Origin: Minisyncoccota bacterium
GTDB lineage: Bacteria > Patescibacteriota > Minisyncoccia > UBA6257
Direction: 5' to 3'
Assembly (NCBI GenBank): GCA_028694995.1
Contig: JAQVJU010000001.1
Location: 80,492-144,491, forward strand
Length of the DNA: 64,000 nucleotides
The number at the start of each line of letters is the position of its first letter. Position 1 is the first letter of the stretch. The position numbers were made by a program, and so were the translations under genes. Under the pieces are notes generated by a model that was given only the letters and a program-made list of their open reading frames with translations, had not been told where the DNA came from and made no database searches. Positions 1-64,000 of this stretch are shown one piece after another.

Positions 1-1284
1 AATTCCTTACCAAAATCACAACAAGAAATTGTAGTTTCTTTAAACCAAAAAGATCTTTTACCTTTTAAAGAAATTGCTTTAAAAGAATTGAATAAAGACC
101 TTCAAATTAATGGTTATCGTTTAGGCAAGGCTCCTTTGCCTATTGCTGAAAATCATCTTTCTCCGATGAAAGTTTCTGAAAGAATGGCTGCTTTGGCAAT
201 AGAGAAAATGTATCCTGAAATCATTTTAGAAAACAATATTCAGGTTATAGGTCGTCCAAATATTTACATCACAAAAATTGTTCCTGGTCAAGAGGTGGTG
301 TTTAAGATTGAAATTACCGTGATCCCTGAGATTAATTTGCCTGATTATCAAACAATCGCAAGGAACACTCAAAAGAAGAATGGGGATAAATTAACAATAA
401 CTGATAAAGAGATAACCGAAGCTCTTTCTTGGCTTCAAAACTCTCGCGCTGTTTTACAAACAGTAAATCGTCAAGCAAAAATTGATGATATTATTACTAT
501 TGATTATCAAATCAAAGAAAACGAAAATACTATTCCTCATGGCGAGGATAAGAATTATTCTTTTATTCTTGGAAAAGGAAATTTTATTCCTGGGTTTGAA
601 GACAATTTAATCAAGATGAAACCTGGAGATAAGAAAAACTTTGAAATTATAGTTCCTAAAAATTGGCCTGAAAAAAAACTTCAAGATAAAACTCTAGATA
701 TAGAGGTATCTTTAAAAGAAATTAAGATAAAAGAATTACCTGATTTAGATGATAAATTTGCTCAAGGTGTAGGTAAATTTAAGAACATGGAAGAATTGAA
801 AAAAAATATTAAAGATGGGTTATTAATAGAAAAACAACAAAAAGAAAAAGAAAAATGGCAAGCTGAAGTTTTGGAAAAAATATCTTCTGAAACTCAAATT
901 GAAATCCCAGAAATACTTGTGGAAAGCGAGTTGAACATTATGATTGGAGAATTAAGAAACCAACTAAATCAGATTCAATTACCTTTTGAAAAATACCTGG
1001 AACAAATTAAAAAAAATGAAGAAGATTTAAAGAAAGACTTAAAAGAATTAGCAAAAAAAAGAGTTGTTTCTTCTTTAGTTTTAAGAGAAATTGCTTCTTT
1101 GGAAAAAATTGAAGTTACAGAAAAAGAAATCCAAGATAAAATCAATGAAATATTAAAACAAATTCCAACACCTGAAATTAAAGAAAAAATCAATCAAGAA
1201 GATTTAAAAGAATTTGCTTTAAGTATTATTCGTAATGAAAAAGTTTTTAATTTTCTAGAGGGGCAACAAAGCCAGGGCAAATAA
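1..1284 (+). CDS. tig: Trigger factor (5' partial; reading frame is open to window start)
   Basis: The ORF track protein resembles trigger factor in both its N-terminal ribosome-binding and PPIase regions. The frame-1 translation remains open from nt 1, so the true start lies upstream of the window. Confidence 0.8.
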   Translation, partial: NSLPKSQQEIVVSLNQKDLLPFKEIALKELNKDLQINGYRLGKAPLPIAENHLSPMKVSERMAALAIEKMYPEIILENNIQVIGRPNIYITKIVPGQEVVFKIEITVIPEINLPDYQTIARNTQKKNGDKLTITDKEITEALSWLQNSRAVLQTVNRQAKIDDIITIDYQIKENENTIPHGEDKNYSFILGKGNFIPGFEDNLIKMKPGDKKNFEIIVPKNWPEKKLQDKTLDIEVSLKEIKIKELPDLDDKFAQGVGKFKNMEELKKNIKDGLLIEKQQKEKEKWQAEVLEKISSETQIEIPEILVESELNIMIGELRNQLNQIQLPFEKYLEQIKKNEEDLKKDLKELAKKRVVSSLVLREIASLEKIEVTEKEIQDKINEILKQIPTPEIKEKINQEDLKEFALSIIRNEKVFNFLEGQQSQGK

Positions 1285-3285
1285 AATTAAAACAATTAGG
1301 CTTGCCATTGACATTGTAAAACCTATCTTATCCCAAAGATTATAAGAATAATTTAAAATTACCTCTTGCTCAGTAGGAATAACAGCCATAAAGCTAGGAC
1401 TGATTAAATAAGGACCTTTACCTCCTTTTACCTGCCAACCAGGAAAATATGTATATTTTATTAAATGAAGTTTGCCTAATTGATTAGTTTTAAAAGATAG
1501 AGAGTCTTTTTCTATCTTTATTATCTCTATTGCTGCTTGTTTATTAGATGATTCTTTAGAATTTTCCAGATTGTCTTGAATATTTTTAAGTTCTTTTTTA
1601 TTTTTATAAAAAATGATTGGTTTTGATAAATCTGTTTCTTGATACCAATCAATAGATTGATCTAGCCAATGTTTGTTTTTCAAAATTAAGTCAAAATCTT
1701 CAAGAACTTCTACTAAATCTGAATTAGGCACTTCATAAACATTAAATTCTCCAATATTGTTTAATTTAATCAGGTGTTTATCTGCTAGGTTTTTAATATT
1801 TGGAGTAAAAGCAACAAAGTATTGAGCGCCAAAATATTGTAAATGCCTGACCCCTTTTTCAAAATCAAAGGGCGGATATTTTATTCCAGCTATGGCTGCT
1901 GTTGGTGTTTCTGTAGTTTCAGCTTGATTAAGAAAATGAAAATACCCAGAAAGAGAAGATTCAATTAATAAGCCTTCAAAGGTTGGTTTGTTAATCCAGA
2001 TCGGCAAATTTTCCAAAACCCTTGGGGTGCCAAATTTATCATATTCAGAACGATATTCCCACATTACTCTACCATATGGTAAATCAACTAAATAATCAGC
2101 TAGATCCTTTACTTCAGACCAGGTTTCCTTGCTTTGAAATCCCTCATAATTCCACTTTAGCCAAAAGGAAACATAAGATATATTCTCAGGCAGATAGAAG
2201 AAAATAAAACCAATTGAACATATTAAAAGACAAATAAAAGGAAGTAATTTTTTAGTTTTTTGCAACAAATAACCCAAACCATAAGCAGCTAACATTAAAT
2301 AACCCATGATAATAAAGGGCAAAAACCTAGTATTCCAAATGCTAGAATGATTTAAAACCAAAAATGGAATTAAAGAACTAATAATAATATAAAGAAAAGG
2401 AATAATTCTTTTTTCTTTTTTGATTAAAGCTAAGAAAAAACCTAAGATAGCCAATACTTGGAAAATTATTAAAGAAGAAGGAAAAATCTCACTAAGCTTA
2501 ATTACTTTTGTCCATTGCATTTTTGAGGTATAGGGTAAAAGCGCTAAAAAGGGTAAAGACCAAAATGCTGTTAAGGCAAAAGCCAGGCCAAATACTTTTG
2601 CTAAATACCAAAAAACTCTTTTGGTTTCTTTTTGTATTATGCTTTGAATAAAAAGAATAATACCAATTAAAACTGAAACCATTACTGGAAAAGGATGAAT
2701 AAGAACCATTAAAGATAAAATCGAGATGTTTAAAATTAAATACTTGTTTTCTTTAATTCCTTTTATTAATAAACCAACAAAAATAAAGAAAAGAGCAAAG
2801 GCGCAAGAATAAGAGAATTCACCAGCTAAAGTGCTTGGTATATTACCTCCATAAATAGAGAATTCTTCTAAAAAAAGATAACTTAAACTCAATAAAGCTC
2901 CAATTGATGGAATTGGAAACTTAAAATCAAGTAAATACAAACAAAGAAATATTGATAGAGGTAATAGAAAAGTTCCTGCTAAGGTAATTAATTTAAAAGC
3001 AATATTTAAAGGGATAAAAAAGCTCAAAATCACTGTTATATAATAGAGAAGAGGAGGATAAAAGTATAAAAATGGAAAACCAGCATACCAATCAGGAGAC
3101 CACCATTTTATTTTAGGAAAAATTTCCTGAGCATAATATGCAATATAATTATGCGAACCTGTATCGCCACCAGCAATCATCGTGTCAGTAAAAACTAATT
3201 TCCAGGGAATTTGATAAATCAAAAATCCATAAACCAAAACAAACATCAAAACAATGAAAATTTTCTGTAATTTAAGATATTTCAT
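1255..3285 (-). CDS. Large polytopic membrane protein, GT-C-like (ArnT/PMT/YfhO-type) putative glycosyltransferase with C-terminal extracytoplasmic domain
   Basis: The 676 aa protein has more than 10 predicted TM helices over its first ~420 aa, followed by a soluble domain. It sits in an operon with a GT2 glycosyltransferase, and the assignment rests on architecture only. Confidence 0.45.
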   Translation of the reverse strand: MKYLKLQKIFIVLMFVLVYGFLIYQIPWKLVFTDTMIAGGDTGSHNYIAYYAQEIFPKIKWWSPDWYAGFPFLYFYPPLLYYITVILSFFIPLNIAFKLITLAGTFLLPLSIFLCLYLLDFKFPIPSIGALLSLSYLFLEEFSIYGGNIPSTLAGEFSYSCAFALFFIFVGLLIKGIKENKYLILNISILSLMVLIHPFPVMVSVLIGIILFIQSIIQKETKRVFWYLAKVFGLAFALTAFWSLPFLALLPYTSKMQWTKVIKLSEIFPSSLIIFQVLAILGFFLALIKKEKRIIPFLYIIISSLIPFLVLNHSSIWNTRFLPFIIMGYLMLAAYGLGYLLQKTKKLLPFICLLICSIGFIFFYLPENISYVSFWLKWNYEGFQSKETWSEVKDLADYLVDLPYGRVMWEYRSEYDKFGTPRVLENLPIWINKPTFEGLLIESSLSGYFHFLNQAETTETPTAAIAGIKYPPFDFEKGVRHLQYFGAQYFVAFTPNIKNLADKHLIKLNNIGEFNVYEVPNSDLVEVLEDFDLILKNKHWLDQSIDWYQETDLSKPIIFYKNKKELKNIQDNLENSKESSNKQAAIEIIKIEKDSLSFKTNQLGKLHLIKYTYFPGWQVKGGKGPYLISPSFMAVIPTEQEVILNYSYNLWDKIGFTMSMASLIVLILFALALLPL

Positions 3286-3967
3286 AATGATGAAACTTAA
3301 TTTTAAACAAGTCAGTGAACATTCTAAGCATATGCGTTAGACGAAAAGTAGAAGCAGAAAATAATTCCTGTTTGACTATAATTTCAGTAATGGGATAATT
3401 TAATTTTCTTGCTAAATATAAAATCTCTATATCAATGGCAAATTCATTGGTGATTGATGCTGCTAGAATTTTCTTTCCAGCTTGTGTGTTAAAACCTTTA
3501 AGTCCGCATTGGGTATCAAGATATTTAAAACCAAAAAGAAGATATAATATTAGATAAAGAAAAGGCCTGAATAGTTTTTTATAAAAAACATCATTATAAA
3601 ACTCTTCACGGCGAGCAATGACAATAGCATTGCCTTGTTTTAATTTCTGAAAAACTCTTTCTATGTCTTGAGCTTTAAAAGGCAAATCAGCATCTGTAAA
3701 GATAATATATTTTCCTTGGGCTTGAGCAAACCCTTTTCGCAAGCTATAACCTTTTCCTTTATTTGTTTCATTTTCTAAATAAACAATTTGTTCTTGAAAA
3801 ATATCTTTGATTTCTTTAGTATTATCTGTACTGTCATCATTAATAATAATGATTTCCGCTTGAGGAAAATATTTAATTAAAGATAAAATTGTATTTTTAA
3901 TGGTTTTTTCTGATTGATAAGCAGGAATTACAATTGTTAATTCTTTTTGCCCTTTCTTTGTGTTCAT
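3272..3967 (-). CDS. Family 2 glycosyltransferase (polyprenyl-phosphate sugar synthase-like)
   Basis: It carries GT2 motifs (LTIVIPAYQSE, IIIINDDSTDNT, FTDADL DxD-like). It overlaps the upstream membrane protein gene, consistent with an operon. Confidence 0.8.
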   Translation of the reverse strand: MNTKKGQKELTIVIPAYQSEKTIKNTILSLIKYFPQAEIIIINDDSTDNTKEIKDIFQEQIVYLENETNKGKGYSLRKGFAQAQGKYIIFTDADLPFKAQDIERVFQKLKQGNAIVIARREEFYNDVFYKKLFRPFLYLILYLLFGFKYLDTQCGLKGFNTQAGKKILAASITNEFAIDIEILYLARKLNYPITEIIVKQELFSASTFRLTHMLRMFTDLFKIKFHHYEIS

Positions 3968-4068
3968 GATAATTTTATCATATCAATTTTATTCTTATTT
4001 TACCAGAAACTATTTTACAACTATTTACAAATTTGTTATAATAAAAACTACTTAAATAAGCGTTATTT

Positions 4069-4677
4069 ATGACTAATCAAAATTCTAATAATATGGTCTT
4101 AATCCCTACTGTGATTGAGAAAACTAATATTGGGGAAAGGGTTTATGATATTTATTCCCGTCTTTTAAAAGAAAGGATTATCTTCTTAGGTGGACCTATT
4201 GATGATGCCTTAGCCAATACTATTATTGCCCAATTATTGTTTTTAGAACATCAAGATAGCAATAAAGATATTCTTTTATATATTAATTCTCCTGGTGGCT
4301 CTGTCACCTCTGCCTTGGCTATCTATGATACAATGCAACATGTTAAATGCGATGTTTCTTCTTTATGCTTAGGCATGGCTGCTTCTGGAGCAGCTGTCCT
4401 CTTAGCTGCTGGCACTAAGGGAAAAAGATTTGCTTTGCCTAATGCAGAAATTCTTCTTCATCAGGTAATGGGACAAGCCGGTGGTCAGGCAACAGAAATA
4501 GAAATTGCTGCTAAGCAAATTCTCCGTGTTAAAAAACAATTAAATCAGCTTTTAGCTAAACATACAGGACAACCATTAACTAAAATCGCCAAAGAAACTG
4601 AAAGAGATTTTTGGTTAGTACCTGAAGAAGCTAAAAAATACGGTATTATAGATGAGATTATAAAACCTAAAAAATAA
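4069..4677 (+). CDS. clpP: ATP-dependent Clp protease proteolytic subunit
   Basis: It has ClpP signature regions ([43 protein letters not shown], the catalytic Ser in GMAASGAA and the His in LHQ). An extended -10 TGTTATAAT lies upstream at about 4037-4045. Confidence 0.9.
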
Positions 4678-4682
4678 AAAAC

Positions 4683-5849
4683 ATGTCAATTGAGACTCCA
4701 TCATTTGAAAACCTAAGAAGACAAACAGAGGAAGAAGTAACCGAAAGACTTGAAAAAGAAAGCCTACAAAGGAATATACAAGGAATGGATGAATTAAGAA
4801 GAGAACTAGATCAAGAATACAAAGAAATAGAAGAAAAGGAATACAAAGCTATTGAAGATAGAAATGAGATAGACAAAATCCAACAACAGCATGATAAACT
4901 GTCTTATTTAACTAAGGCCTATGAATTAGAATTAAAAGATATTGAACCAGATAAACCAGAATCAACATTAAAACCAACACCAAAAATAGATAAAGAAAGT
5001 ACACAGGCGCTAATAGCTAAAATAGATAATTGGAGAGAAAAATTAGATCAAGAATATGAAGAAATAGAAAAGAAAGAATACAAAATTCCTGAAGATTTTG
5101 AAGAACAGAAGATAATAGAAAAACAACATCAAAAATTATCTAATTTGGTAAAAAAACTAGAGCAAGAATTAAAAGAAGAGCCAAAAATAAAACTAAAACC
5201 AGAAAGCCCTTTGCCATCTTCAGAGGAAGAGTTTAAAGAATCTGCTGAACTTTTAAAAACGCTTCAAGAAGCTTCTGGGTATGAAGAAATATATGAAACT
5301 GAAGAACAAAACGATAAGAAAAACCAAGAAGAAAGCTTGGCAAAAGATACAAGTAAATCAGAAGCTGTTGAGCAAGAGAAAAAAGACAATGAAATAGAAA
5401 AAATAGAACTAGAGCTAAAAAGAACAGCTTTTAGGCATGGAAAAGACACTGAAAATATATGGCACCCAGATAATGTATGGCAACATATAAAAGACTCTTC
5501 TAATATATTTAATGATCCAGAAAAACAAAAGGATTTGATGGCCTTAAAAGATGATGTTGAAAAAATAGCAGAGGAAACAGATAATGCTTTTGAAAAACAT
5601 CCTCGTGCAATAAATAATGCATTTAAATTTATTAAAAAACAAGGAAAGAAAGGATTTGAAAAGCTTGGAACAATGAGCAAGAAAGGACTTGAAGTAATGG
5701 GGAAAGCAGGAAAAAAAGGAATTGAATCACTCGGAACAATTCTTGGTGTCTTTGCCTCAGGGATATTATTAGTATTAATCCTTTTTATGCTTTTAGAATT
5801 AAAAGCTGTTGATAAATTAGTTGATGCTGGTGGTAAAGTAAAAATTTAA
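4683..5849 (+). CDS. E/K-rich coiled-coil repeat protein with C-terminal TM anchor
   Basis: It contains two ~55 aa tandem repeats (LDQEY[KE]EIE.KEYK...) and three KKG[FLI]E.[LM]G. repeats, plus a C-terminal hydrophobic helix GILLVLILFMLL. It lies 5 nt after clpP and is not ClpX. Confidence 0.5.
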   Translation: MSIETPSFENLRRQTEEEVTERLEKESLQRNIQGMDELRRELDQEYKEIEEKEYKAIEDRNEIDKIQQQHDKLSYLTKAYELELKDIEPDKPESTLKPTPKIDKESTQALIAKIDNWREKLDQEYEEIEKKEYKIPEDFEEQKIIEKQHQKLSNLVKKLEQELKEEPKIKLKPESPLPSSEEEFKESAELLKTLQEASGYEEIYETEEQNDKKNQEESLAKDTSKSEAVEQEKKDNEIEKIELELKRTAFRHGKDTENIWHPDNVWQHIKDSSNIFNDPEKQKDLMALKDDVEKIAEETDNAFEKHPRAINNAFKFIKKQGKKGFEKLGTMSKKGLEVMGKAGKKGIESLGTILGVFASGILLVLILFMLLELKAVDKLVDAGGKVKI

Positions 5850-5894
5850 ACAATTTAGAATATTTAAAGGTCAAAATTTATTTAAAAAAATTAA

Positions 5895-6149
5895 ATGCTA
5901 CAAAATTTTTTAAAAAACTTTCCTCCAGAATTTGAAAAAACAATTACTGATTTATATGATATTATTTTGAAACGTTCTTTAATGAGAGCTTATGAAAATC
6001 TAGAAGATGAAAAAAAGGCAATGATGGCTAAAATCTTTAACTCAGAAAATGACACAGAAAAAAAAGATTTTCTTGAGAACTATTTAGGTGATTTGAATGA
6101 TATTATGTTTGAGGAAACAGAAAAATTACTACTTGAAATAAAAAAATAA
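5895..6149 (+). CDS. Small hypothetical protein (84 aa)
   Basis: ORF only; no recognisable domain. Confidence 0.3.
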   Translation: MLQNFLKNFPPEFEKTITDLYDIILKRSLMRAYENLEDEKKAMMAKIFNSENDTEKKDFLENYLGDLNDIMFEETEKLLLEIKK

Positions 6150-6195
6150 TTCGTTGGAAAACGAATTTTTCTTTTATCGTTTATTTTTCTTATAT

Positions 6196-6270
<75 letters not shown>

Positions 6271-6377
6271 AAATAAAAAAATATATTTTTAATTTAACCT
6301 TTTTAATAATAGCAATTTTTTAAATTAACGTCAATTGACTTTCAAGAAAATATCTTTAATATAGATAATAGAGAAGT

Positions 6378-6746
6378 ATGAATAAAAAAGTATTAGCAGA
6401 ATTAAAGAAAAAATTAGAAAGCGAAAGAACTCTTTTAAAAGAGAATTTGTTAAAATTTGCTGATAAAGATAAGAAAGTCGCTGGTGATTATGATACTCGG
6501 TTTCCAAGCTTTGGCGAGCGTTCTTCTTCTCCAGATGAAGAAGCAAAAGAAGTAGAAACCTATGAAAACCTTTTGGCTATTGAATATGCCCTAGAGCTTC
6601 GTTTAAAAGAGGTTAATGAGGCCTTAGAAAGGATTAAAAACAATACTTATGGTTATTGCGAGAATTGCAATAAAGAGATTGAATTAGGTCGTCTAAGAGC
6701 TAATCCAGCAGCTAAAACCTGTCTTTTATGCACTAATAAGCCATAA
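6378..6746 (+). CDS. DksA/TraR-family C4-type zinc-finger protein
   Basis: It has a C-terminal CENCNKEIELGRLRANPAAKTCLLC four-Cys motif and an N-terminal coiled coil. A TTGACT-N17-TAATAT-like promoter is present at about 6333-6365. Confidence 0.7.
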   Translation: MNKKVLAELKKKLESERTLLKENLLKFADKDKKVAGDYDTRFPSFGERSSSPDEEAKEVETYENLLAIEYALELRLKEVNEALERIKNNTYGYCENCNKEIELGRLRANPAAKTCLLCTNKP

Positions 6747-6768
6747 ATACTAATATGTTTTATAAAAA

Positions 6769-6800
6769 GCAGTGGTAATTCAAAATACCACTGTTTTTAT
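6769..6800. terminator. Bidirectional intrinsic terminator between convergent genes
   Basis: The hairpin CAGTGGTA-attcaaaa-TACCACTG is flanked by T-runs on both strands. Confidence 0.5.
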
Positions 6801-6856
6801 TTATTAGATTAAAAAATCAGCTAATAATAGCTGATCTTAAAAACAATATTGTTAAT

Positions 6857-7876
6857 TTACTGAACAAAAGGATTTTGAGCGCCATGAACTTCAAAATGAA
6901 GATGGCAACCATTAGAGTTTCCTGTATCGCCCATTCTACCTAATAAACTTCCTTGATAAACCTTATCTCCTGCTTTTACTAAAACTTCGCTTAAATGAGC
7001 ATAAACTGTCATTGTGCCATTATTATGCTGAACTTTAACTAAATTACCATATCCTAAATTATAGGCGCCTGATCCTTTAGCATCTATTACAATTCCATCT
7101 GCCGAAGCATAGATAGGGCTACCACAAGAACTAATAATATCAACTGCATTATAATAATGAAGAACGCCTTTGTTCCAACCACCAGAAACTGGAAAAGCAA
7201 AAAAATCATCATAGCAAGACCACGAACTTGTATCTTCTTTCATTGGCGTTAATCCAGAAGAAGAAACACTTGTTGTTTTCACTGTTGTGCTTGCTGAAGA
7301 ACCTGTAGAAGCAAGAATTCCTCCAGGAATGATAATTTCTTGTCCGGCTTGGATAGATTTTTCATCTTTTAGGTTGTTAAAACTAATAATATCATCAATT
7401 GATGCCTTGTATTTTGAAGCAATCGATGATAAAGATTCTCCGCTTTTAACCTTATGAGTCACTCCAGAAACAGGTAAAATAACAAGCTCTTGGCCTGGCT
7501 TAATAACTGATTTTGAATTAAGATCATTAGCCCATAAAACAGTATTTAAGCTAATGCCAAATTGAGCTGCTATTTTCCCAGGACTATCACCTTCTTTAAC
7601 TGTATAACTAATCGTTGTATTTCTTGAAATTAAAGGGATTGAAGATTCTGTTAGAGCATTCAAGCTTAAAAAACTGCTCTCATCTACAATCATAAGATAA
7701 TCAGGGGAATCTTCATCAGTTTTTTCATTTAAATCAGTTTCTAATATTTGACTGCCATCAACACAGATATTTTCTGAATAAGCATAAGCTGTTTTTGTTA
7801 ATTGATTAACTTCAATAGTTGTTGGATTAATATTCTCTTTAATTAAAAAACCCTCTCCTTGTCTTTGAACAACCAT
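6857..7876 (-). CDS. LysM-domain M23 family metallopeptidase (peptidoglycan hydrolase)
   Basis: It has two LysM-like segments (GDSPGKIAAQFGISLNTVLWANDL; GESLSSIASKYKASIDDIISFNNL) and a C-terminal M23 signature (GYGNLVKVQHNNGTMTVYAHL ... GDTGNSNGCHLHFEVH). Confidence 0.85.
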   Translation of the reverse strand: MVVQRQGEGFLIKENINPTTIEVNQLTKTAYAYSENICVDGSQILETDLNEKTDEDSPDYLMIVDESSFLSLNALTESSIPLISRNTTISYTVKEGDSPGKIAAQFGISLNTVLWANDLNSKSVIKPGQELVILPVSGVTHKVKSGESLSSIASKYKASIDDIISFNNLKDEKSIQAGQEIIIPGGILASTGSSASTTVKTTSVSSSGLTPMKEDTSSWSCYDDFFAFPVSGGWNKGVLHYYNAVDIISSCGSPIYASADGIVIDAKGSGAYNLGYGNLVKVQHNNGTMTVYAHLSEVLVKAGDKVYQGSLLGRMGDTGNSNGCHLHFEVHGAQNPFVQ

Positions 7877-8176
7877 AATTTGCGGAGAGAGGTAATAATT
7901 ACCAAAAAGGAAAGAAAATGCAAAGAAGCCAACAACGACTTGAAACAGAGGCGTGGTTATTATTTGTTGCTTTTTATCTATTAATTTCAGTTTATTCTTA
8001 ACAATCTCTATTCCTTTATTTAATTGTGTTTTCCAAGTAAAAATGTTAATTTAGAAGCAAATGTTCTATTTAAAAAGCCTTTTTCAAGGCTTTACAGTAT
8101 TTTATCAAAAGAATTGCAAAAGTCAACCCTTTTAAAAACCTAAAGCCAAAAGGATTTTAAGAAAAATATTTGTGTT

Positions 8177-8905
8177 TTATTCAGATAGTTCGCTTGGTAA
8201 TTTTATTGTTATTGGCTGACAATTAATTGCTTGTGTTTCAGAAATTAAAGGTGTGGCTCCAAATAAACCAAAGTCACGCAGATAAGCAACAATTATATTA
8301 TTAGGCAAGTAAACACCTTTGACTATTCCAAAAGGAATTTCTGTGCTTAACCATATTTCTGTTTCATAATCATCTACAAATTTGGCAGTTTGAATTGTTT
8401 TTCCAGTTTCTGTTGTATAGGTATCATATGTGTATCTGTTTATTGAGCTGTATTTGGCCGGAGTAACTATTGTGGGTAAATAAGCGGTTAGGGTTGGAAA
8501 TAATGTTTCCATTAAAGGAACATTAACACATATTATATCTTGACCTTGTTTTTCCTTGCTTGCCATTTTTACAATCTCATCATTAGTATAATCATACCAA
8601 ACCTGAAGAACAGAACCGGAGTTATTGTAAGCATTAGGATCTGTTTCCACTCCATAAATCCGTACTCCTTCTAAAGAAGACTCTCCAAGATAAATTGATC
8701 TTTGCAAACTTTCATTGCCTTCTTCATCATAGACTATTAATTCAGACCAGGCACCTTTTTCAGGCAATAGAAATCCTGTATAAATATCTGAATCCCAGCC
8801 AAGCTTGATTTTGTCTCTCTTTGAAAAAAAGAAAACAAAAAGCAAAAGACCAATTAAGAGCGCGCTAGCAAGAATAATGATTATTTTTTTATATTTTGGA
8901 TTCAT
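8177..8905 (-). CDS. N-terminally membrane-anchored exported hypothetical protein
   Basis: The ORF track gives 8177..8983. The likely start is the internal Met (MNPKYKKIIIILASALLIGLLL...), which avoids overlap with rsmA. There is a single N-terminal TM helix. Confidence 0.4.
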   Translation of the reverse strand: MNPKYKKIIIILASALLIGLLLFVFFFSKRDKIKLGWDSDIYTGFLLPEKGAWSELIVYDEEGNESLQRSIYLGESSLEGVRIYGVETDPNAYNNSGSVLQVWYDYTNDEIVKMASKEKQGQDIICVNVPLMETLFPTLTAYLPTIVTPAKYSSINRYTYDTYTTETGKTIQTAKFVDDYETEIWLSTEIPFGIVKGVYLPNNIIVAYLRDFGLFGATPLISETQAINCQPITIKLPSELSE

Positions 8906-8969
8906 TTTAATTGTTATTTTATTAAAATTCTTTCTCAACCTTGTAAATATTTTAACATAGCCACTAATT

Positions 8970-9785
8970 TTGTCAAAACACACTATGTCATTTATTAAAC
9001 AAAAAAAATTAGGTCAGGTTTTTCTTAAAGACCAGTCTTTTGTTAATAAAATCATCAAAGCAGGGCAAATTAATGAAAAGGATTTGGTTTTAGAAATTGG
9101 CGCTGGAAAAGGAATTTTAACCCAAGCATTGTTAAAAACTAAAGCTCAAGTCATTGCTATTGAGAAAGACCCAGGGCTTGTAAAATTTCTTAAAAAACGA
9201 TTTAAAAACAATTCAAATTTAAAAATTATCCAAGGAGATATTAGGGATTTTTTAATTTCTGATTCTCAAATCCTAAAATCTAATTTTAAGGTTATAGGTA
9301 ATATCCCTTATTATTTAACCTCACATTTAATCAAGTTATTATTAGAATTAGAAAAACAACCAAAGGATATTATTTTAATGATTCAGAAAGAAGTTGCTCA
9401 AAGAATAATTCAAAAACCTTCAAAAATGAATTTATTAGCTATTTCTGTTCAATTTTATGCTCATGCTAAAATTATTTCCTATGTGCCTAAAACTGCTTTT
9501 TCTCCAAAGCCAAAGATAGATTCAGCAATTATACAAATCACTCCTTTTATTGATATTAAAAGGACAAAGGCTGCTAAGCAATCTTTTTTTAAAATTGTTA
9601 AAGCTGGTTTTAAACAACCAAGAAAGCTTTTAATTAACAATCTTTGTTTAAATCTTAAAATTGACAAAAAGATTATTGAAAAATCTTTTAAAAAACTAAA
9701 TCTGCCTTTAAATATCAGGGCTCAAAACCTATCTTTAGACCAATGGACTTGTTTATCTTTATTATTAATAAATAATAAGTTATAA
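8970..9785 (+). CDS. rsmA: 16S rRNA (adenine1518/1519-N6)-dimethyltransferase
   Basis: It has KsgA motifs (LGQVFLKD, the SAM-binding LEIGAGKGILT, and NIPYYLTSHLI). Confidence 0.85.
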   Translation: MSKHTMSFIKQKKLGQVFLKDQSFVNKIIKAGQINEKDLVLEIGAGKGILTQALLKTKAQVIAIEKDPGLVKFLKKRFKNNSNLKIIQGDIRDFLISDSQILKSNFKVIGNIPYYLTSHLIKLLLELEKQPKDIILMIQKEVAQRIIQKPSKMNLLAISVQFYAHAKIISYVPKTAFSPKPKIDSAIIQITPFIDIKRTKAAKQSFFKIVKAGFKQPRKLLINNLCLNLKIDKKIIEKSFKKLNLPLNIRAQNLSLDQWTCLSLLLINNKL

Positions 9786-9821
9786 TAATACTGAATATTA
9801 TACAAATTTATTATTAAAAAT

Positions 9822-12209
9822 ATGAAAATAAAAAATGTATTTAAAATTGGGATTTTTGGCACTATCCTTTTGTTTTTATTAATAAGTCCTGTTTTTAAAT
9901 TCAATAACTTACAAGCATCTGCCTATACTTGCACTGAAGCTGGAGGAACATGTCGAGCAGGATGTAACAATGACGAAAAACCTGAATCACGGCTTACTTG
10001 TGCAGGTAGTTTCTTAAATACCAATTGTTGTGTCTCTGAGAAATTTAATTATGAACTATGGGTAGGGCAGCAAGAACTAAAATTACAACCTGTCTGTGTG
10101 CAAGCAGGATACATATGCAGGACCGCTTGTCATCAAGGAGAAGAAAGCATACAAGGGAATAACCTTTGCCCTATAGGACAAATGTGTTGTATGAATATTG
10201 CCACTGACAAGTTTCATCGAGAAGGATATGTTGAAGATGTGACTGGTACGGCTCAAGAATCAAATGCTGCAAAAATTTGTAATGCTCTTTTTTATGGAGG
10301 TGAAGACCCAAAAAGTAGGTTTGCTGAAATTTGGGGATGGGTAACAGGAGATGAAAACGCAAATGATACTTGGTGGGCACATAAAGCTTGTTTGGTTCAA
10401 ATAGGAGCTATTGAAGGACTTGGAAAAATGATTGGTGGAATGATTAATACATTAACAGGAAATATTCTTTGGGCTTTAAACCCTGATACTTATGGAGGGT
10501 TTGTTAAAAATCCTGGGGTAGTAGCAATTTGGGAAATCTTAAGAAATTTTATGAATTTAGCCCTTGTTTTAATCTTAATAATTATAGCTATTGCAACTAT
10601 TTTAGGAATTAAAAAATACCGCTGGCAAGACATCCTTTGGAAATTCATAGTTATTGCCTTACTTATTAACTTTAGCTTGGTTTTACCGGGCATAATATTA
10701 GATCTTTCTCAATTTACTACTTATGTATTCTTGAATTTATCTCGAGAAGCAACTGGCCAAAAAGATATTGCCCAAGCAATCATGGATAATTTTGCCACTA
10801 ATGAAATTTCAGGTGTTAAAAAATATAATTTTGCTTATGATGACAAAGCTGAAATTAAAACTATAACTGTAGAAGGGCAAGACATTAAGATGAGCACAAA
10901 AGGTTGGGGTCTTTCTTGGGGTAATTTCCTTCTTATTATCGCTGCCTTAGGTATAATTGGATTGTTTGTTTTTATCTCTTTAATCGCTATTTTCTTTGTT
11001 ATGGTTGCCCGGTCTTTTCTTATTATTATCTTACTTGCTGTTTCACCTATTGCTTTTGCTGCATGGGTATTGCCAAATACTGAAAAGTTTTGGAATTTAT
11101 GGTGGGGACAATTTTCTAAATGGTGTCTTTTTCCTATTACTTTTGCCATTTCTTTGTATGCAGGACTTGTTGTTGTATCTGAAATGAATGTTTTCCTTGC
11201 AAATCTTGGCGCTCAAGAAGAAAAATTAGGTATTATCACAATGATTATTCAAATAGTTCTCTTTTCTATGTTTTTAATTGGAGGATTAATTGTTTCAATC
11301 CAAAGTAGTGGCGCTGTGGGAAAAGTGGTTCAAAAACAAGTTAGTCGAGCTGGATGGCTTGCTGGAGCCTTTGTTGGGGCTAAAACAATTAAGGGAATTA
11401 AAGAAACTGGAATGTATAAAAAAGCAGGTGAAGCTTTGACTCATGTTCCTTTATTAAAAGGTGTTGGCCAAGAAATGTTAGTCACTGGAGAAAAAGCTAA
11501 GGCGACTAGAGTTAAAGAGTATGAAAAAGGCTTAGAGAATATAAGCTTGGGTAGCTTAAAGCAACTTGAAAAAGCTCCTTTACCATCTTCATTGGATAAA
11601 AATGCCTATGAAAAAAGAATTGCTTTGGTTAATAAATTAGCCGAGATGGGAGAATTAGGGGATGAATCTACGAAATTTATCAATCTCCATAAAGACGATG
11701 TTAGATTTAATAAAAAAGCTATCACTGAAGCAATTCCCCATGAATTTAAGGTAGAGGGAGGAAAATTAATTAATACCCCAGATTCAGTAGAAGAAAAAGT
11801 AGCAACTTTAACTTCATTAAAACCTGATAAATTAAAAGATAAAACCCAATTAAAAGATTTTGTTGAAAAAACTATAGACAAAGAATACCAAAAATCCATT
11901 GAGCAAGGAGCTTGGTTGCCCCATGAAACAGAAAAAGCCATGGAAGAAGCTTATGATAAGGTTTTCCAATCTTTAGTTAAAAAATTCTCAGCCTCACAAA
12001 TGGCTGCTTTTTGGAAAGGTTTAGGACCCAAGTATTTTAACGAAGAAAGACAAAAACTCTTTATAGAGTCAGTTAAGAGAGATCCTGCCGCATTAGCAAA
12101 ATTCAATAAACACATCAAAGATTCCCGGGCGCTAAGAGAAGAAAGTGGCATTGATCTAGAAAATACGCCTGATGCTTCAGCATGGGATAACATTTTTAAA
12201 GAAGAATGA
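9822..12209 (+). CDS. VirB6/TrbL-like polytopic membrane protein with N-terminal signal peptide and two tandem 6-Cys modules
   Basis: The 795 aa protein has a signal/anchor, then two C-x6-C-x3-C-x11/12-C-x5/8-CC modules, then at least 6 TM helices (aa ~230-500) and a charged C-terminal tail. It heads the T4SS-like cluster. Confidence 0.5.
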   Translation: MKIKNVFKIGIFGTILLFLLISPVFKFNNLQASAYTCTEAGGTCRAGCNNDEKPESRLTCAGSFLNTNCCVSEKFNYELWVGQQELKLQPVCVQAGYICRTACHQGEESIQGNNLCPIGQMCCMNIATDKFHREGYVEDVTGTAQESNAAKICNALFYGGEDPKSRFAEIWGWVTGDENANDTWWAHKACLVQIGAIEGLGKMIGGMINTLTGNILWALNPDTYGGFVKNPGVVAIWEILRNFMNLALVLILIIIAIATILGIKKYRWQDILWKFIVIALLINFSLVLPGIILDLSQFTTYVFLNLSREATGQKDIAQAIMDNFATNEISGVKKYNFAYDDKAEIKTITVEGQDIKMSTKGWGLSWGNFLLIIAALGIIGLFVFISLIAIFFVMVARSFLIIILLAVSPIAFAAWVLPNTEKFWNLWWGQFSKWCLFPITFAISLYAGLVVVSEMNVFLANLGAQEEKLGIITMIIQIVLFSMFLIGGLIVSIQSSGAVGKVVQKQVSRAGWLAGAFVGAKTIKGIKETGMYKKAGEALTHVPLLKGVGQEMLVTGEKAKATRVKEYEKGLENISLGSLKQLEKAPLPSSLDKNAYEKRIALVNKLAEMGELGDESTKFINLHKDDVRFNKKAITEAIPHEFKVEGGKLINTPDSVEEKVATLTSLKPDKLKDKTQLKDFVEKTIDKEYQKSIEQGAWLPHETEKAMEEAYDKVFQSLVKKFSASQMAAFWKGLGPKYFNEERQKLFIESVKRDPAALAKFNKHIKDSRALREESGIDLENTPDASAWDNIFKEE

Positions 12210-13243
12210 AAAAAGAAGAGTTCTTAAAAAAATTTGATGTTTTGCCAAAATCTCTCCAAGAAGCTCTTTATTCTGATAAAGTTATTTCTATCATCCAAGA
12301 CGCTGGCTCGCTTGCTGATTTAAATGAACAAGAGTTATTTATTTTAAATGAAATTGTTACTGATGTTCTTTTATTGAATATTTCTTCTGATGATTTTGTG
12401 ACAGAGTTAGAGTCTCGTTTAAAAATCAAGGATTCTTCTTTAAAGATTATCCATCAAATAATTCAAGATAAGATTTTTAATCAATACAAAAAAGAATTAC
12501 TGCAGTTTAAATCCAGGCCAATCACTTCTTTAGAAAAACCGCCAATGCAATTCAAAACACCAATTCTAGATAGTTTTGAAAAAAAACCTAAAAAAGAACT
12601 CTCTGAAAAAAATCAAATTACAAAAATTGATATTCAATCTGTTGCAGACAAAATAAAATCAGAGATAATAAAAGAACCCCTAGATCAATTCACTATACCT
12701 CAACCCAAAATTATTGAACCAAAAACAGAAAAACCTAAAGTAAAAATTACCGAATCAGAAATTACTAAACCTGAGCCAATTCCTGAATACATTACTCCTG
12801 AGCCAACAGAAATTAAAGTGACAAAACCAATAAATAAAGTAGAAGCGCTTAAAAAAGTTACCATACCAGAAACAACATTAATCAAACAAGAAAAAATCCG
12901 TAATAAATTGTTAGAAGCCATTACTAAAAAAGACACTCAACCTAAAATTGTAGAAGAAATAAAAAAAGTTTTAAAATCTAAAAAAGAAGATAAAGAAACA
13001 ATCGAAGAAAAACCTTTAGAGAAAAAGAAAACACCAGAAACAGAACCTTCCACTGTTTTGACAGGTAAAGGAGAAGAATTTAAAAGTGAAAAACCAATTC
13101 AAAAATCCACTGATAAAAAACCCTATGTTTTGGATGTTAAGTTACAAGAGATGAAAAAAAGATCAAAGGAAAAAGAGTTTGATCCTAAGCCAGTTCAATA
13201 TGAAAAGTATAAAAAGGAAAGTCCTTTTGGAAAAACATCATAA
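12206..13243 (+). CDS. K/P/E/T-rich low-complexity protein (T4SS-cluster associated)
   Basis: There are no TM segments and the protein is built of repetitive KP..E..K segments. The gene overlaps the upstream gene by 4 nt (operon). Confidence 0.35.
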   Translation: MKKEEFLKKFDVLPKSLQEALYSDKVISIIQDAGSLADLNEQELFILNEIVTDVLLLNISSDDFVTELESRLKIKDSSLKIIHQIIQDKIFNQYKKELLQFKSRPITSLEKPPMQFKTPILDSFEKKPKKELSEKNQITKIDIQSVADKIKSEIIKEPLDQFTIPQPKIIEPKTEKPKVKITESEITKPEPIPEYITPEPTEIKVTKPINKVEALKKVTIPETTLIKQEKIRNKLLEAITKKDTQPKIVEEIKKVLKSKKEDKETIEEKPLEKKKTPETEPSTVLTGKGEEFKSEKPIQKSTDKKPYVLDVKLQEMKKRSKEKEFDPKPVQYEKYKKESPFGKTS

Positions 13244-13249
13244 TTTATT

Positions 13250-13648
13250 ATGGCCTATCAAGTACCAAAATTTATAGAAGAAGAAACTAAATTAATGGGA
13301 TTAATTACCTTTACCCAGCTTTGGATTTTGTTAGGTTTTGCTATTATTCTTATTATCTTGTTTTTTCTTTTACAATTATGGCTTTGGTTTATTGTTTTTG
13401 CATTTATGGCACCATTTGGATTATTTCTTACCTTTGGTCAATTACATAACCAGCCAATTTATGCTCTGATCCTATCTGCTTTTCGTCATTTTTGGCTACC
13501 AAAATATTATCTTTGGCAAAAAGAACAAGTTATAAAAAAACCTTCTCCAGGTCCTTTATCCAAATATGAGAAAAGTGAAACAGTAACCACTCAAAAATCT
13601 TTAGACAAAGAAACACTTCAAAAATTAACTGAAATTTTAGATAAATAA
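13250..13648 (+). CDS. VirB3-like small two-TM protein
   Basis: The 132 aa protein has two adjacent hydrophobic helices (LMGLITFTQLWILLGFAIILIILFF.. / WLWFIVFAFMAPFGLFLTF). It lies immediately upstream of VirB4, as in Gram-positive-type T4SS. Confidence 0.45.
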   Translation: MAYQVPKFIEEETKLMGLITFTQLWILLGFAIILIILFFLLQLWLWFIVFAFMAPFGLFLTFGQLHNQPIYALILSAFRHFWLPKYYLWQKEQVIKKPSPGPLSKYEKSETVTTQKSLDKETLQKLTEILDK

Positions 13649-13649
13649 A

Positions 13650-14339
13650 ATGCCTCAAAAACAAAAAGAAAGTTTTAGTAGTCAATCACTTCTTTCTATT
13701 CATCAAATTAAAAAAGGAGTCGTTATCTTAAAAAACGGATCCTTACGTTCTGTTTTAGCTGTTTCTGGAATAAACCTAGATTTAAAATCAGAGCAAGAGC
13801 AATTTAGTATTTTAACTAATTGGCGCAATCTATTAAATAACCTGGATTTTACATTAGAAGTTATTGCTCATTCACGCCGTGTTCATATTGCGTCCTATTT
13901 AAACTTTCTTCAAGAAAAAATCAATCAAGAAACAAATACTTTGCTTAAATTACAAGGAGAAGATTATCACTCTTTTATTAAAGGCTTAGTTACTGAGAGT
14001 AATATTATGAAGAAAAAATTCTATGTGGTTATTCCTTATGATCCTATTATCCTTAAGCCAAAAGACATTTTTGGACAAATAGTGGAAGCATATAAAAACT
14101 TACTTAATTTAAAACATCAGGCTTTTTCTAAAACCCTTTCTTTGTCTAATGATGAATTTAATCAATATTATCAGCAACTGATGATTCGCCAAAACAATGT
14201 TATAAACAATTTCACTCGCATGAATTTACAAGCTCAGCCTTTGACAACTAAAGAATTGATAGAATTGTTTTTTAACTTATATAATCCAGAAACTTTTGAA
14301 AGAGAATCTATTCCTATTCCTTCAGAACTTAATGAATAA
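13650..14339 (+). CDS. VirB4/TraC-family ATPase, N-terminal domain encoded as separate ORF
   Basis: Its pattern (SIHQIKKGVVILKNGSLRSVLAVSGINLDLKSEQEQFSILTNWRNLLNNLDFTLEV) matches the conserved VirB4 N-terminus (..dGii.tkdg.y..il.v.piNf.LkseeEqe.i...f..fL..L). It ends 11 nt before the ATPase ORF, in a different frame. Confidence 0.55.
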   Translation: MPQKQKESFSSQSLLSIHQIKKGVVILKNGSLRSVLAVSGINLDLKSEQEQFSILTNWRNLLNNLDFTLEVIAHSRRVHIASYLNFLQEKINQETNTLLKLQGEDYHSFIKGLVTESNIMKKKFYVVIPYDPIILKPKDIFGQIVEAYKNLLNLKHQAFSKTLSLSNDEFNQYYQQLMIRQNNVINNFTRMNLQAQPLTTKELIELFFNLYNPETFERESIPIPSELNE

Positions 14340-14350
14340 ATAATACTATT

Positions 14351-16147
14351 ATGAAATTACCTTTCTTCTCACGGAAAAAACAAATAAAACCTCAAGAAGC
14401 TATTTATACTGAAGCTTTTTCCACGCTTCAAAATTTAATTGCCCCAGCTGGATTGGAAATAAACACAAATTATCTTAAATTAGGAGAACAATATTGTGCT
14501 ACTCTTTTTGTTTTAACTTACCCAGATTATTTAGCCTCTAATTGGTTTTCTTCAGTTATTAATCTTGATGAGTCTTTTAATATTTCTATCTTTTTCCATC
14601 CTCTTGATATTAATAAAGTTTTAAGAAATTTAAGGAAAAAATCTGCGGAAATTCAAGCTCAGATTAACATTGAAGCTGAAAGAGGATTGGTTCGTAATCC
14701 TTTATTAGAAGCAGCTTTATCTAATGTTGAAAAATTAAGAGATACGATCCAACAAGGCAGTGAGAGATTGTTTGACGTTGGTGTTTATATCACTTTTTTT
14801 TCTAATAGCCAGGAAGGGCTTTCAAAAGTAGAGAGTAAAATCCGAAATATATTAGAACAACAACTTATTTATGCCAAACCTGCTGTTTTTAGGGAATTTG
14901 AGGGATTAGAAAGCACTATGCCTCTTGGAGTTAATAGATTACTTTTAACCACACCTTTAAATTCTCAACCAGCATCTACTCTTTTTCCTTTTTCTTCTTT
15001 AGATCTTTCAGATAATAAAGGGATTCTTTATGGCATTAATATTCATAATAATAGTTTAATAATTTTTGACCGTTTTTCTCTTCCAAATGCAAATATGGTG
15101 GTTTTTGCTCAAACTGGAGCTGGAAAAAGCTATGCTATTAAATTAGAAATTCTCCGTTCCCTTTTATTAGGCACTAATATTTTAATCATTGATCCGGAAA
15201 ATGAATATCAATATTTAGCTGAATCAATTGGCGGCAGCTATTTTAATATTGCCGTGGCTTCTGAAGATAATATTAATCCTTTTGAATTGCCTCTGGTAAA
15301 AGAAGATGAGGAAACAAATGAAGAAGTTTTTAGAAACCATGTTTTGAGTCTTATTGGACTTATCAAATTAATGCTTGGCGGATTAACTCCACAGGAAGAA
15401 TTGATTTTAGATCAAGCCATTATTCAAACTTATGCCAGTCGGGATATTTTTCCTGAAAACATGACTGAACAAAAAGCACCACCTTTAATGGAAGATCTGG
15501 AAAATGTTCTTGAGAATATTGAAGGGGGAGAAGATTTAGCAGCTAAACTTTATAAATTCACTAAAGGGACTTATGCTGGTTTTCTTAATAAACAATCAAA
15601 CATTGATATTAATAACCGACTGGTTGTTTTTGGCATTAGAGAACTAGCAGATGAATTAAGACCTATTGCCATGTATGTTGTTTTAAACTATATCTGGACA
15701 ATGATAAAGAAAGACCTTAGAAAAAGAATTGCTATTATTGATGAAGGTTGGTGGCTTTTAAATCATGAAGAAAGCGCTTCTTTCTTGTTCAGTTTAATAA
15801 AAAGAGCCAGAAAATATTATTTAGGAGTCACCTTTATCACCCAAGACATTGAGGACGCCTTAGCTTCTCCTTATGGCAAACCTATTATTACTAATTCCTC
15901 TCTATCATTATTGCTTCGTCAATCTCCAGCAAATATAGAAATAATTGGCAAGGCTTTAAATCTTACTGAACAAGAAAAAACAATTCTTTTACAATCTCCT
16001 GTAGGCACTGGTTTGTTTTTTGCCCAAGAAAAACATGCGGCCATTCAAATTGTAGCTTCTTATGCAGAAGACCAAATTATCACCTCAAATCCTGCTCAGC
16101 TTTTAGCTATTAAAGAAGCGAAAAAACAATTAAAATCTGAGTCTTAA
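14351..16147 (+). CDS. VirB4/TraC/CagE-family T4SS ATPase (middle plus C-terminal ATPase domains)
   Basis: It has Walker A FAQTGAGKSYAIKLEIL and Walker B IAIIDEGWWLL. It also carries the VirB4 middle region (YCATLFVLTYPDYLASNWFSSV). Confidence 0.8.
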   Translation: MKLPFFSRKKQIKPQEAIYTEAFSTLQNLIAPAGLEINTNYLKLGEQYCATLFVLTYPDYLASNWFSSVINLDESFNISIFFHPLDINKVLRNLRKKSAEIQAQINIEAERGLVRNPLLEAALSNVEKLRDTIQQGSERLFDVGVYITFFSNSQEGLSKVESKIRNILEQQLIYAKPAVFREFEGLESTMPLGVNRLLLTTPLNSQPASTLFPFSSLDLSDNKGILYGINIHNNSLIIFDRFSLPNANMVVFAQTGAGKSYAIKLEILRSLLLGTNILIIDPENEYQYLAESIGGSYFNIAVASEDNINPFELPLVKEDEETNEEVFRNHVLSLIGLIKLMLGGLTPQEELILDQAIIQTYASRDIFPENMTEQKAPPLMEDLENVLENIEGGEDLAAKLYKFTKGTYAGFLNKQSNIDINNRLVVFGIRELADELRPIAMYVVLNYIWTMIKKDLRKRIAIIDEGWWLLNHEESASFLFSLIKRARKYYLGVTFITQDIEDALASPYGKPIITNSSLSLLLRQSPANIEIIGKALNLTEQEKTILLQSPVGTGLFFAQEKHAAIQIVASYAEDQIITSNPAQLLAIKEAKKQLKSES

Positions 16148-16157
16148 TTAAATATTA

Positions 16158-16604
16158 ATGACAGAACAAGCACCAAATAAAGAAGGATCTTTAATAGAAC
16201 AACAACCAACAGAACCTGTAGAACAAGAAACCTCTCCTTCCATAGAAGAAAAAACTTCCTCTGAAGAGAAAAAACCAGAAACAAAGCCAAAAGAAAAGAA
16301 GATGGATATTATTATCTTTCTTTTGCTTCTTATCCCTGCTATAATGAAGGATATTATAGAGATAGTTTTAGGCCTAATTCCAGGAATTAATTTTTTTGTC
16401 TGGTTGATAGCTCTTCCTTTTTCCGCTTATATATTATTTATTAGTATTATCACTGGTATAAGAACAAAATTAATCTTAGGTGGTCAATTAATAGATTTAT
16501 TACCTTTGGCTAGCATTCTTCCGATTACCACTGGAACTGTTATCTTTGCTTATTTATCACAAGGGGCTGTTGAAAAGGTTGCTAAAAAATCTTCTAAAAT
16601 ATAA
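16158..16604 (+). CDS. Small polytopic membrane protein with E/K/P-rich N-terminus (T4SS-cluster component)
   Basis: The 148 aa protein has three predicted TM helices after a charged ~45 aa N-terminus. Confidence 0.35.
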   Translation: MTEQAPNKEGSLIEQQPTEPVEQETSPSIEEKTSSEEKKPETKPKEKKMDIIIFLLLLIPAIMKDIIEIVLGLIPGINFFVWLIALPFSAYILFISIITGIRTKLILGGQLIDLLPLASILPITTGTVIFAYLSQGAVEKVAKKSSKI

Positions 16605-16633
16605 AGAATCATTTTAAAAAAATAAATAAAAAC

Positions 16634-17536
16634 ATGAAACAAACAAATTTTTATAATAAGATATCTGTATTCTTTTTGATTGTTTTTGTTGTAAATTTTC
16701 TTTTTTGGAATTTATTAATAACTAAAGAAGCTTTGGCTGCTTCTCAAGCTCGTTATTCTTGTGATTCAGCAACTAAGGAATGTTATCGGGATGATGAAAA
16801 TGGAGAATATACTTGTAAAATTCTCTGTAATAATAAATGTTCTGGAGAATCTCCGTCTTCTGTTGACCCTTCGCCCTTAAATCCAGGGTGTGGTTGTGGT
16901 GGAGGCGAGGCACAACCTGTTTATATTGTAGGTTCAGTAGAACAATCTGCTGCTCAAACCGAAGCTGCTAGAAATATCAAAACTTTACAAGATTTAGCAG
17001 ATATTTCTGGGATTACAACAGATTTATTGGACGAAGTAGAAGATGTTATTATAACAGGAAAAAACATCCCAGAAAAATTACAGGGATATTTTAATAAAGT
17101 CAAAGATAAAGGCAACTTTTCTGTTACTGATAAAAACATATTAGGGAATGCTATTAGTCAAGGATTGCCAATTCCTGAAAACTTGCGCTCAGATTTCCTT
17201 GAAGCAGCAATTCAATTTGGTGATATAAGTGATTTGGTTCAGGACAAATTTTTAGACTTACTAGGCGTTGGTTTAGATGTTGATTGGATTTGTGGAATGC
17301 TATCAAATGCAGCTACTGCTCTTCCTTGGGGATTAGGAGTTCCTGTTTCCATGGCCATTGGTGCAGCTTGCCCTATAATCCTAAAAGAGTTATTAGCTTC
17401 TTTAGGCGCTTATTCAACAAAACAAACTACAGAAGAATTAGTACAAACAATACCTGTGCCTACATTTCGATTTTTTCAATGGGAAGTTGGTTTGCCTGGA
17501 TTTTTTAAACCAGGACAAATATTAAAGTTTAAATAA
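16634..17536 (+). CDS. Exported Cys-rich protein (T4SS-cluster component)
   Basis: It has an N-terminal signal/anchor, a CDSATKECYRDDENGEYTCKILCNNKCSG Cys cluster and a GCGCGGG motif. There is a C-terminal hydrophobic segment. Confidence 0.35.
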   Translation: MKQTNFYNKISVFFLIVFVVNFLFWNLLITKEALAASQARYSCDSATKECYRDDENGEYTCKILCNNKCSGESPSSVDPSPLNPGCGCGGGEAQPVYIVGSVEQSAAQTEAARNIKTLQDLADISGITTDLLDEVEDVIITGKNIPEKLQGYFNKVKDKGNFSVTDKNILGNAISQGLPIPENLRSDFLEAAIQFGDISDLVQDKFLDLLGVGLDVDWICGMLSNAATALPWGLGVPVSMAIGAACPIILKELLASLGAYSTKQTTEELVQTIPVPTFRFFQWEVGLPGFFKPGQILKFK

Positions 17537-17544
17537 AACAATAA

Positions 17545-18405
17545 ATGTTTCTGTCTTTAAATCAATATTGTAATTTTAAGAATATCACTCTGTTCTTGAT
17601 TGTATTCATCTGTTGTTTAAATTTTAGTCAAGGATTAGTTGTTGAGGCTGCAAATAATTTTTCCTCTGAAGTAGTTGAATTAGATGCTAAGAATTCAGTA
17701 ACGGAATTAATTAAATATCTAGTTCAATGGGCTTTTAGATTAGCTGGATTATTCGCTTTTATTATGATTATTTATGCTGGATTTCAATATCTTACTGCTG
17801 GGGGAAATGTTGAACAACAAAAAGAAGCTCAAGAAAGAATTTTTAATACTTTTATTGGAATTGTTTTATTGTTTTCTTTCTGGCTTATTCTAAATCAAAT
17901 TAATCCTAATATCCTCCAAACACCAGAACCAAAACCATCAACAGCTAAGCCATCAGTGGAAACAGAACAATTACCAGTAACTGTAGGTAATTTTGTTTTA
18001 ATTGGAGCAGGCTCTGGTAAATATTCTAATATCCCATTGAGTTGGGAATTTCCCAATGGTGCTTATATTGAAGAAAGCGTTGCTGAAAGTTTATTGAACT
18101 TAGCTAATAGTAATGCCCCAAAAGGATGGCAAGTCACAGAAGCTTGTGTCTCAATCATTGGAAACGAGTGCGTCACTACAGTCCACCATGTGTCAAATTG
18201 CCATAAAATCGGTACTTGCGTTGATGTAGGATTTGGTGGAGACCCAGGTATTTCAACAAGAGCAGCTTTCATTAAAGCTGCTAATACCTCTGGTTTTGAT
18301 GTTATCGATGAATATTCAGCTGCAGGATCCCAATATGGAAGTGGTTTCCATCTTGAAATTAATATGCCTAATTGCAAAACCGGTGGTGCCTTCTTTTGCT
18401 CTTAA
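17545..18405 (+). CDS. TrbC/VirB2-like pilin-domain protein with C-terminal Cys/His-rich extracellular domain
   Basis: It has a signal peptide, then two hydrophobic helices separated by a short polar loop (FRLAGLFAFIMIIYAGFQYLTAGGNVEQQKEAQERIFNTFIGIVLLFSFWLIL), typical of conjugative pilin folds. A ~150 aa C-terminal domain follows, with HHVSNCH/GTC/CKTGG. Confidence 0.4.
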   Translation: MFLSLNQYCNFKNITLFLIVFICCLNFSQGLVVEAANNFSSEVVELDAKNSVTELIKYLVQWAFRLAGLFAFIMIIYAGFQYLTAGGNVEQQKEAQERIFNTFIGIVLLFSFWLILNQINPNILQTPEPKPSTAKPSVETEQLPVTVGNFVLIGAGSGKYSNIPLSWEFPNGAYIEESVAESLLNLANSNAPKGWQVTEACVSIIGNECVTTVHHVSNCHKIGTCVDVGFGGDPGISTRAAFIKAANTSGFDVIDEYSAAGSQYGSGFHLEINMPNCKTGGAFFCS

Positions 18406-18412
18406 TTAAAAA

Positions 18413-18886
18413 TTATTTCTCTTGGGGTTTAATTACAATATGTCTTTCTTTGTTTTCGCCAACACTTTCAGTGACAACATCACTTCTTAAAGCAATTTCT
18501 AAATGAATAATCCTTCTGTCTCGGGCTCTCATTGGAGGTAATTCCATTATCTGATTAGTTAAGGCTACTTGGTGGGCTATTTTCCTAGCAAATTCTCTTA
18601 ATTTCTCTTCTTGAATTGCCCGATAATTATTAATATCTAAGATAATACGCCATTGTATCTCTATGGCGTTTTTTCTTAAAGGCATATTTAAAAGATATTC
18701 TAAAGCCTGTAGATTTTCTCCATCCCTACCAATTAACAAACCACTATCATCAATTCGAGAATCAGTTTTTAAAAAAACTTGTATTAAATTATCTTGAGGA
18801 TTTTCTTGAATATTAATTTCAAAATCTGAAAAACCGATAATAGATAAGATATTTTCTAAAAATTGTTTGATTTCTATTGTTTTCAT
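18413..18886 (-). CDS. Jag/KhpB-like R3H-domain RNA-binding protein
   Basis: It has a C-terminal R3H-like segment (ELPPMRARDRRIIHLEI). It occupies the conserved position downstream of yidC. Confidence 0.7.
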   Translation of the reverse strand: MKTIEIKQFLENILSIIGFSDFEINIQENPQDNLIQVFLKTDSRIDDSGLLIGRDGENLQALEYLLNMPLRKNAIEIQWRIILDINNYRAIQEEKLREFARKIAHQVALTNQIMELPPMRARDRRIIHLEIALRSDVVTESVGENKERHIVIKPQEK

Positions 18887-18899
18887 TTAAATAAAAACT

Positions 18900-19583
18900 T
18901 TATTGGGTTTTGTTATTATTTATAACAATTTCTTGTTTTTTTCTGAATTTAATAAAAAACTCTTGCGAGATATTAACTAAGCTAAAACCAATCCAATAAA
19001 GAATAACAACTGCGGAGAATTTTTTATAAAAAAGCAAGATAATAAAAGGTAAAAGAAGCATCATTGTTTTGTTTTGTCCAACTGAAGATTGGGAAAAAGC
19101 TAAAGTTGAATTTAAAGAAGCAGATACAATAGCTAAAATCAAACTAGGCATTTTTAAATCAATTAATCCTAGAAACAAATAGTTTATTTCCGTATTTAAC
19201 TTAATAAATGGATAAAGAAATGAGGACCAATCACTATTAATAGCCTGGTTAAAAAATGCAAATAAAATTAAAAAAATAAAGAGTTGGGCGATCAAAAAAA
19301 GATAAGCCCCTCCTAAACTAACGTTTTCTTCCTGAAATATCTTCATCACTTCTTGATTTGCTTTTACTGGATCTTGTTTGTATTTATTCTGAATTTCTTT
19401 AACTTTTGGCTGTAATTGAGATATCTTTTTTTGACTATCCATTGCTTTTTGGTGCCAGGGCCAGATAATCAAACGAATTAAAGCTGCTAAAACTAAAATT
19501 GCCCATCCTAATTCACCCTGAAAGATATTTAGGAAAATAGTTAAAATATTGTACAGAGGTTGATAAATTAATAATTGAATCAT
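18900..19583 (-). CDS. yidC: Membrane protein insertase YidC/Oxa1 (short form)
   Basis: It has the short Gram-positive-type YidC TM pattern. Its context is rnpA-yidC-jag. Confidence 0.8.
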   Translation of the reverse strand: MIQLLIYQPLYNILTIFLNIFQGELGWAILVLAALIRLIIWPWHQKAMDSQKKISQLQPKVKEIQNKYKQDPVKANQEVMKIFQEENVSLGGAYLFLIAQLFIFLILFAFFNQAINSDWSSFLYPFIKLNTEINYLFLGLIDLKMPSLILAIVSASLNSTLAFSQSSVGQNKTMMLLLPFIILLFYKKFSAVVILYWIGFSLVNISQEFFIKFRKKQEIVINNNKTQ

Positions 19584-19586
19584 TTT

Positions 19587-19919
19587 TTATAATATTCTTA
19601 ATAAAAATTCTTTGAGTTGAGTTTGTAATTCTTGAAAACTTAAATCAAGACAACCTTTTTTAATGTAAACAAGAACATCAAAACCTTTGGGAAGAGAATT
19701 TATTAATTCTCTTAAAATATTTTTTACTCTTCTTTTTATTAAATTTCTTTTTACTGCCAAACGATAATTTTTTGAACTAACAATAACTGCAAAACGGGAT
19801 TTTTTAAGATTGTTCTTAAGAAACAAAACTCTAAAATATGAATGTTCTTTTCTTTGGCCTCGTTGCAGAATTTCTTTGAAAATAATAGAAGAATTAATTC
19901 TATTACTCTTAGGCAACAT
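19587..19919 (-). CDS. rnpA: Ribonuclease P protein component
   Basis: The 110 aa basic protein has the FAVIVSSKNYRLAVKRNLIKRRVKNILREL motif. It sits between rpmH and yidC. Confidence 0.75.
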   Translation of the reverse strand: MLPKSNRINSSIIFKEILQRGQRKEHSYFRVLFLKNNLKKSRFAVIVSSKNYRLAVKRNLIKRRVKNILRELINSLPKGFDVLVYIKKGCLDLSFQELQTQLKEFLLRIL

Positions 19920-19967
19920 TGATTATTTTATTATAAAAAAACTTGAGCTATTAAAGGCAGCTCAAAT

Positions 19968-20102
19968 TTAAGGACTGAGTTTTTTTCTTTTCTTTCTACG
20001 TCGTTGAGTGATAATTTTTTTCCCACCAGGAGAAGACATTCTTTTTAAAAATCCATGCGTTCGGGCTCTTTTTTTCTTTTTGGGTTGATAGGTGACAGAC
20101 AT
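19968..20102 (-). CDS. rpmH: 50S ribosomal protein L34
   Basis: Manual translation of the minus strand gives [44 protein letters not shown] (44 aa). It is below the ORF-track size cutoff. Confidence 0.85.
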
Positions 20103-20299
20103 TTTAAATTAATTAAATTATATTTATTTAGAAAACTTCTTTAGCATCTAATAGCATAACAAAATCTTTGTATAATATCAAATTCACTAATTATCAACAC
20201 CTTATCCACTAAACTGGTTGTAAAATTTGGAAGAAGAATTAATTTGTTTTATACTTATATTAACTTTTGTTAATTATTATTGTTATTTAAATTTATTTT
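20103..20299. promoter_or_regulatory. Divergent rpmH/dnaA promoter region with DnaA-box-like sites
   Basis: TTATCAACA sits at 20191-20199 and TTATCCACT at 20202-20210. The region is AT-rich. Confidence 0.45.
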
Positions 20300-21670
20300 A
20301 TGGATTTTCAAGAGCTCTGGGAATCAGCTTTAGGAGAAATAAAATTAAATATTTCTAAAGCTAATTATTTAACTTGGCTTAAAGACGCTTTTATTGTGGA
20401 TTTTAAGGAAAGTACTATTTTCTTAGGCGTCCCTTCTAATTTTACAAAAGAATGGTTAAAGAATAAATACAATAAACAAATCTTAGGCGCTCTTTGTAAT
20501 TTAGAACCCACAATAAAACAAATTGAATACATTGTGACTACAGACAAGACCGCTCTAAAGAAAATTAGTCAGGTTAAAAAAAAGCAATCTATTCAATCAA
20601 AAAAAACATCTGTTCTTGATGAACCTTTGGAATTTAATATTGATCCAGATACTAATTTAAATCCTAAATATACTTTTGAAAATTTTATTGTGGGTACTAA
20701 TAATGAATTGGCTAATGCTGCTGCTTTAGCCATTACAGAAAACTTAGGTAGTAAATACAATCCTTTGTTTATTTATGGCGGTGTCGGATTAGGGAAAACC
20801 CATTTATTACAGGCAATTGGTAATCGATTAAAATCAGAAAATAAAAAACTAAAAATTAAATATGCTTCTTCTGAAAAATTCACTGATGAGCTTATTAATG
20901 CTATTCGTAATCAGAAAATGACTGATTTTAAAAAAAGTTTCCGTAATTTAGACTTACTTTTAATAGATGATATTCAGTTTATTGCTGGAAAAGATAAAAC
21001 TCAAGAAGAACTCTTTCATACTTTTAATAATCTGCATGGAAAAAACAAACAAATTGTTTTTACTTCTGATCGGCCACCAAAATCCATTCCTTCAATTGAA
21101 GAACGTTTAAGATCTCGTTTTGAAGGAGGGATGATTGCTGATATTGGTTATCCTGATTTTGAAACTCGTTTGGCTATTTTAAAAGCCAAAAGTCAGGAAG
21201 TCAGTCATTTAATTGGAGAAGATGTTTTAAAATATATTGCTGAAACTATTTCTCGTAATATTAGAGAATTAGAAGGAGCTCTTAATAGAGTTATTGTTCA
21301 TGCTCGATTAAAAAATGGAATGATTACCATAGATGAAGTAAAAAAAATCTTATCTTCAATTTTAAATAAGGCTAATCAATATATTCCACCTAAGGAAGTT
21401 ATAAAAAAAATTGCCTCTTTTTATGACTTAAGTGAAAGTGAAATTTTAGGACATTCAAAAAAGAAAGAATTAGTAAAACCAAGACAAATTGTAATGTATC
21501 TTTTAAGAGAAGAATTTAAATATTCTTACACTAATATTGCTGAGAAAATAGGGAATCGAGATCATACTACAATTATCCATGCTTATAAAAAAATTGATAA
21601 AGAAATAGAAGAAAATCCAGTATTTGCTCAAGAAGTAAATATCTTAAAAGAGATAATTTATAACAAATAA
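20300..21670 (+). CDS. dnaA: Chromosomal replication initiator protein DnaA
   Basis: It has AAA+ motifs (GGVGLGKTHLLQAIGN, LLLIDDIQFIAGK) and a C-terminal DNA-binding domain. Confidence 0.95.
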   Translation: MDFQELWESALGEIKLNISKANYLTWLKDAFIVDFKESTIFLGVPSNFTKEWLKNKYNKQILGALCNLEPTIKQIEYIVTTDKTALKKISQVKKKQSIQSKKTSVLDEPLEFNIDPDTNLNPKYTFENFIVGTNNELANAAALAITENLGSKYNPLFIYGGVGLGKTHLLQAIGNRLKSENKKLKIKYASSEKFTDELINAIRNQKMTDFKKSFRNLDLLLIDDIQFIAGKDKTQEELFHTFNNLHGKNKQIVFTSDRPPKSIPSIEERLRSRFEGGMIADIGYPDFETRLAILKAKSQEVSHLIGEDVLKYIAETISRNIRELEGALNRVIVHARLKNGMITIDEVKKILSSILNKANQYIPPKEVIKKIASFYDLSESEILGHSKKKELVKPRQIVMYLLREEFKYSYTNIAEKIGNRDHTTIIHAYKKIDKEIEENPVFAQEVNILKEIIYNK

Positions 21671-21939
21671 TTCCTTGTTGATATTTGGTGAATAAATTGT
21701 GTTTTAAAAGTGAGTCTTCTGTTGTATAAACTAAGTAAATCATTTTCATCTATTTTAACCCACTTTTTATTCTCAAAATATCCAATAGTTTTCAACATTT
21801 TATCCCTATATTAATTCATTAGAAAAGACTTAATAAAAACATTAAAAACATTTATCCCCAAAAAAAACAAGTTCTTAATAATAACAATAATTTATATTAT
21901 ATATTAATTTATTATTAAAAAATTAAAATAATTAAAAAT
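21671..21939. promoter_or_regulatory. Putative oriC (dnaA-dnaN spacer): DnaA boxes plus AT-rich unwinding element
   Basis: TTATCCCTA sits at 21799-21807 and TTATCCCCA at 21852-21860. A nearly pure A/T stretch lies at about 21880-21935. Confidence 0.5.
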
Positions 21940-23076
21940 ATGAAATTTACTACTTTAGTGGAAACAATTAAAAAAGCAATTAATTCTGCTGAGAAAATAA
22001 CCGGGAAAAATTTAACCCTTCCTGTTTTAAGTAATATCCTTTTAAAAACAAATACAAATAAACTTCATATCTTTGCCACTGATTTGGAAATTGGAATTGA
22101 GTTAGTGATTACTGGAAAAACTGAAAAAGAAGGTAAGTTTGTTATTCCAGCTAAAACTTTTTCTAATTTCTTGAATAATCTTTCAGAAGAAAAGATAAGT
22201 TTGGAAGAAAAAAACAATAATCTGATTGTTAAAAGCGGAAAATACAATACAACTTTTCAGGGATTTAATCCTGAAGAATTTCCTATTATCCCAGAAACAA
22301 AAGCAGATAAGTATATAGAAATAGGAAAAAGTGATTTTGAACAAGCTCTAATTCAGATTTTACCAAGTGTGAGTTATTCTTCTCCTAAGGCTGAATTAAA
22401 TGGAGTTTTGTTTAAATTAGAAATCTCAGAAAGTAAAAATACATTAAAATTAGTGGGCACAGATAGTTTTCGTTTAGCAGAAAAAATATTTCCTTCTTCT
22501 CAAGTAAAAACAAATATTAAAAATGATATTGAAGTAATTATTCCTTTAAGAACCGCTCAAGAAGTTTTAAGATTAGTTCAAGAGAATATGGAAAATGATG
22601 AATCTTTAATTAGAATAACTCCTGAATCAAATCAAATTCAATTTTCTTTTTCTAATATTCGGGTTATTTCACGCTTAATCAATGCTGATTATCCAAAATA
22701 TTCCTCAATTATTCCTAAGGATTTTGAGAATAAAATTATCTTTGAAAAAAAAGAATTAGCTGAAGCAGTGAAGATAGTGGGTTTATTCAGTGGTCGGGTT
22801 AATGATGTTAAATTCAGTTTTAATCCTGATAAAAAAGAGATTATTCTTGAAGCTCAAGATCTGTCTTTAGGTAAAAGCCAAACGGTATTAACCCCAAAAG
22901 AAATATCAGGCAATGCTTTAGAAATCAGTTTTAATTACAGGTTCTTACTAGATGGATTAAATGCTATCAAGAACGAAGAAGTTTTTATTGGTTTGAATAA
23001 AGAATCAAATCCTGGATTGATTAGAGATAAAGATAGTGATAATTTTGTATATATCTTAATGCCGATAAAGATTTAA
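21940..23076 (+). CDS. dnaN: DNA polymerase III beta sliding clamp
   Basis: The 378 aa protein has a three-domain clamp pattern. It is positioned after dnaA. Confidence 0.9.
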   Translation: MKFTTLVETIKKAINSAEKITGKNLTLPVLSNILLKTNTNKLHIFATDLEIGIELVITGKTEKEGKFVIPAKTFSNFLNNLSEEKISLEEKNNNLIVKSGKYNTTFQGFNPEEFPIIPETKADKYIEIGKSDFEQALIQILPSVSYSSPKAELNGVLFKLEISESKNTLKLVGTDSFRLAEKIFPSSQVKTNIKNDIEVIIPLRTAQEVLRLVQENMENDESLIRITPESNQIQFSFSNIRVISRLINADYPKYSSIIPKDFENKIIFEKKELAEAVKIVGLFSGRVNDVKFSFNPDKKEIILEAQDLSLGKSQTVLTPKEISGNALEISFNYRFLLDGLNAIKNEEVFIGLNKESNPGLIRDKDSDNFVYILMPIKI

Positions 23077-23080
23077 ATCT

Positions 23081-23377
23081 GTGGCTTTTATTCCAATTAA
23101 AAATATTCTAAATTCTTGGTTACAAGCTGATAAATTTAAATCAGTTATTTCTGGACGTCAGGTGGTTAGTTTAGCTAATCAATATTTTAGAGATAATAAA
23201 AAATGGCCTTCTAATGCAATTCGGGCCATTTCTTTTGATAAGGGACGTTTGACTATTCAATGTTTTCAAAATGTTATTTCATCAGAATTACGTTTAGATG
23301 AATTGAATTTCAGAAAATACTTGGAGGAAAAAGTTCCTGGGATTAAAATTAATAAAATTTTCTATAAAATTAAATAG
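23081..23377 (+). CDS. DUF721-family protein (DciA-like helicase-loader candidate)
   Basis: The small protein lies in the dnaN-downstream position typical of DUF721/DciA. The assignment comes from size and context. Confidence 0.4.
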   Translation: MAFIPIKNILNSWLQADKFKSVISGRQVVSLANQYFRDNKKWPSNAIRAISFDKGRLTIQCFQNVISSELRLDELNFRKYLEEKVPGIKINKIFYKIK

Positions 23378-23379
23378 AA

Positions 23380-25878
23380 TTATTTAAAGATAATGATAGA
23401 GTTTTCACCTTTTTGATTGAAGCTGTCCAAGGCTTCAATTTTAATTTCATTTTGACTAGTTAATTCATGCCAGTTAATCCTATAGGTATATTTATTATCT
23501 TCTGTTTTATTTAAAGAGCCTAAGAGTTTTTGATTTAAATAAATTTTAGTATCAATAATTCTATCTGTACTATTAATTTCTATTTCAATATTAAAATCTG
23601 AACTGACAAAAACACCATTGTCTGGAGAGATAAATTCTATTTGAGGGAGATCAGGAAATTCAATAATCTCTTCATTTTTTTGAATGGGTTTAAGGGGAAT
23701 ATATTCTGGTCCTAAGTTTTGATTATATTCTGTATCAAAATTAGGAATATTTCTCTGGGCCCATAAAAGAACTGGAGTTTCCCAGACCCAAAATTGAGAA
23801 TCACTAAGAGGATTAAGAGGAGGAGAATCCAAAAGATTGTTTTTATTGACATAATAAAGGATATTATGAACTTCTTTATTAATGATAATTTCTTCAGTAT
23901 TGATGTTTTTGTATTCTTGAGAACTGATATATTGACCATTAAGCATAGGGATGGAAGATCTAATAATATCTTCAGAAGTATAGGGTAAAGGTTTGTTAAA
24001 TGTTCCTGGGGGATAAAATTGAATGGCTTTTTCCATAAATTCATGCCAACAAGGAGCGGCTAGCATAGCGCCAGGGGCTCCAGTTTGACTAACAATTGAC
24101 CGGTCATTATTACCTACCCAAACCCCAGCAGTCAATGAAGTGGTATAACCAACAGTCCAGGCGTCACGATATTCAGAATCAGTACCAGTTTTAGCCGCTA
24201 CTTGGAAATTATTAAAATGCAATGGGTTATCCCAACTAAAGGTAGGGGCTCGAGCACTATTATCTGAAAGCACATCAGTGATTAAGCGAGCAGTTTGAAC
24301 ATTGATAACTTGTTTTTGTTCTAATGTAAATTCTTCCATAATTACTCCTTGACTATCTTTTATTTGAAGAATAGAGCTTTGGGGATGGAAAATTCCATCT
24401 TGATTGAAAACTGAATAAGCATGGACTAATTCAGTTAATTTAATACCACCACCACCTAAAACCAAACTTAATCCATAATGTTGGGGAGAATCAGTAAGAG
24501 TGGTAATGCCAAATTTTTTTGCACTATCAATAGTGTTTTGAACACCAGCTAAATACAATACTTTAACTGCAGGAATATTCAAAGATTCAGCTAAAGCAGT
24601 GCGTAAACTTACTGGTCCTCTAGTCTTACTGTCATAATTAGTAACTAGATATGGTGATTGAGGATTAGTAGAGAAATTAGCAGTGCGGCCATCAATGGCC
24701 ACATCAAAAACAATATTTTCTGGTAAAAATCCTTTTTCAAAAAGAGTGGCATAGACAATAGGTTTAAAAGAAGAACCAGGTTGACGGGTGCTCAGGGTTG
24801 TATTGACGTTTCCTTCAGCCTCTATATCCCAATAATCTCTTGAGCCTACCATGGCTAAAATCTGACCAGTATTTGGGTCTTCAGCAAGAAAGCCCATATT
24901 TTTAGCGCCTACTTGTTTTTCATTAAAATCACCATATTTTTCTACCAGATCCTCAGCTAAATTCTGAAGATTCATATCCAAGGTAGTAATAATGGTATAG
25001 CCTCCTTTTTCCAATTCTTCTTCACTGAATTTTTCATAAAGCAAACCGCGAACATACATTACAAAATGGGGGGCTAAGAATTCTCCTTTATCTGAAGGGC
25101 TGAAAACAACTTTTTCTTGGCGGGCATTTTCTACTTCTTCTTTGGAATAATACTCCAGAAGTTCAATTCTGGATAAAATCCATTCTTTTCTTGACTCTAA
25201 ATCCTCAAGATGATTGCCAAAAGGAGATAAGTAATTAGGAGATTGAATAAGGGCAATTAAATAAGTGGCTTCTGCTAAGGTAAGATTTTCTGCTTCTTTG
25301 TTAAAGTAAAATTTACTGGCAGATTCAATACCATAAACATTATGGCCAAAATTTATTTGATTAAGATAGAGTTCTATAATCTCATCTTTAGAATAATTTT
25401 TTTCAATTTTTATTGTTAAAAGCGCTTCACGAATCTTTCTGACCATTGTTTTATCAAGGGTTAGGAAAGCGTTTCGGGCTAATTGTTGAGTGATTGTTGA
25501 GCCTCCACGAAGTTGAGAAGGATTTAGTAAATTTTGAATCATTGCTCGGGCAAAACCTTTGATTGAAAAACCATGATGTTTGTAAAAATTATGGTCTTCA
25601 GCTGCTAAAACAGCTTTAAGAACATAGGGAGAAATTTTTTCTAAACTCACTACAGTTCTTTTTTCACCGCCATGGATTTCATAAAGCAAAATCTTTCCTG
25701 TGCGGTCATAGATTTTAGTTGATTGGGGCACAACCCGATCATCAAAAGCAGAAGGGTCAGGTAATCCCTGAGCAAGGAAAAACACAAACAAACCAGCAAA
25801 AACACAGGCAATAATTAATATTAATCCAATAAGGGAAAAAGTTTTTTTAGTCATTTTAATGTTTTGTTTTTGAATCAT
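23380..25878 (-). CDS. Class A penicillin-binding protein (transglycosylase/transpeptidase) with C-terminal extension
   Basis: It has an N-terminal TM helix, GT51 motifs (AEDHNFYKHHGF, GGSTITQQLARN) and transpeptidase SxxK (SRQPGSSFKP). Confidence 0.85.
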   Translation of the reverse strand: MIQKQNIKMTKKTFSLIGLILIIACVFAGLFVFFLAQGLPDPSAFDDRVVPQSTKIYDRTGKILLYEIHGGEKRTVVSLEKISPYVLKAVLAAEDHNFYKHHGFSIKGFARAMIQNLLNPSQLRGGSTITQQLARNAFLTLDKTMVRKIREALLTIKIEKNYSKDEIIELYLNQINFGHNVYGIESASKFYFNKEAENLTLAEATYLIALIQSPNYLSPFGNHLEDLESRKEWILSRIELLEYYSKEEVENARQEKVVFSPSDKGEFLAPHFVMYVRGLLYEKFSEEELEKGGYTIITTLDMNLQNLAEDLVEKYGDFNEKQVGAKNMGFLAEDPNTGQILAMVGSRDYWDIEAEGNVNTTLSTRQPGSSFKPIVYATLFEKGFLPENIVFDVAIDGRTANFSTNPQSPYLVTNYDSKTRGPVSLRTALAESLNIPAVKVLYLAGVQNTIDSAKKFGITTLTDSPQHYGLSLVLGGGGIKLTELVHAYSVFNQDGIFHPQSSILQIKDSQGVIMEEFTLEQKQVINVQTARLITDVLSDNSARAPTFSWDNPLHFNNFQVAAKTGTDSEYRDAWTVGYTTSLTAGVWVGNNDRSIVSQTGAPGAMLAAPCWHEFMEKAIQFYPPGTFNKPLPYTSEDIIRSSIPMLNGQYISSQEYKNINTEEIIINKEVHNILYYVNKNNLLDSPPLNPLSDSQFWVWETPVLLWAQRNIPNFDTEYNQNLGPEYIPLKPIQKNEEIIEFPDLPQIEFISPDNGVFVSSDFNIEIEINSTDRIIDTKIYLNQKLLGSLNKTEDNKYTYRINWHELTSQNEIKIEALDSFNQKGENSIIIFK

Positions 25879-26341
25879 TGAGTTTATTAATACCGGCTAA
25901 GGCCACAGCTAAGGCATCAGCTATATCATCAGGTTTGGGCATTACTTCTAAAGAAAAAAAACATTGAATAGTTTTTTGAACGTCTTTTTTATCTGCCCGG
26001 CCATAACCAATTAAGTTTCGTTTAATTTCTAATGGGGTTAATTCAATGTATGGTAGATGATTTTTTTCAAGAGTTAGAATAATAACACCAATAGCTTCAC
26101 TGACACTCATTACCGTTTTAGCATTTTTAAAAAAGAAAACCTTTTCAATGGCCACTATAGATGGTTGGTGTTCTTTTATGGCTTGATTTAGGTTTTTAGA
26201 TATTTTTAATAGTCTTTGGCCCTGAGTTGTTTTATTTGTTTCCCAACAACCATAATCAATTGGTTTGACATTGTTTTTAGTTGCTTTTAATACAGCCCAA
26301 CCAATACGAGTGGTGCCTGGATCAATGCCTAGGATAATCAT
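25856..26341 (-). CDS. ruvC: Crossover junction endodeoxyribonuclease RuvC
   Basis: It has MIILGIDPGTTRIGWAVL and the conserved acidic residues. Confidence 0.85.
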   Translation of the reverse strand: MIILGIDPGTTRIGWAVLKATKNNVKPIDYGCWETNKTTQGQRLLKISKNLNQAIKEHQPSIVAIEKVFFFKNAKTVMSVSEAIGVIILTLEKNHLPYIELTPLEIKRNLIGYGRADKKDVQKTIQCFFSLEVMPKPDDIADALAVALAGINKLNDSKTKH

Positions 26342-26349
26342 AAATTAAT

Positions 26350-27069
26350 TTATTGTACATTAGAATAAATTTCTTCCACATCATTATGTTCATCTAGTTC
26401 ATTAAATAATTGTTCTAATTTGTTTTTTATTTCAGGGTCAGTAATATTAATTGGTTGTTGGCTGATAAAATCAATTTCAGTTTTAAGAAATTCATCATTT
26501 ACATGTTCTGATAGGAAATTTTTCATCTGGGAGAAATTTTGAAAAGCAGTGTAAACAATTACTTGATTATCTTCTTCCTTAATTTCTTCAGCGCCTTTTT
26601 CTATTGCCGCTAAGGAAATTTCATCATTCCAGAATTTTTTTGGCAGAATAATTTTTCCCATTTCCTTAAATGACCATAAAACACTTCCGGTATCAGCCAT
26701 TTTAGCCTGATTTTTTTGTAAAATATGTTTTATCTTGGCAATAGTGCGGTTTTTATTATTAGTAATAGCTTGAATTAATAAGGCTGAACCTCCGGGAGCA
26801 TAAGCCTCACACATAATTTCTTCTAATTTTTCTCCTTCTTTTGTTTCTCCAGAGCCTCTTTTAATGGCTTTTTCTATATTCTCTTTAGGCATGCCTATTT
26901 CCTTAGCTTTATCAACAGCCATTCTTAATTTTGGATTTGACTCAATATCGCCGCTATCTTTAGCGGCAACAGTTATTAAAGCAGATAACTTAGAAAAAGC
27001 TTTACTCCTTTTTGGATCTTTGGCAGCTTTTTGATATTTTACTTTTGCCCATTTAGAATGTCCAGCCAT
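26350..27069 (-). CDS. YebC/PmpR-family transcriptional regulator
   Basis: It begins MAGHSKWAKVKYQKAAKD and has the family size. Confidence 0.85.
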   Translation of the reverse strand: MAGHSKWAKVKYQKAAKDPKRSKAFSKLSALITVAAKDSGDIESNPKLRMAVDKAKEIGMPKENIEKAIKRGSGETKEGEKLEEIMCEAYAPGGSALLIQAITNNKNRTIAKIKHILQKNQAKMADTGSVLWSFKEMGKIILPKKFWNDEISLAAIEKGAEEIKEEDNQVIVYTAFQNFSQMKNFLSEHVNDEFLKTEIDFISQQPINITDPEIKNKLEQLFNELDEHNDVEEIYSNVQ

Positions 27070-27200
27070 AATAAATAAAAATGAAATATTATTGAATTAA
27101 AATCAGTATATCTCTTTTTGGTGATTTGCGCAATTTATCTAATTTTTAGGGGTTGAAAAAAGCATCATTTTAGCGTAAACTTATAGATATAAGAAAAGAA

Positions 27201-28196
27201 ATGGATTTAGAAAAATTAGCGCAACAAGCTAAAACAAGTATTTCTTTAATAGAAGAATCGTCAGGATTAGAACAATGGCGGATTCAATATTTAGGGAGGA
27301 AAAGCGCCCTTTCTTTATTTTTTAATTCTTTAGCTCAATTATCTCCTGAAGAAAAAAAACATTTAGGAGGAAAAGCTAATAAGATTCATAAGGAATTAGT
27401 ATTATTGTATAAAAATAAAAAGGAAGAAATAGAGAAGAATATTTTTAAAAAAAAGGATAGTTTTCTAGATATTACCCAGCCAGGGGAAAAACAAATCTTA
27501 GGACATTTGCATCCCCTGACTTTAACAGCTAGGGAAATTATTTCTTCATTTGAAAAAATGGGTTTTTCAATTATTGAAGGACCAGAGATAGAAACTGAGT
27601 ATTATAATTTTGATGCTTTGAATATTCCTGAAGATCATCCAGCAAGAGAAATGTGGGATACGCTTTGGATAAAACCAAAAACCATAAAAGAAAAATCAAG
27701 ATTGTTATTAAGAACGCATACTAGTCCGATGCAGATGCGTTATATGGAAAAACATCAACCGCCATTTCGTATTATTGTGCCTGGAAAATGCTTTCGTTAT
27801 GAGGCCACTGATGCTTCTCATGAAATTCAGTTTTTTCAGATAGAAGGATTAATGGTTGGAGAAAATATTACTCTGGCTAATTTTAAGGCGGTTATTAATG
27901 AATTAATGAAAAATATTTTCCAACAAGAAGTTGAAGTGCGTTTTAGACCTAGTTATTTTCCTTTTGTAGCTCCAGGCGTAGAAGTGGATATAAGGTTAAA
28001 AAATGGTGATTGGTTGGAAATTATGGGAGCAGGTATGGTGCACCCTGAATTATTTAAAAAAGCAGGTTATAAAAATAATCAATGGCAAGGATTTGCCTTT
28101 GGTTTAGGAATAGAAAGAATTGCTATGATTAAATACAAAATTAACGATATTAGGTTGTTTTTTAATTCAGATATTAGATTTCTTGAACAATTTTAA
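27201..28196 (+). CDS. pheS: Phenylalanine--tRNA ligase alpha subunit
   Basis: It has class II aaRS motifs (FRYEATDASHEIQFFQIEG, GFAFGLGIERI). Confidence 0.9.
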   Translation: MDLEKLAQQAKTSISLIEESSGLEQWRIQYLGRKSALSLFFNSLAQLSPEEKKHLGGKANKIHKELVLLYKNKKEEIEKNIFKKKDSFLDITQPGEKQILGHLHPLTLTAREIISSFEKMGFSIIEGPEIETEYYNFDALNIPEDHPAREMWDTLWIKPKTIKEKSRLLLRTHTSPMQMRYMEKHQPPFRIIVPGKCFRYEATDASHEIQFFQIEGLMVGENITLANFKAVINELMKNIFQQEVEVRFRPSYFPFVAPGVEVDIRLKNGDWLEIMGAGMVHPELFKKAGYKNNQWQGFAFGLGIERIAMIKYKINDIRLFFNSDIRFLEQF

Positions 28197-28208
28197 AATA
28201 TTCATACA

Positions 28209-30254
28209 ATGAAAGTTTCGTTTAATTGGTTAAAAGATTTATTAAAATTAAAACAAACGCCAAAACAATTGGCAGAGATTTTAACAATGTATTTTGCTGA
28301 AACCACAGTTAAGAGTTTGGGCAAAAGACCAATTTTAGAAGTTGAATTATTATCTAATCAAATTGGTTGGGCTTCTGGTCATCTCAGCTTGGCAAGGGAA
28401 ATAAGTGCTTATTTGAATCAACGTTTTAATTTTCCAGAGCCTGTTTTAAAAGAAGATAAAAAAAATTCAATTAATAATTTATTATCTTTAGATATTCAGA
28501 CAATAAGTTGCAGATATTATTCAGCAAGGGTTTTGCAAGGAGTTAAGGTTAAGGAATCTCCTCAATGGTTAAAACAGAGGTTGCAAGATTGTGGCATTAG
28601 ACCAATCAATAATTTAGTTGATGCCGCTAACTATATTATGTTAGAAACCGGACAGCCTTTGCATGTATTTGATTTTGATACAATTGATTCTCAGAATTCT
28701 AAAAAAAAGATTATTATCAGACAGGCAAAAAACAAAGAAACACTCAATGCCCTTGATGATCAAAAATATCTTTTAAATAAAGAAATGATGGTTATTGCTG
28801 ATAGTAAAACACCCATTGCTTTAGCTGGTATTAAAGGAGGCCAGGAAACAGCTGTTAGTAAAAAAACCCAGAATATCATTTTAGAAAGTGCTAATTTTAG
28901 AGGGAGTAATATTCGTTTAACTTCTAAATCTCTAGGTTTGGCCACAGATGCTTCTTGGAGATTTGAACATGATGTGCCTCTAGAATTAACTTCTTATGCT
29001 CTAGATCGTTTAGCAGAATTAATTCAACAAATAGCCGGAGGTAATATTATAAAAGGAAAGGTAGAAAAAATAAAAGATATTAATAGTTGGCAAAGTGTTA
29101 AAAAGCCCATTTCTATTAAATGGGAAAATTGGGAAAAGTTTTTAGGCTGGTCAATAAAAAAAGAAAGAATATTAAAAAATCTTGATTTATTAGGTTTTTC
29201 ATTTACAAAGCATAAAAACCATCTTTTAGTTATTCAACCTAGGTTTCGTAATGATATCTTAATTAAAGAAGATGTTATGGGAGAGGTAGCGAGGTTAGAG
29301 GGTATTGACTTAATTGAATCTATTTTACCTAAAGAAGAATTAAAATCTCCTATTAGAAATGAATTTTGGTTGTTTCGTGAAAAAATCAAAGACCAATTTA
29401 AAGAATACAAATTAAATGAAATTTACAATTATTCTTTCATTTCCAATAAAGATAAAAATATCTTACCCCAACAATGGCAGCAAAAGATAATTGAAATAGA
29501 AAATCCAACCAGTTCTTTAACTCAATACTTACGATCAACTCTTTTAATTAATCTTCTAAAAAATATTAGAGATAACTTTCGCTTTGTTGATAAGATTAGG
29601 TTTTTTGAATTAGGAAATATTTATTCTTTTAAAAAAGAAGAATATGTTTTTGGTGGAATTTTGGCTCAGAAGACCAAGTTAGATAATAATCAATTATTCT
29701 ATCAAGCTAAAGGAATGATTGAAGATTTATTTGTTAGCCTTGGTATTAATCAGCATGATTGTATTTTTAAAGATTTAAAGAAAACAGAATATGCAGATTT
29801 ATTAGAGCAAGGAGCAGGAATTTTTGTTAATCAAAAGTTTATTGGTGTTTTAGGCAAACCTCAAGAGTTTTTTAAAAAATATTATGATTGTCAAGGAGAA
29901 ACAATGTTTTGGGAAATTGAATTAAAATCTTTGTTTGATTTAGCTAAAAAAGAAAAAGAATTTCAGGCTTTACCTAAATTCCCAGCTGTTATCAGAGATA
30001 TTTCTTTTGTAATTTCAAAAGATATTCTCATTGGTGAGATTTTAAATATTTTACAAAAAACTTCTCCTTCTTTCTTAAAGGAAATAGATTTATTTGATGT
30101 TTATATGGGTAAAAACCTGCCTTTAGAAAGTAAAAGCTTATCTTTTCATCTTATGTTTAGATCATCAAAATACACCTTAACTAATATTGAGGTTGATAAA
30201 GAAATGGAAAAGATTTACAAAACCTTAAAAGATTTAGGCGCGAAAATTAGATAA
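28209..30254 (+). CDS. pheT: Phenylalanine--tRNA ligase beta subunit (short form lacking N-terminal tRNA-binding OB domain)
   Basis: The 681 aa protein is alignable to PheT B3/4, B5 and catalytic-like domains. The EMAP/OB region that normally follows the first ~40 aa is absent. Confidence 0.8.
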   Translation: MKVSFNWLKDLLKLKQTPKQLAEILTMYFAETTVKSLGKRPILEVELLSNQIGWASGHLSLAREISAYLNQRFNFPEPVLKEDKKNSINNLLSLDIQTISCRYYSARVLQGVKVKESPQWLKQRLQDCGIRPINNLVDAANYIMLETGQPLHVFDFDTIDSQNSKKKIIIRQAKNKETLNALDDQKYLLNKEMMVIADSKTPIALAGIKGGQETAVSKKTQNIILESANFRGSNIRLTSKSLGLATDASWRFEHDVPLELTSYALDRLAELIQQIAGGNIIKGKVEKIKDINSWQSVKKPISIKWENWEKFLGWSIKKERILKNLDLLGFSFTKHKNHLLVIQPRFRNDILIKEDVMGEVARLEGIDLIESILPKEELKSPIRNEFWLFREKIKDQFKEYKLNEIYNYSFISNKDKNILPQQWQQKIIEIENPTSSLTQYLRSTLLINLLKNIRDNFRFVDKIRFFELGNIYSFKKEEYVFGGILAQKTKLDNNQLFYQAKGMIEDLFVSLGINQHDCIFKDLKKTEYADLLEQGAGIFVNQKFIGVLGKPQEFFKKYYDCQGETMFWEIELKSLFDLAKKEKEFQALPKFPAVIRDISFVISKDILIGEILNILQKTSPSFLKEIDLFDVYMGKNLPLESKSLSFHLMFRSSKYTLTNIEVDKEMEKIYKTLKDLGAKIR

Positions 30255-30265
30255 ATACTTTAATT

Positions 30266-32353
30266 ATGGTAAAAAAAATAAAACAAAAACCAACAGAAAA
30301 AAAAGAAATCTTAAATGATAACAATTCATATACGGCTAAGGATATTTATGTTTTAGAAGGATTAGATCCAGTTCGGAAAAGACCAGGAATGTATATTGGC
30401 TCCACTGGAGTTGATGGTCTTCATCATTTAATTTGGGAAGTAGTGGATAATAGCATTGATGAAGCAATGGCTGGGTTTGCCAAGAATATTTTAATTGAAA
30501 TCCTAGCAGAAAATGAAGTGGCTATAACTGATGATGGTAGAGGAATTCCAGTTGATACTCATGAAAAAACTAAAAAATCAGCCTTGGAAATTGTTTTAAC
30601 CACTCTTCATGCTGGAGGTAAGTTTGGAGGCAAATCATATAAAGTGGCTGGGGGTTTGCATGGAGTTGGCGTTTCAGTGGTCAATGCTCTTTCAGAACAT
30701 TTACAAGCAGAGATTTGTCGTGAAGGAGCTTTGTATCAACAAGAATACAGTCGGGGGAAAGCAATAACTAAATTAAAAAAAGTAGGTAAATCCAATCAAG
30801 AAGGAACAAAGATTATCTTTAAGCCAGACCCAGAGATTTTTAAAGATATTAAGTTTGATACAAAGAAAATCTTAGATCATTTGCGCCAGCAAGCTTACTT
30901 AACCCCAGGGACAACAATTAGGTTTAAGGATTATCGTGAAGGAACTAAACTCTCTTCTTATACTTTTCATTTTGAAAGTGGAATCATTGCCTTAATAAGA
31001 TACTTGGCCAGAGACTATAAAAGACTAACTAGAAATGTATTTTATGTTAGTCAAGAGAAAGAAAATATTTTAGTAGAAGTAGCCTTAGCTTATATAGATG
31101 ATAATGAAAGCACTGAAGCGTCTTTTGCTAATAATATTTATACGCCTGAAGGAGGGATGCATTTAACTGGTTTTCGCTCAGCCTTAACAAGAAGTTTAAA
31201 TGATTATGCAAAAGAACAAGAGATTTTTAAAAATGGCAATGGTAGTTTTGCAGGAGAAGATACGCGTGAAGGTTTAATAGCAGTAATTAGCGTTAAATTA
31301 CAAGAACCTCAATTTGAAGGTCAAACTAAAGCCAAATTAGGCAATCCAGAGGTAAGAACTGCAGTAGAGCAGATAGTTAGTGAAAGTTTTAAAGAATTCT
31401 TAGAAATTAACAAAGAAGACGCAAAGAGAATTATTGAAAAATCATTATTAAGCGCTAAAGCGCGGGAAGCGGCAAAAAAAGCAAGGGAGAATATTTTAAG
31501 AAAAGGAATTTTAGAAGGAACAACTTTACCTGGAAAATTAGCTGATTGTATTTCCCGTCGAGCTGAAGAATCAGAATTGTTTATTGTTGAAGGAGATAGT
31601 GCTGGGGGCAGCGCTAAGACTGGAAGAGATCGCAATACGCAAGCGATTCTTCCTTTAAGAGGGAAGATTTTGAATATAGAAAAAAGTCGTTTTGATAGGA
31701 TGATGTCTTCAGAAGAAATAAAGTCTTTAATTGTGGCTTTGGGTACAGCCATAAGTGAAGATTTTAATTTGAATAAACTTCGTTATCATAAGGTTGTTAT
31801 TATGACTGACGCAGATTCTGATGGCGCTCATATCAGGACTCTTTTATTAACGCTTTTCTTTAGATATTTTCGTCCGATTATAGATCATGGTTATCTCTAT
31901 ATTGCTCAACCACCTCTTTATCGTATTCAAAAAGGCAAGGAAGTTCATTATGCTTATAATGAAGCAGAAAAACAGGAAGTTTTAGATAAAATTCAAGGCA
32001 AGACAAAGGAAAAAGAAACTTCAAAATCAAAGGTAAGAAAATTGAAATTAGTTTCTGAAAGCAAAGAAGAATCAATTTTAGCTGTAGAAGAGCCAATGCC
32101 TGAATCAAAAACTGATGAGCTTGCTGAATTAAAAGGAATATCAATCCAACGCTACAAAGGTTTGGGAGAAATGAATCCAGATCAATTATGGGAAACAACC
32201 ATGGATCCAGCACAAAGGGTTTTGAAATTAGTCACCATTGAAAATGCTGAAAATGCTGATAGATTGTTTGATATCTTAATGGGTAAAGAAGTTTTACCAC
32301 GTAAGAAATTTATTCAAGCCTATGCTCAGAAAGTTCAAAACTTGGATGTTTAG
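30266..32353 (+). CDS. gyrB: DNA gyrase subunit B
   Basis: It has the GHKL ATPase, the TOPRIM (EGDSAGG, PLRGKILN) and a GyrB C-terminal domain. The origin-proximal position favours GyrB over ParE. Confidence 0.85.
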   Translation: MVKKIKQKPTEKKEILNDNNSYTAKDIYVLEGLDPVRKRPGMYIGSTGVDGLHHLIWEVVDNSIDEAMAGFAKNILIEILAENEVAITDDGRGIPVDTHEKTKKSALEIVLTTLHAGGKFGGKSYKVAGGLHGVGVSVVNALSEHLQAEICREGALYQQEYSRGKAITKLKKVGKSNQEGTKIIFKPDPEIFKDIKFDTKKILDHLRQQAYLTPGTTIRFKDYREGTKLSSYTFHFESGIIALIRYLARDYKRLTRNVFYVSQEKENILVEVALAYIDDNESTEASFANNIYTPEGGMHLTGFRSALTRSLNDYAKEQEIFKNGNGSFAGEDTREGLIAVISVKLQEPQFEGQTKAKLGNPEVRTAVEQIVSESFKEFLEINKEDAKRIIEKSLLSAKAREAAKKARENILRKGILEGTTLPGKLADCISRRAEESELFIVEGDSAGGSAKTGRDRNTQAILPLRGKILNIEKSRFDRMMSSEEIKSLIVALGTAISEDFNLNKLRYHKVVIMTDADSDGAHIRTLLLTLFFRYFRPIIDHGYLYIAQPPLYRIQKGKEVHYAYNEAEKQEVLDKIQGKTKEKETSKSKVRKLKLVSESKEESILAVEEPMPESKTDELAELKGISIQRYKGLGEMNPDQLWETTMDPAQRVLKLVTIENAENADRLFDILMGKEVLPRKKFIQAYAQKVQNLDV

Positions 32354-32430
32354 AAAATAAATCTAAAAATGCCAAATGAATATATTTGACATTTAGTAAT
32401 AAATTCAGTAATAATGTTATATCAAAAATC

Positions 32431-32958
32431 ATGTTAATATTAAGATTTCAAAAACAAGGAAAAAAGAAAGATTTTGTTTTTCGGATTATAGCGGTTGATT
32501 CTAGGGTGGCAGTAAATAGTGGAAAAGCAAAAGAGATTTTAGGTTGGTATAATCCTAAGACAAAACAAACAGAATTAAAAAAAGAAAGAATTCTTTATTG
32601 GCTTAATCAAGGAGCCCAGGTTTCAGATACCTGTTATAATTTTTTAATCCAAAACAAAGTTATTCAAGGCAAGAAACGGCCAATTAAAATTAGTAAAAAG
32701 AAAGTTAAGAAAGAAGAACCTATTGAAAAAACAGAGCAGGCAAAACAAGAGCAAGTAACAGAAGACATAAAAGAAGAAATTAAATCAGAAACAGAATCTC
32801 AAGAAAAGGTTTTTGAAAAAGAAGAAACTGATTTAGAAACAAAAGAAGAAACAAAAGAAAAATTACCCGAGAAAGAAATAGAAATTAAAACAGAAAAACA
32901 AAGAGAAGAAAAAACAGAAGAGAAAGAAGAAGAGAAAGAAGAAGAGAAAGACTCGTGA
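32431..32958 (+). CDS. rpsP: 30S ribosomal protein S16 with long E/K-rich C-terminal extension
   Basis: The S16 core (FRIIAVDSRVAVNSGKAKEILGWYNP ... ERILYWLNQGAQVS) is present. The ORF track starts at 32386. The start at 32431 (MLILRF) fits the S16 N-terminus better. Confidence 0.75.
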   Translation: MLILRFQKQGKKKDFVFRIIAVDSRVAVNSGKAKEILGWYNPKTKQTELKKERILYWLNQGAQVSDTCYNFLIQNKVIQGKKRPIKISKKKVKKEEPIEKTEQAKQEQVTEDIKEEIKSETESQEKVFEKEETDLETKEETKEKLPEKEIEIKTEKQREEKTEEKEEEKEEEKDS

Positions 32959-33069
32959 AATTAAAATACCTTATAATTTTTTAAATTTTTTCTATTAGAT
33001 TGTCCTTTATTAATTTATTCTTCGATTGAAACTATAGCTAAAATTATTGCTTTCATATTTTTTAAATTT

Positions 33070-33957
33070 TTAATTTAACGTATCTACAAAAAATACTCGT
33101 TGGCAAAAGGCACTAATCCCTATGCCATTAGTAGCATTAGTTTGTATTCTGTAAGTTGGTACGTTGTTTATATAAATAGTGTATCCTACACCTGAATCTT
33201 TTTTAGCCTCGATTAGATGAGCGATTTTTACTTCTTTTTCTATGGGTTTATAAACAACTGTGCCTTTTGAATTAGCGATAATTACATAAAGATCTTCGTC
33301 TTGAGCATCTAAGATAAAATTTAAAAACTTAGATTTATCTTCTATTGGCAAGTTATTAAAAGCCTTTAAGCATAACTTATTAAGTTTTAATTGGTATTGC
33401 TGGCCATTATTTGTTGCCCATTTTAGTAATTTCTTATTTTCTAGAATCTTTTTCTTTAATTCACTTTGTGATATTTGAGGTTTATCTATATATTTTTTTA
33501 GTTTCTGCCACATTTCTTTATACTCAGGTTCAAAATTTATACCTAAATATTTTTTTAAACTTCTCATTCCTAGATTTTTTATTGTTCCAGTTCCGCTTTG
33601 AGCAATGGATTTTATTGAGAATCTTGTAAATTTATGAGTTATGTGTTCAGTGTCCACGTCCGATGTTGTTTTTATGGTGAGTTTTCTGCCTACCCATAAT
33701 ACCTCAATAATTTTTCCTTTTTTTGATATTTCAAAATCCAAAATATCTTTTAGAATTTTAATTAATTTTAATAAATTATCGTTTTGTAATTTTAATCGTT
33801 CTTCCCCGTTCGGTAATTCAAGAACCTGATTAGATAATAAAGCTAAATTTTTACTATAAACAAATCTAATATTGTAAAGATGGCAAATATACTGAACAAT
33901 TAATAATTCAAAATAATCTGCTTGGGCTCTATTTGATTTAACTTTTCTGTTTTTCAT
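33070..33957 (-). CDS. Putative restriction endonuclease partnered with adjacent MTase
   Basis: The 295 aa protein overlaps the 3' end of the MTase gene by 20 nt (operon). It has a possible PD-(D/E)xK-like D..D.EH..HK segment. There is no confident family match from sequence alone. Confidence 0.35.
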   Translation of the reverse strand: MKNRKVKSNRAQADYFELLIVQYICHLYNIRFVYSKNLALLSNQVLELPNGEERLKLQNDNLLKLIKILKDILDFEISKKGKIIEVLWVGRKLTIKTTSDVDTEHITHKFTRFSIKSIAQSGTGTIKNLGMRSLKKYLGINFEPEYKEMWQKLKKYIDKPQISQSELKKKILENKKLLKWATNNGQQYQLKLNKLCLKAFNNLPIEDKSKFLNFILDAQDEDLYVIIANSKGTVVYKPIEKEVKIAHLIEAKKDSGVGYTIYINNVPTYRIQTNATNGIGISAFCQRVFFVDTLN

Positions 33958-35407
33958 ATTTTTTTATATACTTTATGATTATTTTATTAATACTATTTTG
34001 ATATTTTTTAAAGTCAAAGGCATAATTTTTCTTTAAATTATCAATAATAAATTTCGAAGTTTGGGAAATTTGCTTTAAATCCTTTTTAGAAAATTTTAGC
34101 ATTGGTAATTTCCTAATATCTCTTATTTGAATAGAATTAGTATGGTTTATTATTTTGATTAATTCATTATATGGTTTACTGTTTAATAACCCTATAAAGA
34201 AGTAAACAGGATATTTTCTTGGATTTTTTGGGAAAAAGCACATTGCTTTATTACTTTCCCACATTGCTCCTTTATAGGCTAAACGAGCTGAAAGGCTAGA
34301 GCATACTCCTGATATAATGAACCCCTGTTTTTCTTTATATTGTTCCAACCCATTTAGCATTTTATATTTTTTTATTACTTCTTTGTTCCATTTAATAGCA
34401 TATTTGGGTTTTTTATAATACTTGTTATTTCCACCGGTTTTGTGATATATTTTCCAACCATTTCCTTGTTTTATATTTTGGAACAATACAATATTCTTAT
34501 TTTTTTTATTCAATTGAATATTTTCGTCTTTGTAATCTATTAGTGCTAAATATTGCTTATTATTAGTTGTATGCATACCAAGTCCTCCTTCTAAGAAATC
34601 TACTAATTTTTCATTAGCTGAAGTTAGAACATTTAAGAGGTTAATATTATTTTTAAAGTAGAAAACATAATCTGGGTATTTTAAAATATCTAATTGAGAA
34701 ACCATCCAGATTTTTCCTTTATAGTCACCTAATTCGTTTTTTCTACAATCATTAAATTTAATTTTATGATTTTTAGGAAATTTATTTTTAACCAAATGAA
34801 TAATACTGGTTTGGATCATAGTGCCACTATCTTTAAATAAGGATGGGGGACAAAGGGTAATTTCCTTAATAGTGAAATTATTTAGAATCCAATATCTTAA
34901 TTTTTTATGAATTCCAAGAGTTCTATAGGTATCACTTATTATGAAAACAAGTTCACCATTTTGAGATAAAAGATTGCCACATAAGTAAATAAACATAGCA
35001 TATGTATCGTTAACTCCTATTTCCTTATAGATTTTTTTAAGTTTATTTTTATTGTTTTTAATATATAAGCTTTGTTTATTTAAATAGGGTGGATTTCCAA
35101 TAACATGGGTAAAGATAGGTTGAAATGATGATTTTAGATTTGTTTCTAAAAGTGTGTCTTTTACTGTAAATTTTACGCCTAAGTTTTTAATGTTTTTCTC
35201 TACTTGTAGATTTATGTCCCATACTTCAATTTGCTTAGGTTTTAAGAGTTTTTTATTTAATATAGATTTAATAAAAATTCCATCGCCACCACATGGCTCA
35301 AGAAGTTTAGCTTTTTCATTTAATTTATTAAATAAGCTAATCATATAACTTGCTGTGTGGGCAGGAGTATAAAATGCACCCAAATCTTTTTTTAATTGTT
35401 TATTCAT
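33938..35407 (-). CDS. N6-adenine-specific DNA methyltransferase (gamma-class, TaqI/Eco57I-like)
   Basis: It has N-terminal DLGAFYTPAHTASYM (the FxTP motif) and a catalytic NPPY (VIGNPPYLNKQS). Confidence 0.8.
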   Translation of the reverse strand: MNKQLKKDLGAFYTPAHTASYMISLFNKLNEKAKLLEPCGGDGIFIKSILNKKLLKPKQIEVWDINLQVEKNIKNLGVKFTVKDTLLETNLKSSFQPIFTHVIGNPPYLNKQSLYIKNNKNKLKKIYKEIGVNDTYAMFIYLCGNLLSQNGELVFIISDTYRTLGIHKKLRYWILNNFTIKEITLCPPSLFKDSGTMIQTSIIHLVKNKFPKNHKIKFNDCRKNELGDYKGKIWMVSQLDILKYPDYVFYFKNNINLLNVLTSANEKLVDFLEGGLGMHTTNNKQYLALIDYKDENIQLNKKNKNIVLFQNIKQGNGWKIYHKTGGNNKYYKKPKYAIKWNKEVIKKYKMLNGLEQYKEKQGFIISGVCSSLSARLAYKGAMWESNKAMCFFPKNPRKYPVYFFIGLLNSKPYNELIKIINHTNSIQIRDIRKLPMLKFSKKDLKQISQTSKFIIDNLKKNYAFDFKKYQNSINKIIIKYIKKYEKQKS

Positions 35408-35416
35408 AAATACCTG

Positions 35417-35593
35417 CTATTTTATTTCTAATTTGTTTAAAAATTTATTAAATTCTTTTTTACCTATTCTAAATTCCTTACTCATTTTATAAGCCTTTAA
35501 TTTTCTTGCTTTAATATAGCGGTAAATAGTCATTATATTTACCCTTAACTTATCGGCTAATTCTTGGGCCGTATAATATTCTTGTTGTTGCAT
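35417..35593 (-). CDS. Excisionase/AlpA-family helix-turn-helix DNA-binding protein (possible R-M controller or Xis)
   Basis: Manual translation gives MQQQEYYTAQELADKLRVNIMTIYRYIKARKLKAYKMSKEFRIGKKEFNKFLNKLEIK (58 aa). It fits the Xis-type HTH consensus (..eaAelLgvs..TiyrlikeGklpavkiG.r.rI...dl..fl). It is below the ORF-track size cutoff. Confidence 0.6.
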   Translation of the reverse strand: MQQQEYYTAQELADKLRVNIMTIYRYIKARKLKAYKMSKEFRIGKKEFNKFLNKLEIK

Positions 35594-35824
35594 ACAGTTG
35601 TATTATACTTTACAATTCTTTACATAGCAAAGTAGATAATTCTATACAGATATGTTTTAAAACATTGCCTAGGCCTTAATCCAGATGTAACATTTCTTTT
35701 AACTAATAAAGTTTTATTTAATATTTAACATTGACTTTATCTTAATTTAGTGATATAGTATACACATTGAGTTGTGAGTTTTTTTGTTCTTTGAAATTTA
35801 ATAAATAAGAAAGGAGAGGTAATC

Positions 35825-36151
35825 ATGTTAATTAAGAAAAGACTAATAAAAAGCAATGGAATAAGGTTTTCAGCCCAAATCAACGGGAAGGAAGTGGGTA
35901 GAGCCTATCTCTATGTTCTCTTTAATGATTTACACCCTAAGCCTTTTGGGTTGTTAGAAGATGTGTTTGTTGAAGAAGAGTTTAGAGGTAAAGGAATAGG
36001 AACATCTTTAACCAAGGCTGTAATAGAAGAAGCTAAGCCTTTGTGTTATAAACTAATTGCTACTAGCAGGTATTATAGGCCTGCAGTGCATCAGTTGTAT
36101 CAAGGGCTAGGGTTTATGCATTGGGGGAAAGAATTTAGAATAGATTTTTAA
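35825..36151 (+). CDS. GNAT-family N-acetyltransferase (small)
   Basis: It has acetyl-CoA binding motif A (EDVFVEEEFRGKGIGTSLTKAVIEEA). A strong RBS AAAGGAGAGG lies 6 nt upstream. Confidence 0.7.
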   Translation: MLIKKRLIKSNGIRFSAQINGKEVGRAYLYVLFNDLHPKPFGLLEDVFVEEEFRGKGIGTSLTKAVIEEAKPLCYKLIATSRYYRPAVHQLYQGLGFMHWGKEFRIDF

Positions 36152-36169
36152 AAACAAAAGGAGGTGGCA

Positions 36170-36658
36170 GTGGTGAGAACAAGAAGACAAAAGTTTTTAA
36201 TAGTTTTGTTTGCAGTATTGCTATTTATAGTTTTGCAAGCAGAAGCCAAAGGGATAGAAGAATACAAGATAAGCTTTACATTTTGCGCCAATGACAATAA
36301 TTGCGTAGTAAGGCTTAAGGATCCTTTTGGAGAATTGTCTTATAATGAAACACTAGAGGTAGCTCCTTTATTAATAGATGGAACAGACTGGGATATTTTT
36401 CTTCCTTTAAAAGACTTGGTAAGAATGATGGGGGGATTTATTCGTTGGTATCCTAGGAATAAACAGGTTGAGGTAATTTTTCAAGGAGACCAAGTGTTTT
36501 GGGTTTTTTCTTTAATTGATAATCCTAAAATTCTTGTTTTTCATGGGAAAATAATGATTTCTACAAAATTTGTTGTTGAAAACTTAATTCCAAGCGAGGT
36601 GTTCAGGAACAAGGCTTTAAAGACTATAATTTTAACCTGGCCTCTTTCTCTAGATTAA
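36170..36658 (+). CDS. Exported protein with copper-amine-oxidase-N-terminal-like (Firmicutes-type) domain
   Basis: It has a signal peptide and segments (VAPLLIDGTDWDIFLPLKDLVRMMGGFIRWYPRNKQVEVIF) that resemble the Cu-amine-oxidase N-domain repeat. The RBS is AAAGGAGG, and the GTG start was chosen by spacing (the track starts at 36164). Confidence 0.4.
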   Translation: MVRTRRQKFLIVLFAVLLFIVLQAEAKGIEEYKISFTFCANDNNCVVRLKDPFGELSYNETLEVAPLLIDGTDWDIFLPLKDLVRMMGGFIRWYPRNKQVEVIFQGDQVFWVFSLIDNPKILVFHGKIMISTKFVVENLIPSEVFRNKALKTIILTWPLSLD

Positions 36659-36676
36659 AAGAAAGGAGAGAAAGAA

Positions 36677-36847
36677 ATGGAAAAGAAAACAAAAGATAAA
36701 TGTGTAATTTGTGGAATTGAAACCAGATATAAAAACAATGTACATATTCAGCTAAGAGAAAATTATATCGAAGGTGGAGGACAATTATGTCAGGATTGTT
36801 GGGAGGATTTATATAAAAAGAAAAAATATAAAAAAGAAAGGAGGTAA
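36677..36847 (+). CDS. Small CxxC...CxxC zinc-ribbon protein (56 aa), paralog of next gene
   Basis: Manual translation gives MEKKTKDKCVICGIETRYKNNVHIQLRENYIEGGGQLCQDCWEDLYKKKKYKKERR. The RBS is GAAAGGAGAG. Confidence 0.5.
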   Translation: MEKKTKDKCVICGIETRYKNNVHIQLRENYIEGGGQLCQDCWEDLYKKKKYKKERR

Positions 36848-36851
36848 AAGA

Positions 36852-37061
36852 ATGGACACAAAAGTTAAATGTTCTGCCTGTGGCGGTAAAACAGCTTATA
36901 ATTCATTGAATAGAAAAAGGTTCGTTGAAGGATGGGGGCAACTATGTGTAAGTTGTTGGAGGGACTTGGGAGAGAGTTACCCTTTCCCAATGTTTCTTGA
37001 AAGAAAGAACTTCTCCAAAAAAAAGAAAATTTTCTGGGGGAGGAAAAATAAAAGGAGGTAA
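36852..37061 (+). CDS. Small CxxC...CxxC zinc-ribbon protein (69 aa)
   Basis: The protein is MDTKVKCSACGGKTAYNSLNRKRFVEGWGQLCVSCWRDLGE.... The RBS is AAAGGAGGT. The ORF track's longer N-terminus (36774) overlaps the previous gene and lacks an RBS. Confidence 0.5.
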   Translation: MDTKVKCSACGGKTAYNSLNRKRFVEGWGQLCVSCWRDLGESYPFPMFLERKNFSKKKKIFWGRKNKRR

Positions 37062-37072
37062 AGATAAAACAA

Positions 37073-37104
37073 CAAGGAGGATAAAAATATCCTCCTTTTT
37101 ATTT
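37073..37104 (+). terminator. Intrinsic terminator closing the island operon
   Basis: A hairpin is followed by TTTTTA. Confidence 0.6.
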
Positions 37105-37145
37105 AATTTGTTTTTATTATATCGGTGTAGTAATATAATGAAAAG

Positions 37146-38405
37146 ATGGATATTTTAGATGATTTACAATACAGAGGATTAATCTATCAGGTTAGTAATT
37201 TAGAAGGATTAAAGAAAGAGCTTAAAAAAAGGCGACTTGTTTTGTATTGTGGATTTGATCCAACAGCAGATAGTCTTCAGGTTGGGAATTTGGTGCCTTT
37301 ATTGACTTTAAAAAGGTTTCAAGAAGCAGGGCATCAAATAATTGTTTTGATAGGCGGTGGAACTGGTTTGATTGGTGATCCAAGTGGGAAAAAAGATGAA
37401 AGAATTTTAAATCCTGAAAAAACAGTTAAAAAATGGGGTTCTTTGTTTAAAAAACAAATAGAAGGATTAATAGATTTTAAGAGAAAAGATAATCCGGCTT
37501 TAATAGATGACAATTACAATTGGTTAGCTAAGATAAAAACCATAGATTTCTTAAGAGATATTGGTAAACATTTTACTATCCCTTATATGTTAGCTAAAGA
37601 TGCAGTAAAGATGCGATTAGAAAGCGGAATTTCTTTTACAGAATTCAATTACATGGTTTTACAGGCTTATGATTTTTTGTGTTTGTTTAAAAAATACAAT
37701 TGTCAGATGCAGATAGGAGGCAGTGATCAATGGGGTAATATTACTGCAGGAATAGATTTGATACGGAAAAAAGAAGAAAAAGAGGTTTTTGGATTAACCG
37801 TGCCCTTGGTTTCTAAAGCCAGTGGAGAAAAATTTGGGAAAACAGAAACAGGCACTATTTGGTTAGATGGTCAAAAAACTTCTCCTTATCAGTTTTATCA
37901 ATTTTGGGTAAATACTGATGATAGAGATGTGATACAGTTTTTGAAATATTTTACCTTTTTGTCTAAAGAAGAAATTAATAATTTAGAAAAAAGTTTTCAA
38001 AAAAATCCAGAAAAAAGAGAACCGCAAAAAGCTTTGGCCAAAGAAGTTACCGCTTTGGTTCATGGAAAAGAAATGTCTTTAATGGCAGAAATGATTTCTC
38101 AAAAATTATTTTACAATGATTTTAAGAGTTTTTCTCAAAAAGAATTAGAAATGATTTTTAAGAATATTCCCTTAACTGTAATTGAAAAAATCAAGAACAT
38201 TGATTTAATTGAACTTTTAGTTAAAGCCAAGGTTTGTTCTTCAAAAAGACAGGCGAGGGAAGATATTAAAAATGGAATAATATTTATTAATGACAAGGCT
38301 TTTAAAGATAGTGAGATGCTAATTAGGCAAGGAGATTGTTTTTATGGTAAATATTTAATAGTTAAGAAAGGTAAGAAAAATTATTACTTTGTCTTGTGGA
38401 AGTAA
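37146..38405 (+). CDS. tyrS: Tyrosine--tRNA ligase
   Basis: It has a class I HIGH-region variant (CGFDPTADSLQVGNLVPL), a KMSKS-like KFGKTE and a C-terminal S4-like domain. Confidence 0.9.
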   Translation: MDILDDLQYRGLIYQVSNLEGLKKELKKRRLVLYCGFDPTADSLQVGNLVPLLTLKRFQEAGHQIIVLIGGGTGLIGDPSGKKDERILNPEKTVKKWGSLFKKQIEGLIDFKRKDNPALIDDNYNWLAKIKTIDFLRDIGKHFTIPYMLAKDAVKMRLESGISFTEFNYMVLQAYDFLCLFKKYNCQMQIGGSDQWGNITAGIDLIRKKEEKEVFGLTVPLVSKASGEKFGKTETGTIWLDGQKTSPYQFYQFWVNTDDRDVIQFLKYFTFLSKEEINNLEKSFQKNPEKREPQKALAKEVTALVHGKEMSLMAEMISQKLFYNDFKSFSQKELEMIFKNIPLTVIEKIKNIDLIELLVKAKVCSSKRQAREDIKNGIIFINDKAFKDSEMLIRQGDCFYGKYLIVKKGKKNYYFVLWK

Positions 38406-38484
38406 GAAAAATTTGTTAAGCTCTTTTCATTGACTTCAGCTTTAATAAGTTGAATAAAATAAACAACAAATAAATAATAAAAAT

Positions 38485-39450
38485 ATGAAGAAAATAAATA
38501 TTTCTTTTCTCTTGATTATTCTAATGGTGGTTGCTTTTTTAATTGGCTATGGCAGTAAAAATGGAATTTCAGCCAAATTATTTAATAATAAAAAGGCAGA
38601 AACCTTGGCGCAAAAAGCTGTTGATTATATCAACTTTAATTTTTTTGGCTTAACAGAAGAAGAAGGCGGAGCAGTTTTAGTTTCTGTTGTTGAAGAAAGC
38701 GGAGTTTATAAATTCAAAATGAAGATTGATGATATAGAATATGATTCTTTTGTGACTAAAGATGGGAAAATTCTTTTTCCTGAAGGAATCACAATGCAAG
38801 AAGAAGAACAAAAAGTAGCTCAAACTTGTGAAGATTTAAATAAAAAAGAACAACCAGTTTTAGAAGCCTTTGTTGTTAGCTATTGCCCCTTTGGCACTCA
38901 AATGTTGAGAATTTTAAATGAAATAGTGAAAAATATTCCTGAATTAAGCAATTATATTAAGGTTGCCTATATGGGAGAAATTCAAAATGGGCAAATAGTA
39001 GCCATGCATGGAGATGAAGAAGCTGAAGAAAATTTAAGGCAGATTTGTATTAGAGATGAACAAAAAGACAAATATTGGCAATATGTTGATTGTTTTCTTA
39101 AAGAAGGCGAAACAGGAGAATGCTTGGCATTAGCTTCTGTAGATACCAATGTTTTAGAACAATGTATGCAAGACGAACTTAAAGGAATAAAATATGCTCA
39201 AGGAGATTTTAACAATCAAGATAAATATGAAGTGACTGGTTCACCAACATTGATTCTTAATGAAGAGAATGTTAGTGAATTTGATTTTGGTGGCCGAACA
39301 GCAGAAGCGGTAAAAACAGTAATCTGTTGTGGTTTTAATAAGGCGCCAGAATTTTGTTCTCAAGTATTAACAGAAGAACAAGCAGCAGCAGGGTTTTCTC
39401 CTTCTTATGAAGATCCAGATTTAATAGGGGGTAATGCTAATTGTGAATAA
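38485..39450 (+). CDS. Exported thioredoxin-fold (DsbA-like) protein, Cys-rich C-terminus
   Basis: It has a signal/anchor, an FVVSYCPFGTQ thioredoxin-like active-site region, and CCGFNKAPEFC near the C-terminus. The family assignment is tentative. Confidence 0.35.
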   Translation: MKKINISFLLIILMVVAFLIGYGSKNGISAKLFNNKKAETLAQKAVDYINFNFFGLTEEEGGAVLVSVVEESGVYKFKMKIDDIEYDSFVTKDGKILFPEGITMQEEEQKVAQTCEDLNKKEQPVLEAFVVSYCPFGTQMLRILNEIVKNIPELSNYIKVAYMGEIQNGQIVAMHGDEEAEENLRQICIRDEQKDKYWQYVDCFLKEGETGECLALASVDTNVLEQCMQDELKGIKYAQGDFNNQDKYEVTGSPTLILNEENVSEFDFGGRTAEAVKTVICCGFNKAPEFCSQVLTEEQAAAGFSPSYEDPDLIGGNANCE

Positions 39451-39455
39451 AAAAC

Positions 39456-39695
39456 ATGACAATTAAAATTTATTCAACTCCAAATTGTCCCTGGTGTGTT
39501 GCGGCTAAAGATTTTTTTAAATCAATAGATATGCCTTTTGAAGATATAGATGTTAGTCTTGATGAAAAAGCTGCTCAGTTAATGATAGAGAAAAGCGGTC
39601 AAACAGGGGTTCCAGTGATAGAAATAGGAGATAAGATTATTATTGGTTTTAATAAGCCATTAATAGAAGAAATACTGGCACTTAATGAATCATAA
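39456..39695 (+). CDS. Glutaredoxin/NrdH-like redoxin
   Basis: It has the glutaredoxin signature KIYSTPNCPWCVAAKDFF ... GVPVIEIGDKIIIGF. Confidence 0.7.
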   Translation: MTIKIYSTPNCPWCVAAKDFFKSIDMPFEDIDVSLDEKAAQLMIEKSGQTGVPVIEIGDKIIIGFNKPLIEEILALNES

Positions 39696-39704
39696 AATTA
39701 AGAA

Positions 39705-39733
39705 AACAGCGCTGGGTAAAGCGCTGTTTTTTG
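39705..39733 (+). terminator. Intrinsic terminator
   Basis: ACAGCGCT-gggtaa-AGCGCTGT is followed by TTTTTT. Confidence 0.65.
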
Positions 39734-39765
39734 AAGGTTAACTTGTTTATGTTATAATTAGGTAG

Positions 39766-40449
39766 ATGATAAGAAAATCTTATTACCCTCTAATTTTAAT
39801 TTTTGTGATCATGGGATTGCTTATGTGGAGTCTTCCTTTAACTCTTATAGCGCCTAAGAAAAATTCAGAAAATCTTTTAGATGAAGAATCTTTTAAAAAA
39901 AATTTATTAGAAACAATGGAAGAAAAAAAGAAAATTTTAATGGTAGTTTCTTTTGATGATTTTCGGGACGAAGAATATTTTATTCCCAAAGAGATATTTG
40001 AACAAGCGGGTTTTGAAGTGGAAACAACCAGTTTGCAAAAAGGAATAGCCAAGGGTATTTTAGGCGGTGAGGCTGTTATTGATTTGATAGTTGAAGATGT
40101 TCAAGTAATAAAATATGAAGCAGTGGTTTTTTGCGGAGGTTCTGGAATGGCTGAAAAATTAGATAATGAAGTGTTTCAAAACTTAGCAAAAGATTTTAAT
40201 AAAGAAAATAAATTAATAACAGCAATTTGCGTGGCTCCAGCTCTTTTAGCTAAGGCAGGGATTCTTAAAGATAAAGAGGCAACAGTTTGGTCATCAGCTT
40301 TAAACAAAGATTACATTGAAATTTTAAAAGAAAAGGGGACGACTTATAAAGATGAATCAGTGGTAATTAGCGGACAAGTTGTTACGGCTAATGGACCTGA
40401 AGCAGCTAAAAAGTTTGGAGAAACAATTATTAGATTATTAAAAAATTAA
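39766..40449 (+). CDS. DJ-1/PfpI-family protein with N-terminal TM anchor
   Basis: It has the nucleophile elbow AICVAPALLAKAGIL and the PfpI fold size. Confidence 0.65.
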   Translation: MIRKSYYPLILIFVIMGLLMWSLPLTLIAPKKNSENLLDEESFKKNLLETMEEKKKILMVVSFDDFRDEEYFIPKEIFEQAGFEVETTSLQKGIAKGILGGEAVIDLIVEDVQVIKYEAVVFCGGSGMAEKLDNEVFQNLAKDFNKENKLITAICVAPALLAKAGILKDKEATVWSSALNKDYIEILKEKGTTYKDESVVISGQVVTANGPEAAKKFGETIIRLLKN

Positions 40450-40465
40450 TTTTCATTTTAAAAAT

Positions 40466-41476
40466 ATGCGTATTGCAATTAATGGTTTTGGTAGGATTGG
40501 AAGATCTTTTTTTCGTTTAGCTTTTGAAGACCCAATGATAGAAATTGTTGCCATTAATGATTTGGCAGAAATAGAAAACCTAACTTATCTTTTAAAACAT
40601 GATACTGTTTATGGAAGATATGATAAAGAAGTGATACCTGTTTTTGAAGGAACAAAAGGGAAATTAAAAGTAGAAGATAAAAACATTGCATTTTTTCAGG
40701 AAAAAGATCCTAAGAATCTTCCTTGGAAAGAGTTAAGAATAGATGTGGTAATAGAGGCAACTGGTGTCTTTACTGATTATTCTAAAGCCCAAGCTCATAT
40801 TAAGGCTGGAGCTAAAAAAGTTATTATTACCGCTCCAGCTGGACAAGGAGAAGAACAAGAAGGCAGAACAGTGCTTTTAGGCATTAATGATGAAGATTTT
40901 AAAAAATTTGCTGTAATTTCTAATGGTTCTTGCACTACTAATGCGGTTGCGCCAGCTATTCAGATATTAGAAGAAACCATTGGTGTTAAAAAAGCTGTTT
41001 TGAATACTATTCATGCTTATACTTCTTCTCAGCGCTCTGTTGATGGTCCTGATTTAAAAGATTGGCGTCGGGGAAGAGCAGCAAGCCAGAATATAATACC
41101 TTCCACTACAGGGGCAGCTAAATGCGTAACCAAGGTTATAAAAAATCTTAAAGATAAGTTTGATGGCATTGCCTTAAGAGTGCCTGTGGTTTGTGGCTCA
41201 ATTGCTGATATTACTTTTGTTTCTAAAAAACCAACCTCAGTGGAAGAAATCAATGAAATTTTTAAACAAGCAATAAAAGAAAAAAAATGGCAGGGAATTG
41301 TTGAGATAACAGAATCCTCAATAGTTTCTTCTGATATAATTGGGACTTTGGCGCCGGCGATTATAGATTTGAGTTTTACCAAAGTGATTGATAAAGATTT
41401 AGTGAAAATTCTTGTTTGGTATGATAATGAATGGGCCTATTCTTCAACTTTATTGCAGCAGATTAAAAAATCATAA
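40466..41476 (+). CDS. gap: Glyceraldehyde-3-phosphate dehydrogenase
   Basis: It has INGFGRIGR and SNGSCTTNAVAP. Confidence 0.9.
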   Translation: MRIAINGFGRIGRSFFRLAFEDPMIEIVAINDLAEIENLTYLLKHDTVYGRYDKEVIPVFEGTKGKLKVEDKNIAFFQEKDPKNLPWKELRIDVVIEATGVFTDYSKAQAHIKAGAKKVIITAPAGQGEEQEGRTVLLGINDEDFKKFAVISNGSCTTNAVAPAIQILEETIGVKKAVLNTIHAYTSSQRSVDGPDLKDWRRGRAASQNIIPSTTGAAKCVTKVIKNLKDKFDGIALRVPVVCGSIADITFVSKKPTSVEEINEIFKQAIKEKKWQGIVEITESSIVSSDIIGTLAPAIIDLSFTKVIDKDLVKILVWYDNEWAYSSTLLQQIKKS

Positions 41477-41477
41477 C

Positions 41478-41918
41478 ATGCTATATCTAGGAGCAGATCA
41501 TCGAGGCTTTCATCTCAAAGAAGAAATTAAAAACTTTTTAAACAAAGAGAAAATAGAGTTTGTTGATTTGGGTAATTCAAAATATGATTTAGAAGATGAT
41601 TATCCTGATTTTGCTATTAAAGTTGCTTTAAAAGTTTCTGAGAGTAAAAAGAATCAAGGAATTTTAATTTGTGGTTCTGGGATTGGAATGAGTATTGTGG
41701 CTAATAAGTTTAAAGGCATTAGAGCAGGTCTTTGTCTTACTGATTCAATGGCAAAAGAAGCTAAAAAAGCCATAGATATTAATATTTTATGTTTGGCTGC
41801 TGATTCTACAGAGCCTACTAAGGCTAAATTAATTGTTGCTCAGTGGTTAAAGGCTGATTTTAAACAAGAGCCTCGTTATTTAAGAAGAATTAAAAAAATC
41901 AATCAATTACCTAAATAA
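41478..41918 (+). CDS. rpiB: Ribose-5-phosphate isomerase B
   Basis: It starts MLYLGADHRGF and has ILICGSGIGMSIVANK. The ORF-track start at 41412 would overlap gap. The ATG at 41478 matches the RpiB N-terminus. Confidence 0.8.
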   Translation: MLYLGADHRGFHLKEEIKNFLNKEKIEFVDLGNSKYDLEDDYPDFAIKVALKVSESKKNQGILICGSGIGMSIVANKFKGIRAGLCLTDSMAKEAKKAIDINILCLAADSTEPTKAKLIVAQWLKADFKQEPRYLRRIKKINQLPK

Positions 41919-41941
41919 AATAAATTTATTGTTTTATTATT

Positions 41942-42595
41942 GTGGCTAATCTTATTCCAGTTATTAATACAAAAACAATTCAAAAATTAAAAGAAAGAAT
42001 TCGCTTACTTCAAGATTTTGATGGTTTGTTTCAGATTGATATTGCTGATGGTAAATTTACAGCTTGGAAAACATGGAATAGTCCAGAGGTTTTAAAAAAA
42101 ATCAAGAAAATAGAAAAGAAATTTGAATTACATCTGATGATTCATAATCCAGAATTAATGCTTCCCTATTGGTTAGAAGTAGTTCCTAAAAGAGTGATAA
42201 TTCATCTTGAAACAATAAAAAACTTTGATTTGCTTTTAAGTCTTTGCAAAGAAAAAGAAATTGAATTAGGGATAGCTATTAATCCAGAAACTCCTTTTGA
42301 GGATCTTAATCAGTATTTGAGTAAGATTAATTTTGTAACCATTCTAGGGGTTTCACCTGGACCTTCAGGGCAAAAGTTTCAGTGGTTTGTATTAGATAGA
42401 ATAAAAAAAATTAAATCTAATTTTCCTCAGATTAGGTGCGAGATAGATGGAGGCATTAATGAAGAGAATATAAGAGAGGTGAAAAAATCTGGAGTGGATT
42501 TTGTAGCCATTGGGTCAGCTATTTTTGAAAACAAAGATCCTTTAGAAAGAATTATGTGTTTTCAAAATATCTTAACAACTCCAGAAAGGAATTAA
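41942..42595 (+). CDS. rpe: Ribulose-phosphate 3-epimerase
   Basis: It has the ...QIDIADGKF... and HLMIHNP motifs. The start is GTG. Confidence 0.8.
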   Translation: MANLIPVINTKTIQKLKERIRLLQDFDGLFQIDIADGKFTAWKTWNSPEVLKKIKKIEKKFELHLMIHNPELMLPYWLEVVPKRVIIHLETIKNFDLLLSLCKEKEIELGIAINPETPFEDLNQYLSKINFVTILGVSPGPSGQKFQWFVLDRIKKIKSNFPQIRCEIDGGINEENIREVKKSGVDFVAIGSAIFENKDPLERIMCFQNILTTPERN

Positions 42596-42638
42596 TTTGC
42601 TTTTTAGATGATTTTTCGCTACAATAAGCAGGAATAAT

Positions 42639-43346
42639 ATGGAAAAACTAATTTTAAAAGCTGAAAAAAGGAATATTTTTGGCAAGAAAAGTAAAAATTT
42701 AAGAAAAAAAGGATTAATTCCAGCCATTCTTTATGGTAAAAAAACAGAAAATTATCCCTTAGAGATTAAGGCGCAAGATTTTCATACAATTTATAAAAAA
42801 TCAGGAGATACAAATATTATAGATTTGGAATTTGAAGAACAAGGGAAAAAACAAGTAAGAAATGTTTTAGTACAAGATGTGAGCTATCATTTTCTAAATG
42901 GTCAGCCAATGCATATTGACTTTTATGAAGTGGAAATGGATAAGCTAATAAAGGCCCATATCCCAGTGAATTTCTTTGGTGAATCTCCGGCAATTGCCAA
43001 AGGCGGAATTTTAATCAAATCAATGAATGAAATAGAAGTGGAAGCATTGCCAAAAGATTTACCCCATGAAATTCCAGTTGATATTTCCAAGTTAATTAAT
43101 TTTAACCAGACTATCTATATCAGGGATATTAAATTTCCTTCAGGGATTAAAGTGTTAGTTGATGAGGATACTCCAGTAGCAAGTATTAGTGAACCTATCT
43201 CAGAAGAAGAACTGGAAAAAGAATTAGGAGAAGCGAAGACCGTAGAAGAAGTTGAAGTAGAAGGGGAAACTGAAAAAGCTGATAAAGAAGAAGAAAAAGA
43301 AGAAGCAAGTAAAGAAGAAGAGCAACCAGAGGAAAAAAAAGATTAA
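42639..43346 (+). CDS. rplY: 50S ribosomal protein L25/general stress protein Ctc with acidic C-terminal tail
   Basis: It begins LKAEKRNIFGKKSKNLRKKGLIPAILYG. Confidence 0.8.
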   Translation: MEKLILKAEKRNIFGKKSKNLRKKGLIPAILYGKKTENYPLEIKAQDFHTIYKKSGDTNIIDLEFEEQGKKQVRNVLVQDVSYHFLNGQPMHIDFYEVEMDKLIKAHIPVNFFGESPAIAKGGILIKSMNEIEVEALPKDLPHEIPVDISKLINFNQTIYIRDIKFPSGIKVLVDEDTPVASISEPISEEELEKELGEAKTVEEVEVEGETEKADKEEEKEEASKEEEQPEEKKD

Positions 43347-43356
43347 TTTTATTCTA

Positions 43357-44841
43357 ATGCACATTAAATCAATTACTAGAAAAAAAGTTAGAGATATTTC
43401 TTCTTTAGATAAAACAAATCAAGTTTTAGAAAAAAAGAAGAATACTTTTTGTTTTTCTTTTTGGAATAAAAAAATAATCCAACAAAAAACCCTTTCTTTT
43501 GTGGTTTTGTTTTTTCTTTTATTCTCGGTTATTCAGAATAATGTAATGGCGCCTATTTTCTTTCAATCACGGGAAGCAATTGCTTCTAATGATGAAGAAA
43601 GGGCAAGATTGGAAAGAGAACTAGAGGCAGTGGAAAAAGAAATTGCAGAATATGAAGGATTAGTGGCTACCACGCAACAGGAAAAAGCTGCCTTACAAAA
43701 TAAAATCAATGAATTAAAAGGCAAAGCAGACAAAATTAATTTACAAATCAAATCCACTAATCTTAATCTGGAATATCTCAATGTAAGGATTGATGAAACA
43801 ACAACTTCAATTGTCCAGACAAATGATAAAATCAATACCACTAAGAATAATTTATCTAATTTACTTCAAACTTATTCTCAATTAAACCAAACCTCTCTAG
43901 TGGAAATATTACTTGGCTCAGAAACAATTAGTGAGTTTTTTGATTATTCAAATGCCTTGCATAGTATTCAAGAAAAAATCTTAGAGAATATTAAAGAATT
44001 AGGAGAATTAAAAGTTACTTTAAACAATCAGAGCCAAGAATTAACAAGCAATAAGGAAGAAACACAATTATTATTAGCAATGCAAATGTTGCAGCAACAA
44101 GATTTAGAAAAAACAAGAAAAGAGCAGAGTAATTTATTAGAAACAACTAAGGGTAATGAGCAAAAATATCAGCAAATGCTAGCTGAATCTAGGCAAAAAG
44201 CCACAGAAATCAAAGGTAGAATTTATCAATTGTTAGGAGTTAAAACTCAAGTTACTTTTGGTGAAGCTTTAGACATAGCTAATTGGGTTAGCAGTCGTCT
44301 TGGAGTGAGACCAGCCTTGCTCTTAGCGGTGTTAACTCAAGAATCTAACTTAGGACAAAATGTTGGCACTTGTAATCGGGCTGGAGACCCAGCATATAAA
44401 AGCTGGCGTCAAGTGATGAAACCTGATAGAGATCAAGCTCCATTTTTGAAAATTTGCCAAGAATTAGGATTAGATCCTGATACAACTCCTGTATCTTGCC
44501 CAATGTATCAAGGAGGACAACAAATGGGTTGGGGCGGAGCAATGGGACCAGCGCAGTTTATACCTTCAACCTGGATGCTATACAAAGACCAGGTTTCTAG
44601 TATCACTGGTAATTATCCAGCAAATCCTTGGGATATTAAAGACGCTTTTGTTGCTGCAGGTTTGTATCTGGCCAAATGGGGAGCCACACAACAAACAAGG
44701 GATGCAGAATGGAGAGCAGCAATGATTTATTTCTCTGGGAGCACAAATACAAAATATCGTTTTTATGGTGATAGTGTCTTAGCTATTGCTGACAAATACG
44801 CACAGGATATCTCTTATCTTAAAAGTGTGGCTAAACAGTAA
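43357..44841 (+). CDS. Membrane-anchored coiled-coil protein with C-terminal lytic-transglycosylase (SLT-like) domain
   Basis: It has a long heptad-like region (aa ~80-280). The C-terminus has [10 protein letters not shown] ... [13 protein letters not shown], an SLT-like catalytic Glu plus the AMG.MQF.P.T motif. Confidence 0.5.
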
Positions 44842-44858
44842 TATTAATTTTAAAGTTT

Positions 44859-45059
44859 ATGAATCAATGCTATTTTTGTCTTCAGAATAAAAAGGAAATA
44901 GATTACAAAGATGTTGAATCCTTGAAACGTTTTATTTCAAGTCAGATGAAGATTCTTCCTAGAAGAAAAACTTATCTTTGTGCTAAACATCAACGTTTAT
45001 TGAAAAAAGCAGTTAAAAGAGCCCGGGTGGCTGGATTGCTTCCTTTTATGAATTATTAA
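44859..45059 (+). CDS. rpsR: 30S ribosomal protein S18
   Basis: It has the S18 motif [48 protein letters not shown]. Confidence 0.85.
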
Positions 45060-45067
45060 GTTAATTA

Positions 45068-45550
45068 ATGAAAAATATTGATAAACAATTTCATTCTCCC
45101 AGTGGGAAAGCTTTTACCTATAAAGAACTTTTAAAAGAAGTGCTTTTTTATATCAAAGAAGAACCCCAAGAGAAATACAAGATTATTATTGGTACTGATT
45201 CTGCTAATCATGGCACCACAGATTTTGTAAGCGCAATTGTAGTTTATCGGGAAGGGCATGGAGGAAGATTTTTTTGGCGACGACTCAATCAGAAAAAGAT
45301 AGATAGTCTTAGAGCAAGAATTTACCAAGAAGTGATGATGTCTTTAAAATTGGCTGGAGAGGTTTTATTAAATTTATCGCAAAACAAAGATATTGTTTTT
45401 GATTTTGAAGTTCATGTTGATATTGGCAGTAAAGGAGCCACTAGGGATATGCTTCAAGAAATTATTGGTATGGTAAGAGGTTATGGTTTTCAGGTTAAAA
45501 CCAAACCAGAATCATATGGGGCAACTAAAGTGGCAGATAGATATACTTAA
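45068..45550 (+). CDS. DUF458/YkuK-like RNase-H-fold protein
   Basis: It has IIIGTDSANHGTTDFVSAIVVYREGHGG.. It was recalled as the YkuK-family pattern, with low certainty. Confidence 0.3.
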   Translation: MKNIDKQFHSPSGKAFTYKELLKEVLFYIKEEPQEKYKIIIGTDSANHGTTDFVSAIVVYREGHGGRFFWRRLNQKKIDSLRARIYQEVMMSLKLAGEVLLNLSQNKDIVFDFEVHVDIGSKGATRDMLQEIIGMVRGYGFQVKTKPESYGATKVADRYT

Positions 45551-45629
45551 AATTAAAAAAAGAAGGTTTTAAAACGGGGGTTTATTAAAGCCCCTTTTTA
45601 TGTTAAAATACCTAATGTGATTTAATAAA

Positions 45630-47780
45630 ATGGCTAAAAAAAGAGGAAAGGGTTTAAAGATTAATTTTTTGAATTCTGGAAAAAATTTCTTTAGAAGAAT
45701 TATTCCAGAAGAAACTTTAGATACTGAAGTAAAAAACAGTCTTTTAGCTGTGCTTTTTTTAGCTATTTCTTTAGTATTATTATTAAGCGCTTTTGATTTA
45801 GCTGGTCCTTTTGGAAAAAATGTTTTTAAGGTTTTAGATTATCTCTTAGGTTGGGGTTATTTTATTCTGCCAGGTTTATTAATTGTTATAGCTATTAATT
45901 ATTTGCGTTCTCTGACAAAAAAAATCAATTTAAATTTCTTTACCTTTTTAGGTTGTTTTCTTATTCTTTTATCTCTCTTGTCCATTTCAGAAATTTTCTT
46001 AAAAGAAAAAGGAGGTTTGATTGGTTTATTTGGCGGCTCTCTGGAACATTATCTAGGACCCTGGGCTACCTTAATTATTTATTTAGCAGTTTTGGTTTCT
46101 GGGTTTTTGTTGATATTAAACATTCCACTTAAGTTTTTTCAAAAAAAAGAAAAAGAACCAGAAGCAACTTTATCGCCTACACTTTCTAAAGCTGAAGAAG
46201 CGGCGATTTTTGAAGCTGAAGTTTTAAATAAAGAAGCTCAAAAACAAGAAAAACTTAAGGAAGAAATTAAAGAGCCTATAAAAACAAAAGAAGAAAAAGC
46301 TGTTATTAGTCCATTAAAATTAAAAGGTAAATACAAGTTTCCTTCCTTATCTCTTTTAGACACTGAATATACTCAGCCACGAGTTGGCGATATTAAAATA
46401 AACGCTAATATAATAAAAAGAACTCTTCAAGGTTTTGGCATAGAAGTTGAAATGGGAGAGGTTAATGTAGGGCCAACAGTAACCCAATATACTCTAAAAC
46501 CAATTGAGGGAGTAAAGCTTTCAAATATTACTACACTTCAAAATGATTTGGCCCTGGCTTTAGCGGCTCATCCTTTAAGAATAGAAGCTCCAATTCCTGG
46601 CAGGTCTTTAGTGGGTATTGAGGTGCCTAATAAATCAATATCTTTAGTCAGATTAGGCAGTTTATTTAAAGAAACTGATTTTCAAAAAACTGCTGCTCCT
46701 TTATTATTTATCTTAGGTAGAAATGTAAAAGGAGAACCTTTATTAGCTGATTTAAGTAAAATGCCTCATTTATTGATTGCCGGAGCCACTGGAGCTGGAA
46801 AATCTGTTTGTATTCATAGTATTCTTTCTTCTTTTCTTTTTAAAAATTCTCCAGAAACCTTGAGATTGGTTTTAATAGATCCTAAAAGGGTAGAATTGTC
46901 TTCTTACAATGATATTAGTCATTTGATTACGCCGGTGATTACTGATAATAAAAAAGTTTTACCAGTTCTTCGCTGGGTGGTAAATGAAATGGAGAAAAGA
47001 TATGCCTTATTAGCTGATTATCAAGTACGGGATATAGAAAGATTTAATTCTAAAGCAATTGCTCAAAAAGAATCAATTTTACCATATATAGTGATATTTA
47101 TAGATGAATTGGCAGATTTAATGGTCAGTTATGGTCGTGATTTAGAGGCTTTGATTATTAGGATTGCTCAGATGGCTCGGGCAACTGGAATCCATTTGGT
47201 TTTATCCACCCAAAGACCTTCAGTTGAGGTAATCACTGGTTTGATAAAAGCAAATATTACCACACGCATTGCTTTTCAAGTGGCCTCTCAAGTAGACTCT
47301 AGGACCATTCTAGATATGGGTGGTGCAGAAAAATTATTAGGCAGTGGAGATATGCTTTATTTAGCTCCTGATTCTCCTAAGCCAATTCGAGTGCAAAGTC
47401 CATATGTTTCAGAACAAGAAGTGAGTAAATTAATTGGATTTATCAAAGAATCAAGTAAAGAAATGGAAACAGAAGAAAATGGATTAGCAGGTGATTTGGA
47501 AGAATTTGTAAAAGCACCGCCGTCTTTTGAAGAAATAGATTTAGATCAATGGAGCAATATAGAAGAAGATGAATTGTATCCAGAGGCATATGAAATAGTT
47601 GTTAAGGCAGGAAAAGCTTCAGCTTCATTATTGCAAAGAAGATTAAGAATTGGCTATGCTAGGGCTGCGCGTCTTTTAGATGTTTTAGAGGAAAACGGGA
47701 TTATTGGTCCTGTTGATGGGGCAAAACCGCGGGAAGTTTTTGTAAAGCAAAGTCAAAAAGATGATTATGGCAGAGAATAA
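45630..47780 (+). CDS. ftsK: DNA translocase FtsK/SpoIIIE
   Basis: It has N-terminal TM helices, Walker A LIAGATGAGKSV, Walker B VIFIDELADL and a C-terminal gamma winged-helix (ASASLLQRRLRIGYARAARLLDVLEENGII). Confidence 0.9.
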   Translation: MAKKRGKGLKINFLNSGKNFFRRIIPEETLDTEVKNSLLAVLFLAISLVLLLSAFDLAGPFGKNVFKVLDYLLGWGYFILPGLLIVIAINYLRSLTKKINLNFFTFLGCFLILLSLLSISEIFLKEKGGLIGLFGGSLEHYLGPWATLIIYLAVLVSGFLLILNIPLKFFQKKEKEPEATLSPTLSKAEEAAIFEAEVLNKEAQKQEKLKEEIKEPIKTKEEKAVISPLKLKGKYKFPSLSLLDTEYTQPRVGDIKINANIIKRTLQGFGIEVEMGEVNVGPTVTQYTLKPIEGVKLSNITTLQNDLALALAAHPLRIEAPIPGRSLVGIEVPNKSISLVRLGSLFKETDFQKTAAPLLFILGRNVKGEPLLADLSKMPHLLIAGATGAGKSVCIHSILSSFLFKNSPETLRLVLIDPKRVELSSYNDISHLITPVITDNKKVLPVLRWVVNEMEKRYALLADYQVRDIERFNSKAIAQKESILPYIVIFIDELADLMVSYGRDLEALIIRIAQMARATGIHLVLSTQRPSVEVITGLIKANITTRIAFQVASQVDSRTILDMGGAEKLLGSGDMLYLAPDSPKPIRVQSPYVSEQEVSKLIGFIKESSKEMETEENGLAGDLEEFVKAPPSFEEIDLDQWSNIEEDELYPEAYEIVVKAGKASASLLQRRLRIGYARAARLLDVLEENGIIGPVDGAKPREVFVKQSQKDDYGRE

Positions 47781-48492
47781 AAAAATACATATTGAAGATA
47801 AGAATATTGATGGGAAGTTTGAAGAAACAACATCTTGCGGAGAATTTTTAAAACGAATACGCCTAGATAAAGGGTATAGTATAGAAAAAACCGCTGAAGA
47901 AACAAAGATATTGGCTTCTATTATCAAGGATATAGAAAATAATGCTTATGAAAATTTACCGCCCCCAGTTTATTTAAGAGGCATTATTAAAAAATACGCT
48001 AATTTTTTAAAATTAGATGAAGAAAAAACATTAGCTCTTTATCAGAAAAGTAATGGCAGGAATTTGTCTTCTGGTAAAAATGATTTACCACCTAAAAACA
48101 GATTCTTTATCAATGAATCAAAGTTTTCCTTGTTTTTTAAAAATGTTTTACCGCAATTTTTAAGATGGATATTTTGGTTTTTAATTTTATCCTACTTTAT
48201 TTACGAAGCAAGTTTTTTCATTCTGCCAGCAAAGATAATTCTCTATTCGCCATTGGAAGATTTTACTACGATTCAGCCAGAGCTTAAGATATCAGGCAAG
48301 GTTATTCGCGCTAAGGGATTTTTTGTTAAAGACAAGGAGATATTTTTAGAAAAAAATGGTGAATTTAATGATAAGATTATGCTTTTGCCTGGACTTAATA
48401 ATATTGAATTTAAGGCAATAAATATTTTAAATCACATTAGCTCAATTGAACGACAAATTATTTATACCCCGATTGATTTGTCTGATGAATAA
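47761..48492 (+). CDS. RodZ-like HTH (XRE-type) membrane protein
   Basis: It has an N-terminal HTH ([22 protein letters not shown]), a central TM helix and a C-terminal extracytoplasmic domain. Confidence 0.45.
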
Positions 48493-48545
48493 AAAGATGT
48501 AAGTTGCAGAACTTTTTAATAATTGTTAATATAATTTTTATTAAT

Positions 48546-49571
48546 ATGGCAAAAAAATCATTAAAGACAATAAAAAACAAACCAGAGAATAAAGGAACAA
48601 AAGAAGATCAGGTTTTAGAACAAACCTTGAAAGATTTACAAGATAGATTTGGAGAAGGAGCAATAATGAAATTAGGAGGGGTTAAAAAAGTTAATGTTGA
48701 TGTTATTCCTACTGGTTCTCCTTCTTTAGATTTAGCTCTTGGAGTTGGTGGAATCCCTCGTGGCAGAATTACAGAAATTTATGGCGCTGAGTCTTCAGGC
48801 AAAACAACATTAGTTCTTCATATTGTTGCTGAAGTGCAAAAAAAAGGAGGTAAGGCTGCTTTTATAGATTCAGAACATGCTCTAGATCCAGATTATGCTC
48901 AAAAGATTGGAGTTAAAGTTAAGGATTTATTAATTTCCCAACCAGACAATGGAGAACAGGCCTTAGATATTGTTGAGTCTTTGGTTCGTTCAGGAGTTAT
49001 TAATTTGATTATTGTTGATTCTGTGGCCGCTTTAACACCACAGGCTGAGATAGAAGGAGAAATGGGAGATCAGACCATAGGTTTGCAAGCGCGTTTAATG
49101 AGCCGGGCTTTAAGAAAATTAACAGCCATTGCTGCAAAAACCAACACGGCAATCATTTTTACTAATCAGACAAGGATGCAAATAGGAATGGTTATGTTTG
49201 GCAATCCAACCACAACACCAGGAGGCAAGGCATTAAAGTTTTACAGCTCAGTCAGGATTGAATTAAGGAGAACCGCTCAGATTAAAAAAGGCGATGAGAT
49301 TATTGGTTCGCGAATTAAAGCAAAAGTGGTTAAGAATAAAGTGGCGCCTCCATTTAGAGAAACAGAATTTGATATTCTTTATAACGAAGGAATATCTTTT
49401 AGCGGTGATTTATTAAATTTGGGATTAAAAAAAGAAATAGTAACAAAATCTGGATTGACCTTTAGTTTTGGGGATATAAAGTTAGGGGCTGGATTTGAAA
49501 CAGCCAGAAATTTCTTAAAAGAAAATCCAAAGATAGCAAAAGATCTTTGGCAACAAATAATAAAAACATAG
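48546..49571 (+). CDS. recA: Recombinase RecA
   Basis: It has Walker [11 protein letters not shown] and the L1/L2 loop regions. The start chosen is MAKKSLK (the track starts at 48504). Confidence 0.95.
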
Positions 49572-49575
49572 CATT

Positions 49576-50058
49576 ATGGTGAAAAAAGAAAAAAATATTT
49601 GTAATTATGAATTAACTCTTTGGCTTTCTCCAGAGTTTAATGAAAAGGAAGCTGAATTAAAGTTTAATAGTTTGTTAAAAGAATTAGAGGGAATGGGCGC
49701 AATCATAAATGTTTCCCAATTGCCTCAATTAAAACCCTTGGGCTATCCCATAAGGAAAAACAAGGCTATTCATCTGAATGCCTATTTTGCCTTTATTCAA
49801 TTTGGATTAGGTGGAGATTTGATGAATGCTTTACAGAAAAAATTAAATCTTAATACTGATTTGATTCGTTTTATTATTGTGCGTAAGGAAATAAAACAAA
49901 CAATTAAAATTTCTCCTTCTACTTTTAAAAAATCACTATTAAAATCACAAATAAAAGAGGATAAAAAATTAGAAAAAACTTTAAAAGATAAAAAACCAGA
50001 AACAGAAATTAGCGTAGAGGAATTAGATAAAAAGCTAAATGAGATTTTGAACAAATAA
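49576..50058 (+). CDS. rpsF: 30S ribosomal protein S6 with K/E-rich C-terminal extension
   Basis: It matches the S6 core blocks (YELTLWLSPEF / LGYPIRKNKAIHLNAYFAF / LIRFIIVRKE). It lies immediately upstream of ssb. Confidence 0.65.
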   Translation: MVKKEKNICNYELTLWLSPEFNEKEAELKFNSLLKELEGMGAIINVSQLPQLKPLGYPIRKNKAIHLNAYFAFIQFGLGGDLMNALQKKLNLNTDLIRFIIVRKEIKQTIKISPSTFKKSLLKSQIKEDKKLEKTLKDKKPETEISVEELDKKLNEILNK

Positions 50059-50094
50059 ACGGTGGTTTTGGTCGAAAATTAACAATAAAAAACC

Positions 50095-50538
50095 ATGTAT
50101 TTAAATAAAGTTTTCATTATTGGAAATTTAACTCGGGATGTTGATCTTCGAACCACTCCTTCAGGGCGCTCAGTGGCTAATTTTGGAGTGGCAACTAATC
50201 GGGTTTGGAATGATGCTAATGGGCAAAGACAACAGGAAACAGAATTTCATAATGTGGTTGTTTGGGGGAAAATGGCTGAGCTTTGTAATCAATATCTTGC
50301 AAAAGGGCGGTCAGTGTTAGTAGAGGGGAGAATAAGAACAAGAAGTTGGGTTGATTCAAATGAGCAAAAAAGGACCAGGACAGAGATTGTGGCTGAGAAT
50401 GTTAGATTTGGTCCAAGGAGAGTGCAAGAAGAAGATCAATTTAAAATGCCTCCAGAGCAACCAGAGGCAGGAATTGAAGATTTGCCAGTTTTAGAAGAAG
50501 ATTCAGGAGAAATTATGTCTGATGATATTCCTTTTTAA
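50095..50538 (+). CDS. ssb: Single-stranded DNA-binding protein
   Basis: It has the OB fold ([29 protein letters not shown]) and the acidic tail DDIPF. Confidence 0.9.
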
Positions 50539-51562
50539 ACGCTTGTATAATATCTTTTAATCCTTCTCCGCTTAAAACTTCATCTATATGATGCCATGAT
50601 TTTTTTAAGCGGTGGTCAGTAATACGATCTTGAGGAAAGTTATAGGTACGTATTTTTTCACTTCTTTCGGCGCTGCCTATTTGGTCGCGCCTTTCTTTTT
50701 TTGCCTTACCAATCAATTCTTCTTCCTGAAGGTCATATAATTTATTTTTTAAAATCTCAAGGGCTTTTTCCCTGTTTTGGTTTTGATGCCTTTCACTTTG
50801 ACAGGCAACAAAGATGCCAGTAGGTTTATGAAAAAGACGAACAGCAGTCTCTACTTTATTGACATTCTGACCGCCAGGACCAGAAGATCTAAAAAAGGTT
50901 TCTTCAATTTCTTCTGGTTTAATTGTTATCTCAATATTTTTCATTTGGGGTAAGATAGCCACAGTAGCTGTGGAAGTATGGATTCGTCCTGATTTTTCTG
51001 TAATGGGGACTCTTTGCACTCGATGAACCCCAGCTTCTTGTTTTAATTCATTAAAAGATTCTTTGCTGTCTATTTCTAAAATACCCTCTTTTAAGCCCCC
51101 AAGAGAGGTTTTGCTAATATCAATTACTTTTATTGGCCAACCTTGGATATTAGCATAGCGACTATACATTGTGAATAAATCTAAGGCAAATAAACCTGCT
51201 TCTTCACCTCCAGTGCCAGCTCTAATTTCAAGAATAATACTTTTAATATTATTTAAATCATTGCTTGAGGTCTGTTCGGTTTGTAATTTTTGAGATAAAG
51301 ATTCTTTTAAATCTGTGTTTTTCTGCAATTCTTCCTTAGCTAAGGTCAAGAGTTCATTATCAGTTTCTTCTGCTAAGATCTCTTCTGCTTCTTTTATCTT
51401 TTTTTCTGCTCGCGCTATCTCTTTTTGAGTATTAAGTTCTTTTTCAATTTTTTTTAATTCACGAGAAGCTTGTTCAAATTTTGTTTTATCAGAAAGAAAC
51501 TCAGGGTCACTGAGTTTCTTTAAAAGTTCTTCTTTTTTCTTTTGTAATTCATTCAAATTCAT
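50513..51562 (-). CDS. prfA: Peptide chain release factor 1
   Basis: It has GGQ ([16 protein letters not shown]) and the RF1-type tripeptide region [16 protein letters not shown] (PxT). It is full length at 349 aa. Confidence 0.9.
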
Positions 51563-51852
51563 TTGGTTTCTTTTTTGGTTTTGGATTTTCGGCGTGATTC
51601 TTTGTCTTTTTTGACTTTTTTCTTAGGGGATTTTTTAACAGCTAAGGTTTCTGTCTTTTCAAGACGTTTTTTAAATTTTTGCACTTGTCCTGTAGTGTCA
51701 ACTAATTTTTTTTGTCCAGTATAAAAAGGATGACACTGAGAACAGATTTCCACTTCTATTTTTTCTGTTGTTGCCCCCACAGTAAACTCAGCGCCGCAAG
51801 TGCAAGTTGCTTTTGCTTTGTTATAATATGGGGGATGAATGTTCTTTTTCAT
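51559..51852 (-). CDS. rpmE: 50S ribosomal protein L31 with K-rich C-terminal tail
   Basis: It begins [10 protein letters not shown] and has a CxxC...CxxC zinc ribbon. Confidence 0.85.
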
Positions 51853-51896
51853 AGCAAACCTATAATAGCAGAAAAAACTTTTAAAATCAATTAGGA

Positions 51897-51998
51897 CTTG
51901 ACTTATAATTAAAAAGATGCTAATATACTAGTGTCCTCTTGTAAAGAGGGTAACCCCACTGGAACGCTGTGATTTTTAACAATCACAGCGTTTTTTTA
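51897..51998 (+). promoter_or_regulatory. Promoter (TTGACT-N17-TAATAT) driving a short two-hairpin transcript ending in an intrinsic terminator/attenuator, upstream of rpsB
   Basis: The -35/-10 lie at about 51897-51925. Hairpin 1 is CCTCTTgtaaAGAGGG. Hairpin 2 is AACGCTGTGATT-tttaac-AATCACAGCGTT, followed by TTTTTTT (51963-51998). Confidence 0.35.
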
Positions 51999-52056
51999 TT
52001 GAAATTATTTGCTTTTCTTGATTCCAGGCGCTTTTTATGGTAAATTAAAACACACT

Positions 52057-52794
52057 ATGACAGAAAATAAACAATCACAAATAATTGACCCAGAAGAGGT
52101 ATTAGATGCTGAAAAGAATCAAAAAGACAATGATTTGGAAGAAATGAAAAAAGCAGGCTTGCATTATGGGCATAAGAGAACTTACAATCATCCTCGAGCT
52201 GATTATTTTACCTTAAAATCGTCAGCAGAAATTGCTTTAATTGATTTAGATGAAACAAAAAAAGGACTTCAGGCAGCGGTAGATTTTATTAAAGAAATAA
52301 TTAAAAACAAAGGGGTGATTCTTTTTGTTGGCACTACAGGAGGCGCGCAAAAAGCAGTAAAAGAATTGAGTAAAAAACATGATTTTCCTTATGTGATAAA
52401 CCGATGGTTAGGAGGAACTTTGACAAATTTTCAAACACTTAGTGATAGGATTAAACATCTACAAGAATTAGAAGACAAGCAAAAATCAGGTGAATGGAGT
52501 AATTATACTAAACAAGAAAAAAAGAAGTTAGAGGAAGAGATTTATGATTTAGAACAGAAGTTTATTGGTTTGAAGAATATGTCTCGACTACCAGATGCTT
52601 TGTTTGTTGTTGACCCTAAGATTCATAAAACAGCAATTAGAGAAGCTCAAAAAAAAGAAATTCCTATTATTTCCATTCTGGATACTGATGATGATCCCAC
52701 TAAGGTTAATTATCCGATTCCAGCTAATGATAGTGCTAAATCTTCAATAGAATATATTTTATCTAAAATTGATGCAATAATAGAAAAACCTTAA
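52057..52794 (+). CDS. rpsB: 30S ribosomal protein S2
   Basis: It has the S2 core (LHYGHKRTYNHPRADYF, VILFVGT). The start chosen is MTENKQ (the track starts at 52009). Confidence 0.9.
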   Translation: MTENKQSQIIDPEEVLDAEKNQKDNDLEEMKKAGLHYGHKRTYNHPRADYFTLKSSAEIALIDLDETKKGLQAAVDFIKEIIKNKGVILFVGTTGGAQKAVKELSKKHDFPYVINRWLGGTLTNFQTLSDRIKHLQELEDKQKSGEWSNYTKQEKKKLEEEIYDLEQKFIGLKNMSRLPDALFVVDPKIHKTAIREAQKKEIPIISILDTDDDPTKVNYPIPANDSAKSSIEYILSKIDAIIEKP

Positions 52795-52816
52795 ATTTAA
52801 TAACTATACAAATACA

Positions 52817-53404
52817 ATGAAAGCTAAAATACAAGATGTTCAAAAATTAAGAGAGCAAACTCAAGCACCAGTAATAGAATGTAAAAAAGCCTTAGAAGAA
52901 GCTGAGGGGAATTTAGAAAAAGCTGGTCAAATTTTAAAAAAAAGAGGAGAATTAAGAGCAGAAAAAAAAGAAGAAAGTAGCACTAAGAGTGGAGTGGTTG
53001 AATCTTATATCCACTCAAATCATCAGGTTGGAGCTTTAATAGAATTGCGTTGTGAAACAGATTTTGTAGCTAAGAATACAGAATTTAAACAATTGGCTTA
53101 TAATCTGGCTATGCAAGTTACTGCTTTAAATCCAAAATATGTTTCCTTTGATCAAATGCCTCAGGAAATTATTGAAGCACAGAAAAAAGAATATGCTGAA
53201 GAATTAAAAGATTCAAAAAAACCACCTGAGATAGTAGAAAAGATAATAAAAGGCAAATTAGAAAAGGATTTTTTGGAACTTTGTTTAGAGCAGCAAATAT
53301 ACATTAAAGATGAAACAAAAACTATTGAACAATTGATTAAAGAAGCAACAGCTAAATTTGGTGAGAAAATAGAAATTAGTCGTTTTATTCGTTTTCAAAT
53401 CTAA
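52817..53404 (+). CDS. tsf: Elongation factor Ts (short form)
   Basis: It has the N-terminal UBA-like VQKLREQTQAPVIECKKALEEAEGNLEKA and is 195 aa. Confidence 0.85.
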   Translation: MKAKIQDVQKLREQTQAPVIECKKALEEAEGNLEKAGQILKKRGELRAEKKEESSTKSGVVESYIHSNHQVGALIELRCETDFVAKNTEFKQLAYNLAMQVTALNPKYVSFDQMPQEIIEAQKKEYAEELKDSKKPPEIVEKIIKGKLEKDFLELCLEQQIYIKDETKTIEQLIKEATAKFGEKIEISRFIRFQI

Positions 53405-53407
53405 GAT

Positions 53408-54007
53408 ATGTTTAATATTATTCCCTCCCTTCTTATTATCTTGGGAATTGCCGGATTGGTTTACATATTTCAACACAGGCAAAATAAAGAATCTATTATT
53501 AAGGGAGAGGAGGAATTTGCAAAAATAAAAAAAGAAAAGAAAAAACTGCTAGAAAAATTACAGACAAAGTTAAGTTATCAAAAAGTTGGTAGTGGTATTT
53601 ATTCTTTAACAGAGAAAGTATTGGTTCGTTCTCGGATAATAGTATTAAGGATTGATAAAACTATTTCAGCAAATTTAACAAAGATAAGAATTAGGAAAAA
53701 AACTCCTGATTTTAAAGGAAGCGAAGATATTATAAAATCTTTTACTGAGAAAACATCTTTGGAAAATAGCGCAGAAATAGATAATAAGCTTGATAGTTTG
53801 CAAGAAGAAAAAAAATTATTAAAAAAAATCAATAGAAATCCAGAAAGCTTAGCTGCTTTTAAAAATTTGGCTCGTATTTATCTCTGGCGAAAAGATTTTT
53901 CTTCTGCTCGTTGGGCTTTGCTTCAAGCTTATCATCTAGATAAAGAAGATAATGTTGTTCAGGATTTATTAATTGAATTGTATGAAAAAAGAGGCGGGGC
54001 GAGATAA
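53408..54007 (+). CDS. Membrane-anchored hypothetical protein with charged coiled-coil and TPR-like C-terminus
   Basis: It has a single N-terminal TM helix. There is no family match. Confidence 0.3.
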   Translation: MFNIIPSLLIILGIAGLVYIFQHRQNKESIIKGEEEFAKIKKEKKKLLEKLQTKLSYQKVGSGIYSLTEKVLVRSRIIVLRIDKTISANLTKIRIRKKTPDFKGSEDIIKSFTEKTSLENSAEIDNKLDSLQEEKKLLKKINRNPESLAAFKNLARIYLWRKDFSSARWALLQAYHLDKEDNVVQDLLIELYEKRGGAR

Positions 54008-54018
54008 TTATTTTTAAT

Positions 54019-54090
54019 GCCGAGGTAGCTCAACGGCAGAGCAACGGTTTTGTAAACCGTAGGTTGGAGGTTCAAATCCTCTCCTCGGCT
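54019..54090 (+). tRNA. tRNA-Thr (anticodon UGU)
   Basis: GCCGAGGTAGCTCAACGGCAGAGCAACGGTTTTGTAAACCGTAGGTTGGAGGTTCAAATCCTCTCCTCGGCT forms a cloverleaf with an anticodon stem ACGGT/ACCGT. Confidence 0.85.
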
Positions 54091-54098
54091 CTTAATCT

Positions 54099-54185
54099 GG
54101 GCAGGTGGCAGAGTGGACAATTGCACGAGACTGTAAATCTCGCGGCCTTAGGCCTCCATAGGTTCGAATCCTATCCTGCCCACCA
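54099..54185 (+). tRNA. tRNA-Tyr (anticodon GUA), long variable arm, CCA encoded
   Basis: GGGCAGGTGGCAGAGTGG...GACTGTAAATCTCG...GGTTCGAATCCTATCCTGCCCACCA. Confidence 0.85.
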
Positions 54186-54193
54186 GAACCTAA

Positions 54194-54265
54194 GCCGAAG
54201 TAGTTCAGTGGCAGAACGCTTTCTTGGTAAGAAAGAGGTCGTGGGTTCAATTCCCACCTTCGGCT
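54194..54265 (+). tRNA. tRNA-Thr (anticodon GGU)
   Basis: GCCGAAGTAGTTCAGTGGCAGAACGCTTTCTTGGTAAGAAAGAGGTCGTGGGTTCAATTCCCACCTTCGGCT. Confidence 0.85.
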
Positions 54266-54295
54266 CAGAACAATAATAAATAGCAAAAATCAGTC

Positions 54296-54454
54296 ATGAA
54301 AAAAGAACATATTGTTAAATTACAATGCACAGAATGCAAACAAATAAATTATTATACTCGACGTAATAAGAAATTAGTTGAGCGTAAGTTAGAATTTAAA
54401 AAATATTGCCCTTGGTGTCGTAAACATACAATTCATAAAGAAGGCAAAAAATAA
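54296..54454 (+). CDS. rpmG: 50S ribosomal protein L33
   Basis: Manual translation gives [52 protein letters not shown] (52 aa, zinc ribbon). It is below the ORF-track cutoff. Confidence 0.85.
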
Positions 54455-54480
54455 CAATATTTGATAAAATACATTCTAGA

Positions 54481-54553
54481 AGGGGCGTAGCTCAATTGGC
54501 AGAGTAGCGGTCTCCAAAACCGTTGGTTACAGGTTCGAGTCCTGTCGCCCCTG
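54481..54553 (+). tRNA. tRNA-Trp (anticodon CCA)
   Basis: AGGGGCGTAGCTCAATTGGCAGAGTAGCGGTCTCCAAAACCGTTGGTTACAGGTTCGAGTCCTGTCGCCCCTG has an anticodon loop CTCCAAA. Confidence 0.8.
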
Positions 54554-54558
54554 CTCAT

Positions 54559-54582
54559 AAATCGCTTTAAGGGCGATTTTTT
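54559..54582 (+). terminator. Intrinsic terminator after tRNA cluster
   Basis: AAATCGC-tttaagg-GCGATTT is followed by TTT. Confidence 0.6.
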
Positions 54583-54597
54583 GATACAATAAAATAC

Positions 54598-55527
54598 ATG
54601 GAAAATATTATTGAAGTTAAACAATTAAAGAAAGATTTTGATGGTTTTGATGCAGTGAATAATATTACCTTTAATGTGAAAAAAGGTGAGGTTTTTGGTT
54701 TGTTAGGACCTAATGGAGCTGGCAAAACCACAACCATAAGAATGTTAATAGGAATATTAAAACCAACTCAAGGTGAGGTTTTTATAAAAGAATACAATGT
54801 TAGGAAAGAACCAATTAAAGTAAAGCAAATAATGGGAATTGTTCCTGAATTTGCTGATGCTTATACAGATTTATCTGCTTTGAGAAATCTTTTATTAACT
54901 GGAGAATTATATGGAATAGAAAGAAAGAAAAGTATTCAAAAAGCTATATCTTTATTAAAAAAGTTTGAATTATATGAAAAAAGACATCAAAAAGTAAAAA
55001 CTTTTTCAAAAGGAATGAGGCAGAGATTGATTTTAGCCATGGCCTTAATGAATGATGCAGAAATTTTGTTTTTAGATGAACCCACCTCTGGATTAGATGT
55101 AGAAAGTACAAGATTAATCAGGCAACTTATTAGAAAATTTAACAAAGATGGGGTTACTATTTTTCTTACTACTCATAATATAGAAGAAGCAGATTTACTT
55201 TGTGACCGAGTGGCCATAATGAATCAAGGGAAAATTATAGCTATTGATCGCCCTGAATTATTAAAAAACATTATGAAAAAGATTTCTTCTATAGAAGTGG
55301 CTTTTAAAAAAGATTTAAAGGAGGAAGATTTGTATTTTAAGGGAGTTGAAAAGGTTAATAAGATGGGGGATAAATTTCGTATATTTGGTGAAAAAACATT
55401 AGAGATTATTCTCTCTTTAATAAAATATTCTAGAAAATCTGAAAATGAAATCATTTCTTTAAGAATGATAGAGCCAAGTTTAGAAGATATTTTTGTAAAA
55501 TTAACAAATAAAAATGAAAATCCTTGA
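54598..55527 (+). CDS. ABC transporter ATP-binding protein (ABC-2/export type)
   Basis: It has Walker A GPNGAGKTT, the signature SKGMRQRL and Walker B LFLDEPTSGLD. Confidence 0.85.
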   Translation: MENIIEVKQLKKDFDGFDAVNNITFNVKKGEVFGLLGPNGAGKTTTIRMLIGILKPTQGEVFIKEYNVRKEPIKVKQIMGIVPEFADAYTDLSALRNLLLTGELYGIERKKSIQKAISLLKKFELYEKRHQKVKTFSKGMRQRLILAMALMNDAEILFLDEPTSGLDVESTRLIRQLIRKFNKDGVTIFLTTHNIEEADLLCDRVAIMNQGKIIAIDRPELLKNIMKKISSIEVAFKKDLKEEDLYFKGVEKVNKMGDKFRIFGEKTLEIILSLIKYSRKSENEIISLRMIEPSLEDIFVKLTNKNENP

Positions 55528-56254
55528 ACAATTAAAAAGATCTTTTGCGATTACTAAAAAAGATTTATCCATTTATTATTTAAAAGGATCAGTTATTATT
55601 CAGGGATTATTAATTCCAGGCTTTGTTTTTATTTCTTTTATTTTTAGAAGAGAAATGCCTATTGATTCAATAATTCCTGGTTTACTAGGTATGGCTTTGT
55701 TTTTTACAGTTTCTGCTATTACACCAGTAATTACTCCCTGGGAAACAAGGATGAGAACTTTTGAAAGATTAGTTTCTTCGCCAATTTATCTTTGGACAAT
55801 TATTTTAGGGGATATTGTAGCTTCGGTTTTATTTGGTCTTTTTGTGGTTTCCTTTATTATGCTAGCCGGTATTTTATTATTAGGTGTGGAGATTATTAGT
55901 TTTCCTTTAATTTTAGGAACTATAGTTGCTGCCTTTTGTTTTTCTAGTTTAGGGACTTTAATTTCAGCTCCACCAGCTGATAAACCCTCTGATATTATGC
56001 TCATTGCTTCTTTGATTAAATTTCCTTTAATTTTTATTAGTGGAGTTTTTGTTCCAATTACTGAAATGGGAAAACTTAAAATTTTATCTTTTTTTTCTCC
56101 TTTAACTTATTATACAGATTTGGCTAGATATTCTATGCAGGGGATTAGTTTACTTTCTCCCTTTGTTAATATTTTAATTCTTTTTATTTTTACGATTTTA
56201 TTGTTCTTGTTTTCTTTAATATGGCATCACAAGAGTTTAGATAAGAGATTTTAA
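55514..56254 (+). CDS. ABC-2 family transporter permease
   Basis: The 246 aa protein has 6 predicted TM helices. It overlaps the ATPase gene by 14 nt. Confidence 0.75.
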   Translation: MKILEQLKRSFAITKKDLSIYYLKGSVIIQGLLIPGFVFISFIFRREMPIDSIIPGLLGMALFFTVSAITPVITPWETRMRTFERLVSSPIYLWTIILGDIVASVLFGLFVVSFIMLAGILLLGVEIISFPLILGTIVAAFCFSSLGTLISAPPADKPSDIMLIASLIKFPLIFISGVFVPITEMGKLKILSFFSPLTYYTDLARYSMQGISLLSPFVNILILFIFTILLFLFSLIWHHKSLDKRF

Positions 56255-56304
56255 GAATAATTTATCTACAACAAATTAGGAGTTTTAGTTAGTATTTTTG
56301 TCAG

Positions 56305-56333
56305 TTGACCAATTTATATTCTAGTGGTATTAT
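56305..56333 (+). promoter_or_regulatory. Sigma70-like promoter copy A (TTGACC-N17-TATTAT)
   Basis: The consensus hexamers have 17-nt spacing. A near-identical copy lies at 57626-57654. Confidence 0.5.
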
Positions 56334-56389
56334 ATAAGATATCTTTTTGGGAATATTTTTTCTTAAAAAGAAAGAACTTTACAAAAAAA

Positions 56390-56533
56390 ATGAAAGAATC
56401 GATAAAAACAGAGCTTCAAAATCAAATTCAAGTATTGGAGCAAGAACAAATAAGAGTCGAAAATTTTATAGGAGAACAAGAAGGAAAGTTTAATTTATTT
56501 AGCTGGTTGATAAAATGGTTTAATAACGGCTAG
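56390..56533 (+). CDS. Small coiled-coil peptide (47 aa)
   Basis: The protein is MKESIKTELQNQIQVLEQEQIRVENFIGEQEGKFNLFSWLIKWFNNG. The ATG sits within the conserved leader. The track ORF 56324 has an implausible N-terminus overlapping the promoter. Confidence 0.35.
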   Translation: MKESIKTELQNQIQVLEQEQIRVENFIGEQEGKFNLFSWLIKWFNNG

Positions 56534-56629
56534 TTAATTTAGTTAGAAAAAAATAAATTTTAAAAGAGTAATCCATTAGAAGAAAACCCCGATAAAATAA
56601 AACATTATTTCGATAAGTAAGTTTGAGCG

Positions 56630-56645
56630 TTATCTATTAGGCTCT
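56630..56645. repeat. 16-bp direct repeat TTATCTATTAGGCTCT copy 1 (copy 2 at 57282-57297)
   Basis: The copies match exactly over 16 nt. The flanking AGC-N also matches. Confidence 0.6.
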
Positions 56646-56761
56646 GCCAAATATTGACTTTTAACATAAAATATGGTATATTTATAATACTCTAAAATAG
56701 AGTATTTTTAGTTCTTTAACAAAAATTAAAATATAAAAATTATAAGAAAGGAGAGAAGATA

Positions 56762-57196
56762 ATGGAAAATAAGATTAAGTTTTTTAATGATTTAAAAGAT
56801 TTGCCAAAAAAAGAAGAAATTCTTGAAATGAAGGTTGCAAAATGGATAAAATGGAGATATGATTTTGTGCCTGCTACAAGAGAAGGAAATAACTTCAGTG
56901 TATTAAACTTTGGACATGTGGAACAAGGGTTTCAAGAGATGGAACCAAATATTGTTGCAATTTTGGACCCAAAATACTGCTGGTTCGTTAGATTTTTCAT
57001 CGTCGAAGATTATGATGTTATAAGTTTAATCAATCTAAGCGATAAAGAAAATTGGACTATGGAAATATATGGTCGGGCGTATGTTGACTGTTTAACAAGA
57101 TTGGCAAAAAAGATGGCAAGAGATTTTAATGTTTCAATATCTTGTCATCTAGTCAAAGAAAAACCAGGATTTCTAAGTATTCCATACGTATGGTAA
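56762..57196 (+). CDS. Hypothetical protein (144 aa) in repeat-flanked cassette
   Basis: It has a strong RBS AAGAAAGGAGAG. No recognisable domain is present. Confidence 0.4.
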   Translation: MENKIKFFNDLKDLPKKEEILEMKVAKWIKWRYDFVPATREGNNFSVLNFGHVEQGFQEMEPNIVAILDPKYCWFVRFFIVEDYDVISLINLSDKENWTMEIYGRAYVDCLTRLAKKMARDFNVSISCHLVKEKPGFLSIPYVW

Positions 57197-57226
57197 AAAC
57201 AAAAGTTAAAATTTCTTTATCAATAT

Positions 57227-57261
57227 GCCCCAACAAAATTATTAATAGTTGGGGCTTTTTT
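57227..57261 (+). terminator. Intrinsic terminator
   Basis: GCCCCAAC-14 nt loop-TTGGGGC is followed by TTTTTT. Confidence 0.6.
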
Positions 57262-57281
57262 ATATTAAACAGGTTTAAGCA

Positions 57282-57297
57282 TTATCTATTAGGCTCT
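57282..57297. repeat. 16-bp direct repeat TTATCTATTAGGCTCT copy 2
   Basis: See copy 1. Confidence 0.6.
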
Positions 57298-57625
57298 ACT
57301 CATAAAATCGCTCTTAAAGGCGATTTTATGATTCAAATGAAGTTTATATAAAAAATAATGTTTAGGTTAAATAAAAGCTTTTAAAAATAACTTATCCACT
57401 ATTGACAATGCTCTTGCTTGCTATAAAATTTATATCAGAGGATTAATGGGTTGGTCTTCCATTTCCTTAGTAACTATAAAAAGAGTTTGAATTGTTTTTA
57501 ACAGTTTAAAATCTTTAAAAAATATGGCCAAAAAAAAGAAAGGCGGCAAAAAAAAGAAATAGTCGCTTAATGGAAATTGTTTAATCTGGCGTCAGTATTT
57601 ATTACTGGCGCTTTTTATTTATCAA

Positions 57626-57654
57626 TTGACTAATTTAGATTATAGTGTTATTAT
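57626..57654 (+). promoter_or_regulatory. Sigma70-like promoter copy B (TTGACT-N17-TATTAT)
   Basis: It is a paralog of the promoter at 56305. Together with the leader, about 80% identity extends over ~100 nt. Confidence 0.5.
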
Positions 57655-57734
57655 ATGAATACCTTTTAGGATAAAAATAATCTTAAAAAGAAAGAACTTT
57701 GACAAAAAAATATGAAAGAAAGGAGGTGATTTAG

Positions 57735-58271
57735 GTGAAAAAAGACAAGGAAAAAGAATTGCTTGATAAGACAGAAGTGTATGAAAGGAATATAAAAAAG
57801 ATTAAAAGCCATAGTTCTCTAGAAAGTGCTTACATAATTTTCCCTTATAATCAAAAAGAGCTTTTAGTGCCAGATAAGGATTTTTGGCTTGATATTACAA
57901 ACAAGATGAGCTTAAGGGATTTAATTATTTGCTCTCCAAATGCTTTGATAAATAGTCAACCAGAGATTGTCGAAAATCAATGTTTGATTACTGCAAATGA
58001 ATTTACTTTTAAATATTGGGAAGAAGTAAAGACTTACTTAATGATTGCAGGAATTACTAACTTGATAATTATTAGTTCTGATATACATCTTCCCAGGATT
58101 TTACGAGATTTTTCCTTTGTGTTTAAGAATAAAAGAGAAAATTTGCATGTGGGAATTAAAACAATCAGGATTGCAAATTCTTTTTGGAAAATGGTTTATA
58201 AGATTAGAGAGAGAATTGTTGCCTTACTTCCATTAAATTTTTATAAATATTTAGGAGAAGAAAGGATGTAG
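57735..58271 (+). CDS. DUF218 (YdcF/SanA/ElyC)-like domain protein
   Basis: ISSDIHLPRI resembles the DUF218 S..HM.RA motif. It has a GTG start with RBS AAGGAGGTGA. Confidence 0.35.
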   Translation: MKKDKEKELLDKTEVYERNIKKIKSHSSLESAYIIFPYNQKELLVPDKDFWLDITNKMSLRDLIICSPNALINSQPEIVENQCLITANEFTFKYWEEVKTYLMIAGITNLIIISSDIHLPRILRDFSFVFKNKRENLHVGIKTIRIANSFWKMVYKIRERIVALLPLNFYKYLGEERM

Positions 58272-58273
58272 AG

Positions 58274-58672
58274 ATGTTAAAGAATCATTTGGAAAGAAAT
58301 ATATTGAGAAATCGGCCGTATTTTGGAGGGCTAGAAAGTGATCAGGTTAGAAATATTCCTGATCTAAATCACTGCGACGAGGGAGAATGTATTCTAACTT
58401 TTAATATCCATTCAGGGGTAGGTGGATTATTTAAAGTTATTAGTTGTCCGTTTAAGGGTCAAGATGGTTATTGGCGTATTTTCTTAGAGGAACAAGGTCC
58501 TTATTGCAGAGTGCATGACATTCAAGTTAGATTAGATGAATATAGTGTAGTTTGTTATCCCAACCTTGAGTGGGAAAAAGAGTGGTGTTTTTTAAAAACA
58601 AGCATTACTGCTTTCAAAGAATTAAAGAAATTAAGAATACACAGGGAAGATTATCTTCCAGTGTATTATTAA
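58274..58672 (+). CDS. Cys-rich hypothetical protein (132 aa)
   Basis: It has HCDEGEC, ISCPF, PYCRVHD and VVCYP. It is translationally coupled to the upstream gene. Confidence 0.35.
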   Translation: MLKNHLERNILRNRPYFGGLESDQVRNIPDLNHCDEGECILTFNIHSGVGGLFKVISCPFKGQDGYWRIFLEEQGPYCRVHDIQVRLDEYSVVCYPNLEWEKEWCFLKTSITAFKELKKLRIHREDYLPVYY

Positions 58673-58685
58673 TTTACTAAAAATA

Positions 58686-58716
58686 AAGCCCTTGCTGTTA
58701 TTCAGGAGGGCTTTTA
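58686..58716 (+). terminator. Intrinsic terminator
   Basis: AAGCCC-loop-GGGCTT is followed by TTTT. Confidence 0.55.
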
Positions 58717-58753
58717 AATTTTAAAATGTTTTTATGTTATACTGATTGTATAT

Positions 58754-59437
58754 ATGTCTTCTCAGCAAGAATTGATTCAAGAAACAATTGATCTTGGTTA
58801 TTTAAAATCTCCTCAGATTATAGAGGCTTTTTTAGCTATAGACCGAAAAGATTTTGTTATTCCTGAAAACCAAAATGAAGCTTATTTAAACACTCCTTTA
58901 TCAATAGGTTTTAGTCAAACAATTTCTCAGCCTTTAACAGTTGCTTTTATGTTGGAATTGTTACAACCCAAGATTGGGGATGTGGTTTTGGATATTGGTT
59001 CTGGCTCTGGGTGGACTAGTGCCTTGCTTTCATATTTAGTAAGTGATGGCGGAAAGAATAAACAAGGAAAGGTAATTGCTATTGAAAGAATTTTAGAATT
59101 AAAAGAATTTGGTGAGAAAAATACAGCAAAATACAATTTTGTGGAGAAAAATATTATAAAATTTTTTTGTGCTGATGGTTCTAGGGATATATTAAAAATC
59201 AGTCAACAGCTTGATTTAAAAGAAGGATTTGATAAAATTCTTTGCTCAGCAACATTAGAACAAATGCCTCAAGAATGGATAGATTTATTAAAGACAGGAG
59301 GAAAAATTGTTGCTCCTTTTCCTGGAGAAATTCAGCTCTGGGTTAAACAAGATAAAAATACTTTTAAAAAAGAATTTTTTAAGGGATTTAGTTTTGTGCC
59401 TTTGATTTCTGATGATAAAGAATCCAGTTGTTTTTAA
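58754..59437 (+). CDS. pcm: Protein-L-isoaspartate O-methyltransferase
   Basis: It has the SAM motif VLDIGSGSGWTSALL and a C-terminal FVPL. Confidence 0.85.
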   Translation: MSSQQELIQETIDLGYLKSPQIIEAFLAIDRKDFVIPENQNEAYLNTPLSIGFSQTISQPLTVAFMLELLQPKIGDVVLDIGSGSGWTSALLSYLVSDGGKNKQGKVIAIERILELKEFGEKNTAKYNFVEKNIIKFFCADGSRDILKISQQLDLKEGFDKILCSATLEQMPQEWIDLLKTGGKIVAPFPGEIQLWVKQDKNTFKKEFFKGFSFVPLISDDKESSCF

Positions 59438-59459
59438 ATGTTAAATTTGCTAAAATTTT

Positions 59460-60215
59460 ATGGTGTTGAATATTAATAAAGATAAATACAGTATTCCTTT
59501 TGATTCTCGCAATATTACTTTATCAGTTTATGCAGGTGCTGGTGGTCGTGATGCTGAAGATTGGGCATTGATGTTACTGCGGATGTATCAAAGATATGCG
59601 GAAAAGAAAGGATGGAAATTCATTTTATTAGATAAGAAAGAAAATGAATTTGGCGGCATTAAACATGCAATAGTAGAGATCATAGGAAAGAATATTTATC
59701 AGATTTTTAAAAATGAAAATGGAGTGCATCGTTTAGTAAGAATTTCTCCTTTTTCTGCAGCAAAATTACGTCATACATCATTTGCCTTAATTGAAGTTTT
59801 ACCAATGATAGAAGCTAAGGAATTACCTTTGGATGAAAATGATTTAGAAATTGAGACTTTTCGTTCTTCAGGTCCAGGTGGGCAAAATGTTAATAAGGTG
59901 GAAACGGCTGTTAGGATTACTCATAAACCAACAGGAATAGTTGCTAGTTGTCAGGCAGAAAGATTGCAATCAAGGAATAAAGAAAAGGCAATGGCAATTT
60001 TAAGAACTAAATTGCATCAATTAGCTGAACAAGAAAAAGTAAAAACTTTAGCTGAATTAAAAGGCAAAAAAATCAAAATTGAATGGGGGAGTCAGATTCG
60101 TTCTTATGTTCTTCATCCATATAAAATTATCAGAGATGAAAAAACTGGTAAAAAATGGTCTAATATAGTAGAAGATGTATTAGCAGGTAATTTAGATTTA
60201 ATCTATAATATTTAA
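59460..60215 (+). CDS. prfB: Peptide chain release factor 2, N-terminally truncated (domains 2-4 only)
   Basis: It has the SPF tripeptide (VRISPFSAAKLRHTSF) and GGQ ([19 protein letters not shown]). At 251 aa it aligns to RF2 residues ~110 to the end. There is no room upstream for domain 1 or a frameshift site. Confidence 0.8.
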   Translation: MVLNINKDKYSIPFDSRNITLSVYAGAGGRDAEDWALMLLRMYQRYAEKKGWKFILLDKKENEFGGIKHAIVEIIGKNIYQIFKNENGVHRLVRISPFSAAKLRHTSFALIEVLPMIEAKELPLDENDLEIETFRSSGPGGQNVNKVETAVRITHKPTGIVASCQAERLQSRNKEKAMAILRTKLHQLAEQEKVKTLAELKGKKIKIEWGSQIRSYVLHPYKIIRDEKTGKKWSNIVEDVLAGNLDLIYNI

Positions 60216-60218
60216 TTT

Positions 60219-60902
60219 ATGTCCTTGGTTTATTTCAAAAATGTTTCTAAAGCTTATAACGGATCTTTAATTTTAGACAATGTTAGTTTTAAGATAGAGC
60301 CAGGTGAGTTTGTGTCTTTGGTTGGCAGGTCAGGAGTAGGGAAAACAACTCTTTTAAAAATGTTAATTAAAGAAGAGGCGCCTACTAAAGGGAGAATCTT
60401 TTTTAATGAAAAGGATATTAATAAAATTAAGCCAACTGAGGTAACATTATTGCGTCGTAAGATAGGAATGGTTTTTCAGGATTTTAAGCTTCTAACTCAA
60501 AAAACAGCATATGAAAATGTGGCTTTTGCTATGGAAGTGGCTGGTTATCCTGAAAATATGATTAAAAAAGATGCGCCTGAATTATTAAAATTAGTAAATC
60601 TAGAAAGCAGAGCTAATAATTTTCCTTTTCAGCTTTCTGCTGGAGAAAAACAAAGAGTGGTTATTGCTCGGGTTCTTGCTCAAAGACCAGAATTGATTTT
60701 GGCTGATGAGCCAACTGGAGATTTAGACCCAATTAATACCTGGGAGATAATAAAGCTTATCACTAAGATAAATGAATTAGGCACAGCAATCATTTTAGCT
60801 ACACACAATAAAGAAGTCATCAATACTTTAAATAAAAGAGTGATTAGCATAGATAGTGGTAAAATCATTCGGGATGAAGAAGAAGGGAGATATCTAATTT
60901 AA
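60219..60902 (+). CDS. ftsE: Cell division ATP-binding protein FtsE
   Basis: It has Walker A GRSGVGKTTL, the signature LSAGEKQRV and Walker B LILADEPTGDLD. Confidence 0.85.
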   Translation: MSLVYFKNVSKAYNGSLILDNVSFKIEPGEFVSLVGRSGVGKTTLLKMLIKEEAPTKGRIFFNEKDINKIKPTEVTLLRRKIGMVFQDFKLLTQKTAYENVAFAMEVAGYPENMIKKDAPELLKLVNLESRANNFPFQLSAGEKQRVVIARVLAQRPELILADEPTGDLDPINTWEIIKLITKINELGTAIILATHNKEVINTLNKRVISIDSGKIIRDEEEGRYLI

Positions 60903-60915
60903 TAATTTTTTAATT

Positions 60916-61824
60916 ATGTTTGTAATCTTAAAAAGAATTTTTCGCACTGCCTGGCAAGGTTTAATTAGAAACAATTGGCTTTCTATTGCTTGTATTTCAA
61001 TGTTGACAATAAGCTTGATGATCTTAGGATCAATTTTAATCTTTAATAATGTTAGCCATAATTTAATTGATGTTTTAGAAGAGAAAATGGATGTGAGTAT
61101 TTATTTTAATCGAGAAGTGCCTGAAGAAGATATTTTAAAAATTAGAAATGAACTTATTGGTAATGATAAGATTGCTAAAATTGAATATGTTTCTCAAGAG
61201 GAAGCTTTAAAAAGATTTGAAGAAAAAAGCAGTCAGAATCAAACCATTATGAAAGCTTTAGAAGAATTGGGAGAAAATCCTTTAGTGGCTTTTTTAAGTA
61301 TTAAAGCTAAAGATACATCTTATTATTCAGAAATTATTGAAGAAGTTAATAATTCTTCTTTTAAAGATAAATTAATGACTGTGGGTTTAGCGGAAAATCA
61401 GAGAGTAATTGAAAGAATTAATGCTTTGTCTAAAGGAATAAAATTTGGTTCTTTCTTTATTATTATCATTGCTACTATTTTGAGTGTTTTAATTAGTTTT
61501 AATACAATTAGAATGGCAATTTATTCTTTAAGAGGAGAGATAGAGATAATGAAATTAGTTGGGGCTTCTAATTGGTTTATCAGAGGGCCATTTCTTTTAG
61601 AAGGAGCAATTTATGGATTAACTGCTAGTGTTTTAGCTATAGTTATTTTCATGCCTTTGGTAATATGGATAAGTCCAAAATTAGAAACTTTTGTTTCAGA
61701 AATTAGCATTAGTTCATATTTTTGGTCACATTTTTGGTTTATTTTTGGTATTCAGACTTTATTTGGTATTGGTTTAGGAATGATTGCAGGTTTTTGGGCA
61801 ATGAATAAATACTTAAAAGCATAA
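60916..61824 (+). CDS. ftsX: Cell division permease FtsX
   Basis: It has four TM helices with a large first periplasmic loop and follows ftsE. Confidence 0.8.
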   Translation: MFVILKRIFRTAWQGLIRNNWLSIACISMLTISLMILGSILIFNNVSHNLIDVLEEKMDVSIYFNREVPEEDILKIRNELIGNDKIAKIEYVSQEEALKRFEEKSSQNQTIMKALEELGENPLVAFLSIKAKDTSYYSEIIEEVNNSSFKDKLMTVGLAENQRVIERINALSKGIKFGSFFIIIIATILSVLISFNTIRMAIYSLRGEIEIMKLVGASNWFIRGPFLLEGAIYGLTASVLAIVIFMPLVIWISPKLETFVSEISISSYFWSHFWFIFGIQTLFGIGLGMIAGFWAMNKYLKA

Positions 61825-61828
61825 AGAT

Positions 61829-61902
61829 TGCGGGGTGGTGTAAAGGTAGCACGTCTCCCTTTGGAGGAGAAGATCGGGGTTCGAGTCCCTGCCCCGCAGC
61901 CA
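61829..61902 (+). tRNA. tRNA-Gln (anticodon UUG), CCA encoded
   Basis: TGCGGGGTGGTGTAAAGGTAGCACGTCTCCCTTTGGAGGAGAAGATCGGGGTTCGAGTCCCTGCCCCGCAGCCA has an anticodon stem TCTCC/GGAGA and a loop CTTTGGA. Confidence 0.7.
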
Positions 61903-61935
61903 ATTAGAGCCAGCTCAAAGATAGGAAAATACCTT
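61897..61935. repeat. 39-bp imperfect direct repeat copy 1 (overlaps last 6 nt of tRNA-Gln); copy 2 at 63005-63043
   Basis: CAGCCAATTAGAGCCAGCTCAAAGATAGGAAAATACCTT matches CAGCCAATTAGGGCTAGCTTAGAGATAGGAAAATACCTT at 35 of 39 positions. Confidence 0.7.
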
Positions 61936-61951
61936 TGAAAGGGTATTTTTT
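61926..61951 (+). terminator. Intrinsic terminator after tRNA-Gln
   Basis: AAATACC-tttgaaa-GGGTATTT is followed by TTTT. Confidence 0.6.
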
Positions 61952-62056
61952 GTTATTCAAGGTAATTTACTATATACTATAAATATATTGGTAAATTACC
62001 ATAAAGTTGAGCTAAAGTTTAGGATGTATATTTAAATTAAGTAATATAATAAATAA

Positions 62057-62704
62057 ATGAGTTATGGAAGACGAAAATGGGAACAGTCTCAGATGGTAAA
62101 TTGGAAAAAGAATGAGGATGAAATATCTTCTTTCTTTGGGCGATTTAATTTAGATGTCAGAGATTTATATAAACACGTTATGAGCATAGATTATGATAAG
62201 ATGCAGGCAGTTTGTTATTTATTAAGTAAAATAGATAAAGCCATAAAAATATGCGATTTCTTGGATGGGTTAGAAAGGGGTAACCATGAAGATGTCGATG
62301 TTATAAAAATTTATATTTTAGTATCTCATGCTGAGATTTCATCACGAAGTTTAGGCAAGGAAAAAACAGGAATAAAGCTTGTTAAGGAATTTTTTAGTCC
62401 CGTAGCATCAAGCTTAAAGCACAGGATAAAACCTAGCCTTATAAGTAAAAAGAATCTCAATTTGAATTTTGCCGATATCTTATACAAACTAAGATGTGAA
62501 TACACACACGAAGGAAATTATACGGGTAGAATCTTTAAAAGAAAAGAAGATGGAAAGTGTTTTCTTTCCATTCGTTTTAAGATCGATGATGAGTATTTTT
62601 ATGGAAAGTGCGATCTTGCGTATAAGGAGTTTATTGAAATTTATATGGAAGCTTTAATCGAAAACATAAAAAAATTCTCCAATTATGGAAAACAAAGCAA
62701 ATAA
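62057..62704 (+). CDS. Hypothetical protein (215 aa) with HEPN-like R-x4-H motif
   Basis: It has LRCEYTHEGNY (R-x4-H) within a predicted helical protein. There is no confident family. Confidence 0.35.
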   Translation: MSYGRRKWEQSQMVNWKKNEDEISSFFGRFNLDVRDLYKHVMSIDYDKMQAVCYLLSKIDKAIKICDFLDGLERGNHEDVDVIKIYILVSHAEISSRSLGKEKTGIKLVKEFFSPVASSLKHRIKPSLISKKNLNLNFADILYKLRCEYTHEGNYTGRIFKRKEDGKCFLSIRFKIDDEYFYGKCDLAYKEFIEIYMEALIENIKKFSNYGKQSK

Positions 62705-62993
62705 TATAAGGAATGAATTTTTAAGAAAATTTACTGATTTAGAAAAACATGGTTTTTACGATTTTGTTGAATTCGGTGGAAAAATTATTGGATTTACCAT
62801 AAAGAAAAAACTAAAAAGGGAAAAAGAGAATGCAAGTATGATAGCTGCGGGTATTTACAACGAAGAATCACCAGAAAGAACCCCTTTATACATCAATATT
62901 ACTTATGGCAAAGAAAAAAATGAAAGAATTGCAGTGCGTCTATGGGAGACATGTCTAAAATTACCTAATTTACCCTCACAAAAGAGGTTTTAG
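62685..62993 (+). CDS. Hypothetical protein (102 aa), overlaps upstream gene by 20 nt
   Basis: ORF only; it is a likely operon partner. Confidence 0.3.
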   Translation: MENKANNIRNEFLRKFTDLEKHGFYDFVEFGGKIIGFTIKKKLKREKENASMIAAGIYNEESPERTPLYINITYGKEKNERIAVRLWETCLKLPNLPSQKRF

Positions 62994-63004
62994 GCCGATT
63001 GGGA

Positions 63005-63043
63005 CAGCCAATTAGGGCTAGCTTAGAGATAGGAAAATACCTT
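63005..63043. repeat. 39-bp direct repeat copy 2 (putative attR-like site)
   Basis: See copy 1 at 61897-61935. Confidence 0.7.
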
Positions 63044-63106
63044 ATTAATTCTTATTTCTTCCGTTCTATAAAAAGTAACTAGGGTATTGGAGAGAGTAAT
63101 TAATTA

Positions 63107-64000
63107 ATGAATGAATTAATTAAATTTATGGAAATTAATAATCAACAATCCATTGGTAGGGTTAGAAAAATAAATCCACGACAGATATGGAAGCATGAAT
63201 CCAAAGATTTTACTCCTTGGCTTGCAGAAAATATTGATTATTTAAATGATATCTTGGATATGGATATTGCGGTTCAAACTGTTGAGGGAAGTGTTGGGCC
63301 ATATTCTGTCGATATTTATGGTGAAGATAGTTCTGGTAACAAAGTTATCATAGAAAATCAATTAGAAAAATCTGATCATGCGCACCTTGGTCAAATATTA
63401 ACATATTTAGTTAATCTTGATGCAAATACTGCAATATGGATAACAACAAACCCATCAGAAGAACATCAACAAGTTGTTGAGTGGCTAAACGAAATTACGC
63501 CCGATGATATGTATTTTTATTTGATTCAAATAGAAGGTATTACAATAGAAGGTCAGGAATCTGTTGCCCCATTATTTACTATAATAGAAGGGCCAACTGA
63601 AGATCGAAAGAAAATTGGAGCAGAAAAGAAAGAGCATGCACAAAGGCATGCTGTTCGCCAGCAGTTTTGGTCACAGGTCATTAATGTTATGAATGAAAAA
63701 AATAATTTATGTCAAAATGTTAGTCCTAGTACGGATTCATGGATTGGTATTGGATTAGGCATATCGGGTGTGAGCTTAAATCTCGTAGTGTCACAAAGTT
63801 ATGCGCGTTCAGAAATATATATAAATAGAGGGGATAAACAAGAAAATAAGAAAGTCTTTGATTACTTTTTCAACTTGAAGGACAAAATTGAAAAAGATGT
63901 CGAAGATGCTCTTATTTGGAGGCGAATGGATAATAATGTTACTTCTCGTATACAATACCAATTAGATGGTGTAAATATTACTAATGAAAACGATTGGCCA
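63107..64000 (+). CDS. DUF4268-family protein with N-terminal PD-(D/E)xK-like nuclease region (3' partial; open to window end)
   Basis: Manual translation begins MNELIKFMEINNQQSIGRVRK.. and has VDIYGEDSSGNKVIIENQLEKSDHAHLGQILTY (D...E.Q-type nuclease motif) and a C-terminal KVFDYFFNLKDKIEKDVEDALIWRRMDNNVTSRIQYQ like the DUF4268 signature. Confidence 0.45.
   Translation, partial: MNELIKFMEINNQQSIGRVRKINPRQIWKHESKDFTPWLAENIDYLNDILDMDIAVQTVEGSVGPYSVDIYGEDSSGNKVIIENQLEKSDHAHLGQILTYLVNLDANTAIWITTNPSEEHQQVVEWLNEITPDDMYFYLIQIEGITIEGQESVAPLFTIIEGPTEDRKKIGAEKKEHAQRHAVRQQFWSQVINVMNEKNNLCQNVSPSTDSWIGIGLGISGVSLNLVVSQSYARSEIYINRGDKQENKKVFDYFFNLKDKIEKDVEDALIWRRMDNNVTSRIQYQLDGVNITNENDWP

Follow-up and report, generated by a model that had tools for sequence, protein, structure and literature searches.

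Towards the end of the 64-kb stretch of DNA analysed here (the window), two 39-nt direct repeats, the first of which begins inside a tRNA-Gln gene, bracket a pair of overlapping reading frames. This arrangement raises the question of whether a small two-gene defence module was inserted at the tRNA, or whether the repeats and the genes have another history. The initial annotation read the repeats as an attL/attR-like duplication, the genes as a toxin-antitoxin or abortive-infection pair with a HEPN-like member, and the whole as a decayed or trans-mobilised defence islet. The comparisons described below indicate that the region probably belongs to a mosaic island of anti-phage defence genes, of which it forms the end nearest the tRNA, with a decayed first cassette at its head.

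Results

Part of the tRNA-Gln trailer and terminator recurs at the far end of the cassette

The tRNA-side features and the distal repeat are as follows.
61829-61902, + strand: tRNA-Gln (anticodon TTG, encoded CCA; ARAGORN, Rfam tRNA 64.5 bits)
61897-61935, + strand: repeat R1, made up of 6 nt of the tRNA-Gln 3′ end and 33 nt of trailer
61920-61954, + strand: intrinsic terminator hairpin of tRNA-Gln (RNA fold)
61946-62025, + strand: element B, promoter-like, 80 nt, directly after the terminator
63005-63043, + strand: repeat R2, 35/39 identical to R1

R1 opens with CAGCCA, the final 6 nt of tRNA-Gln, and its 3′ end falls within the 5′ arm of the tRNA-Gln terminator, a hairpin with a 10-bp core stem (61926-61935/61940-61949) and a U-run behind it (fold energy -11.7 kcal/mol, z -1.9). 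The start of R2 lies 1108 nt from that of R1. When a degenerate 39-mer describing both repeats was searched for, it occurred only twice in the 64-kb window and was matched in 0 of 100 dinucleotide-preserving shuffles; a check covering 74 kb of genome, the window and the next 10.8 kb, found no third copy of either the repeat or element B. R1 and R2 are real repeats, not chance ones, and their coordinates, their identity and the overlap of R1 with the tRNA and the terminator stem were reproduced exactly as first described. The absence of the second half of the hairpin from the distal repeat was likewise confirmed: the terminator's 3′ arm has no counterpart in R2, and no hairpin like that of R1 was found downstream of it (fold z -0.5).

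A second copy of the cassette preserves the full-length arrangement

A homologous cassette was identified in a different Patescibacterium found in the same samples (L005), where it is placed behind an unrelated tRNA-Gln. Samples in which the window genome occurs are ENA ERZ27247361 and ERZ27250894 and JGI 3300014206 and 3300028602. Alignment by blastn yielded two blocks, the second of which equates 62946-63041 of the window with L005 9633-9727, separated by a 749-bp gap in L005. The features of the cassette in the window are as follows.
62021-62939, + strand: first cassette block, 80% DNA identity to L005 7957-8883 (blastn)
62057-62704, + strand: ORF-A, 215 aa, HEPN superfamily, contains LRCEYTHEGNY
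62685-62993, + strand: ORF-B′, 102 aa, truncated remnant (homologue lengths, L005 alignment)
62940-62945, no strand: deletion junction in ORF-B, where 749 bp of L005 (8884-9632) are absent
62946-63004, + strand: conserved non-coding 3′ flank of the cassette (CTAAAATTACCTAAT ... GGTTTTAGGCCGA ...), common to L005 9633-9690 and L011 11825-11880

Since homology starts ~35 nt 5′ of the ORF-A start codon, the cassette carries no promoter of its own. At its other end, R2 and ~50 nt upstream of it travel together with the cassette in L005. There the R2-like segment is present with the whole hairpin and a T-run, so that R2 represents the 5′ half of a terminator belonging to the cassette itself, the full version of which lies at L005 9691-9748. 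L005 sides with R2 at three of the four positions at which R1 and R2 differ. R1 and R2 are probably homologues of one another, each a copy of a trailer-plus-terminator segment. On the tRNA side of the L005 cassette, the candidate repeat copy was not significant (135 of 2000 shuffles scored equally well).

The flank preceding R2 is part of a conserved element of ~100 nt, with the consensus C[CT]AAAATT[AC]CCTAAT ... GTT[CT]TAG[AG]CCGA ... AGC ... TTAG[AG]GAT followed by a terminator, which three different Patescibacteria carry at the borders of cassettes; further junction elements are a second copy in L005 (15158-15250) and one in L011 (11825-11935). A T-arm-like 11-mer lies in the flank at tRNA-like spacing from AGCCA, in L005 and L011 as well as in the window. 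When the sequence before R2 was considered as a pseudo-tRNA 3′ half, all three genomes gave a T-arm-like match of 10/13, and the Rfam tRNA covariance model gave no match, in a search that included stretches cut to permit truncated matches; mimicry of the tRNA 3′ half upstream of R2 is an unproven hint. The element was also considered as a structured non-coding RNA and rejected, as RNAalifold returned a positive, penalising covariation term for three copies, with one compensatory pair; no Rfam family was found for it. Two pattern matches in viral contigs showed no wider similarity and were put down to chance, and apparent additional copies of the segment before R2 at L001 9612-9646 (25/35) and 10369-10403 were A-rich and unconvincing.

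From the letters of the window alone, neither the second copy of element B, nor the truncation of ORF-B′, nor the position of R2 inside a longer conserved element is visible.

The second reading frame is most likely a non-functional remnant

All 10 of the 10 ORF-B homologues are 292-319 aa long, and they carry a hydrophobic, presumably transmembrane, stretch at residues 228-288. Residues 1-85 of ORF-B′ correspond to the N-terminal domain of this ~300-aa protein with C-terminal transmembrane segments, while its final 17 residues are translated from the former 3′ UTR. As read from the alignment with L005, the window genome has lost two thirds of ORF-B to a deletion of 749 bp. The remaining stump shows a relaxed dN/dS of 0.47, and searches of ORF-B found neither a nucleotidyltransferase (MNT) nor another known antitoxin domain. 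ORF-B′ is most likely a non-functional remnant.

The pairing of ORF-A with ORF-B is found in the window and L005 lineages only. Elsewhere, the genes that follow ORF-A homologues are unrelated (138, 184, 186, 210 or 269 aa), and ORF-B homologues also occur away from ORF-A, downstream of CBASS genes or of an AbiEii or Hypoth_Ymh gene. Because the partners of the HEPN gene vary by locus, the proposed toxin-antitoxin pair is unsupported. A 196-aa gene preceding an ORF-B homologue in L071 was considered as a hidden ORF-A relative and discarded (hhalign probability 0.1%).

ORF-A belongs to a small HEPN family without an existing model

The AlphaFold2 model of ORF-A (pLDDT 91, pTM 0.90) has a four-helix up-down bundle as its core. 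In an alignment of 39 family members that spans down to ~18% identity, no column other than R146 and H151 is invariant; in the model, this R-x4-H motif sits at the C-terminal end of helix 3 (138-152). E93, which is nearly invariant, lies in helix 2 (81-98) and forms part of an E-x3-[KR] arrangement (E93-I-S-S-R97; alignment consensus AExxxKL). In the published definition of HEPN domains (PMC3710099), the motif ends helix 3, helix 2 carries an acidic residue and an insert separates these two helices; the motif, acidic residue and insert of ORF-A occupy the corresponding positions. The residue after the motif Arg is Cys in the ORF-A subfamily (RCEYTHEG) and Asn in many remoter members (IRNDYIHN, RNEYAH; R-N-x-x-x-H). 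On this alignment and the modelled fold, ORF-A is a member of the HEPN superfamily, as the initial annotation had suspected from its motif, and belongs to a small family for which no family model exists. That family numbers 56 representatives among 1.84 billion sequences and, judged by source names, is confined to Patescibacteria.

ORF-A shares with the HEPN Abi and toxin RNases (Abi_2/AbiD-AbiF, AbiV, ApeA and HEPN-MNT toxins) the helical up-down core, the R-x4-H ending helix 3, the E-x3-[KR] of helix 2, the helix 2-3 insert and the defence or mobile-element surroundings. It differs from them in a three-helix N-terminal extension, in a beta-hairpin that joins helix 3 to helix 4, and in the Cys of its subfamily where N, D or H follows the Arg; unlike HEPN-MNT systems, it lacks an MNT partner and a conserved two-gene pairing. 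Also unlike the known HEPN RNases, ORF-A has no match at E<=1 in Pfam, PADLOC, NCBIfam or PHROGs, and its RNase activity is predicted from sequence and model. Individual distant relatives gave sub-threshold matches to Abi_2 (0.0024), HEPN_Swt1 (0.04) and HEPN_Apea (0.057); neither ORF-A nor these relatives reached the thresholds of the curated HEPN/Abi families. Foldseek searches of PDB and BFVD returned no match below E=0.2, and sequence-profile searches of PDB returned no relevant match.

With a dN/dS of 0.16 and every invariant residue intact, ORF-A is probably still functional. Most likely it would act as a dimeric, metal-independent RNase, predicted to cut cellular RNA upon infection and so to bring about an Abi-type growth arrest.

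The cassette is the first piece of a longer defence region

Two further features extend beyond the end of the window.
63107-64000 (runs past the window end), + strand: DUF4268/PDC-S11 gene, 325 aa in full (Pfam, PADLOC)
~64210-64289, past the window end: element B′, second copy of B, 83% identity, between the DUF4268 gene and a methyltransferase gene

The gene after R2 had been assigned to a DUF4268/PD-(D/E)xK-like family, and this assignment was borne out. Its C-terminal domain matches Pfam DUF4268 above the cut-off (2.4e-30), its N-terminus has a weak NucS-like or PD-(D/E)xK-like match, and residues 14-297 match the PADLOC candidate defence family PDC-S11 (PDLC04914, 2.7e-99); matching these models end to end, it is a typical member. 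DUF4268 has been discussed as a possible substrate-recognition domain linked to type IV restriction enzymes (bioRxiv 10.1101/2025.02.28.640651). Element B contains the candidate hexamers TTGTTA-17-TATACT (61950-61978), and both hexamers are retained in B′. The DUF4268 gene lies between R2 and B′ and so divides the second trailer-promoter unit in two.

Further downstream are an N6_N4 methyltransferase gene (Mod-type) with a ResIII helicase gene, and a Shedu-domain (SduA_C) gene. Over 4 kb, the methyltransferase and helicase genes share 81% identity with a block of another genome that occupies a different locus, where the nearest methyltransferase homologue is found. At least three genes in the 10.8 kb lack any Pfam match, those named being both islet reading frames and genes of 193 aa and 149 aa. 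None of the genes called over the 10.8 kb that follow tRNA-Gln was found to carry a recombinase or integrase domain, in agreement with the earlier statement that an integrase is absent. There is no compositional contrast either: GC ranges over 0.26-0.37, is ~0.30 in core and island alike, and shows no step at the tRNA. Together these data support an integrase-less defence region tied to tRNA-Gln. The duplication exceeds the one first described, and the DUF4268 gene interrupts it; the islet is therefore the opening part of a mosaic that spans at least 8 kb. The notion of a decayed defence islet holds as regards decay, defence content and the missing integrase, but not as regards a self-contained unit.

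The tRNA-Gln site is variable in relatives

Synteny with relatives breaks at the 3′ end of tRNA-Gln. Blastn alignments with relatives stop at 1780-1786 of L001, equivalent to 61900-61906 of the window, and in ~15 relatives with FtsX 57-81% identical, homology ends at the same point. Many relatives have 1-8 kb of variable DNA after tRNA-Gln and then a recurring gene set. Genes located past tRNA-Gln in relatives include obg and genes of 184, 181 and 141 aa. In L014 and L023, obg or engB follows tRNA-Gln immediately; in L036 and L019, large serine recombinase genes overlap its 3′ end. The site is a recombination hot spot in this clade of Candidatus Pacebacteria. No exact empty site was found among these genomes, the nearest relatives being 81% identical in FtsX, with tRNA trailers that are not alignable with the repeat.

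Discussion

In the reading that we consider probable, the island would have grown by accretion behind the tRNA-Gln gene of a Candidatus Pacebacteria (Patescibacteria/CPR) genome, and its first cassette (~62021-63043) would have been gained horizontally. The ancestral cassette would have consisted of the HEPN-superfamily RNase ORF-A and the ~300-aa membrane protein ORF-B, and would have ended in the conserved non-coding element of ~100 nt with a terminator of its own. R1 and R2, taken together with the split 80-nt promoter repeat, argue that a unit of ~130 nt (tRNA 3′ end, terminator and promoter) was duplicated as the cassette recombined into the tRNA trailer, a step that we infer to have been a Campbell-type or site-specific single crossover. 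The DUF4268 gene would now occupy the place of the 3′ arm of the cassette terminator, through either insertion or replacement.

A classical attL/attR origin, as initially proposed, would have a small element enter the 3′ end of tRNA-Gln through an integrase crossover in the 39-nt core, with R1 and R2 as the recombinant att sites and the integrase later lost or mobilisation provided in trans. That direct repeats start within the tRNA 3′ end and bracket the cassette stands, and is joined by the T-arm-like 11-mer before R2, with its tRNA-like spacing from A-G-CCA there and in L005 and L011, and by the recombinase genes found at the same tRNA hot spot in relatives. Large serine recombinases leave a 2-bp core only, not 39-nt repeats, and the recombinases at tRNA-Gln in relatives are of this type, at odds with the repeats seen here. 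Moreover, a simple attachment model expects host-specific sequence to the right of the distal core, where window and L005 are conserved, and element-specific sequence to the right of the tRNA, where they are not. R1 and R2 are mismatched at 4 of their 39 positions, no tRNA fragment is recognised upstream of R2 by the tRNA covariance model, the cassette is truncated within a gene and the second repeat unit is interrupted. The idea of the same element using the same att site fails because L005 has no matching tRNA-side copy; the initial annotation had named orthologues with the same genes and no repeats as evidence against its reading, and the L005 cassette in part presents that picture. On balance we regard the attL/attR origin as doubtful.

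Other accounts fare worse against the same data. That ORF-A and the 102-aa ORF-B′ form a working toxin-antitoxin or abortive-infection module, a HEPN toxin with its antitoxin or regulator, translationally coupled through the 20 nt shared by their frames, would fit the overlap of the frames in both the window and L005, the purifying selection on ORF-A and the defence-rich surroundings, but is very unlikely given that ORF-B here is a deletion product whose full-length homologues have a C-terminal transmembrane region, that selection on the stump is relaxed, that other partners of ORF-A are unrelated, and that ORF-B has no MNT or known antitoxin domain. Nor do we give much credence to there being no insertion scar at all, with the repeat and element B as generic terminator and promoter modules, similar by coincidence or through local gene conversion: the repeat does overlap a terminator, B is promoter-like and the interior of the L005 island also repeats a terminator-promoter junction, but no more copies exist in the window and 10.8 kb beyond, 83-90% identity across 39 and 80 nt far exceeds what shared function needs, and R2 has its orthologue in the end of the L005 cassette.

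A long shot is that the conserved ~100-nt element is the recombination site of an undescribed, integrase-less cassette system. In such a system, promoterless defence cassettes might conceivably be captured beside the tRNA-Gln trailer and driven by the resident promoter; it could serve an integron-like function, a mimic of the tRNA trailer replacing attC and mobilisation occurring in trans, for example by large serine recombinases such as those at tRNA-Gln in relatives. Like integron cassettes, the window cassette is promoterless, ends in a conserved 3′ element and lies downstream of a resident promoter-like element. It departs from them in that DNA folds from three genomes gave no attC-like hairpin on either strand of the element (z -1.4 to +1.3), RNAalifold gave no covariation support, and the 10.8 kb downstream showed no IntI-type integrase.

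The defence island with a decayed first cassette has closer parallels. tRNA-trailer repeats around a cassette are an ordinary kind of island structure, and the window shares with other tRNA-linked defence islands a start at the tRNA 3′ end, a repeat that includes the tRNA end and a synteny break, as well as similar cargo (restriction-modification-type, Shedu-domain, DUF4268 and HEPN genes) and cassettes common to unrelated loci. It differs from them in having no integrase over at least 10.8 kb, in a repeat of which only 6 nt lie inside the tRNA, the remainder being trailer and terminator, in a second repeat unit split by a gene and a truncated first cassette, and in the lack of compositional contrast to the core genome.

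These results leave current concepts unchanged, and their value is that of an annotation lead. The locus is a worked example of an apparent two-gene module that turns out to be one live gene and a stump. For CPR/Patescibacteria, defence repertoires and mobile elements have been mapped only sparsely; here, the locus marks tRNA-Gln as an island hot spot in a Pacebacteria clade, co-resident Patescibacteria exchange cassettes, among them those of HEPN, methyltransferase-helicase and DUF4268 genes, and the HEPN family of ORF-A, which has no model, is a candidate addition to catalogues of defence genes.

Direct repeats at the tRNA-Gln gene

The end of the window, where a prfB-like gene and ftsE precede ftsX, contains two 39-nt direct repeats, R1 and R2, which are identical at 35 of 39 positions.

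Features at the end of the window
60916-61824, ftsX
61829-61902, tRNA-Gln(ttg)
61897-61935, R1
62057-62704, ORF-A, 215 aa, between the repeats
62685-62993, ORF-B', 102 aa, overlapping ORF-A by 20 nt
63005-63043, R2
63107 to beyond the window, DUF4268 gene (Pfam DUF4268, 2.4e-30; PADLOC PDC-S11, a candidate defence family, 2.7e-99)

A degenerate form of the 39-mer matched the 64 kb at R1 and R2 only, and matched none of 100 dinucleotide-preserving shuffles. R1 starts with CAGCCA, the final six bases of tRNA-Gln, and ends within the 5' arm of a 10-bp hairpin that has a U-run behind it (-11.7 kcal/mol, z -1.9), plausibly an intrinsic terminator; no such hairpin was found in the sequence 3' of R2. 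The DUF4268 gene, the N-terminus of which has a weak NucS-like match, lies directly past R2. What the initial annotation had observed here, namely the positions and identity of the repeats, the overlap of R1 with the last 6 nt of the tRNA and its terminator stem, the missing hairpin at R2 and the DUF4268 gene, was confirmed in every detail by repeat comparison, folding, and the Pfam and PADLOC matches.

The release-factor gene before ftsE (59460-60215) encodes only 251 aa, with SPF and GGQ motifs present; the preceding ORF ends at 59437, leaving no space for the usual N-terminal domain. Relatives also carry a short release factor (249-251 aa in loci L014, L017 and L018), and locus L075 encodes a 335-aa PCRF+RF-1 protein. 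The 251-aa protein may represent a short RF2 characteristic of the clade, or its 5' part could be frameshifted and unrecognised.

ORF-A as a probable member of the HEPN superfamily

Pfam, PADLOC, NCBIfam and PHROGs returned nothing for ORF-A. The protein is nevertheless one of a genuine, conserved family of 52 clusters of ~215-aa proteins, those with names being from Patescibacteria, and a profile search of 1.84 billion proteins recovered only 56 representatives. K144, R146, C147, Y149, H151, E152 and G153 are common to the close homologues; in an alignment reaching down to ~18% identity, R146 and H151 are the only invariant columns, with E93 close to invariant and R-N-x-x-x-H present in many members. 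By the published definition of the HEPN superfamily (PMC3710099), helix 3 ends with R-x4-6-H, helix 2 carries a conserved acidic residue, often as part of E-x3-[KR], and helices 2 and 3 are frequently separated by an insert. The ORF-A model fits all three of these features, with R146-H151 where helix 138-152 reaches its C-terminal end, E93-x3-R97 within helix 81-98, and helix 105-120 in the position of the insert. Single distant family members matched Abi_2, HEPN_Swt1 and HEPN_Apea weakly; the names listed with the HEPN evidence are YutE, the HEPN toxins 7ae2, 8xdj and 5yep, Las1, sacsin HEPN, AbiV and Csm6. The invariant residues and the fit of the model bear out an assignment that had been made from the R-x4-H motif, and ORF-A is probably a HEPN-superfamily protein, from a family that no current family model matches. 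The gene looks functional, because its dN/dS is 0.16 relative to the copy in L005, a locus of another Patescibacterium with a homologous cassette; RNase activity is predicted.

ORF-A and ORF-B do not form a fixed pair

ORF-B' aligned lengthwise with residues 1-104 of a 305-aa protein (63% identity) encoded directly 3' of the ORF-A homologue in L005. All ten homologues of this full-length form, ORF-B, are 292-319 aa long, and ORF-B has a strongly hydrophobic C-terminal region (residues 228-288) that is presumably transmembrane. Two DNA blocks are shared with L005.

Homologous DNA blocks
Window 62021-62939, L005 7957-8883, 80% identity
Window 62946-63041, L005 9633-9727, 76% identity

In L005 these blocks are separated by 749 bp that the window lacks; this stretch encodes the C-terminal two thirds of ORF-B and includes the first part of its 3' UTR. 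The final 17 codons of ORF-B' are former 3' UTR sequence, and the remaining 85 have a dN/dS of 0.47. ORF-B' is a truncated stump of ORF-B.

The pairing itself is not conserved, and unrelated genes lie 3' of ORF-A homologues in other loci.

Genes 3' of ORF-A homologues
L009, 184 aa
L011 8638-9198 and L061 8629-9183, ~185-186 aa, overlapping the end of the ORF-A homologue
L060, 269 aa
L065, 138 aa, then a DUF4238 gene
L068, 210 aa

The ~185-aa protein of L011 and L061 matched nothing in Pfam or PADLOC; because it has its own R-N-N-L-A-H motif, these loci possibly encode a pair of two different HEPN-like proteins. ORF-B homologues also occur without ORF-A, 3' of CBASS genes, AbiEii or a Hypoth_Ymh gene. 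Given these varying partners and the separate occurrence of ORF-B, a dedicated toxin-antitoxin pair is not supported, and the proposal of a two-gene toxin-antitoxin module between the repeats does not hold.

ORF-A homologues sit in integrated mobile elements of Patescibacteria, close to genes such as ParB-methyltransferase genes, S24 repressors, serine recombinases and DUF4238 defence genes; one locus is viral by IMG/VR class. A same-strand tRNA gene lies at most 1.3 kb upstream in 4 of ~11 distinct loci (tRNA-Gln in the window and L005, tRNA-Ser in L061 and L063). L063 (CAZJUO010000050.1), in which the ORF-A homologue lies 164 nt past tRNA-Ser, is labelled 'uncultured Gammaproteobacteria', which may be a binning error, since ORF-A is otherwise restricted to Patescibacteria. 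A Moranbacteria mobile element (L071 1316-6897) carries, in this order, an S24 repressor, a patatin gene with a SMODS cyclase, which is CBASS-like, two unknown genes, and an ORF-B homologue in the same ParB-methyltransferase-flanked cargo position as ORF-A homologues elsewhere.

A mosaic defence island at a hot spot

In ~15 contigs of relatives (FtsX 57-81% identical), DNA homology with the window ends at the 3' end of tRNA-Gln, and many have 1-8 kb of unrelated DNA ahead of a recurring gene set. A housekeeping GTPase gene (obg or engB) directly follows the tRNA in L014/L015 and L023, a state of the site that can be called 'empty' in a broad sense only. In two relatives, large serine recombinase genes on the opposite strand (L036 8712-10250 and L019 5245-6072; Resolvase, Recombinase and Zn_ribbon_recom domains) overlap the 3' end of tRNA-Gln by ~60 nt, which suggests that these elements have their attachment site inside the end of their own recombinase gene. 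The stop in homology, the variable DNA and the recombinases thus mark the site as a genuine hot spot. Insertions of 0.4-0.8 kb between ftsX and tRNA-Gln in some relatives (L016 4277-5036, with a 231-aa ORF; L018 3804-4244) mean that its 5' side is variable too.

A Candidatus Pacebacteria MAG encodes, on a 239-kb contig, a protein identical to ORF-A, and contigs from four other samples have an identical arrangement reaching 10.8 kb beyond tRNA-Gln (extended locus L001; L001 coordinate + 60120 = window coordinate).

Genes from R2 onwards on the extended contigs
DUF4268 gene, 325 aa at full length
N6_N4 methyltransferase, 543 aa
ResIII helicase, 786 aa
Shedu-domain gene (SduA_C), 380 aa
A few small genes

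The methyltransferase and helicase look like a type III restriction-modification pair. With these genes following, the supposedly self-contained islet is the head of a larger defence island. No recombinase domain was present among the genes called in the 10.8 kb, in keeping with the original description of a tRNA-linked defence region without an integrase. GC content gave no signal of the island. Its methyltransferase-helicase block, in which homology begins just 22 nt 5' of the start codon, shares 81% DNA identity over 4 kb with another genome (L001 4228-8240, L075 8001-11998), at a different locus 5' of prfB-ftsE-ftsX and near another DUF4268 gene, HicAB and an AbiJ-family gene. In L075 the helicase gene is broken into two ORFs of 530 aa and 255 aa and may be a pseudogene. 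The island was pieced together from exchanged cassettes.

Origin of the repeats

The 80 nt directly 3' of the tRNA terminator (61946-62025) recur with 83% identity at L001 4090-4169, past DUF4268 and just 5' of the methyltransferase. This repeat holds a promoter-like TTGTTA-17-TATACT, both hexamers of which are kept in the second copy. Together, the 39-nt and 80-nt repeats define a duplicated unit of ~130 nt consisting of tRNA 3' end, terminator and promoter, the second copy of which is split, with R2 5' and the promoter part 3' of the DUF4268 gene. Apart from the L005 and L011 copies described below, neither part recurred in the window or in any of the loci compared.

Window-L005 homology continues through the 59 nt 5' of R2 and across R2, and the L005 sequence runs on into a full hairpin and T-run, the cassette terminator. 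At the sites where R1 and R2 differ, L005 matches R2 in three of four, which makes R2 the orthologue of the 3' end that belongs to the cassette itself; the window has the DUF4268 segment in place of the 3' hairpin arm. This ~100-nt non-coding cassette end, the conserved element, matched the window tRNA 3' end plus R1 at 52 of 83 positions (none of 2000 shuffles was as good), whereas the L005 tRNA-Gln trailer showed no significant similarity to it (135 of 2000 shuffles scored equally well). A repeat that brackets the cassette is thus peculiar to the window genome.

A classical integrase origin as attL and attR is consistent with repeats that bracket the cassette and start within the tRNA, as originally proposed, but it fits poorly with the conserved flanks across genomes, lacks a supporting integrase, and seems to us unlikely. 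We propose instead that the unit of tRNA trailer, terminator and promoter was duplicated as the ORF-A/ORF-B cassette (~62021-63043), with a homologous, trailer-like terminator at its end, entered the tRNA-Gln trailer by recombination, presumably through a single crossover that was site-specific or homology-assisted. A later deletion would have taken most of ORF-B, and the DUF4268 gene would have ended up within the second copy of the unit.

Further, the L005 island has a second, more diverged element copy (15158-15250), and a third genome has one at L011 11825-11935, 3.2 kb 3' of its ORF-A homologue. Within the element, each of the three genomes has an 11-mer that resembles a T arm and is spaced from A-G-C(C)A as in a tRNA; this hints at descent from a tRNA-Gln 3' half. 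A tRNA covariance model did not detect the element, and neither covariation nor an attC-like hairpin was found in it. Just 3' of the L011 copy lies a GC-rich, hairpin-rich non-coding stretch of ~400 nt (11990-12400) in an otherwise AT-rich genome, for which neither an Rfam match (E<=0.1) nor a tRNA or tmRNA was found. The L005 defence island also repeats a 52-nt terminator-promoter junction (9730-9781 and 15221-15272, 83% identity), each copy preceded by an R-like segment and followed by a different cassette (EcoRI-methylase/GmrSD versus a 246-aa gene and Mrr); duplicated junctions of this kind may be common to such islands in general.

Taken together, the initial interpretation was right in part (the HEPN and DUF4268 assignments, the tRNA-linked defence region without an integrase) and wrong in part (the toxin-antitoxin module, the self-contained unit). 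The locus is a new HEPN family member in an ordinary mosaic, tRNA-anchored defence island of a CPR bacterium, and the conserved element at cassette ends is the one loose end worth following.
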